From the NCBI GenBank assembly GCA_023920165.1, contig CP089276.1:2232001-2296000 (forward strand): a DNA stretch of 64,000 nt. Reading direction: 5' to 3'. The first letter of the stretch is position 1; each line of letters starts with the position of its first letter. This DNA is from Curvularia clavata (taxonomy: Eukaryota). The notes under the pieces were generated by a model, which worked only from the letters and a program-made list of their open reading frames with translations, searched no databases and had not been told where the DNA came from. The position numbers and the translations under genes were made by a program. Positions 1 to 64,000 of this stretch are shown here, in pieces.

Positions 1-251
1 TTGGACGGCACTGCGTTTTCTCTCCCGTACCATTGTCGTTCCGGATTTGCATTGGCGCCTGCTTTATATACTTATCATGCGCGTGCTCACCTTTTTTTGC
101 CCATTTTTTTGCCATTATGCCATGTCACCAAGCACCCAGTCTTATATTTGTTAGTCCGCGCGTTTACTGTGAGAGGGTTATCAGTCAGATTGGGCAATTT
201 CCTATGGTCTCTGTGCTGTAAATAATATTCCCGTTGTAGTCGGTGGTAGAC

Positions 252-3200
252 ATGGCGAAGAAAAAGATCAACAGCAACAAGAAGAGTCAGAAACCAGTGG
301 AGTCTGCTTCTCCACCTGACTTTGTGCCAACCAACACGGGGGAGCCAGTCCCCAGCCCGCTTGAAATCCCAATGCCAGCAGAGCCGCCCGCCACGGACGC
401 ATCGTCCGGGGAGCAGTCAGTGCTAGTGGAGCCTGTCAAGCGTAGTATTCCCAAGTCGGTGGAAACGTCCACATTTGTATCTTCAACACACCTCGACAGT
501 TCACAGTCTATTCCCCACAAGGCTGCAGGCCCATTAGCTGCTGAAAGCACATCTGCACACCAAGATCCACCTATGAAGACACAGCAGGAGCTCGACTCCC
601 AAATAGCACCAATCCAAGCCACACAATCCGGTATAGCCAACGACAACGTCGAGGAACTTCATCCTGCCGCCAATGAAATTGAACAACCATCCATTCAACG
701 GTTCCATGGCAAACCAGAAACAGGTCGCATTCTAGATCCAGAGCCTCCTCTGGAAGAGGAGCACGAGGCTATACAGCCAATCCAAGACCTCACATCCACG
801 ACCGTGCTTCCGAGGTCACAGCTTCTCCCAGCTCCGGAATTGCCTGGGGAACTCCACGCGGATATCGAATCTCTGGGTGAACCATTTACTATTGTGGCAC
901 CTGAGGCGACACCAGAAGACTTTGCACAGAGCATTCCAGCCGACACGGAAGCTGCACCTGTCCAGGAAGGGCAGATGGAAATACCTGCCGGTCAAACGCG
1001 AGCAAAGTCTCCTCATATGGTGGCGTTCGACATTCCCGAAGCACCCACAGCACCCACAGCACCTGAAGTACAGATAGCTGAGCCAACAGAGCCAATAGAG
1101 ATTGCTGGTGGAGCTATTGATAGCGACCCAGTAAAAGAAACACCATCAGCATACCAAGAAAAGGCTCAGTCTCTTCCGGATTCCGATCATCATGGGGAAG
1201 ATCCAACAAGCAACGAGCCATTCGATGTGGCCGAGGAGCAGAGAATACTGCTGGAGGTGCCTGAGGCGCCCCCTTTGCAACCCGAGTCATTTGTCAGCAC
1301 AGGTCCGATAGAAGATGCCGCCAACCCAGCCGCAGAGCCTACGGTCTCTTTTCATGGTGAAGAAACTGAAGCACCTGCCGACATCCAGACAGCACATGAA
1401 GAAAGATGGCATCAGAGGAGAAGAGTACCACATAGATTCGAGCAGCACAGCATAGTAGAAGAGAGTGTAATTCCTCCAGAGGTGGCTCAAGATTCCCGGG
1501 AAACAGATGCTGAGGTTTACTGGCAACAAGGTCAGCATGAAAGGCCGGATCAAGGGAAAACTAGGTGGAAGAGGAGAGAGAACGAAGAGGCCGGGGCGAT
1601 AGGACTGCTACAAGAGCTTGAGCGGGAAATACACGAGGAGCAGACTCAAGAAGAGATGGAAGCAGCTCAAGTGGTTGATGAAGCTCAAGAGGAACCCGAA
1701 ACGAAGACCGAGGAACAGAAAGAGTCTGAGAAAAGACAGCGAGAAAGCGCCATTCGTGAGCGAGTCGAGAGAGAGACTTTAGAGCAAGTGTTCGAAGCCA
1801 AGAGGCTCCTGGCTCTGATGGAGCAGGAAATACGTGCTAATGAGGCCCAAGAGGAGATTGAAAAGGCCGCGCTTGCCGAGAGGGCCAAGAGGGAGAATGA
1901 GCAGCTCGAGTACAAGCAAATGCAGCGTGAGAGGCTTGAGCAGCACCGAAGGGACATGGAGGCTCGGATGGCCGCAGGTGGCGCTACAAGCGCTCAAAAA
2001 GAGGCTGATCAAATCGAGGCTGCCCGGAAAGCCATTGAAGAGGCTACACGTGACCGAATACCCAATGGTGTCGGCCCATGTCCCATGCCACCCTCAGCAG
2101 CTCAACAACGATGGCCAGCTGATGAACCACCACCACGTGCCGAGACACCTCCATCGGCGGTAAATGGTGCACACAACCGCTCTCCGAGCCAGTCCGATCG
2201 CCCCTTTAGATCTTATCGGTCTTTTGCGCCACATGCACGGAAGCTTCGAACGCAGGAGGCGGGCCCATATCCGCCCAAACCATATGCCTTAACCCATTCT
2301 CTAGAGGATGACATACCAGCTGCACCCAGCCCACCCGTAAGTAGGGTACGACCGAGGTATGTATAGTTTGTCTCTTTTCCTAGTTCTCCAATCATGTTCC
2401 TCGGCTGTTCCTCGGCAGCCACGCCTCCACGGGCGTTGGTGTAAGGTGACGTCTCTGCAAGCAGAGAAATGGTGCAACATAGTGGACGCTCTGTTTGGCT
2501 AACGATGCATCTTCCTGCAGGTATGCTCCTACTTTTGACAGCGACGACGATTCGGAATTCAGCCTAGTACCGAATGGGATAGCGTCAAGACGGCCATTTA
2601 GCGGTGAAGCGCATGAAGTGTCGAGGGCCCACATGGTCCCGCATCAACCACGTAGCGTTTTTGCATCCCGAGTACCTCTGGAACCGGCCTATCCCGCCCC
2701 TCCGCCAAATTACCATCCCAGCTACCATGCCCCGCCATCCCAGCCGCCTCACTACCCAAATCATGGCTACGCTATGAGTCAGCAGGGTTGTCCCGCCCCT
2801 AACCCCAATCCTTACGGCCCTTCGTCACCCTCTTCCTCCTCTCCATACCAAGAAGCATGGAGCCAATACCCACCAGGGTATCCTCCTTACGGTAGTTCAC
2901 ACCATCAGCAGGACTCTTCGGGTTCTAGAGACTATCCTCTGCATGCTTTAGAGGGCCGCCCTGCCATCGAAGACGGGCCTGGTGACGTTTACGGACGCAT
3001 CGCACAGTCGATACCTCCTGACCTGTCTCTACTGCTTGCACGTTACCAAGACACTCACAGTCAGCTAAGCGCAAAAGAAGACCTACTCCGCCGAGCAGGC
3101 GCCGAGAAGGAGGAGAAGCTGAGAGCAAAGGATGGTGAGATTTTTGAGCTGAAAGAGAAGATTCGCACCTTGGAGAATAGGCATTCAGCAGAGGCAAACC

Positions 3201-6200
3201 GACTGCACTTCCAAATTGGTAACCTGGAAGACCAAGTCAGGGACCTTCGCGAGCAGATTGCCGAAAACAAAAAGGCAAAGGAAGAAGCCGAGGAATTACG
3301 ACGGGGATTTTATGCAGCAATGAAGTCTTGGGAAGAAAGATACAGGGAGCTGGAAGACGTCCATCGCGCCTTGGAAAGGAGTACGGCCGAGGAGAGAGAA
3401 CGAACATGGAGGGACTTTGATGAGTGGAAGTCTACGACAAACACAAAACACGATGCGGAGAAGATCGCTCTTGCTATCCAATTCGACAAGAAACTGAAGA
3501 AGGCCGAAGCCGCTGCTGAAGAATGGCGACAAGAAGCTGCTGAGGCGTCTGAACTTCGCGCAAGGCTTGAAGAAGCCCTGCAGCGTGAGCGGGACAACCA
3601 TGAATCCTGGGCGACTGAGCGCGAATGTCTTATCAGAGAGCGTGACTACTTCCAGAAGACCTGCGCAGAACAGCGCGAGCTCCTAGAAACGCAGCACCTG
3701 CAAACTGAAGGCCATTCAGACATCTTCAAGAAGGCCGTCGAGGAAGCTGCTAGAGCAGACGGCCTGGCACAAGAGAAGGACGAACTGATGAAGCAATACG
3801 AACAACTCAAGGCTGAGAGTCAGCAAGAGAAGGAGCTCATCAAGAGCGTTGCTAGCAACCTCGAGTCCGAGAAATCCAGGCTAGAGAAGATGATGGAATG
3901 CTATGGAGACATTGCAGAGATCAAGAGCAAAGGCGACGCCTACTAGTAAGTGATCCCATCCCATCTTTGTTTTGCTAGGCGTCCGCACATGTCGCTAGAT
4001 GAGGATCTGGCATTTGCCGATTCCCGCAATGCGTAGCACCTGATTGTAACTGGAAGCTGGTTGCTAACTGGTCATCAGCCTATCATCCTTCTCTCATCTG
4101 CAAAAACAAATCATCGATCTAGCAACAACCCACTTTGTCCACCTACCAGTACGGCCGCCCCCAGAGGATCTGGGTCAAGTGCCTTCTAATCTGCCATCGT
4201 TCCTCGGTGATACCATTGCTTCCAGGTAAGCATGATAATTGCAAACTAAAGATCGCTTACTAACCGGATGACCCTATTACAGACAAGTTCGAGCTGCATA
4301 CATAGCTCACACAGTGGCTAAGCTGATCACCTATCGCGTCTTCGGTCCTTTCCTGTTCAGTCTTGGTCGTCGTTACGACAAAGCTGATTCGCTGTTTTCT
4401 TCTATGAGCCATCACATCCGCGAGAAGAGTACACGAAAGGAAGCGATCTGGCGTCAACAGACACTTCTTGCAGCTTTCACAAGCTCAGGCGCTAAGCAGC
4501 GTATCAACACTGCTGCTGGAACAGTTGTAGAAGAGATTGTCAACGCCATCAAGCACTTTGCCGACCCAAGGGAAGAAGAAGGTATCAAGGTTGCAGTGAA
4601 ACGCATAGTGAAGCTTGCTGCAGAGACATGGAGATTCGCACGCCTCGAACGCGAAATGATCACCGCAGTCATGCCCGCTTTGCATGATGTAGAGCATCAG
4701 TTCACCGGTAGCCAGTATTGGCCAGCTTACAAGCCAGACGACGTAACAGGGTCTGCAATGGACACCTCGCCCACCGAATCGCGCCCACAGTTACTTCTAC
4801 GAATGTTCCCCGTTGTCTTCCGAGAAGCCAAACACGAAAACTTCCAGATCAACGGCGAGCCGCGCGACGAAGGATGCGTTCTCCACCATGGACTCGCTTT
4901 GTATGATGATTCCGAGCCCGTAGTAGCAAGGCTCGAGGAGCTCAAATCTGCTGGTTTGCCATCCCATACCACTCTATTAACGAGTCCGACTGACGAGGGC
5001 AAGTTTCCGGCGCCGGTACGTAACACAACCCGCGTGTGTTTACTTCACCCCAACGCTCTCCTTGGTATTTTCGAGCACCACCTGACCACTGCAACATCCA
5101 CGAACTGCTACAAACGCTCCCGACACGATACTTATTGCATAGAAACGCTTGGCTAACATCTTGCTGTTGCAGGCATGCCCCCCTCCCCGAGACGAGCAAC
5201 CAAACCCCACCGCTCCTCGTTCCCCAACCAAACCCGAGATGAGCACGGCTGAGAAACCCCACCTACGACCACGTCCAACGTCACCGACCGAAAAGCCAGA
5301 CAAGCCAGACAAGCCAGAGAAACATGAGAAGTCTTCAGCCATTAAGCGGGCGTTGAGCCTTTTCTCTGGTCCTTTGCTGGACGACAATAAGACCGTAAAG
5401 CCGCCTCTCTCCACATACTCACATATGCCGCCGCCACCACCGCCGACATCTGTCTTTACATCTCCCAGGAACATTATTGGTATGCCAGTCGAAAGTCTGG
5501 ACGCTTCACAGCCACCAAGCTCAAAGCGAAAGCCACCACCACCACCCCCTAAGCCTGTATCCAAGCCGGAGGTGCCATCGCCTTTGGGAGGAGCTTCGCA
5601 CCATCGGGCTTCGTCGGAGAGTGCGGCTTTGCCAACGTCCTTTTCTCGAACTACAACCGACGAAACTGTCTCGTACCAGGATGTGGAGCCCGACACCTGC
5701 CCTCCTACCCCTGTGGACACAGTATCGCCGGTTTACGATGCGATTGACGAGATTGAGAGTTTGTTACCTCAACGAACGCGCACGGCCTCTACTACACACT
5801 CACGCCGTCGCTCCACGCACACACGCCGATCTGGCGAATCGGCTATTGATGATGAGCTCGATGATGTTATTCCTCGACCAGAATCTGTCCGTCGAAGGAG
5901 CACCTATGCTTCTAGCGTCCGTACATACAAGTCTGCCGACACGGAGCGTACGGATAGGAGTGAGCGTACAGACAAGAGTGAACGTACCGAGAAGAGTGAA
6001 CGAACCGAGAAGAGCGAACGCACAGACAAGAGCGAACGTACGCACAAGAGCGAGCGTACCAGCCGGACAGAGAAGAGTGATCGCTCGGATAAAACCGAGC
6101 GCGAGAAGGCTCGCTATTTGTACGAAAGCCGAAGCGCAGGTGTCAAAGCCCTGTACCCCAGTCCTGCGACAGGCCAAAGTGGGAATGGAAGTACTAAGAA

Positions 6201-7596
6201 TTCCTCTCGAAATGAGAAGAGCGAGAGGAGGAAGGACCGCGGCAGCAAGGACTCGACAAAGGATTCGAAAGAAGCCAAGAGGGAGTCGCGTGAGATCAGA
6301 AGGATGAGAAGCGTATCTGATAGTGGCACTTGGGATACGAACAGTGTCTTCACTCACAACGATTTCGCACCTACTACAGTCTCAACCAATGTACCCTACC
6401 CACACGCCTATGATTCCAGACGGGACTCGAAAGAGGTTAAGCGGGAATCAAAGGAGATCAGGAGGCAAAGAAGTATCTCTGATGCTGGAACATGGGACAC
6501 TGCCAGCGAGGTTACTAGACTTCCTCCGCCCACGACCGTGTCGACCAACGTCCCTTACCCGACAGGACTGGCTTGGGAACTGCGACGAACAAGGAGCATC
6601 CCTGATGATGCCACCTGGGATACTAGTAGTGAAATCACTCAGCGTGCGCCCGAGACTACTATTTCGACCAACATTCCATATCCTATGGGATTTTCGCGCG
6701 AGTCCAGGAGAATGAGTGTCTCCGATGCTGGCACATGGGATACTGAGAGCGTTTTCACGCAACGCGCTCCCCCTACGACGGTTTCGACGAATGTGCCGTA
6801 TCCGACAAACTTTTCCATGACGGATGTCTCTCACGTACCTCCCTCGCCAAGGCAGATTAGAAGACTCAGTGTTTCTGACGCAGGTACATGGGATACTAAC
6901 ACTGAAATCACAACACATCGCCCACCACCTACGACGGTATCGACCAATATTCCTTACCCGACAAACTTCTCCATGAGTGACCTTTCTTCCGTGCCTCCAT
7001 CACCACACCAGCTAAGGAGGCTCAGCGTGTCCGATGCTGGCACTTGGGACACTAATACGGAAATTACGACGTATCGTCCCCCTCCTACGACAGTGTCAAC
7101 CAATGTGCCATATCCCGCTGGCATGCCTCGAGAGCTCAGAAGGCTGAGCGTCTCTGATGCTGGCACATGGGATACCGATAGTGTCGTTACGCACCGTGCT
7201 CCGCCTACGACAGTGTCAACCAACATCCCCTATCCAAGTGGAGGATTTGGAGGACCCGCATCTTCGGTCCACTTGCCGGGACCTTTTGAAAGATTGAAGA
7301 GAGAATCTGAGCAGCAGAGTTTCTCTGACGATGGCTCCGACTCTGGCACTTGGGATACGAGCAGTGAGATAACTCATGCTAACAATGGACCTGCTACAAT
7401 CGTCTCCGCCAACGTTCCTTACAAGTCTCAGAAACCACCAAAGCCCCCGAAGCCCGACCGGCCCAGGTTCTTGAGAAGCAAAACCAGCCTGTCTGACGCG
7501 GGAACTTGGGATACCAACAGTGTGATTACGAATAACGACATGAAAACGACTGTTTCGACCAACGTTCCATATGCATCTGAACGACGATTTCGCTAG
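252..7596 (+). CDS. Large (~2,300 aa) low-complexity/coiled-coil protein with 9 C-terminal GTWDT...STN(V/I)PY repeats; 5 exons; function unknown
   Basis: ORFs 243-2366, 2495-3946, 4314-5156 and 5149-7596 are joined by GT..CTAAC..AG introns (approx. 2357-2520, 3946-4078, ~4225-4281, ~5034-5172). Phase at intron 1 is consistent (AG|G TAT). Confidence 0.7.
5941..6105 (+). repeat. Coding 18-bp tandem repeat (SERT(D/E/H)K hexapeptide)
   Basis: Repeated aagag(t/c)ga(a/g)cg(t/a/c)ac(a/c/g)ga units; translation SERTDKSERTEKSERTEKSERTDKSERTHK. Confidence 0.9.
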
Positions 7597-8192
7597 ATGA
7601 GCACAGCGAAGGGACATGATTCCATCTCATTTCCGCAATCTTTGTTTTCTCTGGGTCTTATACCTGTGGAGATGTCTTTTTTCTCTTTCCCGTTTCTTGT
7701 TGTTGACTTGTGGTTTTTCGTATACGTTACCTGCTTTGTTGGATGATTGCACCGGTGACGCATTGAGAAGTGAATGAACATGAGATATATGAAGGATTTA
7801 TACGCATATGAAATATGAGAGTCACGGTCGAGCAAACACGAATTTAAGACAGCAATGCATTGATTTATAGCACGGCGTTTTGTATGTTTTGTATGCCTCT
7901 TTGCCTGCAGTATAGACCAGCTTGTAAGATAGTCAAACACGGGATTTGTTTGCGAACACGGCTTGCTTTTGGTGACAGTGATTGGTGCATGGCGAAGAGG
8001 TAAGGTTGAGGAAGCCCTGAGCCAAACGCCGAGGCTAGCGCGTAATCCCCAGACATCACGATAGAGCTCAAAGCTACCTTCTTGAAACTATCAACCCTAC
8101 GACCCATTTCGACGATCACTCTGCCTACGCCGTCCAAACGTGCCACTACGCGTCAATTGATCGAAACAACCACTAGAGAAGAAGAATTCAAG

Positions 8193-8737
8193 ATGGCCGA
8201 ACCATCTCCTAACCCAGCGCCCGAGACACACGACATGGATACCGCGCTCACAAACGGCGATGCGCAACAACAATCTGCAGATGTAGAAATGGCAGACTCG
8301 ACGACAGAACAACCAGTACTGCTCCCTGTCTTCTGCTCTGACGAGGAGAAAATGCTCCTTCAGACGCGATTATAAAACTAACATGTACTCCTCAACGCCA
8401 GGCCCCAACCGATCCCTCTTCACTACAACCCACCGTACAAACTCAGCCTCCAACACCCTCTCAGGCAGCCGCTCCAACACCGTCCAGCGCGCCCGTCCTC
8501 CCAACCACCACATCAGCGACCACACCCGCCTCATCGCGCAACTCACCGCACCCACCGGCGCAAGCACCCACCGCCCCGATTCCGCACGGCAGCCCGACGA
8601 GAATCTATCTCAACCAGCATGTAACGCCGTATTTGCTCGAGGCGATGAAGCATCTTGCGACGCAGGAGCCTGAGAAACCGTTGAAGTGGTTGAGTGAGTT
8701 TTTAGCGCAGAAGAGTGCGGAGGTAGAGGGGGCTTGA
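8193..8737 (+). CDS. SDC1: Dpy-30 / Sdc1 COMPASS subunit
   Basis: ATG 8193, one intron (~8317-8401). Last exon reads HGSPTRIYLNQHVTPYLLEAMKHLATQEPEKPLKWLSEFL, the Dpy-30 motif; stop TGA 8735-8737. Confidence 0.85.
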
Positions 8738-8953
8738 GAGGGCGAGAGGGATTAAGAGTGAAGGAGAGATTGGGGAACTAAGGAAAGGAGGGACAATAGC
8801 TGAGCGTGTGGTAATGAATCAGAAATGAATGGGAGGAAGTTGTGAAAGTAGTCCAGAATAAGGGACGAGAAAAAAACTCTACAGGATTATAGCATGAGTT
8901 GGCATGCCTTATGCAACAAGGCAAGGACGAAGCAGCAGACAAAGACAATAGTA

Positions 8954-9467
8954 ATGTCAATCCTCGCGTGCCGGGACGCCCGGTGTAACGGGACACTTTT
9001 TCTTCCGGACGCCCGGCATGCTCACACGATATATGTAATTTGGCCGGTTCAATGTGCATCTATACTTTAGCATTAGTCCTCCTACTATATCCCTATCCGG
9101 CATTAGAGAACGCGTTGCTAACTGTGCTGTCGCTCTTTTTGTTAGTGCTGTCGACTAACCCTCTCTAAGAACCTCACTGCTCCTTTACGGCTACGTACAT
9201 TCGCCAAGAGCTCGGCGGGTTAGAGAGCGAGCTGAGAAGGCGAAGATAAAGACTGCCGCCCTAGAAAGTTAATTTAAGGCATAAAGTGTGTAGTCCGGCA
9301 ATTTCTCCGCGCGAAAGGTAGAATCGTCACAACGCAGCTGCCCGGCCGTGCGTCTTAAGCGAGCTTTCAGCCACAATAGCGTGCTGAGATGTCTGCAACA
9401 CTTACTGCGCACTGTGGCTGGGGGTTGTGGCGCTGAGAGTGATATTTCGAGCTGCTGTTATTCCCGG
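8954..9467 (+). repeat. Left long imperfect inverted repeat arm
   Basis: Colinear anchors shared with the reverse complement of 13469-13984: cgtgccgggacgc, ttttcttccgga, agctcgg, aagactgc, tttctccgcgc, ccggccgtgcg, tagcgtgctgagat, tgtggctg, ttattcccgg. Confidence 0.85.
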
Positions 9468-9534
9468 CGCTGCAACTCTAAAATAAATTTGTTATGCTGC
9501 TAAATACACTAATGAGGTGATATAAGCTGTGCAT

Positions 9535-12500
9535 CTAGCTAAATACTACCCGCTCAGCTTCTCCTATACTTCGACCTCCCCGTCTAGAACTTGCTAGTCG
9601 AGACTGCTTATGTGACAAAAGCACTTCGCTACGGTGTTGGCGACATGCTCGGGTAGTAGGGTGGTACTCTCCAAGGACAACGCTGTACCCGTCACACGCC
9701 CTGTTGTATAGGTTAAGAGATTCCTTGTAGTTACAGAGCGTTGCAAGCAGGTGAGCAAGGCAGTACACGCTAGAAAGCGTGTCGGGGTGCTCGCGTCTAA
9801 GCACCTTCTCTCTTGCTTCCAGCGCTCGTCGATGCATCGCTTCTGCCTCCTCGTACTTGCCCTGGCTTTCTAGCACCGACCCAAGGTTGCTGACGCTGGT
9901 GAGCGTGTCAGGGTGCTCGCGCCCAAGCACCTTCTCTCTTGCTTCCAGCGCTCGTCGATGCATCGCTTCTGCCTCCTCGTACTTGCCCTGGCTTTCTAGC
10001 ACCGACCCAAGGTTGCTGACGCTGGTGAGCGTGTCAGGGTGCTCGCGCCCAAGCACATTCTCTCTTGCTTCCAGCGCTCGTCGATGCATCGCTTCTGCCT
10101 CCTCGTACTTGCCCTGGCTCTCTAGTACCGACCCAAGGTTGCTGACGCTAGTGAGTGTGTTAGGGTGCTCGCGCCCAAGCACTTTCTCTATTGCTTCCAG
10201 CGCTCGTTGATACATCGCTTCTGCCTCCTTGTACTTGCCCTGGCTCTCTAGCACCGACCCAAAGTTGCTGACGCTGGTGAGTGTGTCGGGGTGCTCGCAC
10301 CCAAGCACCTTCTCAGATCCTTCTAGATCTCGTCGATGCATCGCTTCTGCCTCTTCGTGCTTGCCCTGTCTCGATAGCACCGACCCAAGATTGCTGACGC
10401 TGGTGAGCGTGTCAGGGTGCTCGCGCCCAAGCACCTTCTCTCTTGCTTCCAGCGCTCGTCGATTCATCGCTTCTGCCTCTTCGTACTTGCCCTGTCTCGA
10501 TAGCACTAACCCAAGATTGCTGACGCTGGTGAGCGTGTCAGGGTGCTCGCGCCCAAGCACCTTCTCGTATCCTTCTAGATCTCGTCGATACATCGTTTCT
10601 GCCTCCTTGTACTTGCCCTGTCTCGATAGCACCGACCCAAGGTTGCCGACGCTGGTGAGCGTGTCAGGGTGCTCGCACCCAAGCACTTTCTCTCTTGCTT
10701 CTAGCGCTCGTCGATGTATCGCTTCTGCCTCCTTGTACTTGCCCTGGCTCGATAGCACTAAGCCAAGGTTGCTGACGCTGGTGAGCGTGTTGGGGTGCTC
10801 ACGCCCAAGCACCTTCTCAGATCCTTCTAGATCTCGTCGATGCATCGTTTCTGCCTCTTCGTACTTGCCCTGGCTTTCTAGCACCGAACCAAGGTTGCCG
10901 ACGCTGGTGAGCGTGTCAGGGTGCTCGCGCCCAAGCACCTTCTCTCTTGCTTCCAGCGCTCGTCGATTCATCGCTTCTGCCTCCTCGTACTTGCCCTGGC
11001 TTTCTAGCACCGACCCAAGATTGCTGACGCTAGTAAGTGTGTCGGGGTGCTTGTTACCTAGTACTCTCCTCCTCGACTCTATTACTTGTATATAGAGGTC
11101 TTCAGCTCTCTTATATTGTCCATCATTCTGTAGAGCCCTAGCGCAATCTTCTGCAAGGTCTGTTCTCTTCTCGTTATCGTTCTTCTCACTATGCGACAGT
11201 GCATATTGAGCGTGCGGCAGTAGTCGCCTCCATTTGCTTCTATTACTGTAGTCGCTGTTTGGAAACACCTGAAGTAGCTGCGTGACTGCGCGTTGAGTGT
11301 ATTCGTGAAGCCGTCTCTGTATCTGCAGCTGCTCTCGTAAGGATTGGTGCACCAATCGATGCACGTCAAATGCTGACTCAGCAGGTCGCCTTGTGACGAG
11401 CGCATACCTGTCGAGTATCATGATCGCATCTACACGGGCCTGCGGCGAAGCTGCCTTAAGCAGATCGAGCGGAATGTCCTTTCGGTCTACGCACGCAGCA
11501 ACGTAAAGCTGCTCTATAGCAATAGCGTTGCTCTGCTGGACTTGACCTATAGAAAGAGATAGTGTAGCAGCTACAGCCTTTCTCAGACCAGACTCTCCCT
11601 GCTCGTCTTCACGCAAGTCATTGCTGTACTTAAGAGTTGCTTGGTCGTGCTCGTGTAGTCGTGCTTGGTACTGCTGCACTGTTATGTTGCTTGCGTTTAT
11701 GCACGCTGCCGCTTGCGATACTGCTAGAGGCAGGTACGATAGTTCTCTTAGCAAGTGTATGGCTCTCAGCTGCTCAGCATCGGAGAGCGGCGTCGTCAAA
11801 CGGGATTGCAACATCCTTAGCGCCGTGTCTGACGCCAGCTCACCCAGCGCTACTACATCTTGTGGAGCAAGCGTCTTAGCCGTGTCGCTTTCTATTGTTG
11901 TGAGAATAACAGAACACAGCTTAGAGTGCGGCAGAAAGTCGGCCAAGCCTGTAGCTTCTGCCGTTGGCGAGCCACTATGCTGGATAGTTGTGCCCTCGAC
12001 GTTGTCGAAGATTAGCAAACACTGCTGCGTACTTAGCTTTGCTATGCAACGTTTCACAATCTGCTCTATGTCTGCCTGGTCACCGTCACAACCAGGAACG
12101 CCGAGCTTCTGTGCAACACTAACATAGGACTGGTCGAAACTGTCTTTGCCGCTCGCATCGATCCAGAAGACCGAACAATGCTTGTATTTCTCTAGTGTTC
12201 TGTATGCAACCTCGAGCGCGAGCTGCGATTTACCTGTTCCGCCAGGCCCGACTATTGCAAGCGTCGAGGTAGTCTGTGTGTTGCTGAACAGCTTCGCTTC
12301 TAGTTCAGCGAGCTGTAGTTCGCGACCCACAAAAGACTTGTTGCGCGCAAAGGGAATGATCGACGGTGCGCGGCCGGCTCTCTCCACTTCAGCCTGCAGT
12401 CTTTCCAACGCACTCTCCCTTCCTTCGCCATAGGTTGCAGGCATAGAGACGCCAAGAAGTCCAAGCAGGCAGTATACCATATCTTCTGTCTCGGTCGTTT

Positions 12501-13110
12501 CGCGACCGCTAACCCATCGCATGCGCTCAGATGTGCTGAACTGGTTGAGAGGATGGTTGCGCAGCGCTGCAAGCGGAATCCCGGTGATGGTGTGCAGTAG
12601 TTGGTCGAGAGAGGCTTTGTCGCCTATGCGTTGCCCTTCGCACGAGAAGAACTCCACAGATGCTGGCGCTATCAGCTCCTGCAGCGTCCATCCGCGAGTG
12701 AACCACTTGCTCTGCCGAAGAGATACATTCCGGTCCCTGCATAAGACAGATTCTGTCGAGGTCGAGGTCGACGCCGACACATCTGACAAGAAAACGTAGC
12801 ATCGTACCGCATTCTTGTACCACTGGAACATCGAGTTGATCGCCTTAGAGCGCTCACTATTGTTCCATCTGTCGATGCAGCATGTGTCAATCCAGAAGTA
12901 CTGCAGCCCGTCTTGAGCTGCTTGTTCGGCACAGAACTGTAGCTTCTGGTAGCCCTCCTCTTTCTTTTCGTAGTTTCTATTAAGTATATCTTCAATAAGA
13001 ATCTCAGAGTCGCCCCATCGGTGCGATAGAATAGCGTAGGGCGGGATTGGCTTGCCGCGAAAGTCTGTCAGGATTAGTCTGCCCGATGCGCCTAAATGGA
13101 GGAGCCGCAT
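9535..13110 (-). CDS. Fungal NLR: HET domain + NB-ARC + TPR repeat protein (1191 aa, intronless)
   Basis: HET motifs YAILSHRWG, YFWIDTCCID, AINSMFQWY, WFTRGWTLQEL. Walker A GPGGTGKS, Walker B LLIFDN, LPLAV motif. 42-aa repeats HPDTLTSVSNLGSVLESQGKYEEAEAMHRRALEAREKVLGRE. Confidence 0.95.
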   Translation of the reverse strand: MRLLHLGASGRLILTDFRGKPIPPYAILSHRWGDSEILIEDILNRNYEKKEEGYQKLQFCAEQAAQDGLQYFWIDTCCIDRWNNSERSKAINSMFQWYKNAVRCYVFLSDVSASTSTSTESVLCRDRNVSLRQSKWFTRGWTLQELIAPASVEFFSCEGQRIGDKASLDQLLHTITGIPLAALRNHPLNQFSTSERMRWVSGRETTETEDMVYCLLGLLGVSMPATYGEGRESALERLQAEVERAGRAPSIIPFARNKSFVGRELQLAELEAKLFSNTQTTSTLAIVGPGGTGKSQLALEVAYRTLEKYKHCSVFWIDASGKDSFDQSYVSVAQKLGVPGCDGDQADIEQIVKRCIAKLSTQQCLLIFDNVEGTTIQHSGSPTAEATGLADFLPHSKLCSVILTTIESDTAKTLAPQDVVALGELASDTALRMLQSRLTTPLSDAEQLRAIHLLRELSYLPLAVSQAAACINASNITVQQYQARLHEHDQATLKYSNDLREDEQGESGLRKAVAATLSLSIGQVQQSNAIAIEQLYVAACVDRKDIPLDLLKAASPQARVDAIMILDRYALVTRRPAESAFDVHRLVHQSLREQLQIQRRLHEYTQRAVTQLLQVFPNSDYSNRSKWRRLLPHAQYALSHSEKNDNEKRTDLAEDCARALQNDGQYKRAEDLYIQVIESRRRVLGNKHPDTLTSVSNLGSVLESQGKYEEAEAMNRRALEAREKVLGREHPDTLTSVGNLGSVLESQGKYEEAETMHRRDLEGSEKVLGREHPNTLTSVSNLGLVLSSQGKYKEAEAIHRRALEAREKVLGCEHPDTLTSVGNLGSVLSRQGKYKEAETMYRRDLEGYEKVLGREHPDTLTSVSNLGLVLSRQGKYEEAEAMNRRALEAREKVLGREHPDTLTSVSNLGSVLSRQGKHEEAEAMHRRDLEGSEKVLGCEHPDTLTSVSNFGSVLESQGKYKEAEAMYQRALEAIEKVLGREHPNTLTSVSNLGSVLESQGKYEEAEAMHRRALEARENVLGREHPDTLTSVSNLGSVLESQGKYEEAEAMHRRALEAREKVLGREHPDTLTSVSNLGSVLESQGKYEEAEAMHRRALEAREKVLRREHPDTLSSVYCLAHLLATLCNYKESLNLYNRACDGYSVVLGEYHPTTRACRQHRSEVLLSHKQSRLASSRRGGRSIGEAERVVFS
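9780..11050 (-). repeat. Ten high-identity 126-bp TPR-coding tandem repeats
   Basis: Near-identical 126-nt units visible directly (e.g. gtgtc(a/g)gggtgctcgcgcccaagcacc recurring every 126 nt). Confidence 0.95.
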
Positions 13111-13468
13111 AGTGCTTGCAGCTCGGACTTTAGTCTAAAGAACTAGAGGCATGAACAACTTTTGTGGTAGATGAGTGAGAGCAGAATGTTAGCAGGCGTA
13201 GAATGGCATCTTTTCGATAAAGCAGAGAAGGAAGCCTGGTGAGGCAGTGCACACAACCGGGCTGAAGATGCTGCTGGCTGCATCAAGCGCCCAGCGTTCT
13301 GCACTGCCTCCCCTCACCATTTACACTAAGGCAGTATTTGCCTTGCAAACTCATGACAGAAGAGTGTATATGTAGGTAAGGTGCTAGCAAAATAGCTAAC
13401 TCATCTATAAAGGTTATCGTTATAGCGTCTCGCCTGGCTCTATGCGACGGGGGCGGCTGCCTATACGG

Positions 13469-13984
13469 CCCGGGAATAAGAGCTGTCTAAGGTCAGGCGA
13501 TGAGTGAGAGCCGCAGCTCTCAGCCACAGCGCGCAACCTATCGCAGATATCTCAGCACGCTACCGCTGCTAAACGCCGCTAAAGTCGCACGGCCGGCTTG
13601 CCACGTTTTGACGATGTTGTCGCCAGCGCGGAGAAACTGCTGGGATTCACACTCCTTACGTTAAGTCGACTTTTTAAGTGTGCAGTCTTGATCTTTGCTA
13701 TTTTAACTTTCTTTCTAGCCTACCGAGCTATGTAGAATTTTATACTGTCGCGAATAAATAAGGGCGTATTGGAGGAGAGTCGATAAACGGCACTGACAGA
13801 ACGAGCGATAGCATAGCTAACAACACGCTTTTTGGCGTCGGAGGGTGATATACTGGAAGAGCAAGAGCTGTAAAATAGATACGCATTGTGCTTGTCTATT
13901 TTTGAGTACGTTACACGCAACCCGAGCATCCGGAAGAAAAGGTGTCCCGTCACACCGTGCGTCCCGGCACGGAGGGACGGACGT
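13469..13984 (-). repeat. Right long imperfect inverted repeat arm
   Basis: Reverse complement aligns colinearly with 8954-9467 and ends ...GGACGT|TA. Confidence 0.85.
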
Positions 13985-14272
13985 TATGGCTAACATGATG
14001 TTTAAAAGAGCCAAGCGGCATAGCTGGAGTCTCAGAAATGCACAGGGCAGGCGTCATATGGAAAAGATACCCCAAGTCAAACAGCATCAAGATCATCACA
14101 AACACATTCTGGCGCTCTGAATTCAATTGGGTATATTCATCTTTCGATGATGCTTTTTGATTCATTCCGTATCGTGATGCTGCTAGATATGCGTAAAGCA
14201 AGCATCCATGCCCATGAACTCCACGTAAATGTCTTCCATCACGAATACCAGCCACACCAATCCTACATCTGC

Positions 14273-14950
14273 TTATGCGACGAGGGTAGAGGCGGTGGCG
14301 CTCTCGTACCTCCAGGTAGGGGGGAGGGCACCGACGGTCTTGTAGTAACGGGAGAGCTGAAAGAAACATTAGCTTGTGCTGATGCTCAGGTCTTTGGGCT
14401 GAACTTACACGGTGGATACGGGACTCGATGAGAATGAGGCGGAACTTGCTGTCCCTGTCCTTGCGGTTGGTGGAAAGGTGCTTGCGGACGGCAACAGCCT
14501 TCTTGATGAGCATGTAGAGGTCCTCTGGGATATCGGGGCTCAGGCCTTTATGCGCAAAATGTTAGCCTAGACCAACAAATGCAGATTTGTATAGCGCGCA
14601 GGTGCTCATTGAGAGCAGAGCTGTGTCGACGTGCGCTTTCATGTGCAGGGAATCATCGTACCGTTCGACTTGAGGATGCGGAGGATCTTGTTGCCGGTAA
14701 CGACCTTGACCTGGGCGACACCGTGAGAGTCACGGAGGACCTCACCGATCCTACGATTCCGTCAGCACATAATTCCTCTCCTTCAGATATTTCGTTCGGC
14801 TTACTGAGAAGGAGTGGCACCCTTCCTGGCGAGCTTGCAGATCTGGTCGACAACCTGCTCGGGGGTGGTCTTCAACCACGCAGGGGGGTTGCGGGAGTAG
14901 GGGATAGCAGAGGCTGATATGCCCTTTCCGTTGCTGTGAAGACGACCCAT
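14273..14950 (-). CDS. RPS13: 40S ribosomal protein S13 (uS15), 4 exons
   Basis: [15 protein letters not shown]..., [34 protein letters not shown]-terminus [11 protein letters not shown]. Three GT-AG introns. Confidence 0.97.
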
Positions 14951-15119
14951 TTTGAATGAATGTACCGGGTGGCGAGCTGGTCGATTAGTACGAAGTCGTG
15001 TGGAAGGCTTGAAGTCGTGTTGTTGGAAGTTCGCGATCCGAAGACCAATTTCTCGCGGCTCGGCTAGGTGTGTGGTGGACCGTGCACAGGCTTAGCGTCA
15101 AAGCTCCTCTTGCTAGACA

Positions 15120-15560
15120 AAAAGTCTGCGAACCTCATCTTCTTCCATCTCAACTTCAGAACTGTTTTCCTCGGTATGGCACAACCATCTTCGGGCTTTG
15201 TTGCAGCCGGATGCGCGCCACACCTTGGTGTTTTCTGATATTGCTCTGTCGGGCGCAGGCTACTAATACACAGCGCAGGCTCTGCCGAACTTCCAAAAGG
15301 TACGTGATACAACACCCTCTTTTGTCTTTGGCACAGTGATGATCCACCAAAATTATTTTCTGATACCTCTTATTTTAGGCGAGGCCTTCGGGTCTTGCCG
15401 GTGCATTCAACTTATATTCTGAAATGTGTTACTCAGTCTCTTACTTTGATTCCGTTCGCGTAAAGAAACATAGACTGACTAGAAACAGATGATTGGATTG
15501 GAGAATACGCTGGAACAAGTGGTTGATCGGAGACTTTGCCCGCATTTGAGTTTCCACAAA
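15120..15560 (+). ncRNA. Putative spliced non-coding snoRNA host transcript divergent from RPS13 (ends approximate)
   Basis: Intron A 15174-15273 (GTATGG..TACTAAT..CAG), 26-nt exon, intron B 15300-15488 (GTACGT..CTGAC..CAG). No convincing spliced ORF. Confidence 0.55.
15330..15430 (+). ncRNA. Box C/D snoRNA (intronic)
   Basis: Box C GTGATGA 15336-15342, D' CTGA 15360-15363, box D CTGA 15419-15422. Terminal stem GGCACA/TGTGTT. Internal 9-bp hairpin GGCGAGGCC-TTCG-GGTCTTGCC. Confidence 0.75.
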
Positions 15561-16718
15561 CTATGGTATATGTTGTAGGGAGCGCTTTGCTGTCCGTTCT
15601 GGGCTTTTGTTGGTGGGAGTGCTCTCAGGTCTTTGGGATATGGCTTCTCTCCATTTCAGGTTGACATACAACCGCGTTTTACTTATGATACCCAATCTAC
15701 TATTCATCTCATGTCTTGCGCCCATCATTGCATCATACTCTGCGCCGAATTGATTGAGCTACAACCTTCCCGTGACACGCCCCACAAAACAGCAATCAGT
15801 GCGGCTTGTTCTCTCTACGCGGAGATAGAGGATGGTGCTATTGAAACTGGCAATACACCGACGAGGTGATATAAGATAATGGTCCGAACGGATTCTACTT
15901 CGTATACTACACGGATTGGTGGATGACAACGTTTAGCTCCACGTGACGCGATCTGCCCATCCCAGCACAGACGTCAACCCGGGACAATGCTTTCGAACAT
16001 TGAAGCAGTCGGATAGATGCCATGATTCAGAGATCAATAATGGAGACAGCTGCGTGTAGTCACCACATGGCATCGTGAATGAGGCTCCTCGGCTAGCCAA
16101 AAGGAACGGCTGCTAGTCACGTGTGCAGACGGCAACTACACAAGATGCAAACAAGGCTGGTGATGGTGCTGAAAGCATTTGCATATGCTCACCGGACGGA
16201 CATGAGATCAGGCCGGGGAAAATGCACGGTTGATGACATACTGGGGCGAGAGCAGCGATTGCAGACGGGTGGCAAAGCGGTTGCTAATCGGCTTGTGATT
16301 GCTCGACGGCGGTTGGGCTTGCCAAAGCGGGCACAAGAAACCGAGGTCTGTCACGATTCAGCCTCTGAAAGACCCCCGTATCCCAGCCGACGGCAATGCG
16401 CATCGCACTTGGTCATCTCCCTCATCCCACAACTGCCAGCAACCACCTCTTTGCTGTTCTTCATCTACTCAACCCGCCGTACTGCGAGTGAGCGCGTGCG
16501 TGCAGTCACGGTCGACGCGGACCCGCGAACTGGCGATTGAAGCCCCCGGCCTAGGCACATTCCCCGCAAGCAGTCGCCTCCGTTGAATCGCCGCTACTGC
16601 CAGCCTCTCAACCTTTGCACGTCCTCTCCGCCTCGACGCCATCCACCCCATTTCGTCCGGATTCATTGTTGTTTGCGCGCAGAAGGCACAAGGACACAGA
16701 GAAGACACGCAGCCCATC

Positions 16719-18115
16719 ATGTCTTCGCCGTCGCCGCCAAAGCCGTGGGAAACAAGCGCAGGCGCGACAAGTGCCTCGGTTGGTCAGTCTCACCAGCCCT
16801 TTGCAATCATAGGGACAAATGCGACTAACATCCACGCAGGGCTCACGGGATCTAGCAGCACAGCGCCTAGCACAACCACAACCGCATCCACAACTTCTTC
16901 GACCGCTCCACCTCTACCATCCGTACCAGACTCGCTCAGCACCGTCGCGAACCGCAACGCGACCGCGTACTCGGGCATGAATAACCGATATAGCTCGCCC
17001 TATGGCACCGGCTATGGGGGCATGAGTAGCTATACTTCGCCCTACTCTACCATGGGCGGCGCATATGGCTCCATGTACGGCGGTATGGGCGGTATGGGAG
17101 GCATGTACGGTGGCATGGGAGGAATGTATGGAGGCATGTACGGAGGCATGGGCGGCATGCCGGGCGATCCAAACAACAGCCTCACACAATCATTCAGCCA
17201 GAGCACCGCAGCGACATTTCAGCTGATTGAGAACATTGTCGGCGCTTTTGGCGGCTTTGCGCAAATGCTGCAAAGCACATACATGGCGACGCATTCGTCA
17301 TTCTTCGGTACGTCTCTGATCCTATCATTCTTGTTTCTATTCGCTAACACACTACAGCCATGGTATCCGTTGCAGAGCAGTTTGGAAACCTGCGACAAAC
17401 CCTCGGCTCAGTTTTGGGCATTTATACCATCATGCGATGGATACGGACCGCCATTGCAAAACTTACCGGACGACCTCTGCCCGCTGATGCAACCGCCTTA
17501 ACACCCGCGAGCTTCGCAGCATTCAACGGCCGTATGCCTGACGGCTCACCAGCACCTGCCAAGCCATCCAAGAAACCGTTTATTGTTTTTATGCTTGCCG
17601 TTTTCGGACTACCATACCTGATGGGCAAGCTTATCAAGGCACTTGCCCGGTCACAAGAGGCTGAGGAACAGCGGAAAATGTTGGAAAACCCACATGCTGG
17701 CCAACCCCTCGATCCCAACAAGCTCGAGTTCTGCCGCGCGCTGTACGACTTCACTCCCAATGCCAACATGCAGGGCATGGATCTTGCGGTAAAGAAGGGA
17801 GACATGGTTGCTGTGCTCAGCAAGAGCGATCCCATGGGCAACGCCTCGGAGTGGTGGAAATGTCGATCGAGGGACGGACGGATTGGTTATCTCCCCGGCA
17901 TCTACCTCGAGACTATTCAGCGTAAGACACCCGCTCAGATCACCAGCGGAAGCCAGAGCGCGAGTCCAGCTGGAAGCAGGACCCAAACCATGACTAGCAC
18001 CAGTGCTACCAGTGGCACTGCTACCATGACCGAAACCAAGTTGGGACCTAAGATAGAGAGCAAGGCTGGAGACATGGGTGTTGAAAGTTTCCAGAAGGGT
18101 GCATTCTACTCGTAA
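16719..18115 (+). CDS. PEX13: Peroxin Pex13 (YG-rich N-terminus, transmembrane region, SH3)
   Basis: PPKPWE start, YGGMGGMYGG repeats, TFQLIENIVGAFGGFAQML, SH3 ALYDF...WWKCR...GYLP. Two introns (~16780-16839, ~17309-17357). Confidence 0.95.
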
Positions 18116-18746
18116 GCCTAGTGCTATTCTTTGAGCATCTGCTCGTTTCATTGCATATGTTGTTTTTTCCATATCTTGTGGTCTGCGGACCTAATGTATA
18201 AAGCTATTTGGGAAAAGCTACGGGTACGGCGTATGGCGCGGAAAGATATCACGGGCGCAATCAGACATGCTTTATGTTCAACATTTATTCTTGACAATGT
18301 GAAATATGACCATCACGTGAAAGTGCACTTGCTTCAGGATCTAACGTTGCGTCGAAATATGGGGCGATGAGCTTGTCTAGGTAGACCTTGTCGGGTAGAT
18401 CTTGCTTGCATCCGGTCGAACATCGAACTCCAGGGCTCTAAAGCAACAGCAACAGCAATCACTCGCCTCCTTCGCCACAGTCTCTTACCTGCTGACCTTT
18501 TTCGTTGCCCTCTCCTCAATACTATCTACTCTATACTTTCTTCTGCGCACTAGGCTGCCACGTACAAAGGCCCACCGCTCTGCCCCTCCCCCACCGACTG
18601 TCGCTTGTTGCGCCCGAGTAAACAGACAACGTCACAACCCCATACCTGCGATTCTTGAGCAACTCGAATACTCCTAAGGACTTTCAGACCGTTCAAGTTG
18701 ATTACCCATCGGGCTTAGCTGAGAAAGCAGCGCAACTTGGTTCACC

Positions 18747-19490
18747 ATGTTCGCATCCAAACGACTCGGCAAGGTACGTTTCTACAGCAGAATGTAGATG
18801 TAGATTCTACCTGCAGGGACAAGCGCACAATGAACCCAGGCTAACCGGCATCGCAGGAGCTATCCAAGGTACCGTAATCCTGCCCTCATTGCGAATCACA
18901 CGTATCCCTTACCCTGGTCAAATCGATGCGCCCAACCGCAATACCCAAGCAGCAAAATCGCACGTTACATACATGAACAAGAGGACAAGTGGCTGAATTT
19001 AAGAAACCAGATGCACGAGAAGCTGCCACCAGGCATAACGCTCGTCCAAGCCGACGACTTCCAAACCTGGCTCATGGACATCAAAGTCATGGACTCGAAC
19101 CCCATCTACGAAGGCGAAACATACCGTTTGAAGTTCAGTTTCACACCACAATACCCTATCGAGGTAACCTTTATCCTAACCCCTCACTGGCCAAATCTAT
19201 TTGTTAACATCGCTATTCAACAGGCCCCCGAAGTCGTCTTCGTACGCGACGAAAACCACCCTATACCCTGGCACCCGCATATCTACTCCAACGGCATTAT
19301 ATGCCTCGACTTACTCGACCGCTCGGGATGGTCCCCCGTACACAATGTAGAGAGCGTGTGTGTCAGTCTGCAGAGTATGCTCACAAGCAACACGAAGAAG
19401 GAGCGACCGCAGGGAGACGAGAACTTTGTCAGATACAATACCCAGAGACCGAGGGATATCAGCTTTGTGTTTCATGATGAGAAGGTTTGA
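18747..19490 (+). CDS. Ubiquitin-conjugating E2 enzyme, UBE2W-like
   Basis: Spliced MFASKRLGK|ELSK|MHEKLPPG...; active-site HPHIYSNGIICLDLL; WSP. Three introns and a 12-nt exon at 18857-18868. Confidence 0.88.
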
Positions 19491-21103
19491 GATGAGGGTG
19501 CTGTGTGGTTGTACAGCAGGGTACTTTCTTTTCTGAGTGTGGGTACTGGATGCATGATAGAGGCGGTGTATGGCGTTTTTCATTCTTCAAAGGGTAAAGC
19601 GGTTAGGAAGGGAATGGTAAAACGGCGTTGTGGGTTGATGGGTCTGGGTGGGAAGGGGAGGAAGCCTTGTCTTTTGACTCAGCTTATGAACCAGCTGTTT
19701 TACAAGAGCGCTTCTGTTCAATCAAAGCTCTTGTCTCAGTTTAGTTTTTGACGTTACCATGGCTATGAGGAATGAATTTGCTGCTTCACCAGGCGTAGCA
19801 TGATTAAAGTCATTGTGCTGGAGCGGCGTGGATCCGTTGCAATTTCAGACCTTGGTATTCGCCAACGTAGTCTAAATGGCTCGGTTGTGCGTGTAATTAC
19901 TTTGCTGGTGTCATGCGTTTAACCAAACCAGGACACAGACTCGTTCACCCTGTTACGTTGTTTTAAACCAGTACTAGTAGTCATCATGATTCATTCTACA
20001 AGGAAGTTCTTACGAGCTAAAGTCATCTAAAACCTCATCCATATGTCCAAGTGCAGTAGTAGAGGTAGGGATCTAACTCTTTGCTTCGTGAAAGGCTTTG
20101 TATTCGGCCAAAAAAGTTTGCATTCCTCTTTAGTGCCGGCACTAAGGCGTATAGTAGGAGGCATAGGCATGAAATTGGGTAGTGTAAACTCGAATAGCTT
20201 CTTTAGGTACTCAAATAGTGTTGACTATATAGAGATCGCAAATGGGAGCAGTGTGTAAACGATGAAGGATGTTTTGTATTCTTGTATAACAATTCCCAAA
20301 ACGCCTCAAAGCCAGAGATAACTGCGAGCGTGATTGTGGCGAACTTAGTTGCTGCAATTCCCGTAGCAATCGGATAGAGGAAGAAGTTGATCTACCTATA
20401 TCATACCGCAAGATGACCTAGCTAAAAGCAGAAAATAGCTGGTCGTAAGAGCTGCCTTTCTATCACAGCTTATATGGGGATATTTCCTTCACAGTTTCTA
20501 GCGTACATTGCCAGCCCGCTAACTGTTCACATATATACATAGCTGATGCACTAATGACTTAGTGTAGAACATCGACGTCGTTCTGAGACATGAATAGGCT
20601 CGGTACTCCTTGAGATGCGGATTCTTCGTCGAATTGGTCTTCTTCCTTGGTTACAACACATACACACTTAGGCCCTTAAGAGGTACAATTATAGTAACTC
20701 AGCCCTTACGTAGTCATATTATACGAAGTGAGTGTTACGTAGTTGTCACAGCCATCAAAAAGTAAGTGTCATGCAGTGAAGTCATTTCAATTTCCTTTCC
20801 TCTCTCCGCGTATCTACCTCGTGAGTTACATAAGAGACGTTGACCGCCAGGCATACTTTTGCAGACCATCCGTTACGATCGTTTCGTCAGGCATCGTCGT
20901 GAAAGCACAAAGAAGACTTTTTTCACGTTCCATGAATGCCGGAAACGGGAACCCATGAAAATGAAGGAACCAAAACACACCATGTCTATCGTTAAAAGCC
21001 GCAATAGATAAACTCCGCTCGCAGCTCGCAGTCTGGGTATCCTGCACCTGCGCCCTTACTTCCTACCTGCCAACCCGCGTGGCACTCCCGATTTGTGAAG
21101 CGC

Positions 21104-23593
<2,490 letters not shown>

Positions 23594-25422
23594 GATTGCG
23601 GTATGTGTGAAATGAACAACCGGGAGAAAAATTGAAGAGCAGGAAGGTGGTGGAGAGAAGGTGGGAAAAAGGGCTGGGAATCTTTTTTGCGCTTGCTTAA
23701 AGGCGAGCGAACGGAGAAAAATTGGCCTCGCAGGGATCTTTCGTAGTGTCGGCGGGCGGCGCTAGGCACACTCGGTTAACCCATTCGTCGGCGCTTATCC
23801 TACCCTAAAAAAAACAAAATCACTGGAGGCAACGGAACAAGAGGCGAACCTCGGTTTGGCTCGGAGAGGGCCTTTGCCTAGTTGCGAAGGGAAAAGTTCA
23901 AAGGAAAATCTGTATTATGGCCGTTCTAAGTGCCCAGACACAGCAATGGCCCTCGCATGCGGGAAAACCCAGGCAATGAACGCGAGTACCTTTGTAGAAG
24001 GTAACGGTATGGATTGGGCACCTGACGCTCACGTTCTGCTGGTGGGACCCAAAATTCAGTCCATTCTCAAAGCAAGTGTTCTTTGTTTTTGCGGGAAACA
24101 GTAACTGTGGCCGTGTCTGCTACGGAAGACGACCGCAGAATGGCAGCTTGGATTGTGCTTCGTGTTTTCCAGAGGTTAATCCAATGAACAGTCTGGGATG
24201 ATCAGCGTGATTCTACACCATCTTACGCATCGTATTTTGAGCGGCAACATGCAAAGGCTAACGAAACTGGTTTTACCCATTGAAAATACACTGAGCTGTA
24301 GAGTAGCCAGTTTCTAGATTAGTTATCCACAAACAATCTCCCGGATTTTCATATCTAGATTATAACTGCCTAAGAGTTAGATGTTTGATGTAACATGCAC
24401 AGTTAACCTCTTTGCGAAACCCTCTTACGGAATGTTAAGATAGACGAAGCCTATGGCTTACAGCTGCTAAATGGGTAGCTATCGCCACTCACTAGTCTAA
24501 TTGGCCGCAGGCCGTTGTCGGATGGCCAAAGCCTTTGCTTGTCTAATACTGTGGCGGCGGAATCCCTGCACCACCTTCTGACTTTTCCTGGCCGCTCAGG
24601 CAATCGTCGATATTGGGACAGAGGCTGATATTGGTGCCGGCGCATTTCGTGGCTATACGCTCGCTGTTTTTAGCTAGTGCTGTTGAGTTATTATGTTTGT
24701 TCGTGGGCTCGTCGTTTGCCCAGTCCTGCATTTGGGGCTCTGATCGAAATACTGTCGCAATTTTGTTTATTGGCCTCTATTCCACCACATATTTCGAAAA
24801 CTCGGACGTGACTGTTGTCAATATGGTCAATCTTACCAGGTACTATCAGCTTCGCTGATTCTTACATATACTGTTTATTTGCCAAGGGAAATATGTTGGC
24901 TTAATAATTAATCTAACAAACCTTTGGCATTTTCTGCTCTATTGTGGGCCGACCTCTTCATTAATACCTTCCAGGATGTCTGAGTCCTTCATATCAATAT
25001 TCTCGCATATGGCACAATATTATAACCTATCTGTATGTCTATGAGGTGTTGACATCATACTACATTGGCCTTTTGGGAATCACATGAAAAGGGTTGGTAC
25101 TGTTGTCTCACTCAAACTAGATCTTCTGGAAGGCTTTCATAGTGGTCACATTCCCAGGATCGCGATCTGTGTGCATGTGTTTTCTATGTGAAACCTCCTT
25201 TTATAAAACACATATGAACATCAACATGGTGCTGTAAGCTGAGGTGTTCGTGAATTTTGTTCTAATTTTCGCCCAGCTAGTATGTTTTGGAGAGAAGCTT
25301 ACCAAAGAGAAGAGTGTAGAAGGGAGCGAGGTATAAGGCAAACAAGATATACATTTGATATACACACGTCGCTAAGCTACAAAAAATTCACTCGAACTTA
25401 TACATATCCGAACCAGCCCCAC

Positions 25423-27019
25423 TCAGAGCTCATTGTGCTCGTGCGAAGTTTCAAGCTCTTCTGGAATCTCTTCTACTTGAATCTTGACTTGCTCGGGGTC
25501 AGGCTGCTTCTCCTGCTTGGGCTGTGGCTTCTCGCCAGGAACCAGGAGCGCATCCGATAACTTCTCCTTCTTGCCTTCGCCCATGCGGATGGCGTCGACC
25601 CATTGCTCGACTTCCTCAATGCCGAATGTGCTGCCAGGGTATTTCTTATACCAGGCACGCTTGCCATTTGTGGCGACGAGGTGGACTTGGTCTGCACTTC
25701 CGAGACCCAGCTCCGCGATCAAGCTGGCGGCAAGGGGGTTGATCGACGAAACGCCAACAAAGGGGAAGAGACGGCTTCCAGAATTATCGTACTTCTTGTG
25801 GATAGAGGCAAGGGAACCGACAGCAGTAGTGGCTGCTTCCGAGGTTTCTTCCTTAGGCAAGAGTGCGAGAATACATGTCTTACTTTGTTCGGTCAAGCAC
25901 ATGGATTGAAGCTCCGCAGATTCTGAGACGACAGGAATGGTTGGCTTAAGTTCTTCTTTGGGAAGGACAATTGGGTTGGGCGTGTTCTCGTCCTTTACAT
26001 TCGGATCAGGTGATTCTGTGGGCGCTTCGACAGTTTCTTCTGTTGCTGATGCAGCAGCAGAAGAAGCTTCCGACTCCTTATGAGCAGCTGAGGCCTTGGA
26101 AAATTTACTCGAGGCCTTTGAATCCTTCTTGGTGTCCTTTTTGCCCTTGGGCTTCTTCTCCTTGGCCGGTGGACAGTCGGGGTTCGGTGGGGCGATCTGA
26201 GAAAGGAATTCGACCATACCGGCCTTGTCGACCTTGCCCTTATGCTTGATAGGTGTGTCTGAGCCGGCGGGAATGAGAATCAGGGTGGGATACTCAGTAA
26301 TGCCGTACTTTTCAACCGCCGCCTTTTCGGTCTTCTTGACTTGGGCAACGGAGATGATACCAGAAAAGTCAATTGCTAGTGCCCTCAATGTAGCACTGAC
26401 AATTCCCTTTTCGCTGAACAAGATAGCCTTGGCCATGTCTTTGTTCTCCTGCAGCCATTCATCCAGATTCTTGTCGTTGACCCTCTTGACCGAATTAGGA
26501 ACTTTGTCCTTGACAGCTTCTACAATGCCCTTGGCGGAGCGAGGGCCCTGATAGTCCTCCACGGTTGGTTTGCCTGGCTTCTTGCTGGGACGGACAATCT
26601 TGAGTGTGGGGAAGCCCTGGACACCCATTCTTCCGCAAAAGGGCTTGTTCATCTCTTCGTCGCAATTGATGGCGGCGACCTTGGCAATGCCCTGGAGCGA
26701 TTTGGCGGCCGTTTCATAAGCGGGCTTGAGGTTCTTGCAGTGTCCGCACCATGGCGCATAGAATCTGTGAGGCATGAGAGTGCGACTTTTGGTCAGGATG
26801 GGCGGATAGCTTACTCAACAATCTGGCATGTTGTTAGCCAAGCAGCGCCCAAATCAGCGGTTCCATACTTACAGAAGTATAATTGGACTTTGCAATGACC
26901 CGATCATAGTCCATGCCGGTGATCTGAACAACGGCGCTGTTCTTCGAGTACATGCTCTCGGCGTGCGCATTTAGGGCCAGCGCAGCAGTGGCCGCAAGCA
27001 GCGTCGACGAGCGCACCAT
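25423..27019 (-). CDS. MPD1: Protein disulfide isomerase family, Mpd1-like thioredoxin protein
   Basis: Signal peptide MVRSSTLLAATAALAL, single FYAPWCGHCK, GVQGFPTLK, C-terminal HNEL ER-retention signal. 8-nt exon at 26815-26822. Confidence 0.88.
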
Positions 27020-27288
27020 AGTTGCTTGGTGAGTATCCGTGTGTGTATGTGCAGGGAGAGTAGAACAGAGAAGAACGGAGCTGCTGCAACAGTTATATCA
27101 GCTCACCCGGCCTTGTTGCCAGGTTGGCCTTTTCTTTTCAATTTGTAACAGTCGCGTCTGTGACTACCTGGCCATAGCTGCGATGCGGGGAGACAGGGGT
27201 GCTGCGCTGCTAGCGCCTATGACCGCATTCCTCCCTCCTCCATCCCCACGTCCCTGCATTCAACACCAACAAACACATTTCAAAAGCC

Positions 27289-28684
27289 ATGGCCAGCGTC
27301 ACCCCGGCGAAGCTCAAGAAGCTGCAGCTCGCAGAGCCGGCCAAGCGTGCCGCCCAGCTTGAGCGCATCAAGCCCATCATCACATACTGGCGTGAGTACC
27401 GCTGCGGACCATGTTACTACTCACGACGCGCATGCTAACAATATCATGGGTAGTGCGCTTCTATATGGTTCAGAAAATAATCGCCGGCGGACTGCACTCG
27501 GCCGACCAAGAATGTACCGCCTACACGACTGACCTGATGGAGAAGCTCGAGCAGGCGAAGGCTGAGCATCCCACCGAGGATGCCTTGGTGGATGATACGG
27601 TCGCAAGCGCATACTGCGAGCAGTTCGCCCTCCAAACGCTGGGCAAGGCAGAACGCGAGATGGCTGAGAACAGAGTCAATGGGTCCGTCCGTCACTTCTC
27701 TCATCATCACGAGCGCCCGGACTAACTTCTATGTTTAGCCAGACAGTCGACACACTTCGCGCCGCGTCCACATTTCTCGAGATGATGTCTATATGGAAGA
27801 ATAACGACCCTGAAATCGCCGCCAAGACAAAGTATGCCAAATACCATGCGCTACGCATCCTGAAAGCAATCAAGGCCGGCGAAGACCCCAATGCCACCAA
27901 CCCTGTACAAGAACAGCCTGACCAACCACTTGCCTTGGATCCTCAAGATCCTGAAGTTCAGCGTATAAACCAAGGCGCTCCGCCGCAGAGCCCATATCAA
28001 CCCTACGTTGAGTCGGCTCCAGATACATCTGTGCAGCCGTCGCCCAACTTCTCCGCTCCCCCAGTGTCACCGCCTCCACCTAACTTTCCTTCTGCTCCTA
28101 CGGGATACACACAGTCGTCGCACAACGACGTATCTCCTATTTCGCAACCTGCGCAGTCACGACAAGGCTCTATCACCTCAATCGGTGGGGGTTATTTCCC
28201 AAGGACAGATCCTCCCACCTTTACAGGCGAATCGGCAGCACCGGGCCTTCCAACGGCGCCTATGGATGCAGACCCTTTGACGTCTTCTCTCCCGACAAGC
28301 CCACAGGCACCACAAGCGCCCGAGCCTTCCGACCCTGCGAGCTTTTACCAAAACCCTACATCACCACCGGCCGCTCCATCTGTCCAGCAACCACGACCTC
28401 CCCAAAATCCTTACCAACCAACCCCTCAGAATCAATATACATCCCCCTCACCACAACCACCTCAACAACACACACCAGCACCTCACCAGAACCCATATGT
28501 TCAGACGACTCCGCAGCCTCCCCAACCTCCACAACAGTATTCCAACGGACCATTCAAGAATGATGAAGACTCCATCATGTTGGCGCAAAAGCATGCCAAA
28601 TGGGCAATCTCTGCACTGAATTTTGAGGACGCCGATACTGCAGTGAAAGAACTGCGCATCGCTCTGAGGGCTTTGGGCGCATGA
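27289..28684 (+). CDS. VTA1: Vta1 (Vps4 activator, ESCRT)
   Basis: N-terminal MIT region (PIITYW, KYAKYHALRILKAIKAGEDPN), Pro-rich linker, C-terminal VSL AQKHAKWAISALNFED. Two introns. Confidence 0.93.
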
Positions 28685-29118
28685 GGCTTGGATCATCTAT
28701 CGGTAGTATCCAGGAGTTTGACTCACATTGCATTTATGAAGCTCATGACATTTGGGTGGTTTGCTGTATACCCATGTTTGTAAATTTGTCCATATGAGGA
28801 AACTCATGCTGGGGGGTGTAGTATGAGCGCATGTCGGATATAATCTAGACGCGAAATTCAAGCATAACAACACAAGGAATACAAGTAGTCAAGCAACTGA
28901 CGCATGGCCCAAGAATCAAATCCCCACTTTGCATCTGCTTTTGCCCTAGTCTGATGCCAAGATACGCGCGTGCACGTGCCTTTGAAGCAGAGCTTAAGAA
29001 TGCCAATCCGAGCCCATCTCTTGTCCTCATCGACCTTCACACCACAAGGGCGAGCTGCATGTAGTCATGCTTCTAGGGGAGCCTCGCAATAGCTGTAACT
29101 CATGATACGGCGGCGACT

Positions 29119-31405
29119 ATGGCGCCCATAACCCCTTTCAATGCGGCGGACATAACTGAAAAAGCGCGGCGAGAGCTGCTTCTTCTGCTCGAGGGTGTAA
29201 GGTAATATCAGCGCCGCAAAGTGCTGCACCGTCTAACATATGTGACTAGATAAGAGGGAAGAAGAATCTCGTGCTTGAGAAAGCTCTTGCTGGTCCGCTG
29301 AACCTCCTCGTCAAGTTCTCAACCCTGCAGGAATATGGCGTGGACAAGCCTTTCTTCCTGGAGAACGACAACGTCGACTCCTCACAACGCAACATTGTCT
29401 TCCTTGTCAGAGGCGAAAAGGCAAAGTCGGTGATGGCTGTGGCTGGTAAGTGAAGCTTCCTAGCTTCCTTACTTCATTCCTCGCATGCGTCACTGCATGA
29501 TTTTTTTGGGTCAAAAAGTAGGCTAGGCAGATTTTTTACCTACTCTGCCTGGCCAGTCTTGATCCCTAGAATAAACAAAGCGCTTTTATTGGATTGCCTA
29601 TCTTCTCCATATAGGAACAGTCTATTGTACGGTGCTAACATTGCAGATAGAGCAAATAAAACGTATTCGACGCGACAGCGATATTGAACATGAATTTTCT
29701 ATTTTCTGGGTACCTCGTCGTACGTTGACTTCGGACCAACTGCTTGAAGAAGCAGGCGTCTTGGGCGAGGCTAGTGTGAGCGAGTGGCCATTGTTCCTTG
29801 TGCCTCTCGCAGAGGACGTCTTATCGCTTGAGCTCGAAGATGCTGTATCGGATCTGTATCTCGTATGTTGCCTCGCCTTATCATCGTACATCTGAGGCTG
29901 ACTGTTTGAAGAGAAAGGACCCCACTGCCATCTACTTGTCAGCCAAAGCATTGATGCTTCAACAGCAAAAGTGTGGACTCTTTCCACGAATCATTGGCAA
30001 AGGTGACAATGCAAAGCGCCTTGCAGACTTGCTCATCCGCATGCGCACCGAGGTTGCGGCAAGCGAGACGTCTGCTGGCGGAGGGCCATCGTTTCTGGGC
30101 TTGACACCTAGTTCCAGCATGGACAGCCTCGTCATTATTGATCGAGAAGTCGATTTTCCCACCGTGCTTCTAACTCAGCTGACTTATGAGGGTCTCATTG
30201 ATGAAGTTTTCAACATTTCTGCTAACCAAACAGAAGTCGATTCTTCGGTTGTCGGCGGCGCAGCGCCTCAGCAAGGACAGACAGGTTCAGCATCTACGAG
30301 TATGAAGCGCAAGATTATGATTGATCCAAAAGACACGCTATACGCTGACCTTGGAGATGCCAACTTTGCCATTGTAGGCAATCTTCTGAACCAGGCAGCT
30401 CGGCGGCTCCAGAGCAGCACTGGGCGCGACCAGCTTGCCACAAAAACAACTTCGGAGCTGCGCGACTTTGTTGCCAAGCTTCCAGGCTATCAAGCTGAGC
30501 AGGCAAGCCTAAAACTACACACTAGCCTTGCGGAAGAGATTATCAAGTTCACGCGTACGGACGTCTTCACACGCAGTCTAGAGGTGCAGCAGAATATCAT
30601 GTCCGGTGCAGATCCAACCACGCAGCACGACACGATCACCGAACTCATCAACCGCGATATACCGCTGTCTGCTATCTTGCGCCTCCTGTGCTTAGAGAGC
30701 ACAACCAATGCAGGCGTCCGTCCCAAAGACCTCGAGAACTTCAAGCGCGCCATCATCCAAGCATACGGACCTCAGCATATGCTCACTCTCGCTTCTCTTG
30801 AAAAAATGGGTCTGCTCGCCCCACGAGGCGGTGTAAGTCTTGGTGGTGTAGGCGCACCCGCAAAGCCTGGTACTGTAACAAACTACACGCCATTGAGAAA
30901 GAGTTTGAAACTCTGGGATGACGATGTGAATGAAGCGGACCCCAATGATATTTCCTATGCCTTTTCGGGCTATGCACCGTTGAGCGTCCGCCTAGTTCAA
31001 TCCGTTATCCAGAAACATACTCTAGCAAATGTCATCAAACCCCCAACTGACCCGAGAGCTTCCGCTCAAGCAAATCCCCTCGCTCAGGGCCTCCGCATCT
31101 TCGATGATGCAACCAAATACATACGTGGTACGACATTTGACGAGGCGCAAAAGGGAGAGGAAAAGGCCGCCAAGGCGAGGCAACTCCTGAACGGCAGTCA
31201 GGCCGAGAAGAACAAGACGATTGTCGTCTTCTTTGTCGGAGGCGTCACAAGGGCTGAGATTGCAACCTTGAGGTTCATCGGCAACAAGCTAAAGGAGTCT
31301 GGGGGCGAGGGCAGAGGCACTCGTATTGTGGTGTGTGCGACGAATATCATCAGAGGTGACGAATTGATGAGCAGTGCAGTTGAGAAGAGGAAATTCAAGG
31401 GCTAG
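29119..31405 (+). CDS. VPS33: Vps33, Sec1/Munc18 family (HOPS/CORVET)
   Basis: GKKNLVLEKAL, FWVPRRTL, IIDREVD...LLTQLTYEGLIDE, PNDISYAFSGYAPLSVRLVQ, FFVGGVTRAEIATLRF. Three introns. Confidence 0.94.
29508..29643 (+). ncRNA. Box H/ACA snoRNA in VPS33 intron 2 (5' pocket probably snR80-like)
   Basis: Hairpin 1: GGGTCAA/TTGATCC and GGCTAGGCAGA/TCTGCCTGGCC. H box AGAATA 29568-29573. Hairpin 2: AGCGCT/GGTGCT, TGGATTG/CAGTCTA, CCTAT/ATAGG. ACA at 29638-29640. Confidence 0.85.
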
Positions 31406-32133
31406 GAAAGTGCATGTGTAGCGTGGTTTTTCGGTCTCTGCAGTTCTCAATCTGTGTGATAATAAGGCGGAAGTAGTAATCACTGTATAGGTCCATAATA
31501 ATACAAGCTGTGAAATACGCGACTCTCTCGAAGAGGACGGTTAACACTTCGTCATTCGTGTTTACCGGAATTGACAAGTAGGACGAAGAGTAATTGTCCA
31601 TAATATCAGCGTTGTAATTGCCCGAACATGAGATCTTGTCTCACAGCGTGGTTTATCCATCGCGGCATTCTGAGTAAAAGAGATACTCATTGATGAGCGC
31701 ACTAATCCACAAGCTTTGGAGCCTTCAGATCAGGCCATACATGCTCATACACCAAGCGGTGCGCACATGGTGCAAATACCCAGCCGTACCGCTTGCGCAG
31801 TAGCGTCGCCGCTCTCCGCCCGCTTCTGTCCATGGCACGTGCATAGCTCTCTTTATGAGTGTACGATTCGTATGTTTACGAGGCAATGCAATGATGAAAT
31901 CGAGGCCGCTCTTCCCCGCTCGTCCCCGACAAGCTACGGACTTTGCGAGACAAACAATGAGTAAATGTCGGCTTCACTACAGACAGATTGAGTATGGTGG
32001 AGGATATATATTGCAAGATCAAAAGGTATAAGAGGAGACATGAATTTAGAGGAACCAGACACTATTCCAATACTCCCTAGCATCTTCCTACCTCATCATC
32101 TCTATATTTCATTCACACTGACCTATCTCTATC

Positions 32134-32940
32134 ATGGCCCACCAAAACCGCCTCGCAAACGCTCATGTTCTCATCTTCGGAGGAACTTCAGGCATCGGGT
32201 TTGCGATTGCTAACATGGCCCTCTCTTACGGTGCGAGAGTCACAATTTCCGGCTCCAACCAACCTAAAGTCGATTCTAAAGTCGAGCATCTGCGATCACT
32301 ATACCCAAATACTCCAGCTGCCAATGTAGCCGGCTTCGCCGTCAACTTGCTCGACAAAGAGAACATCGAAGCAAACTTAAAAGCGATGCTGGACAAGGCT
32401 ACTGAAAATGGAACAAAAAAGGTGGATCATATCGCCTATACAGCAGGAGATGGCCTTGTTCTACCCAAACTCAGCGAGTTGGACGTGACTACCGCGCTCG
32501 ACATGTTCACAGTCCGCTTCTTCGCAACATGTGCTTTGGCCAAAGTTATTCACAACGGAGACTACATGCCCAAATCGTCCTCCAGCTCCATTACGCTGAC
32601 CGGAGGCACAAACACACACCGTCCAACTCCAAACTTCTTTTTGGGCGCAGCTGTCGGCGCCTCTGTTGAAGGCCTTACACGAGGTCTCGCTGTAGAAATG
32701 GCACCGATTCGCGTTAACTTGGTACACCCGGGAGCCATACACACCGAGCTCCTTCAGAAACTGCTAGATAAGTCTCCGCCAGAGGCTTTGGAGAAGATGA
32801 AGAAGATATATAGTCTGACAGGCGAGTTTGGGCGACCGGAGGATATTGCAGAGGCGTATGGTTGGATCATGAAGGATAGGTTCGCTAATGGGACGCAAGT
32901 GAGCAGCGACGGTGGACGCCTGCTTGTTGGACCTCAGTAA
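32134..32940 (+). CDS. Short-chain dehydrogenase/reductase
   Basis: GGTSGIG Rossmann motif, LAVEMAPIRVNLVHPGAIHT, GRPEDIAEAY, DGG; intronless. Confidence 0.92.
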   Translation: MAHQNRLANAHVLIFGGTSGIGFAIANMALSYGARVTISGSNQPKVDSKVEHLRSLYPNTPAANVAGFAVNLLDKENIEANLKAMLDKATENGTKKVDHIAYTAGDGLVLPKLSELDVTTALDMFTVRFFATCALAKVIHNGDYMPKSSSSSITLTGGTNTHRPTPNFFLGAAVGASVEGLTRGLAVEMAPIRVNLVHPGAIHTELLQKLLDKSPPEALEKMKKIYSLTGEFGRPEDIAEAYGWIMKDRFANGTQVSSDGGRLLVGPQ

Positions 32941-34420
32941 ATGGGTTTACTACGGCACTAGGCATTGTACAAATAATGAAACAAAGTAACAGCGAAGATA
33001 AAAGCCAGGGCGAGGTGAAGTTGGACCTTAGTGATGTAGTAGATCATGCAGCTTTAGACAACGACAGAGTAATCTCTTTCTTGTGCCTTTTATCATTGTC
33101 ATGCGATATATAGCAACCGTGCAAGATACGTGTACCAACACAGAGTACGCAACTCCCGTAACAAGAGCTTTTCTAACTGAGATCCATCTGAGCAAAAAAA
33201 TGAAAATGAAAATAAGCTTGCTATTATGGTTACTCTCACCTGCTTCACCGCACTCCCTACGTCACTAGCTTCGTTTACCCCATTCACTACCTAAACAAAA
33301 AAATAATAAACGAAAACGCAAAAATCAAGCAATCCAATCTACTCCGCTTCTGTTACTCCAACGGGCGTCCCTGATTAGATTCCAAGGCCCGCCCTCCTAG
33401 CTTGCAACCCATTACTGACGACGACGACACTGGGATTATGCAGTGTTCTTATGCCTGTCAGCAGTATTGATTAATGTTACAGCCCACGATTGGATGATTG
33501 GGGTCATCCCAGTGTCGTCGTTGCTAGGAGCCCACCCGACCATGGGGTGGACTGGATTGCTTGATAGGAAGATGCTAAATATGTAAGTATTCATAGCACA
33601 AGAAGCAAATTGCGTGGGTAGGGTAGAGTAGCAGCCGTTTGATGCTTGCATGCAGCGTATGTTTGTGCCACTGTCCTTTCACGTATGATATTGGCATGAA
33701 TCTCAACGCTACCGGCGCGCAGCAGACAGATCATCATTGCCAAAAGGGCTGTGTTAGCATAGTAGTCTACTGTGGCGGTATTTATCTACTTGTATGCGCT
33801 TCGCTGTCAACATCGTGGAGGGAGTAGCATCACGGATGAGGCTCTTGTAGCTGCCATAATTCATCAAGTGGATCGATGTGCCGTAGAAGTATTCTGTCGA
33901 CAAGCCATAGCAGTATGGGGAGAACGCGAATTTGGAATTCTCTGCCTAGCCATCAGTACCCAGGAAACGTCAGGCTCATATCTAATTACTGTTCAGTAAT
34001 CCCTACTTTTGTACTAGATTGCACATCCGCTTAAGTTCTCCATCAACAGTATAACTTATGAGACAGAAGAATTGCACCACGACTGCCAAGCATGGTCCTA
34101 ATGCTCAAGTGCCGGAAAAGTGCCAGACCAGCAGATGCAAACGTGACTTGGCGTTCTCGTAATGCTGCTTTCTAACATGACTAAAGTAAGCACAGCTGCC
34201 TGTTGTTTACGCCTGTAAGCCACTAGCAGATTGTGGCGTTACAGCATATGCTGGCTTGCTAGAAGCGAAGTCTTTGCACGCACCGCTTTGCCGTCTCCTG
34301 ATGTACCAAATTCAAAATAAAACTACATCCGCTCACTCTGACAAAACGACCCTTTCAGCTCTTGAAGACACGAGGCAAATACGAATATTTCTGGATTAAT
34401 TTGAACCATCTCTCTCATGA

Positions 34421-34440
34421 TGCTGCTGCTGCTGCTGCTG
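34421..34440 (+). repeat. (TGC)n microsatellite
   Basis: tgctgctgctgctgctgctg in intergenic DNA. Confidence 0.85.
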
Positions 34441-35512
34441 TTACAGTGGTTTGACTGTAAGCTGGGCGATTTTAATGGGGCGGTTCTTATCTGACCGTTG
34501 TGGCACATCATGAGGCAATGGCTTGCTTGGAGCCGAATCTTTGTACGCGCGCTTTGCCGTGTTTCAGGTGTAAGGCTGCGCAAGGCCATAACAGAGCTTG
34601 CACATTGTTATCTCAAACGAGCATAGTTTACAGCCAAATGTCATCGGACGAAATGAGGACACCCTAGGTAACGTTTGTCTACGTAACGTTATGCCTACCC
34701 ACATGGGGTAGCTGAAGTGCTCGCCTTACTGCCCATCAGCCCTGACTTTCATCCGATTTTAAGAGAAAAAAAAAGCCACATATCCACAAGCGCATGCCAG
34801 CAAGCTGAAATTCCAGGTATTTGTCGGAGCAACTATTGCTGCCTGCGGAGCATTTGTCCAATAAGCGCACGACGAGAAAGTCGGAGGAACAACACCCCGT
34901 CTCAAGCCACCGAACGCGGAAGGCCTTTCATAGGTCAGATACATATCACACTCACAGCAACATGCACGTCACGATACATGCAAGGCTGTTTCGCTTTCTC
35001 CGAAGCCTCTAAAGGTAGTGCCTTACTCTAGGTATTGGCTGGAGCAACCGGAGGTCTGAAATTAGACGTATCATGGCAGACCTGATGTCTATGACGGTAA
35101 ATGCACAGACCGCATGCATCGCATATTGTGCCATTTCGAGAGCGCGCTATTAGCCAGTGGGTCATCTAGGTGGCTGAACCCGGGTGTCAGTCGACGGTGT
35201 AGCTCTTGTTGCTGGGCGTCTCTCCGATAGGAAAACGTTGGTCCGTCGACTTGAGAAACGATGGCGGAATAGTCTTACCGAACGCCCGACAGATGGGCTT
35301 TTAGCATGCCCGTGGGAGCATTAGGGATATTTTGCAGAGTGTGCCAGGTGGGTATATCTGTGATGGCTGCTGTCCACCTTAAGACAACACCAAGCAGCTG
35401 AAGCATCTTGAGTTATCAATACACTTAGGCATTGGCCTTTTCTCTCCTCCATCCTTTGGAGAATTCTCTCTTACCAGCTTTCCCAGACTAGTCCAACGCA
35501 AAGACAAGGGTC

Positions 35513-37369
35513 ATGGCGACTCCATTACAGCCTCCCGAAGACGTTATCAAGGCCCCAGTGCCCGCTCCAGAAACTGCAAGTGAAACGACCTCTAGCCAAG
35601 CCGATGTTGTAGTAGAACCAGAGAAGTTTGAGCCAGGCTGGCGGTTTCTGGCTGCTTTTGGCAGTCTCTGTATCATAACACTCATGGCTGCACTTGACGC
35701 TACTTCTATATCAGTCGCTCTTCCGGTAAGTTCACACGGCCTTTAAGCTCTAGTAGTTGCAGGCTAACGATATCTAGATCATTGCCAGAGCACTAGGCGG
35801 GTCCGCTATTGAGGCATTCTGGAGCGGCACCTCGTTCCTGTTGACCTCGACAGTCTTCCAGCCAGTATTGGGATCGTTCTCGCACATATTTGGTAGAAAA
35901 TCAATGATCTACGTCAGTCTTGGGTTCTTCCTTGCTGGCTCCATCATCCCAGCCGTTGCCGACAACTTTACCGTCATCCTAGTCGGTCGTTCCATCCAGG
36001 GTGTCGGAGGCGGAGGTATCATTTGCTTGACCGAGATGGTTGTGGTAGATACAGTACCTCTACGTGAGCGAGGAAAGTGGATTAGCTTTTTTGGTGCCAT
36101 GTGGTCGATCGGGACTGTGGCAGGACCTCTTCTCGGTAAGTGATGTTGCAACACATGTGTGGGAGAAAAAGGCTAATGGGAATCAAGGCGGCGGCTTCTC
36201 ACAGAACGTCAGCTGGAGATGGTAAGTCGAATTCATAGAAAATGTCACCAAGAATAACCGCGTACGGACGACTAACATCTCAAAGGATTTTTTGGATCAA
36301 CTTACCCTTTGTGGGTATAGGCGCTGCCATGATTACTATCTTTCTCAAGCTCAACCAAAAGCACAGCGGCTTTCTCGCCAAACTCCGTGAGGTAGACTGG
36401 ATCGGCATGGTGCTCTTCCTTGCCTCGACGACTGGCTTCCTGATTCCTGTTACCTGGGGAGGAATACAGTATCCTTGGGACTCGTGGCGCACACTTGTGC
36501 CTCTCATTGTATGCGGCGTAGGCATGTGTGCCTTTGTCCTATACATTGAGTTTGTCGCTGCCAACCCGCTCATCCGCACGTCAGTCTTCAAGAACCGGTC
36601 TGCTGCTATCCTGTACATTTGTACCGTACTCCACGGCATCATTCTCTGGGCTATCCTCTATTACCTGCCGCTCTACTTTGAGGCAGTCAAAGGATTTGGT
36701 CCGATTCTCACCGGAGTTGCATTGTTTCCCTGGACATTTACTGTTGCGCCCGCTTCCATTGCGACAGGTATTGCCATTGCGATTCTAGGCAAGTACCGCT
36801 GGGCAAATCGCGTCGGGTGGCTCCTTACTACGCTCGGTATGGGCCTCCTGATACTCATCAAAGTCAACACTTCTACTCCAGCGTGGATCTTCCTCTGCCT
36901 GGTGGGTGGTGTGGGTACCGGTATTCTATTCCCTGCCATGGCATTGGGCGTCCAAGCAAGTGCAACGGCAGAGGATCAGGCGTACGCCGCTAACATGTTT
37001 TCCTTTTTCCGCGCCTTTGGCCAGACAATCGGAGTGGCAGTGGGTGGAGTCGTCTTCCAAAATCAGATGAAGAAGAAGATGTTGACATTTCCACTGTTGG
37101 CTGAATTCGCGGACGAGTATTCCCAGGATGCTGCGGGCCTGGTCCGGATTATCAAGGAGATGCCTGGAGGAACCATGAAGGAACAACTGAAGGAAAGCTA
37201 TACGGATGCATTGAAGTACATCTGGATTGTCATACTGGCCTTCAGTGCTGTCGCCCTGATCGGTAGCATCTTTATCGAGTCTTACGACATGAACGGGGCT
37301 ATGAACCAAGATAGAGCCTTTGTAGACAAGGACAAGGTCAAGGACATGGAAAAGAACACCAGCCAGTAA
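35513..37369 (+). CDS. MFS drug:H+ antiporter, 14-TM (DHA2) type
   Basis: ALDATSISVALP, SHIFGRK, GRSIQGVGGGG, VPLRERGK, GPLLGG, WRWIFWINLP after splicing three introns. Confidence 0.92.
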
Positions 37370-39088
37370 AGGAGAATGGGGGCAGATTTTTTTTGGAGAA
37401 GCATCAAGATGACGACTAGAATTTCCTTTGGATACCTTTAGAATTAGGCGGAAACGACGCAGGGCATTGCCTGCAGTGTATGGAATAATATATAATAAGA
37501 ACACATGTCTCGTATCCCGTCGGACTATGGTTTGGTTGACGTGGGCTCGATTACATCAATCGAAGCCTTAGGCCGCTAACGACACGGCCTGTGGTCTGTC
37601 GTCAGTTGTCTAGTACGCAAAAAGAGGGCCTCGAAAGTATTTTTGGGGCAAAGAGGGCCGGACGGCGTGGGACCGGGACTTGGATCACGGCCTCGTTGAA
37701 ATGTGAAACACGCTACCCGCCGTTGACTGGGGTGGGTACGAGCAGGCTTGCGTCATTATCGACCCAAGACATGGCAATGATAGCTGCAAGCAGAGGTGTG
37801 CGTAGACGTGTAAGAGAGGAAGTGCGTCCCAGTGGATGCAGTATATTGGGAGTGACGAGAATGACTGGTGGTGCTGGTGGTGTGGTAATCAGGACAGACG
37901 GCTTGCGTCCCTGCAGGTGAGCCTGGCCGCCTGGGGCACCCATGCCAAACGACCAGGGTCTCGGATGGGCAAGGCGAGCAGCTCCAAATGATGGTAGTAT
38001 GCGACCATAGCTGGAGAAAAAAAGAGACGGTGCTGGCCTGGGCTAACGGCAGAAGATTAAGCGCATGCCTAGTCGAAGCTACGCAACAGCCATTGACAAC
38101 GTGGTCAGCCCAGAGGCATGGTCGCCCACGACAACACACGGCAGGTATGTAGTGCAAATTAAAGACGATGCAGCGGCTCTATCGCGGATGTTTGTGAGGC
38201 GTGTGCTGGGACCAGCCAAGTCAGACAACGGCGGCGCAGCAAAAAGTATGGTGCCATGGGGCCCGCAGCAGCCACCACGACGCCCGCGACGGCACCTTTT
38301 ATTTTTTATTTTTTTCCCCTCTAGAGCATTCGTTCTCGGCAGATGGGCTCGTAGTGGGATGATTGGGCGTTGCCGCACAGGGGAATCTGGAGCGCAGTTG
38401 TGTTTGTCGCAGGATGGTGTGCAATCGACGACTTGTTCCTGTCAATGGTTGGCGCATACGCACTAGTCTCTGGAGAGAGCACTAGTCCAGGCAGCACAGC
38501 CAATCAGCGCCGTGCTAGTCGGCCCACCCCGGGATCTTGCTCTCATGGCTCCCGAGACGCTCACGCCCCTTTGATTATCCCACGCTCAACACCCGTGTGT
38601 TCCTTTGCCAAAAAAGCAGCGCGGGCGGGCGGCACCCTTTGATTCACGCGCATCATCCCCTCACCACAGTCATTCGTTTCAGCATTCCAGCAGAAAGCAG
38701 TATCCTGCACCTAATACCCCGTCTCTTCACGCCCAGCCCACGTTTCCCATTCACCGCGCGCCAAGCAACCCTCGCCAGGCACCTCCTTCCCGCCATCGCC
38801 TCATACCACGCGTCTAGGACCGACCGACTGCCTGGATCAATTCCGCCACATACCACCCACCAACGCCCCCATCACCACTACCCTCGTCACTCTCACCACG
38901 CAGACACGTTGCGTCGCGCCGCGCCTCTGCGAGCACAGGCGACGGCAACCCGCAACCATCCGGAGCTCCCCTTGTCGTCTCGCCTCATCCCCATGCCGGA
39001 CTTGGCCAGCTTCTTTTGGTGAACACTACCTCCGACAACCGCATACGATACCGTATTCTTTCTGTCCGTCGCGCCACCCACTGCTGCC

Positions 39089-42000
39089 ATGAGGGACTCG
39101 TTCGCTGCCCTCCTGCGCACAGGGGCAGGCAAGCTCGCCCTCTCGCTGCTACTCGCTTCCCCGACAACAGCAATCACTTTCAAACAGGTCCCCGACCCCA
39201 ACCTCAGCCTCGGTGACCTTGGCCGGATAGCTTTCACTGGAGACTTTGACTCAATATCCCTATATCAGTACGAAGGCCAAAGCCAGCAATACCCCGGTCG
39301 CAACGGCGCCCTGCTCTCACGCTATCCCAATGGCGTCTTTGCTACCATCAATGTGACGGATGCCGACATCAAGGCCATGTGCGCCCTGCCTGTCAATGGC
39401 GCCGAACGTGTGGTATTCGCCGGCAACTTCACAGGTGTTGGTAACATGCCCACGCCTGGAGGCATTGCCCTGCTGGATCCCACAAACGGCAACGTCCAGG
39501 CACTCGAAGGCCTCAGCGGATCTGTCAACGCCCTCTACTGCGATAGAGAAGGCGAACGTGTCTATGTTGGAGGAAGCCTCTCTGGCGCCAACTCGACAAA
39601 CGCCCTGGTTTGGAAGAACGGCTGGCAAGATCTTTCCTTCCACGGCTTCAACGGCCCCATCCACTCCATCACGCGTGCCTCTAACGACAACATAATATTT
39701 GGAGGAGAATTTAACGGCCTCGGTGGCAATGAATCTACCGTGTCCAGCGAGAACAACACACAGGTTATTCCCATATCCAATGCACGCATCTCTGCCCAGA
39801 CAAGCTCTGGTATCAATGGCTTCACAGACCCCAGCAGCATTACCTGCAAATCCGATTATTCAACTCAAGGCGCCGGCTCTACTTGGCTCTTGGCCGACCG
39901 GGTAGACGGTTTCTGGAAGGCCGAGTTTGGCTTCGGCTTCGAGCCTACGAGCTTGAAGATGTACAACACCGACTTCGAGGGCCGTGGTACCAAGACATTC
40001 CACTTCACGGCACTTCCTCTCGGTGGTATCTTGAACCTGACCTACACGGACCCCCAAACTGGAAAGCAGGCCTTTTGCGACCTTCGATGCCCTCTCCCTG
40101 AAGGTAACACTACCGCCCAGGAATTCTCCTTTGTCAACATTGTTGGTATGAACGCTTTCAGGATCGACATCACTGATCATTACGGAGCCGGCGCCGGCCT
40201 CAATGGCATCGAGCTCTTCCAAGATTCCATCTACTCGTATGCCATTAATGAGTTCAACGAGCCCAAAAACTGTGGCCCTACCGGTACAACGTCGGAATCA
40301 ACCGCTACAGGCACATGGCAAATTTCTCCATCCCAAGACAGCACCTCCGAGTACCTTGTCACGGTCCTCCAGGGCAGCCCGATTGACGCCAATGCAGCAA
40401 GCGTTACCTTTGTTCCCGATATCAAGCAGTCCGGAAACTACTCCGTCACCATTTTTACACCAGGATGTCAAGGTGACGGTACTTGCGGGACGCGCGGTCG
40501 GGTCAATGTAACGGCCGTGGCGGGTGGCAAAGCCGAAAGCACTGAACTCTGGCAGACGAATAACTTTGACAAGTACGATGAAGTCTACAATGGCTTCATC
40601 GACGCCACTGGTGGCTCTCGCCCACAAGTTATCCTTCAGCCGGCTGTTGGACAGGGCCCTGGTCCTCTGACGGTTGTTGCACAGAGAGTACGCTTCACTC
40701 TGTTGAAAGCGACTTCTGGTAACCTGAATGGCCTCTTTGAGTACAAGCCTGGCGAGACCGTAGATGCAGACAAATTCTCAGATTCAGTCATCAACGCTGC
40801 TGGTGCCAGCCTGGCCCCTCGAGGGAAGGCCTTGGTCACAAGCTTGGTCAGCGGCGATGACACTCTTTACGTTGGAGGATCATTCAACACCAGCGATGAT
40901 CGCAACAACATCTTCACCATCCGTCAGGGCGCTACTGGACCCGCAGCCCTCTCTAGCAAGGGCTTAAATAACCAGGTCATGACTCTGTACCACAACGACA
41001 GCACGCTGTATGTTGGCGGCAATTTCACCAACACAGTAGAGAACAATGCTCCTGGCCTACGTGGAGTAGCTGCCTACACCAACAATGAGTGGAAGCCCCT
41101 TGGAGCTGGTGTAGATGGCGTTGTCCTCTATCTAGTCCCTTTCACGCTGAACATTACAGACAACAGACCCGAGGAAGTACTTGCTGTCAGCGGCTTCTTT
41201 AGCCAGGTCAATGCTTTTGGCAACAATCCCGCCACCAGTGTCAACGACTTCGCCGTCTGGGTCCCCTCTCGTGGCAATTGGCTGCACAACCTTGAGTTTT
41301 ACTCCCTCGCCATGTCCGGCAGACTAATGACGTTTGCCGATGTTCCCGGAAGTACTCGTTGGTTTGGTGGATCTGTCTCTTCTGGCGCCCTTCTTGCAAG
41401 CGGTAGCGCTGAGCTGAACAACGGAGACCAGTTGTCGTTGGAAGCGTTCCCTGTCAAGATCCAGGCACAGCGTCAGCAGCAACAGGCCGCTACTCGTCGC
41501 AAGCGAGCTATTGTTGATGGACAAAACCTAAACACCACTGGAGTTCGCACTGGTACCTTTTACAAGGACAACGGCATGAACAAGACTATTCTTGCCGGCC
41601 ATTTTGCTGCAAAGGGCACAGACAACCAAAACATTACCAACGTTCTTATCATCGATGGCGGCGACTCGAACAAGGTCACTGGATTCAATGATGAGTTGGA
41701 TGCCAATTCCACGTTTGCCGCTGTCGCTGTCCTGAACAAGATTCTGTACGCTGGTGGCATCGTCAGTGGACAACTCAACAATGACCGTATTGCCGGTGTC
41801 GTCGCCTACGATCTCACTGAAAACGCATTTACTTCTGTGCAGCCGCCGCCGCTCCAGGGTGTCAACGTTACCGTCAATGCGATTGCACCACGACCAAAGT
41901 CGAGTGATGTTTTTGTTGGCGGCAAGTTCCAGTCTGCTGGTGCTTTGAGTTGTGCTGCCGTCTGCATATGGAACACGGAGCGTAACCAGTGGAACCAAGC

Positions 42001-42842
42001 AGGCAATGGCATTGAAGGCCAGGTGACATCTCTGACATGGGTTGGTGACACAAAACTTTTGATTGCTGGCAACCTTACGTCGGGCAGCAATCACACCAAG
42101 ATCCTTACCTTTGATTCCACAAACAGCCAATATGCCGTCATCCCTGGGGCCAATGACCTGCCTGGTCCCGTCACAGCACTCACCATCGCCAACCGTGATG
42201 GAGACCAATTCTGGGCCGCTGGACAAGCTAGCGATGGTACCACCTATCTGCAGCGATTTGATGGAGCCAAATGGATACCTGCCGACAAGTCCATGTTCGG
42301 CATTGACACTGACATCCGTGGTATTCAAGTACTTTCCTTGTCTGAGAATCACGGCGACGCCCAAATCATCGACCAGGACCAGGATCTTCTTCTTATGGGT
42401 CACATCAATATCACCACGTTTGGTACTGCCTCTGCCGTGCTCTTCAACGGCACCACGCTCACTCCTTTTCTGCTGGCCACCAAGGGCCAGGATGGTGAGA
42501 CAGAGCCAGGAAGCTTGTCTTCGATCTTTGTGGAGAACCCCAACTCGTTCTTTTTGAAGTCAGGTTAGTTACTTCTGCGAGAACAATACCCAATACATTT
42601 GCTAACAAACTATAGACAAGCACCTCGCCCTCTGGGCCATTGTCCTCATCGGCCTTGCCATCGCACTAGTCCTTACCTTCTTGCTCGTCGTCATTGGTAT
42701 CATCATGGAATGGTACCGCAAGAAGCAACAAGGATATGCCCCAGCCCCGACAACATATCCTGACCGGTTAGGAAATGTCGGACGTGTACCGCCAGAGCAA
42801 CTGTTCGGAACTTTGTCTAAGTCACAAGCCCCTGCGATCTGA
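39089..42842 (+). CDS. RAX2: Rax2 cell-polarity membrane protein
   Basis: Signal peptide, GDFDSISLYQY, YSYAINEFNEP, QTNNFDKYD, repeated LYVGGNF motifs. After one intron (~42564-42614) a TM exon LALWAIVLIGLAIALVLTFLLVVIGII ends at TGA 42840-42842. Confidence 0.9.
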
Positions 42843-43834
42843 GTCTTGTGAGCAATCGGCCGGAATTACGAACAACGGTACAGCAGCAGGTGGTCCTGGC
42901 ACGGAACCAATCTCGCACGCTACAACAGCTCTAATTCTGGTGGAAGTGGTAATGATAATAATGAATTGGGACAACCAAGGAGTGGCAGGAATGGTCTGCG
43001 AGAGCCATTCACGTGTCCACTGCTCGCCTTGATCTTGGGATAAGGTTGAACACCTACACGGGAGTCGTTCCACCCGTTGCCTTTCCTGGGCACCTCATCA
43101 GGCGAGGTCTGCTCAATCAAAAGGCTAGTGTGCAATCTGATTCTGCGGATATGATAAGCGCTTTTTTTTTTCGATCGTGTTCATCTCCTTTTTGGCGATT
43201 TCGGAACGATTAGATTCGGGCGATTGCACATGGTGCATGCTTTGCGACGGGAATTCTAGCTCTCTTACATGTCTCCTTCTCCAGAGACGTATAGGGTGCT
43301 TCGACATGCGCTCTTTTACTTTTCTACTTTTCTTTTTTTTTTTTACTTCTAGTAGCAGTGCTTTGATACCACATGGCTAGCGTGCAGCCCATAAGAGTCT
43401 TGTTTTATTCTCTCTTCACTCACTACCTTTCCACTTTCTCTTTTCTATATCAGCTTGCATTTGTGAGAAGAGCCCGGATCTAGGGAGGCTTGTTCGATGT
43501 GGTAATGTGTATGCTCTCCCACAACTAGTAAAACTAGGAAATCAAAACATGTTCACTCTCAAAGACAAGCTACCAACACAGTGAATAATAGATGACTGTG
43601 ACAAGTACAGCTACTCCTCAAAGTACAGTCGTGGGGATGTCGGTGAAAGAGTGATAGGAAAGTGAATGCCTTCTTTGAGTGTTTGATGGATAGATAGTAA
43701 TTTAGCAGCGAACAACGACGAATAAAGCTATTCAGCAGCTTTATGTCTTTGCATTTGTCTCAAGAAAAGAGTAATGCTTCCATTGATTCATCATCTCTAG
43801 ATGTTCATACTGGGAGAATCCTCAGCAATCAGCT

Positions 43835-45351
43835 TCACTCACGCTCAAAACCTGCCATCATCCGCTCCAGCACCGTATCGGTAAATGCCCAAACCGTCGA
43901 GCTATACGGCGCACACCACGCATACCCCGTAAACCACATATTCTTGTATCCTTGAAGGCTATACACCTGCTGCACAAAGCCCTTACGCAGCACTTCTGCC
44001 TCCTGCGGCCACCACGGCCGCGAGTGATCCGACGCTGCCTTAAACTCCACATTGCAGTCCGTCGCAGTAGAATTAGCTAGTCCAGCATTCTCAACCACCT
44101 CCTTCACCTTCTCCACCACAAGTGCCTTGAACTCATCGGCAGAAAGCGTATAATTCGCGCCGAAGATAGCGCGAAACAAATGTGCGCCGGATGGACCGGT
44201 CGAGTCGAGACGCAAGCTGTACGGCCAGTCTTTAATCGCGAGTTGGTTGGCTGGAACCACGGAAGCGGGCAAGTATGTGATTGATGTTTTCTCGGGCAGA
44301 CATGGAGCATGCAATATGCCTACGAACTCTGCGCTTGAAGTCCAGGGGGCGAGGGCGGAGGTTTGTTTTTGGTCTAGGTGGAAGGGAGAGAGGTTTTTAA
44401 GGGTGGGTGGCGCAGTGAAGAGGATGCGTTTGGCTTTGATGGTGTAGATTGTGTTGTTTGCGCTTTTTACCGTGAGCTGAATGCCGTTGGGAGTGTGTTT
44501 TGTGGATTGGACGGTGCTGGAGAGGAGGACATCGGGTTGCAGGAGCTGAAGAGCTCGTTCGTACAAGAGGCCGTTGTTTTGGCCGGTGGGACGGAAAAGC
44601 GTTCTATCCAAGAAATCTGAGGGCAGGTCAAGGAAATTAGTACGATTTTGTGATAATTCGAGGTTGGAAGAGTCTTGCACTCACCTTGAGTAAGTGATGC
44701 GCCGAAAGCTTGCAACACAGTCAGTGTCAAGATATCCCGAAGGCCACCATATCCCACGCCGGAAATCGATGCTATCCTGGGCACCGCATCCACTATCTTT
44801 TCCTTCTTTGCGAATTGCTCGAAAGGGAGTAGGAAATCAGCAGGGATGTCCTTCGGCAGCGGAAAGTTCCAATACCCAGGCTCTAAATAGTCTCGGTATT
44901 TCGATGTGATAGCTAGCCAGCGCGAGAACGCTTCGTTTGTACCATTGGTGCTCGGGGCCTGATAATCTCCTAACACCTTGCCTGTTTTGACATCGACATT
45001 CAGTGGTGTTAGTCTCTCTGGAGCAAATATCTCAGTCGCGATGCCGAAGCGGGCGAAGAAAGAGGTTGCTGGGCCGTAGGGAAGATAGGATTGCACGCCG
45101 TAGTCGACAGTCAAGTTGCTCCCTTGAATGTGGTAGGTACTTGTGTGACCGCCTAGGTTGGGCCTGGGTTCAACAACAACAACAGTCTTGTTCAGGTTTT
45201 CGCGAAGGCGAACCGCGGCATAAGTACCTGATGCGCCGCCTCCGATGATTGCGACATCTCTGCTTATCTCAATGGGCCTAGGGTTTTTGGCGATTGTTGA
45301 AGTGGTATGAACACTGAGTAAGAGAGTTAGGATACTGGTTGTTCGGGCCAT
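43835..45351 (-). CDS. Secreted FAD-dependent oxidoreductase (amine oxidase-like)
   Basis: Signal peptide, DVAIIGGGASGTYAAVRL, LGGHT, C-terminal LQG..NMWFTG. One intron near 44630-44684. Confidence 0.88.
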
Positions 45352-46977
45352 TGTGGTGGAACGTGGCGCAACGGTACCAAGATGGGATGATCAGGGGCTT
45401 TTAAAAAGCCCATACTTAAGGCACGGTAAATAGCTTGCATACCGTACCTTATTCTTGGACAAGTGAAAATTCAGGGCATGCGGAAATAAGTTGAACATGA
45501 AGGCCGGCAGTTGGTCAGGATGTAATGTGGGAAGCTTGGCGTTGCGGAAATGGCTACAAATGTTACTGTTTTACTGTATGAGGCATGGTGAGCAGGTCGA
45601 GGCTCTTTCAGAAGGACCTGGTTGTCAGCACTAGGTAGTGGTTTTGGCCCCCAAGTACTATACTATGGATGGCAATCTCTAGCACTCAATGCGTCGGCAT
45701 GCATATAATACCCGGGAAAATATAGACTCGCTTCGCAGGGCAGACGTGTTGAGCTGCAAGATATATTCGCGGGCAGAACCAACTAGGTTAGTAGAGACCC
45801 CGATGGGGACTTTTTTCCGTTGAAATAGCCAGGCAGTAGTTGTACTCATACGAGCCTCCTCGAAGGATGCAGTCAGGTGGGGGTGGTGGGGCACATACGG
45901 GTAGTTATGGAGTAAGAATTACAGCCAATTTCACATACCTTGCATCCGAGAACGATGTTTGCAACGTAGACATGTAGTATTTTGGCCAGAATAGTATTGT
46001 GATAACTACATGTCTTACTGTTGTAAGAGATTCCCTGAGTCCAAACACATTGTATACTGCAAGATAGCACGTATTTGCCTGGAAGCGTTCCTCTCATATG
46101 GCGATGGATACATCCGGGGATGACTTCCCTCTTGCTCATTGGACATGAACACTGGCTAGGTAGTGATACGCGATTCACTCAGCATGATCATCCAGACTCG
46201 TAACGGAACCGCTTCCGAGTACCAGCTTGTTGTTGCCATGTCCCGCTTTGACGTATACAAGTTCGCACACATCGCATTAGCGCTTCCAGCATGGTTTGAA
46301 CTTGTCGACCCGACGCTGTAGTTTCACTCGGACTCCATATTAGAGAGTTTGTTGTCCGACTCGAAATCGCTTTTGTCGATTGCAATGGCTGGAGCTGGGG
46401 CTTAAAATGCCTCATCATCGACGGCAGCAGCTTCAACGTGTCGGCACGATCGAAAGTGCTTTCTCAGAATTACCTCTGTGTCGTAGCAATTCACACAGGT
46501 AGGGCAGATACATCTCTATTCTGCTTTATTTCTGGCCTGACGCTCCCTTTTCTTGAGCAAACTTGTTGATGATATCTATAGAGAAACTCTGGTAACGGGC
46601 TGTTATTGGTGATGGCATCCGCTTCGCTCTATGCTGGTTCCTATTTTCCTTCATCTTTTCCCGGAGTACATAGCAAGGGAAATAGAATCTTTTCTGTTCA
46701 TCCTTGCGCAGCGCATCATTCCAAAAATTGATTAGCAACGTCGCCATTGGCGATTGTCTCGGCATTCTTTTTATGCCTCCTAGGCCTTCACTGTCTTCGG
46801 TTCAGGAAAGAGTGGAGTCAGACTCGGAATAAACGGAAGACGCAGACGGTGAGAAGGGGAATTGAGTTGGCGAGTTGATTGCATAGCCGGGCCGCCGAAC
46901 CAATATGATTGAGATTGTTTTCTCGAAGTGACATGCAACAGCAGGGTAGTGTTGAATCGATCAAGCAGGCACTCTGC

Positions 46978-48811
46978 TTAATCCGTGTTAATCTCTAATC
47001 CCCTCTGCTCGGCTTCGAGTCTAGCATAGTCCCACTTCTTGCAGTCGGCCAAGAGGCCTCTGAAACCCCACTCCTGCAAACCAAGCAACTCCTCTCGGCT
47101 CTTCTTCATATCATGTTCAAGAGCCGACTTAAACTTTAAGCCCAGGAAGATGAATTCTTCATCCATGCGCTCGAATACGAATGTGAATAGGTCGATGTCA
47201 TCTTTCAGGCTCTCGTCACCACTCAAGCGCCACTGTATGACAAGAACACACGCTGCAATGTATAGCGACGACCCGATATGTGCGGAGAGTAACAGGTCGA
47301 CGGAAATGCGTGATGCGTCTTTGGCAACTTGCGCAACATTGCGAGCCGCTATTAAAGCAAGGCTGGACGGTGAAGTAGAGTCCGGACTCGATCCTTGCTC
47401 GCGACGCCGATAGTGCAGTATTATCGCCATGGCATTCAGAGTGACTTGCAGCCATACCACATGCTCGCGGTCTGCTGGAGGGGCCGCCAGTACGGAGCTG
47501 GCTTGACGGGGGAGGCTAATTCGGAACTTGACAATAGAGTTGTCTAGCTTGGCGCAGTTTTCAGCGTATTCGGGTGAGTCTGGCGAGCTATGGGGAGAAT
47601 GTACCAGTTCGCTAACTCGGCCTAGTAGCACATGGGCGATCGCTATATAGTGTAGCACGTTCAGAGGATCTTTTGCAGACGATGATGAACATATCAGTTC
47701 AGATAGGTTACGCGTGAAAGGTGTGTTGCCATCACAAAGCGTGTGTGACTCTGGGTCCATGGCCTGGAATGCCGACTCAGGCTTCGGAAAATCGACCTTA
47801 AACTGCGTCTCGGGTATGGCCACTGGCCAGCCTGTCGGCCATGAGTGCGTTCGGTCCATCATGAAAAGTAGCCACAGGGCTCGTCGATGCTCTTCTTTTT
47901 CAACTGAAGTCTTTCCTTGATTCAGATTCGGTTGGGGTGTCTTTCCGCAATTTGCATCGACGTTCAGACAAAGGACGACTGCCTGTCTCCATGCTTTACC
48001 AAGGAAGAGCCAGCTCGATGAAAAGTCGCCTATAGTCCAAGCATGAAATATGAGAAGTAACACAGCTTGAACAATGCGCAGAAACGGTTCCGGCTTTTGG
48101 CGAGTAAGTTCATAGGAAAACTTTGCTTGCTCGTACCAGTCCTTTGAACGTCTCTTAATCGTATCTTCAGGATGGTGTCTGGCTGCCACACAGCAAATTG
48201 CGTAGAGTAGGATGGGCGATTCGTTCTGCAACTGGCCGCTTTCTATAGCGAGAAAGAGACGCTTCTTGTGAAAGCAGGGAAACATAGGATAAAGGTGCTC
48301 GAAGAATATGTTAGCGAGCTGGACAATGACAATTTGCGGAGGAAGTTGAAAGTTCTCTGGCGGCTCCAAACTCATCATCTCATCGGCTGGAGTATCAGTA
48401 GTTCCAGGCGTAGGATAGCTCAATAGAGGGTCCACGTGCAGTAGAGGGTCGGTGCCTGGGAGACCAAAGTTCGTGCCTGTGAATGGAATGAATGCTAGTG
48501 GATTAGGTTGCGTCATATCAAAACTGGACGACAAAACAACTGGGTCTGGACTGAGTGGATTTTCCAGGTGGGTTGTAGTAAGTGCACTGCTGCCCTGATG
48601 TGAAGATGGTGTTGCGTATTGGCATCTAATACTCAATTTTCTACACAGAGAACAGCTCGGATGCTCGGCCTGTTATCGCATATTACTATTACTGGGAACC
48701 CAAGCATGAATGCAGCACGCAGCTTACATCGCATTTCTTCTTCCGCTGTCGGCAACTGGTGCACGCTTGCTTCCGTTTTGCGACCGAAGCCGGTATAGTT
48801 AAGGTTACCAT
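46978..48811 (-). CDS. Zn(II)2Cys6 transcription factor with fungal-specific TF domain
   Basis: [31 protein letters not shown] across an intron; [15 protein letters not shown]. Confidence 0.92.
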
Positions 48812-49629
48812 CTTAGTGAGCAAGGCCGCAATCTAAACATGAAACTCAAGAGACTCTGGTGCTGAGATGAAGTGAGAAAGAACCAAGCAGAATGATGCGT
48901 CACGTTTGAAGAGGGTAGCAGATTTCGCGGAGTTAGCTCGGAGTTAAGCCTTCTAACATTCATTGGTCACTGTGAACTCATCAGTAAAAGCAAGCATTTC
49001 AGATATCCACACTGGTAAGCACCAAGGCGATAAGGAAAACCTTTCTGAAAGGGCATTTTATTTTCCATCTTTGATATTTAGTCGAGACAAGTTTAGGATA
49101 TTAACTCGGTTTTATCGCCAAGGAGAGTGTATAGCTGGAAGACTGTACTGTCGCGATCCTCGCCATACAATCATCTTGAGATTCAGAAAATCCAATCTAA
49201 CAAACTCTTTGTCTTCCAAAATCACTTCATAAAGGATAGATTTTGGAAGCATTAGGATGAATATGAAGCAAGGTGATGAAATCTACCGATGGCATACTCT
49301 GTGCGAGGCCTTGTTTCTGTAGTGAGGAGAGCACTTTAAGAGCAGGGGATGAGCGTACATGAGAGTAAGTTTCTATACAAATTGAAACTGTTCAAAAGAA
49401 GAACTTGAAATGAGTACTGATTTAAAGACAAATTTGTATATCCTAACAACTTCCATGCTGAATGCCTGAATGCGTAAATGCCACATAAGAAAATGTCACA
49501 ATACAAGTGGCCAAATGATAATGGCACCCATGCCACCCATATGATACCTGATTTGATCCTGCTTCTATATATCAGCGGCCGTCATACACAATCTTTTCAG
49601 CACCTATAAAACGTAACCATCTTTGTATT

Positions 49630-50601
49630 TTATCCCTTGACAATCTTGACCCCCTTCCCTTCATGCTTTTCCAGCCTTCCTACAATCATCTTCGTAAACC
49701 ACTCATCCACATACGACTTGTCTCACATCTCCCAAAACCTGCCTGGGCCATTTCCTTGTTTGCAAGCCAGCCTATCTGCGTAAATTGTACGTAGCCCTGA
49801 CATGTGCCTGCTAAAAGTGTTGACCGTGTCAGGGTACTCTTTCTTGATGAAAAGCCCATACAAGGGGTTGAACCGCCTGAGATAGGCTTTCTCCTTCTTC
49901 TTCTTGGCAATGTGCTCGTAATCCAATATTTATTAATAATTGAACGCGTCCCGACCGCTCGGTTCGATGGTGGTTATGGCAGCTAACTGCGCAGGGCTCC
50001 GCTTTGAGAGCCACGAATCTTCTCTGAAATAGCCACAGAAGTTTTGGCCAAGGTCACAGGCCCCTAGACTATCGTGAAGGAGGAAGGTGTTGAGGCGGTA
50101 GCCCAGTGTAGCTGTCTCGGCATAGATCTGACGGCAGACCTGGGGGAGCTGGCATGCTGGGATGGAAGGGGTCCAACCGAGGTCATAGAGAGTAGGCCAG
50201 TCTTCAGTCGAGTCCACATCTGCTTCTTCTGTGTCTATCTCGGTCGAGACTGTATCCTCGTCTGGAAAAAAGCCTTCCGGGTAGACTTCGCGAGCTTCGA
50301 ATCTGCACGAGTAGTCTAGGGCAATGTGATAACCGCCAATGGCGTACTCGAAGATCTCTTGACGGATTTCAGCGGGTAGACGCAGGAGAGGAGACTCTAA
50401 AGCATTCCGTTGGACCACTGAGACGAGATAATCTGGTGTCTGTCCTAGGCTAGCAAGGCCATTCTCGAGCATGACTAAGGGGTACTCACGACCTTCTAAG
50501 GAATTTGGCCGCTCTTGCGTGTAGGGCTCATCAGTCTTCTAATCCTCATGAGGGGTCGGGTCGTCGTTCGAGAGTGTAGGCTTCTTTGCTGGTAGCATCA
50601 T
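49630..50601 (-). pseudogene. Pseudogene of an 'SPLLRLPAEIR' (F-box-like N-terminal motif) hypothetical protein with four in-frame stops
   Basis: One continuous frame interrupted by TAG (50539-50541), TAA TAA (49930-49935) and TGA (49723-49725). Motifs ESPLLRLPAEIRQEIFEY and LPQVCRQIYAETA. Confidence 0.72.
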
Positions 50602-50902
50602 TTTGAGGCTTTTCTTGGTAGATACGAGAAATTTGAATGATTTGGAGATTTTATTTGGAAGAACAAGAGTGTATTTTCATGCATATCACGTAAATGCTTA
50701 TTGAGTTTATAGAGATCGGTGGTGACCAGTGAAGTAGGGTCGAAACTTGATAATGTCCTCAACATTGTTACGTCAAGAATACCCAAGTGTGCGCTGGAAT
50801 AGGAGACATTGCAGTACCAGGTCATAGGCTCGAATCCAGTACCATAATTACATGATATATAGTCATCAGGGCGTGGAAGCCATGCCAGTTTTCCAGGCTT
50901 CG

Positions 50903-52642
50903 TCAACTCACCAACGCCCACACCTCACCACTACCTGTTAATTCCCAAACGCTGCCCATTCTATCGCCCACCATACCTATAGCCCCCCCTCTCTCATCAA
51001 TCATCTCCCAAACACCCTGAGTACCCGTCCAACGCCAGATCGTCCCATCGCCATGCCTACTATATACCAAGCCACCTACCGCGTAAATTCCCACGCTATT
51101 CGCCTGCTCGATAATGCTCCAGTAGGGTCCCGCATTATCCAACCAAACGACTGCACCATCACTCTGTAGCTTGTAAAATTCATTGCCTCCCACTGCCACA
51201 GCAACATTCGCCGAGTTATCATCAACAATTACCCAAGAGTCTTCGCTGTACGGCCACAATGTACGCACCAGGTACCCGTTTGACAACAAGTTCCAAAGCG
51301 TCTTGTCATCGGTAACGACAATCTGCTTCGATGCTAGCGTAGATGGCTGGTCGATGATTATCCAGCTTAAGCCGGATTGACGTGCGACTGTGCCATCCTT
51401 GCGGCGCGAGTAGAGTTGGTCTGCTGCAGCAACGATATCAACAACATTTGCGTCTGTGTTAGTAATCGCTTGCCAGTTTGATGCGCTTCCTATTAAGCGA
51501 AACGTTGCACCATCGTAGTGAAGTTGGTAAAGCCTACCGTACGCACCTGTGATCTGGACGGTATCCTTGTTGTTGTCGACCGTTGCCCATGCGCCGTTCG
51601 TGTAGCGGAGTATCTGACCTGTTGAACGCATCTGATACAGCCCGTCATCGGTTGCTGGGGTAGCTGAGTTGGATGTGACTTGTAGGATGTTGGTAATTTT
51701 TGAACCCGAATCTATCCGATTCCATTTTGGCGATTTCCAGCCATACGCACTATGTATGCCCATCTTGTCATCGGGGTGCATGGGGCGTAGAGTACCATCG
51801 TAGTACGCGAACATGATAGCTGGCTCGACAGTACTGTGGCTCAAGCCAAGAGCATGTCCGATTTCATGTACAGCTGTGAAAGAGAAAAGTCGGTCGTCTG
51901 TCCATTGGTAGTCGTCGTTGAAGGTGATGTTGATATTGCCTGAAGACATGTAAACACCGTCAGAGAGCATTGTTGTATAGCCGTAGCGAGTATCGCCTTT
52001 CCCAAAAGGCATGAAGCGGAAGTTAATATCAGCTTTGGTATTCGAAGCAGCTTGAACGATGTTAAGAGGTACAAAATCCATCCACCTAGAAAAGGCTGCA
52101 CTGGAAAATCTTAGCAATGGCAAGATCCAGAATACACATACTAACCTGATGGTAGCCTGTTGCCGTGTCGTTGTCATATCACTTGAGTAGTTTTCAAAGC
52201 GCCAGGTCAACGTGCTCTTAGCCCACTTTGGGCCCCAGAGCACATATCGGCCATTTAAATCCTGATGTCCCTCAGCCTCTGCACTGTTGTACGGCTGCTC
52301 AGTTCCACAGCGAGGCCCACTCATCATTTTCATCATCTTGTTGCTGAATATACCCGTCACAGGTTCTTTAAGCTTTCTCTGTATCTTACGTATGGCCATT
52401 GTGAGGTTTTTATCTGGGATCGACGTGCCTGGCTTGAGCCAGCCATAGAGCTTGTAGAAGTCGTTGACATGCTTAGAGTGTATGTTTTGGTCAGCCTCTG
52501 GGGCACTCGTTGGGGTTGGACTTGGTACTGATAGAGAAGAAGTTCGAATGAGGGATGTAGTGCCCCTGGCGACATTGTGGTGAGGCGCCGCGAGACAAAG
52601 ACAAATGAGGCACAAGGAAAAGGCAGAACTGGCGAACATCAT
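50903..52642 (-). CDS. Secreted matrixin (M10 metalloprotease) with C-terminal repeat domain
   Basis: Signal peptide, cysteine switch PRCG, HEIGHALGLSH zinc motif, AIMFA Met-turn. Probable in-frame intron ~52101-52146. Confidence 0.92.
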   Translation of the reverse strand: MMFASSAFSLCLICLCLAAPHHNVARGTTSLIRTSSLSVPSPTPTSAPEADQNIHSKHVNDFYKLYGWLKPGTSIPDKNLTMAIRKIQRKLKEPVTGIFSNKMMKMMSGPRCGTEQPYNSAEAEGHQDLNGRYVLWGPKWAKSTLTWRFENYSSDMTTTRQQATIRLVCVFWILPLLRFSSAAFSRWMDFVPLNIVQAASNTKADINFRFMPFGKGDTRYGYTTMLSDGVYMSSGNINITFNDDYQWTDDRLFSFTAVHEIGHALGLSHSTVEPAIMFAYYDGTLRPMHPDDKMGIHSAYGWKSPKWNRIDSGSKITNILQVTSNSATPATDDGLYQMRSTGQILRYTNGAWATVDNNKDTVQITGAYGRLYQLHYDGATFRLIGSASNWQAITNTDANVVDIVAAADQLYSRRKDGTVARQSGLSWIIIDQPSTLASKQIVVTDDKTLWNLLSNGYLVRTLWPYSEDSWVIVDDNSANVAVAVGGNEFYKLQSDGAVVWLDNAGPYWSIIEQANSVGIYAVGGLVYSRHGDGTIWRWTGTQGVWEMIDERGGAIGMVGDRMGSVWELTGSGEVWALVS

Positions 52643-53455
52643 GTTGCAGCACACTCTGGAGATACATGACTCCAGCCTCTGCCATTTATAACCTCAAGCA
52701 GGCTACCTGGTCGATCCTTCATTCATCTGGGCCGAGTGCATACTGCTCGTAAGTCGGTCCGGGGCCCGTCTGCAGTGAACTGGGTACGTTGTATTTGATA
52801 ACGGGCTGTGTGTACTACTTCAACATCTTCAGCTGGGAGGTGCATGGTGCATAGAATAGCATATGCTTATTTGCTGGTTTAGTGTCTCGGTGAGGTCTCG
52901 TATGTTGAGTTCTTTTGTGGGGCAAGAGACCAATGATCGCCAGCATATATATGAAACCTTGCAGGTAGTTGCGGCAGATATCTTAATATAACTCATTGAA
53001 CATATATTGAGCTATGTCACTTGCAATATACCATTGTTGGTGGTGGCTTTGCGGTACTGCGGAAGATCTGCGGGGTGGCAATTGCAGAAGATTAGCGAGC
53101 TTCTAGAGAAGCAGTAACTCGAGTTGGATGCACACATCATACGTTTACCTACACGTGGTGCTGTACTTGACTCTAGCCTGGGGGCTATTGGCTTCTTCAG
53201 CCTGTGGGTAATGTGTAGACTCCACCCGTAAAACCCGTCAGTCAGCAACAACTTAGACTGCATAGCTGTATGATGATGCGCGAACGACCATGATCTGTTC
53301 ATAAGTAGCATGAGAAAAACATGAATGACTTTGGAAAAGTTAATGATCGTGCTCAAAGGGTTCCCTCATGCAGTTGCTGAAGTCGGAGTTGATTCAAGGC
53401 CATCTATGTCACGTAGAACCTGTTCACTTTGCCGCCACCATATCCATTGATGTGC

Positions 53456-54429
53456 CTACCTGCCCATGCTGTTGATCATCTCCCTCTGAGTGGCGCGGTC
53501 CTTGTTGGTCTGGCTAAGCGACTGAAGACTCCTCAGGTCTCCAACAACATCCTTGGCCTTGCCAAAGTAGACCTCTTGCAGCAGATTGCGCATCTTGAGC
53601 TCCATGTCTTCGACCATCTTGCCAATGTTGGCAACGTGCGAGGTGTCATCCTCGACGGCCATGTCAGCTTCGACCTGGCGCACCATGTTACCGGAAAGGT
53701 CGAGGCCACCGAGCGCCTCGCTGTCGGTGCCGAGAGAAAGGATGACGGTCGAAGTCAGCTTGTAGTGCGAGGTTCGGGCGCGATCTTGGGCGTCAAAGAC
53801 GTGAATGCTGTCCCAGCTGCCGGAGCTCTTGGGGGTGGGGTTGACGGCTGTTGTCCATGTGTTAGCATTCAGTCGGCAGTGCTGAACCCAAGGGGGCATG
53901 CATACACTTCTTCAGCAGTACGCAGCCTGCGAAGCCATCGTCCATATCCCAGAGGTAAACGCTCGATATGCCGCCCTCAAAGTACCTGCCCACGTTAGCT
54001 ACCGCAACCCCGCCATAGGTATGCCCAAGCCCCGCATGCACTCACAGCTCTCTATACACATCAAAAGCCTCGTTGGCTTTGATCTCCATCTTACGGACGC
54101 GATCACTAGGCGTGACGCCTTCGTCGATGGGCGGCTCAAACTCGTTGCTCCACGGACTCCGCCAGCTGTCGCCGTCGCGGTTGTAGTCGCAGCACAGAAA
54201 GTCGCGCTTCGTCTTTGAGCATTTCTTCACGGTAAGCGGGATATCGACGGATTCGAGCAAGTCCTCTTCAAGCGAGGGGTTGAGCTGGATAATGTGGTCG
54301 ACATTGCGCTTGACGTCCTTGGGGTCTAGTCGGCGGAGCAGGTCACTGCAGTCGTGTCAGCTATGACGGCAGACCAGATGTTGGGGTTGCGATGATTCCT
54401 TACAGGGCGCTGTCAATTGGGTCCGCCAT
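53456..54429 (-). CDS. CAP2: F-actin capping protein beta subunit
   Basis: [63 protein letters not shown]. Confidence 0.96.
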
Positions 54430-55366
54430 TTTTCTGTGTATTGCCCGAAACGAGGCGGACGTGGTGAAGGTTGGGTTGCTTGTGTATCGTTTCTGGGTGC
54501 CAACACCTTCGAATGTCTCGACCTCCGGCGATTCGGCCGCGTGGGGTGGGCATTGCTTGCGCGAGTCATGCGCATACACGCCTGGGTAGTCCATGGTCAC
54601 AACGCATTGAAGCCTCGCCGTTGCTCAAGTCATTAAATTTTCATATATTGAAATGCTCTTGCATTGGGTTTTGTTCACATACTAGGCTTCAGTCTTGTTG
54701 CGCATTTTACAGTAGCCACGGCTCACTCACTCACTTATTCACACAGCAGTCGCGCCCTTCACTAACCAGAGAGGAACTAAGACCTTATGTAAATTAACAG
54801 ACACTGCTAAATACCATACTGTAGACACTCAAAAGTTGTGTTTTGTTAAGTTTGGCTTTTTCTGCGAAACTCAAGAATGTGCTAACGATTCGGATTCTTC
54901 AACTACGACCCTTCATCATCTATTAAGTGAACAGGCTGGAATATTCATCTTTTCATGTGTTTTCTAGGACAAATCAGCACAGCAGTCCTTCGGCAATCTC
55001 ATCTTTACATCCCAATCACTCTTCGTCGTACTTTTTCTACGCTGAGTGTACGTGAAAACTAGTCGTCTTACCTTCACTTTGCTCATGGACGGTGCACGTA
55101 GGCGCTTAATAAGCGCCCGACCAATTGTTTGCTATGCTCATGAGTATCGAGACGTCATCCTCAAGGTAATATCACAGCTCACATATCACATGCGCAGGTA
55201 GCACTTCTGTGGCATTCCGCTGCACTCACCTTCACTGTCCGATATCACTCTCGCTACATATATAAACCCTAGAATTCTGCTGCTTCCCCAAACCTCTTCA
55301 ACTCCCTACTTCTCTCATTACAAACTGACATACTCAACCATACCCATCAACTTCCACATCGATAAC

Positions 55367-56018
55367 ATGTCTGACACCGAGAAGACCGCTACTGTCAGCC
55401 CTTCTCCCTCGTTCACCGAGCGCGAGCTTCAAATCCTTGGTTGGGCTATGCAATCGCTCAGGTCCGGTCCTCCAGAGGTGGGTTATTATCATGGCACCTA
55501 TATACACTGCTGTCGTGTCCTTCCCCTGTATCACACTCACACAAATCCCAGATCGATTACGACAAGCTTGCTGCCTTTGCCGGCATGAGCAACCCACGCT
55601 CTGCTAGCAACACCTGGGCAAAGATCAAGGCCAAGCTGCTGAACCCAACTCTTGAGGGCGCAGTTCCAGCCACTCCTAAGAAGACTCCACGCGCCAAGAA
55701 GATTGCTGCCCCCAAGGCCGACAGCGACGAGGGCGACGTTACTCAAACCCCCAAGAAGACTCCTCGCAAGCGTGCTCCCAAGAAGCAGGATGTCGATGGA
55801 GAATCGTCCCCCAAGAAGAAGCCGGCTCGCAGCAGGAAAGCCCCTAGCGATGAGCGTAAGTACCTCTTGCTATACGGCATGACGATTTCCTGCAATGCTA
55901 ACCTTGCGAAGCTATCAAGTCTGAGACCGAGGAGACTGGCGACGCTGGCATGGCTGGCATGGTTGACGAGGATGATGCTGTTGGATCCGATGATGAGATA
56001 TTCAAGACTGAGGTCTAG
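55367..56018 (+). CDS. Small K/P-rich protein with helical N-terminal domain (histone H1-like composition), 3 exons
   Basis: FTERELQILGWAMQSL|IDYDKLAAFAGMSNPRSASNTWAKIKAKL, TPKKTP repeats, acidic last exon ending TAG 56016-56018. TATA-like tataaa at ~55263. Confidence 0.75.
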
Positions 56019-57214
56019 AGGCTGTTGGAAAACTCCAAGGTATGTTGCACATAGGTGATTTTCCCTAATTCTCGTTTCTTATTTCGCCTGTATTGACATC
56101 TTTCTTTGGCAAAGCAGCCGTTACTTCGCCTGCGCGTGCGTCACGATCTAGCTGATAGCTTCGGACGGCGTCTTCGGTAGACCAACTAGCGAAAGGGGAA
56201 GGATGAAGAAATACATTTGGGGTTTCTTTTCTGTGGAGAATAAATACACAGAATAGTGGGGAGTTCTGACCGAAAAGTATGACATGGAAGGTGGATGATT
56301 GAGACATACCTCCTGGTGTCACGAATCTGTCATACAAGGTACATGAGACTGCACATAAGTTTATGCATTCCTCAACTTCAACTGCCCTGGTGCCTTCTTC
56401 TTGTCCATGTGCTTCACACGGTGCCTTTCAATGGCCCTACAGAAATCGGTCTGCTTGATACTTCCAGCACAACGTGTATATGGGTTTCTCAGAAATGTTC
56501 ATTAACCATTAGCCTAGTCACATCTACTTGGTCAGACACACGACCTCCAAGTCCGCCAATATGACTTGAAATATCTGTTAGGCTTAAAGCCTACCCTGCA
56601 TTCACATCCACTTCTTCCCGTAATCATAGTACATTATCCTCTAAGCTTGCTGACCTGAGTCCTTGACGTCTCTGGCATCCTCTCCCCGTCTGCCCGTAAC
56701 TACTCTCCTCTCTGTTGTCAGCTTCCTCTTGCTACTCTGCATCGAGTTAAGTCTCCATGTATCCAGATTGGCTGGGTTCGATGGTGCAATGGGGGCCAAG
56801 ATGAATATGCCATGGAACTCCGGCTTCATTTCCGCTTCCCCAACAAACACGGACAGTCGAGTTTTCCCTACAGCAAGCGCTTGAACATCTAATCAGCTCT
56901 ATCTTTGTGTTTGTACATGGAAATGATGTTCTGACAGATCAGGCGGTGACCAATCGGGCCTAGTTCAACCTATTTCCAGACTCATAGCGTGAAGCAATAG
57001 CAAACGACGAAGCAAATCTCATGCCTGTAATAGACAAACTTGGCTTGTCGTGGAAGCTCCGGAACCGTATGCTGTAGGCCGTACCCGTGTATATACTGCG
57101 GGATAGACTGTAGAAATTGGCTCTCTCCATTCCCTTCTCTTTACTTCCTTTAGTCAACCTCGTCATTCGAGACCTGCACAAAGATTTTTAAAGGACAAGA
57201 ATACAGGTTCCATC

Positions 57215-57565
57215 ATGTCGTCGCAGAACACGTCTTCAAGCTCCGGCTCCAGCTCCTCTGGCAGGACCAGCTCTGTGGTAACGAACCACGGCACCAACAA
57301 TGAGGCAAGCTCCTGGATCGGTTGCATTACCCAGCATCGTACTAATCATCTGTCCAGGGAAACCACTGGTGCACTCGCGAATCTAGGCCGGGCGACACAA
57401 ATTCCAACCCTTATCATTATTCCAACCGAGATGGTTCATACTACTACAGTAACTCGAATGTGAGTTGAAGCGGAAGGGCGGTGTAGGCGTGTACTAATGT
57501 AGCACAAGGGCTCGAGGTACTACAACGACGGCCAGGGAAACGCGCGATATACTCCTGGCAAATAG
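57215..57565 (+). CDS. Small (~80 aa) S/G/N/Y-rich fungal hypothetical protein, 3 exons
   Basis: Spliced ...GTNNE|GNHWCTR...PYHYSNRDGSYYYSNSN|GSRYYNDGQGNARYTPGK*. The first intron is GC-AG (57305-57357). Confidence 0.78.
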
Positions 57566-60500
57566 ACATGCTTCTTCTCCTGTAAGGCGTGTCTTTTGCA
57601 AATAGAGATGGCAATGAACGGGCAAGGTGGAGGAAGTTAGGAGCAGACAGAACAGATCCATGCGATGTTTAAAGTATGCTCAAATGGCATTAGTTCCAGT
57701 CTAGCTCGGCAGCATGCAACCACCACACCCGTGACGCCACACATGAGGATCCTATAACTGCGTCATTGCTACCCTTCTGATCAAGACCACACACCGCACC
57801 GTTACACTACGTCACCAAGCCACCCTGGCTACATTGCTGATCGTCTTGCTCCCACCCCCAAGCCCTTTTCCTTACCCTATACAGCAACTGTCGAAAACAG
57901 GCGTGAAATGGTTATATTAAGTCTCTCCACACGCCCAGTCTTCTGTGTCGGACATACTGCGGAGATACCAAGTCGGTCTTTCTGGTACGCCCCCAAGACG
58001 CTCGGCATTTGCACACCCCAACGAACGGCGCTGAGACACGGTCCGTCGCAAGTGACAAGCCAGCACAGATGCTTGGGCACAGTAAATCTTTCTTGCTACA
58101 ATGAGTAACTGTCGATTCCAGGCGCGCATCTTGGCCTCTTGGAAATTGCCCCTTCTAGCAATCTGTTGAATATAGGTCGCTGTCTTGGTAAGGAAGCTTG
58201 TCTATCATTTTGCTGACACGAAGACGGAACGAGAACTTTGTTCTCGCTGCCTCGTACGAGACGAGAATCTCTTTTTCGTAGGCAGCAACGTGAAGTAGGC
58301 CCATGGTGGATGCCTTCCTCCATCTGGTCCTCTGCGCATTTTTTTCACAGAGATTAACTATGTGCCGTGCAACGGACACTACACACAGTGTCTAATACAA
58401 GAAAAAAAATCTCCGACTACCATCAACCCTATGGTGTTTTTACCCAAAAGAGTAGGTGTCGAAAAGAGGACTCATGGCTTGTCAGACTTGGCTTTTGTGA
58501 AACCAGCACAAGCGTGCCAGAGATCTTCAGCTTTGTTTTACTGTGTCGGGCAGGTGTGGAATATAGGCGTACAGAGCCTCTTTTCTGCGTAGTCATGCAA
58601 AGCGGAGCCTGTGACGATCAGTATCCATGTTCTGAAGATCATATTGCTTTTTCGTTGCACTACGACATGGTATGTGCGACGTAGCTGTTGGACGACAATT
58701 ATGCCTTGCTGTCGCTCAACTTGCAAAACGTTATTACGGCAGCATACTCAAAGGCGACGAAAAAGCACAAACTCGTGACACACGGAGTTGTATGTACAAT
58801 ATCAATACAAACCGCCACAAACTATCCCCATCTGCAGAGCACAGGCATCAAACACGTCTCACAACAGCCCTGTCTCATTCAGCGATACACATTCACGATT
58901 GCTCAAAAAGAAATATCCAATCTGCACCTTGGCCTACCCAGAAGGGTAACCATGAAAAGTAGGCGTATTCCTTCGCTTTATCTTGCATGTTTCCCGCCTG
59001 GCCCAGCCCTACATTAAGTTTGCCAGGTATGCCAAAAGCAAAAAGGCACGGTGCGTGTTGGAAACTTTACACCTAGCTGACATGGCTGGCCGCATAAGCA
59101 AAGCAGAGCACGGGGTCCGTCAGCGCCGGTCCCCTAACCATGACGCAGCAGCGCCGAGTCAGACACGAAAAAAATTATTCGATACCAAGCTTTCACCCAT
59201 TTACCACGAAGAGTAGGTACAGAAAATAGGAAGCAAGCTTGGTATACCATATCGAGTAGGCATTGAAAATAGGCGTGTAGCTTCTCCTCTTTCCAACATG
59301 GCCACCCCCTCTCTTTCCCCCTCCCCGCCGTGCCCGCTCCACCTGCCCCCCCCCCCTCGCCTCTCCTCATCCCAAGGACAATCTCAATCCATGATGAACA
59401 AGATAAGTCATTCAGGCCAACAGCGCCACATACGCACTGCGACTCTAATCTGCGGCTCCGAGCAAGCCTCCACCTACCGAATCCAGCAACTTACTTGCAT
59501 GCTGTCGAAAACAGGCGCATTTGTTCTCCTCACCTCGGGACATCACCATACATCCACCCCTCTTTTTTTCTATGCTATTATCATTTACTCCTCACCTTCA
59601 GTCCAAAAAAGTCCACGTCAAGACCAAAAAAAACCCCCCCACCCCGCGCTACTTTCCTCTTCCAACCCTCTCCCCTCCTTTCTATCCTGTGCGCAATCAT
59701 GAAACCCCCTCTTTCGCTGAAACCCCCCACTGTAACTTGGCTTCTTCTCTGCCGTACCACCGTCTCACTCAAACTCTCAGGGTAAATAAGCACAAACCCC
59801 CGCGCCCCTTCACATTTCACCCAATGTAACAAGGGTGTGAGAGCAAGAACTTTCCTCAAAAGGAAACCCATTGAAAGTAGGCGCGTGTCTTGTCCTTCCT
59901 TGGGAGAAAGCTTGTCTCTAGAGGACTGCGAATAGGATCGCCGCGGAGGTAGGTTAAGGCAGAGACACTTTGTGAGACCAAGACCGATATCCCTTTCCCC
60001 CACTTACGCCTAAAAGAGAGACAAGGGCAGTTCAAAGGGAGGTTGGTAAGTGCCGGTGTGGGGTCGAGTCTACATATTACTGCCGAGCATTTTTATGACG
60101 CTGCGACGATCTCTCGGCTTCATATGTGTGTATTGATGTACTTATCCATGTGGGAATACGAAAGGAATTGCCTAGACAATAAATTATGTAGGCTTGAGAA
60201 AGCAAGTATCCCGTGTGCAAGTCTACCGAGAGCGATAAGGGAGAGCAAGTGCGGGTCTAATGACGTAGGGCAAGAAAAGACGGCGGCGGTTGGCTTTCAC
60301 AAAAAAAAAGTGTCTGGGCTGGACTGGGCTGAGGGAAATCGGGAAAAGTGTACCCTTGGCCCAGGCAAAGAAGATGCAGAGGTGTCGGCAAGATAGGAAT
60401 TCCTAGTGGAGAGAAGAGGTGCGGTGAACCATGCGACGGATATTTTACATCGTGAATAAGCACACTACGTATACCATACGTATCAAAATAACATGTGCAC

Positions 60501-60641
60501 TCCTATGCCCAATGCCGTGTACCATAGCAAAAGAAAACTCCATCATAATTGTATCCCACCCTTCCTCAAAACGCCCAAAACTATGCAAAAGTCTTCACAT
60601 CCCGAACGCGCTCAGTGTCTAAAAGAAAAGAATCGGAAAGA

Positions 60642-62641
60642 TCAAAGCTCATCCCGCCTGGGGATACGAATTTCCCAGCTTCTTGGCCCAGGCACAAATC
60701 CCATCCACCAATTGTACACTCGTCGCATCTCGAGGATGAAAATCTTGGTACTGTATTCGCATCCTTGTTAGCTCACCATCATCCTAAATATCTCCTCCCC
60801 GCCAAGAAAGAAAAGAAAAGGTCGTAGGAGCAAGGATAGACTTACAATCTCGATGGAATCTGCGTCCACTGATACAACACAAAATAAATTGTCCTCTTGA
60901 CAAGGTTGAACTCTGCCTTAACTTCGTCCCAGACAGACATATTCTGCGTGTTCCAATTGCGCTCGAAGGATGGAATTTCATCGTCGCCTGTCAAGACATT
61001 GATGGGTTTCTGCTCTTCGTCTTCTTCAAGTACGAGCTTCGCCTTTCGAGCGCCCTCGTTGGTCTCGGGAAGCGCAGGCGCGACGCCCTCGCGCTCGCCA
61101 ATCATGCGGCGGAACTCTTTGATCGCGGAGAGAGAATGCGAGAGCCGGTTCATGGTGTTAATGAGGGCGACGAGCTCGGTGCGGCGGAGCGGCGGGTCCT
61201 TGGAGGAGTCGTTCTCGTCGAATTCAAAGAGTACTTTCAGCGCTGTTCCGTAGCCGTTGGTCTGCAATTTACCCCAGAGACGGCACTTGTCGCAGCCGAC
61301 GCAGTCCATGATGCGGCTGACGTTCCTGAAGCGATTGCGGAAATCTTCTTTCAGGGCCACGGTATCTGGGTCTTGGAACATGACGGTTTCGTCGAAGATT
61401 TCGGGGCCGGAGGGGATTGCGGATGCGAGACGGAGGACTGAGTTTTTGGTGCGGAGGTCTTGTTCTGGGTCCTCGGAGCAGAACGAGTAGTCGGAAATGT
61501 GTCGCTTGATCTTGCCTACTGCGCGCATAACCAGGGCGTAGTTGAAGTAGATGTTGGAAATGCGCTCTGGGTACTTGTGGAGACGCTCTTCGTAGCAGGC
61601 CAAATTGGGTCCCCACTGGCCCGTTGTCTGGTTCAGATAGTCCCAGCACAGATGCGTAGATATGGATGCGTGCATGCCTGAGATGACACGATGGAAAACG
61701 CGCTTTTCCAGACAGGTGTTGTCGAACTCCACAGGGTCGAGACTCTTCACAACGGAACCTTGAGCAATGGCAGATTGAAATTTCTGCTTCTGTCCCTGCT
61801 CTTGCATGACGTTGCGGAGCTGGTTGGCCGCTTGCAACTGTTCCTGGTTCCCGAAGCCGCCAAAAGGCGAGTTAGGCGGAGATGACCCGCCCGTCGCAGG
61901 GGAAATCTTGGGTGGCTTGCTGAAGCAGTTTTCGCGGTAAATCGCCTCCCAGACTTGTTGAGCTCCTACACCAGCGTATCCCGTAAAGCGTTCTGGGTTG
62001 TCTACCAACGACACATAATCACCCTTGGCGGTCGCCGACTCGTCGTCTGGTACGCAGTAATCACGCTCGTCGCATTCATCGTCATATTCCACCACACAGC
62101 TCTCATCCACGTCTTCGCCCAACTCTCCTTGTAACGGTCGCTTCGGTTTCTCCCTTTGTTGCTTCTTTCCCGGGTGCTGCGCCGTCGGCCCCTCAAGCTT
62201 GCCCAGCTCTTTTGCGCGCCAGACGAGCGGTATGTCGTCCTCATTCTCCAATGTATTCACCGCGCATGCGACATTTCCGCACATTCCATTCTCATCGTCC
62301 CAGAAGGGGCATTTCTTGCTGTATAGGCTCAACCGGTAGTGTGAGAAGAAGTCGGTGTTCTGGGTAATGGAGTTGAGGTAGGGGTGTATAGCGTCGTTGA
62401 GTTGCTCGAGGGTACTGTAGCTTGCGCATGCGTCTGATACTATGGCCCCAGGCGATATCTGGAATGTAGGCTTAGCGCTCTGGTCCTCGACAGGACTGGG
62501 TGCACATAAAGAATGATTGCTTACGTCGCAAACGTTTGGCGGAGGACTAGCCGCTTTTGAAGGCGCCGCATGGCTTGAAGCGCGCGAGTTACCTAGCAGC
62601 GCGAAGACTGTCAGGTAGAACACATGCGCTGCGGAGCGCAT
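60642..62641 (-). CDS. ERO1: ER oxidoreductin 1
   Basis: CPFW..CGNVACAV, NPERFTGY, SGMHASISTHLC, IMDCVGCDKCRLWGK. The last exon ends RRDEL*. Two introns. Confidence 0.96.
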
Positions 62642-63297
62642 GGTGGTACAGTTCCGTCTGTAGTACTAGTCCTCCGATCAGCAAACGTTTGCAACAGGCG
62701 TCTTGGTGACGTGGAAAGATTCGAAGCTTACAATTACGTCTATCCCGAGTATATGAAGCGGCTCGGGAAATTACAGGCCGAGAGAATGTGTGGGGAATGC
62801 GAAGAGGCCAGCGTGTATGTATCAAACGCAGTGATTAATCCAGCGAGGATCCTGGCTGTGGCGGTGCGAGTTTTGCTCTGTTTGGGAAATGCAGACTGAA
62901 AGCAGATTAATCTTTGATGAGACGCCTGAGTCTAGTCCGCAAGCACAAAGGGCCAGAAGTGAAAGATACAGAAGGAGCGAATATACTAATATATTAAATG
63001 GGTAGCTTGGCTCTTGGTTTCAAATCACACGTTGATGGGGCCACTGCGTGGATCCCCGAGCTTGTAGCAATGTGGCCATTACCAGAGATGTGGCGGTGGA
63101 TCCCCGATGGACCCTGGCATAAGGCTGGAGGGGCAAAAGGCTGATGTTCGACGGACCACTCTTCGTGCAGGATTGAATGAAACCCAGCAAATACCAAGCA
63201 ACCGAACAAGAAAAAGAAAAAGAGATAGGGATAAAGAAGAGATAGTAGTTTGTTGTACGTTGTTGGCGGATTTTCGACCTACTCAACGCCTCAAATC

Positions 63298-63918
63298 ATG
63301 GCCGAACCCACACAACCACCTACTGGTAGTTGGACTGATGCATTTCCCGCGCCACGGATTACTGCGCCCTCGATATCACGCGAGGACGTCCTGTCAGATC
63401 TGTCCTCTCCCGAATTACTGCTCGTGGATGTGCGACGCACCGACTACGAGGGTGGCACCATTCGCGGAAGCATCAATCTGCCTGCGCATTCGTTTTACAT
63501 GAACAGGGGCGTCTTGCATGACCTGTGCCGACGGGCTGGCGTCAGGAGAGTTGCTTTTTACTGCGGTGAGTTTATGGTTTTTACCTCAACATAATCCTTG
63601 TGTGCGAGGAGGCATTGGTAATATCATCAAATGTTGTACGCGCGTGGCGTGAGGTGCATGCCACTTGGAAGTCTGTCTTGTTGAAATACGACTGCATATG
63701 CATATACAGGCCAGATTGGCTAAGATGCACTAGGATCATCCAACGGGAGAGGCCCCAGGTGTTCCGGCTGGTTTGCAGACTACATTGCAGAAAAAGGCGA
63801 CGACCAGATCACGTCGTTGACATTGACCGGAGGCATTAAAGGTTGGGTCAAGGCTGGCGAACCTTTTACGCAGAACATGGATGGTTTCGAACCAGAGTAC
63901 TGGAAGCAGTTCAATTAG
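63298..63918 (+). CDS. Rhodanese / Cdc25-like phosphatase-arsenate reductase (Ych1/Acr2-like)
   Basis: VDVRRTDYEGGTIRGSINLP; spliced active site FYC|GSSNGRGPR (CX5R); LTGGIKGW. Confidence 0.88.
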
Positions 63919-64000
63919 ACCTTTTCAAAAGCAACGAGGCATCGGTAACATCAGTATTCTCGATTAAGTGCGAAATGGGTATTTTACATGAACGTCGTAT

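What the first reader, a model, noticed from the sequence alone, without database searches (positions are those of the whole stretch)
8954..13984. A TA-flanked, long-TIR element whose only cargo is an intact fungal NLR immune/incompatibility gene
Seen: the HET-NB-ARC-TPR gene is enclosed by ~515-bp inverted arms (8954-9467, 13469-13984). Both arms end at a TA dinucleotide with A(C/T)GTC termini and carry internal repeated C(C)GGGAC(G/A)C motifs. No transposase is present. The unit lies between the convergent 3' ends of SDC1 and RPS13; removing it leaves an ordinary ~0.5-kb intergenic gap. Known: TA duplication and ACGT-type ends characterise fungal Tc1/mariner-superfamily pogo/Fot1 elements, and HET-NOD-TPR proteins are fungal NLRs involved in non-self-triggered cell death. 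Inference: this is a non-autonomous 'Pack'-type transposon that moves a complete NLR with its promoter. That would be a route for NLR dispersal, presence/absence polymorphism and possibly new vegetative-incompatibility loci.
Basis: partly seen in the sequence, partly recalled or inferred. Interest (0 to 1): 0.88.

Follow-up and report, generated by a model that had tools for sequence, protein, structure and literature searches.

The report
NLR gene inside a pogo-type transposon
An intact fungal immune-receptor (NLR) gene sits inside a transposase-less member of a cut-and-paste transposon family whose relatives elsewhere also carry NLR genes, which gives a concrete way for such genes to spread in fungal genomes.

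Summary
About 515-bp inverted arms (8954-9467 and 13469-13984; 67.5-69% identical, blastn E 1e-31) enclose one intact 1191-aa HET-NB-ARC-TPR gene. TA flanks both ends. The unit sits in a gap of about 0.5 kb between a Dpy-30/SDC1-like gene and RPS13. A motif scan of metagenome contigs found 16 loci with the same arms. All 21 termini read [unrelated flank]-TA-A(T/C)GTC..., and none shares the window's flanks. All 11 arms with readable interior lead into an NLR gene or a transposase: 9 into an NLR, 2 into a DDE_1 (pogo/Fot1, Tan1-like) transposase. In L007 that transposase is followed by a HET-NACHT-WD40 gene. L002 is the same layout without the transposase. One arm-plus-NLR unit occurs at 99.95% identity beside two unrelated flanks. 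In three named fungi, gene models fuse this transposase to NLR modules. The window element is therefore a non-autonomous member of a long-armed pogo/Fot1-type family whose usual passenger is an NLR. It more likely arose by loss of the transposase than by 'Pack' capture. This copy looks old. No empty site or copy count in its own genome could be obtained. I found no paper describing NLR-carrying TIR transposons in fungi.

The parts
8952..8953 (.). TA dinucleotide flanking the left terminus (putative target-site duplication copy)
   Evidence: Sequence. TA precedes 21 of 21 family termini. In a nested insertion the uninterrupted homologue has TA at the junction.
8954..9467 (+). Left arm (long terminal inverted repeat), next to the 3' end of the NLR gene. 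The terminal ~45 nt are the conserved TIR core, with CGGGACRC motifs at 8972-8979 and 8989-8996.
   Evidence: It has 3 of 45 mismatches to the family terminal consensus. It is 66-71% identical to arms in the 12 of 16 metagenome loci where the match runs beyond the terminal core.
9535..13110 (-). Intact single-exon NLR gene, 1191 aa: HET (residues 25-116), NB-ARC (266-486), 11 TPR_10/12 repeats
   Evidence: Residues 1-700 are 85-93% identical to proteins of Exserohilum turcicum, Bipolaris maydis, B. victoriae and Curvularia clavata.
9641..11200 (-). Array of 11 copies of a 126-nt (42-aa TPR) unit with high internal conservation
   Evidence: spacing 126 nt; the 9 central copies are 87-95% identical to the reference, the 2 outer ones 66-73%.
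13111..13468 (-). Upstream (promoter/5'UTR) region of the NLR gene, inside the element but outside the inverted homology
   Evidence: Position only. The part 13216-13455 is also present in the long 3'-side arm of locus L009. Promoter function is inferred.
13469..13984 (-). Right arm (long terminal inverted repeat), upstream of the NLR gene, with CGGGACRC motifs at 13942-13949 and 13959-13966
   Evidence: It has 8 of 45 mismatches to the family terminal consensus, the most of 20 termini. It is 65-74% identical to arms in the 15 of 16 loci where the match runs beyond the terminal core.
13985..13986 (.). TA dinucleotide flanking the right terminus
8342..8737 (+). Last exon of the left neighbour (Dpy-30 motif, SDC1-like); stop at 8735-8737, 214 nt before the TA
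   Evidence: PF05186, E 1.3e-11
14273..14947 (-). Right neighbour RPS13 (exons with Ribosomal_S13_N and Ribosomal_S15); stop at 14273-14275, 286 nt after the TA
   Evidence: PF08069 E 2.7e-20; PF00312 E 1.4e-9

Best explanation
Window 8954-13984 is a non-autonomous member of a family of cut-and-paste DNA transposons of the pogo/Fot1 (Tan1-like, DDE_1) branch of the Tc1/mariner superfamily. The family has unusually long (~0.5 kb), imperfect inverted arms. The segment between the arms is a complete NLR gene.

Inferred mechanism: a transposase supplied in trans by an autonomous relative binds the conserved terminal ~45 nt (ATGTCAATCCAAGCGTGCCGGGACGCACGGTGTAACGGGACAC, which holds the CGGGAC(G/A)C motifs). 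It excises the whole arm-NLR-arm unit and reinserts it at a TA. The NLR travels with its own upstream region (13111-13468 plus the inner right arm). Its terminator region lies in the 68 nt before the left arm and in that arm.

Autonomous relatives appear to be two-gene elements: arm, transposase, HET-NLR, arm. The window element and L002 are forms that have lost the transposase.

Shown: the family, its termini, the TA flanks, the link to a DDE_1 transposase, the NLR cargo, and one unit at two sites. Inferred: the transposase-DNA contacts, the TA duplication, that transposase and NLR lie within one pair of arms in L007, and that this particular copy arrived by transposition. It probably arrived long ago and is probably no longer mobile.
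For: (1) Dispersed family. A 24-specified-base motif from the arm termini found 16 metagenome loci. 16 of 16 carry arm homology: 65-74% over 190-805 nt where more than the terminal core aligns, and 82-92% over the terminal 49-76 nt. 0 of 16 match the window's flanking genes.

(2) Sharp ends. 21 of 21 termini (20 distinct flanks, since L001 = L011) read unrelated flank, TA, A(T/C)GTC(A/G)ATCC. The top-base frequency is 0.375 in the 10 flank positions and 1.0 at TA.

(3) Mobility. L010 155-3799 equals L012 1-3645 at 99.945% (HET-NACHT-ANK gene plus arm). The identity stops exactly at the terminus, and the flanks beyond it are unrelated. The arms of L004 and L008 are 96.7% identical and also have unrelated flanks.

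(4) Nested insertions at TA. In L007 one member interrupts the arm of another. The uninterrupted homologue in L013 (89% identical) reads GAGATA|GCAAAG where L007 reads GAGATA|ATGTCGATCC. In L002 the right arm is cut by another member at 7982.

(5) Transposase. L007 3342-5156 is a 605-codon open frame with DDE_1 (PF03184, E 1.2e-29) lying about 0.54 kb inside a terminus. That terminus's first 49 nt are 92% identical to the window's left arm. L001 has the transposase N-terminus at the same distance from its terminus. The protein is 73-74% identical to DDE-1/CENPB-type proteins of Pyrenophora, Bipolaris and Curvularia, and 70% identical to a protein named 'transposase tan1'.

(6) Cargo. Of 20 distinct termini, 11 have readable interior. 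6 adjoin the repeat (3') end of an NLR gene, 3 adjoin a HET N-terminus, and 2 adjoin the transposase. 0 of 11 lead to anything else.

(7) Two-gene architecture. The blocks upstream of HET in L002 (6938-7178, 7311-7414) match L007 2548-2792 and 2922-3025. The inner right arm of L002 (7567-7981) matches L007 5167-5578 at 77%. The transposase ORF lies between these blocks in L007 only. The two NLRs are 71% identical.

(8) Arms inherited as a pair. Same-side arms of different elements are 77-80% identical (L002c-L007B, L002a-L014, L002a-L013). The two arms of L002 are 61% identical to each other.

(9) Independent support from named genomes. Of the 4 long proteins that match the transposase, 3 are gene models that fuse it to NB-ARC-TPR or NACHT-WD40 modules (Cladosporium fusiforme, Pseudogymnoascus australis, Phaeosphaeriaceae sp.). 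The transposase part is N-terminal in 4 of 4, the same order as in L007.

(10) Context. The window is otherwise housekeeping genes with no other transposon.
Against: No genome is held for the window. So the copy number, partner transposase and paired copies in its own genome are unknown. No empty site was seen.

The two window arms are only 69% identical. The right terminus has 8 of 45 mismatches to the consensus, the worst of 20. The two arms are not each other's nearest relatives: WIN_R is 74% identical to L012a and 66% to WIN_L. A composite origin is therefore not excluded, and present mobility is doubtful.

Homologues at 85-93% amino-acid identity in several Pleosporaceae genera fit long vertical residence.

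A TA duplication is not proven, because both junctions of one insertion together with its empty site were never seen. The nested case is only about 16:1 in favour of TA being target-derived.

All family evidence comes from metagenome contigs of unknown organisms, which may be mis-joined at repeats. Conservation of TIR positions 18-43 is partly forced by the search pattern.

The left end of the L007 element lies off the contig. That transposase and NLR share one pair of arms is therefore inferred from L002, not seen.
Confidence: 0.8

Rival explanations
1. A resident NLR gene happens to be bracketed by two independent insertions, in opposite orientation, of solo arms or short relics of this transposon family. 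The NLR was never cargo.
For: The window's arms are not each other's closest relatives and differ in decay: 3 vs 8 mismatches of 45 to the terminal consensus, and branch lengths 0.37 vs 0.21. Family members do insert close to and into one another (L007, L002, L012).
Against: The same geometry recurs. 9 of 11 informative arms adjoin an NLR gene end-on with the terminus facing outward. L002 has both arms around one NLR. The near-identical L010/L012 unit includes NLR plus arm up to the exact terminus. Low left-right identity is a family trait (61% within L002), not evidence of separate events.
Confidence: 0.07
2. The arm-NLR-arm units are relics of an ancient transposon. They now spread only by host processes (segmental duplication, ectopic recombination between arms, gene conversion) and not by transposase. 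The window copy arrived that way.
For: The arms are old and imperfect (69%). A 2026 study of Podospora proposes ectopic recombination between flanking transposons as one route of NLR duplication (PMC13449251, passages seen). No empty site with a TA duplication was seen.
Against: Copy boundaries fall exactly at the terminus next to TA in 21 of 21 cases. A 99.95% identical unit ends at that base beside different flanks. An open 605-codon transposase frame has relatives at 90-98% identity in clusters of 4 to 44 member sequences. Recombination would not give such precise, TA-bound ends.
Confidence: 0.07
3. The arms are not mobile DNA. They are a conserved inverted regulatory or UTR module of an NLR gene family, copied along with the genes.
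For: The arms always sit next to NLR genes. The inner part of the right arm lies where a promoter would be.
Against: Homologous arms lead into a DDE_1 transposase in 2 loci. The ends are sharp and TA-flanked. One arm is inserted inside another. The window's neighbours are unrelated housekeeping genes.
Confidence: 0.03

Closest known systems
Fungal pogo/Fot1-type Tc1/mariner elements (Fot1, Pot2/Pot3, Tan1 of Aspergillus niger; names recalled, except 'transposase tan1', which a source gives to a hit)
   Same: DDE_1 (PF03184) transposase, with a weak Tc5/CENP-B-type HTH hit (E 0.015, below cut-off). Inverted termini. TA at every junction.
   Different: The arms are about 0.5 kb and imperfect, rather than the few-dozen-bp TIRs I recall for Fot1-like elements. 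The elements carry a complete 3.5-6 kb NLR gene. The window copy has no transposase.
Transduplicating DNA transposons of Pyrenophora tritici-repentis (hAT with histone H3-like gene; Tc1/mariner element with an extra ORF), Manning et al. 2013, PMC3538342 (passages seen)
   Same: Pleosporales. A non-transposase ORF is held between the TIRs of a Tc1/mariner-superfamily element together with the transposase gene and is multiplied with it.
   Different: The cargo there is a coiled-coil-domain ORF or a histone H3-like gene, not an NLR. 'NACHT' has 0 occurrences in that paper's main text.
Starships, giant fungal cargo transposons that often carry NLR genes (Gluck-Thaler et al. 2022, PMC9156397: search listing and abstract start only; also as cited in PMC13449251)
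   Same: Mobile elements of Pezizomycotina that move NLR genes.
   Different: As I recall, Starships use a tyrosine-recombinase 'captain' and measure tens to hundreds of kb. Here the unit is 5 kb, has TIRs and a DDE_1 partner, and carries one gene. No recombinase domain lies in the element.
Pack-MULE / Pack-TIR elements of plants and animals (recalled; PMC8277862 seen only as a search listing)
   Same: Transposase-less TIR element with host-type coding sequence between the arms.
   Different: As I recall, Pack elements mostly hold gene fragments captured by non-autonomous elements. Here the gene is whole, and an autonomous relative already carries an NLR, which points to transposase loss rather than capture.
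Fungal DNA transposons encoding a TET/JBP dioxygenase (PMC12730594; search listing and abstract start only)
   Same: Fungal DNA transposons that regularly carry a second, non-transposase gene.
   Different: A different gene, and as far as I recall different transposon lineages. No immune-receptor cargo is mentioned in the part seen.
High-internal-conservation (HIC) fungal NLRs such as het-e/het-d/NWD of Podospora (PMC13449251 passages; PMC4986451 listing only)
   Same: HET-NOD-repeat architecture with near-identical tandem repeats. Reported enrichment of transposon sequence in the 2-kb flanks (23.4% vs 2.4% for random genes).
   Different: In Podospora the link to transposons is statistical and the mechanism is left open. 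Here the NLR lies within a defined transposon.

Membership tests
Tc1/mariner superfamily, pogo/Fot1 branch (non-autonomous member) | Terminal inverted repeats shared with an autonomous element | tested here: met
   The window arms are inverted (E 1e-31). The terminal 49 nt of the transposase-bearing L007 element are 92% identical to the window's left terminus.
Tc1/mariner superfamily, pogo/Fot1 branch (non-autonomous member) | DDE_1-type transposase with an N-terminal CENP-B/Tc5-type DNA-binding region in the autonomous partner | tested here: met
   L007 ORF: PF03184 E 1.2e-29. HTH_Tnp_Tc5 is only E 0.015, below cut-off. Homologues are named 'HTH CENPB-type domain-containing' and 'transposase tan1' by their sources. 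The partner is from a metagenome contig, not from the window's genome.
Tc1/mariner superfamily, pogo/Fot1 branch (non-autonomous member) | TA target-site duplication | tested here: inconclusive
   TA lies on both sides of the window element and at 21 of 21 termini. TA is present at the insertion point in the uninterrupted homologue of a nested insertion. No empty site was seen, and no case shows both junctions of one fresh insertion.
Tc1/mariner superfamily, pogo/Fot1 branch (non-autonomous member) | Dispersed copies with different flanks | tested here: met
   20 distinct flanks in 16 metagenome loci plus the window. One unit at 99.945% identity lies beside two different flanks. Not testable in the window's own genome.
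Pack-type (transduplicating) non-autonomous TIR element | Host coding sequence between the TIRs of an element that lacks a transposase | tested here: met
   A whole NLR ORF is the only supported gene between the arms.
Pack-type (transduplicating) non-autonomous TIR element | Cargo acquired by the non-autonomous element (capture), not inherited from an autonomous parent | tested here: not met
   L007 has the transposase followed by a HET-NLR. L002 is collinear with it apart from the transposase. Gene models in 3 named fungi join the transposase to NLR modules.
Starship | Tyrosine-recombinase (DUF3435) captain gene at one end and a size of tens of kb or more (feature recalled) | tested here: not met
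   The element is 5,031 bp. No Pfam domain other than those of the NLR lies in it.
Fungal NLR (HET-NB-ARC-TPR, high internal conservation) | N-terminal HET, central NB-ARC NOD, C-terminal TPR repeats that are nearly identical to one another | tested here: met
   PF06985 E 5.6e-14; PF00931 E 7.3e-9; TPR_10 E 1.6e-147 with 11 stretches. 126-nt units, the 9 central ones 87-95% alike. Cell-death or incompatibility function was not tested.
MITE | Short (under about 0.8 kb), non-coding (feature recalled) | tested here: not met
   5 kb, with a 1191-codon ORF.

The most novel reading that the evidence does not exclude
A clade of pogo/Fot1 transposons spread across several classes of Pezizomycotina is built as a two-gene unit, transposase plus NLR. 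This clade is a main vehicle by which high-internal-conservation NLRs are duplicated, shuffled (HET with NACHT or NB-ARC; WD40, ANK or TPR) and scattered. The NLR is retained because it serves the element itself, for example as a non-self, addiction or defence module. That would be a eukaryotic counterpart of defence genes carried on bacterial mobile elements.
Probability: 0.3. Interest if true: 0.9.

Novelty: new variant of a known kind. Interest (0 to 1): 0.8.

Why it matters
Fungal NLR repertoires turn over fast, vary between strains and include the best-known heterokaryon-incompatibility genes. How the genes move is still open.

A 2026 study of Podospora reports that high-internal-conservation NLRs have about ten times more transposon sequence in their 2-kb flanks than random genes. 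[quoted passage not shown]

Here the link is concrete. The NLR lies between the arms of a defined cut-and-paste transposon family. Relatives carry other NLR architectures, and one carries the transposase as well.

This makes the question testable. One can search fungal genomes for the 45-nt terminus, count paired arms and their cargo, and look for insertion polymorphism and new incompatibility loci. It would also add a small TIR transposon to Starships as a mover of immune-type genes in eukaryotes.

The six searches I ran found no paper describing such elements. The library lacks most subscription journals, so this is not proof that none exists.

Tried and rejected
Own-genome search and download: not available, since the window is eukaryotic.

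Earlier findings of this scan: four look-ups by sequence, words, relatives and genome returned nothing.

Empty site from public runs. I laid 4 of the 23 listed runs (X3, X4, X9, X13) on 6500-16500. They hold short contigs from mixed organisms.
- No joint from about 8953 to 13985 is among the 15 joints shown. 139 more are not shown, so nothing can be concluded.
- X3 has a 444-nt contig identical to 8537-8980, so the left junction exists there.
- In X13, ten contigs reach 8952 and continue with unlike sequences that disagree with one another (agreement 0.43). This fits many flanks but may come from other organisms.
- The summed depth rises 5-11 fold in the bin 8838-9171. By the tool's own warning this is not a copy number.

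RIP as the cause of arm divergence: rejected, with 89 transitions against 69 transversions.

A family-wide split into 'left-type' and 'right-type' arms: the tree is star-like, with 4 of 15 inner branches well supported and no side-specific clades. The split is visible only in the WD40 subfamily.

A second terminus between the transposase and the HET gene in L007: not found. The only match is 20 nt at 85% (E 0.4), and it lies inside the transposase frame.

Coding content inside L004: none recognised.

Further arm copies or termini elsewhere in the window: none. The three extra pattern matches have a mismatch and are at chance level.

Inverted homology beyond 9467/13470 in the window: none. Only L009 shares 13216-13455.

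One search replaced it with blastn.

Starship, MITE and LTR readings were rejected on size, content and arm orientation.


Full report
1. The observation

The inverted arms are real. The repeat finder reports inverted pieces at 8952-9021/13917-13986 (70 nt, 81%), 9363-9396/13543-13576 and 9406-9434/13507-13535. blastn of each arm against the whole 64-kb window finds only the partner arm: 8962-9434 against 13975-13507, 67.5% over 477 nt, E 1.4e-31. A global alignment gives 356 matches, 89 transitions, 69 transversions and 32 gap columns, which is 69% identity. The first 50 columns are 82% identical and a block near column 400-450 is 80%. The near-equal transition and transversion counts argue against RIP as the cause of the divergence.

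The ends read TA-ATGTCAATCC (8952-8963) and, on the other strand, TA-ACGTCCGTCC (13986-13975). CGGGAC(G/A)C occurs twice in each arm at mirror positions. That is 4 of the 6 matches in the window.

Between the arms lies one 1191-codon open frame on the minus strand (13110..9535). Pfam finds HET, NB-ARC and eleven TPR_10/12 repeats. The repeats are eleven 126-nt units; the nine central ones are 87-95% alike and the two outer ones 66-73%.

None of 11 other ORFs in or across the arms has a Pfam hit above its cut-off.

The left neighbour ends with a Dpy-30 motif (stop at 8735-8737). The right neighbour is RPS13 on the minus strand (stop at 14273-14275). Without the unit the two convergent genes would be about 502 bp apart.

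The rest of the window is housekeeping genes (Pex13, NAD-GDH, PDI, Vta1, Sec1, Rax2, ERO1 and others) with no other transposon.

2. The arms belong to a dispersed repeat family

No genome is held for this window. I therefore scanned the metagenome contig collection with a 24-specified-base motif common to both termini. This gave 16 loci.

Every locus carries arm homology: 65-74% over 190-805 nt where more than the terminal core aligns, and 82-92% over the terminal 49-76 nt. Alignments begin at window 8934-8952 or stop at 13971-13992. No locus matches the SDC1 or RPS13 flanks.

When the termini are lined up, 21 of 21 (20 distinct flanks, because L001 and L011 are the same locus) read unrelated flank, TA, A(T/C)GTC(A/G)ATCC...GCGTG-CCGGGACGCACGGTGTAACGGGACAC. 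The commonest base has a mean frequency of 0.375 in the ten flank positions, 1.0 at T and A, and 0.94 over the first 45 element positions. One caveat applies: positions 18-43 were fixed by my search pattern. The TA and the first 17 positions were not.

3. Evidence of movement

L010 155-3799 and L012 1-3645 are 99.945% identical. The stretch covers a HET-NACHT-ANK gene plus its arm. The identity stops at the terminus, and beyond the TA the two flanks are unrelated. The arms of L004 and L008 are 96.7% identical and also have unrelated flanks.

In L007 one member (B, terminus near 5695) sits inside the arm of another (A, terminus near 5983). The uninterrupted homologue of arm A in L013 (89% identical) reads ...GCCGAGATA|GCAAAGATC... 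where L007 reads ...GCTGAGATA|ATGTCGATCC.... So a TA is present in the target exactly at the junction. This is what TA-targeted insertion predicts and would otherwise have a 1-in-16 chance. It does not prove a duplication, because the other junction lies off the contig.

In L002 the right arm is cut 117 nt from its end by a further member that starts at 7982.

4. The transposase

L007 3342-5156 is an open 605-codon frame with DDE_1 (PF03184, E 1.2e-29). There is also a sub-threshold Tc5-type HTH hit (E 0.015). The frame starts about 0.54 kb inside terminus B. The 545 nt between them is a diverged arm. L001 shows the N-terminus of a related transposase (residues 17-50, 53% identity) at the same distance from its terminus.

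The protein has 971 relatives at E <= 1e-20 among the candidates scored. Several metagenome clusters are at 90-98% identity. Named proteins at 70-74% identity come from Pyrenophora tritici-repentis ('DDE-1 multi-domain protein'), Bipolaris sorokiniana and Curvularia clavata ('HTH CENPB-type domain-containing'). A Rutstroemia protein is named 'transposase tan1' by its source. This places the family in the pogo/Fot1 branch of Tc1/mariner. For that branch, insertion at TA is textbook knowledge (recalled).

5. The cargo is always an NLR

Of the 20 distinct termini, 11 have enough interior sequence to read.
- Six adjoin the repeat (3') end of an NLR gene: window left, L002a, L005, L009, L013, L014, with TPR or WD40 repeats.
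- Three adjoin a HET N-terminus: window right, L010, L012a.
- Two adjoin the transposase: L007B and L001/L011.
- None leads to anything else.
- The other nine (L002b, L003, L004, L006, L007A, L008, L012b, L015, L016) are cut off by contig ends or show no recognisable coding sequence.

The architectures differ: HET-NB-ARC-TPR in the window, NB-ARC-TPR in L009 (60% identical to the window protein), HET-NACHT-WD40 in L002 and L007, and HET-NACHT-ANK in L010/L012. The HET domains are 48-50% identical to the window's.

6. A two-gene parent and its deletion derivative

L002 is a complete unit. It has a left arm from 1616, WD40 and HET-NACHT frames on the minus strand (2709-7211), and then the inner 415 nt of a right arm (7567-7981).

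Its HET start and upstream blocks (6938-7178, 7311-7414) match L007 2548-2792 (84%) and 2922-3025 (68%). Its right arm matches L007 5167-5578 (77%). In L007 the 2.1 kb between these blocks holds the transposase. In L002 the corresponding gap is 153 nt. The two NLRs are 71% identical.

No terminus lies between the transposase and the HET gene in L007. The simplest reading is that L007-type elements carry transposase and NLR within one pair of arms, and that L002 and the window element have lost the transposase. This step is inferred, because the left end of L007's element lies beyond the contig.

7. Arms are inherited as an unequal pair

In the WD40 subfamily, same-side arms of different elements are 77-80% identical: L002c-L007B 77% over 413 nt, L002a-L014 79% over 422 nt, L002a-L013 80% over 332 nt. 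L002's own two arms are only 61% identical. Low left-right identity is thus a property of the family and cannot be used to date the window's insertion.

For the window element the picture is less tidy. Its right arm is closer to L012a (74%) and L009 (73%) than to its own left arm (66%). The arm tree is star-like. A composite origin cannot be ruled out.

8. Independent support from named genomes

I searched for proteins longer than 1059 aa that match the transposase. This returned four proteins. Three are gene models joining the transposase, or part of it, to NLR modules:
- Cladosporium fusiforme: DDE_1 at 241-408, NB-ARC at 693-795, then TPR_10.
- Pseudogymnoascus australis: a partial transposase at 1-327, then NACHT-WD40.
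- Phaeosphaeriaceae sp.: the last 145 residues of the transposase, then an unidentified N-terminal domain, NB-ARC and about 14 near-identical TPRs.

The fourth (Dothistroma septosporum) joins the transposase to a protein kinase domain. The transposase part is N-terminal in 4 of 4, the same order and strand as in L007. Only the 8000 candidates sharing most words were scored, so this is a small sample.

9. The window copy itself

Residues 1-700 of its NLR are 85-93% identical to proteins of Exserohilum turcicum, Bipolaris maydis, B. victoriae and Curvularia clavata. Two E. turcicum proteins with the same strain prefix lie on different multi-megabase contigs. The window therefore most likely comes from a member of the Pleosporaceae.

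The gene is intact, and its repeats are kept nearly identical. The termini are decayed: 3 and 8 mismatches of 45 to the consensus, the latter the worst of 20. I read it as an old insertion whose gene has been kept. Whether orthologues sit at the same place in other genera could not be tested.

10. What is known

Starships are reported to carry NLRs (PMC9156397, search listing and abstract start only; also cited in PMC13449251).

Transduplication by DNA transposons in Pyrenophora is described in PMC3538342 (passages seen). It includes a Tc1/mariner element with an extra ORF between its TIRs.

PMC13449251 (passages seen) reports that 23.4% of the 2-kb flanks of HIC NLRs in Podospora anserina is transposon sequence, against 2.4% for random genes. 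It suggests, without a mechanism, that transposons may move these genes. In the window the two arms make up 1029 of the 4000 flanking bases (25.7%). This is my arithmetic and may be a coincidence.

Six full-text searches found no paper describing a pogo/Fot1 or other TIR transposon with an NLR as cargo. The library lacks most subscription journals. I read no supplements, which might list such elements in repeat libraries.

11. Verdict

The origin is more likely transposase loss from a two-gene element than capture. This copy is probably a fossil.

The kind of element, a long-armed pogo/Fot1-type transposon family whose standard passenger is a complete NLR gene, appears to be undescribed. I rate it a new variant of a known kind, with interest 0.8.

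Noticed in passing
L011:1-7980 (outside the element that starts at 7982): The 8 kb flanking this insertion holds further immune-type ORFs: NACHT/NPHP3_N (477-2177, minus), HeLo (2663-3505, plus) and ankyrin repeats (4736-6568, plus). No family arms were detected around them. The element sits in an NLR-rich neighbourhood.
   Followed up: no
L013:339-1925 (+): One open frame holds five WD40 repeats followed by TPR_10 repeats. This combination of two repeat types next to a family arm is unusual. It may be a recombinant NLR C-terminus or a read-through of two genes.
   Followed up: no
P0246 (Dothistroma septosporum, 1189 aa): A gene model joins the C-terminal half of this transposase family (residues 10-226) to a protein kinase domain (513-723). 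The transposon may carry other passengers besides NLRs.
   Followed up: partly
L003:2376-3857 (+), outside the terminus at 3994: A 494-aa ORF with a T5orf172/MUG113 (GIY-YIG-like) domain lies directly beside a family terminus.
   Followed up: no
L002:3036-4567, L007:1-223, L014:1-187: The 126-nt WD40 repeat units of three different loci are 80-91% identical to one another across loci, about as alike as the units within L002 (80-84%). This is the pattern expected if repeats are exchanged or recently shared between family members.
   Followed up: no
window 7535-9534 and 13111-15110: The two arms make up 1029 of the 4000 bases in the 2-kb flanks of the NLR gene (25.7%). This is close to the 23.4% transposon share reported for flanks of high-internal-conservation NLRs in Podospora anserina (PMC13449251). 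It may be coincidence.
   Followed up: no
window 240-7593 (+): Four long open frames (708, 487, 294 and 817 aa) upstream of the SDC1-like gene have no Pfam match at E 1e-6.
   Followed up: no
L009:1813-2607 vs window 13216-13986: The 3'-side arm of L009 is about 795 nt long and aligns with the window's right arm plus 250 nt of the window's NLR upstream region (70.7%, E 3e-103). Ancestral arms may have been longer than 515 bp, and the window's left arm may be shortened.
   Followed up: partly
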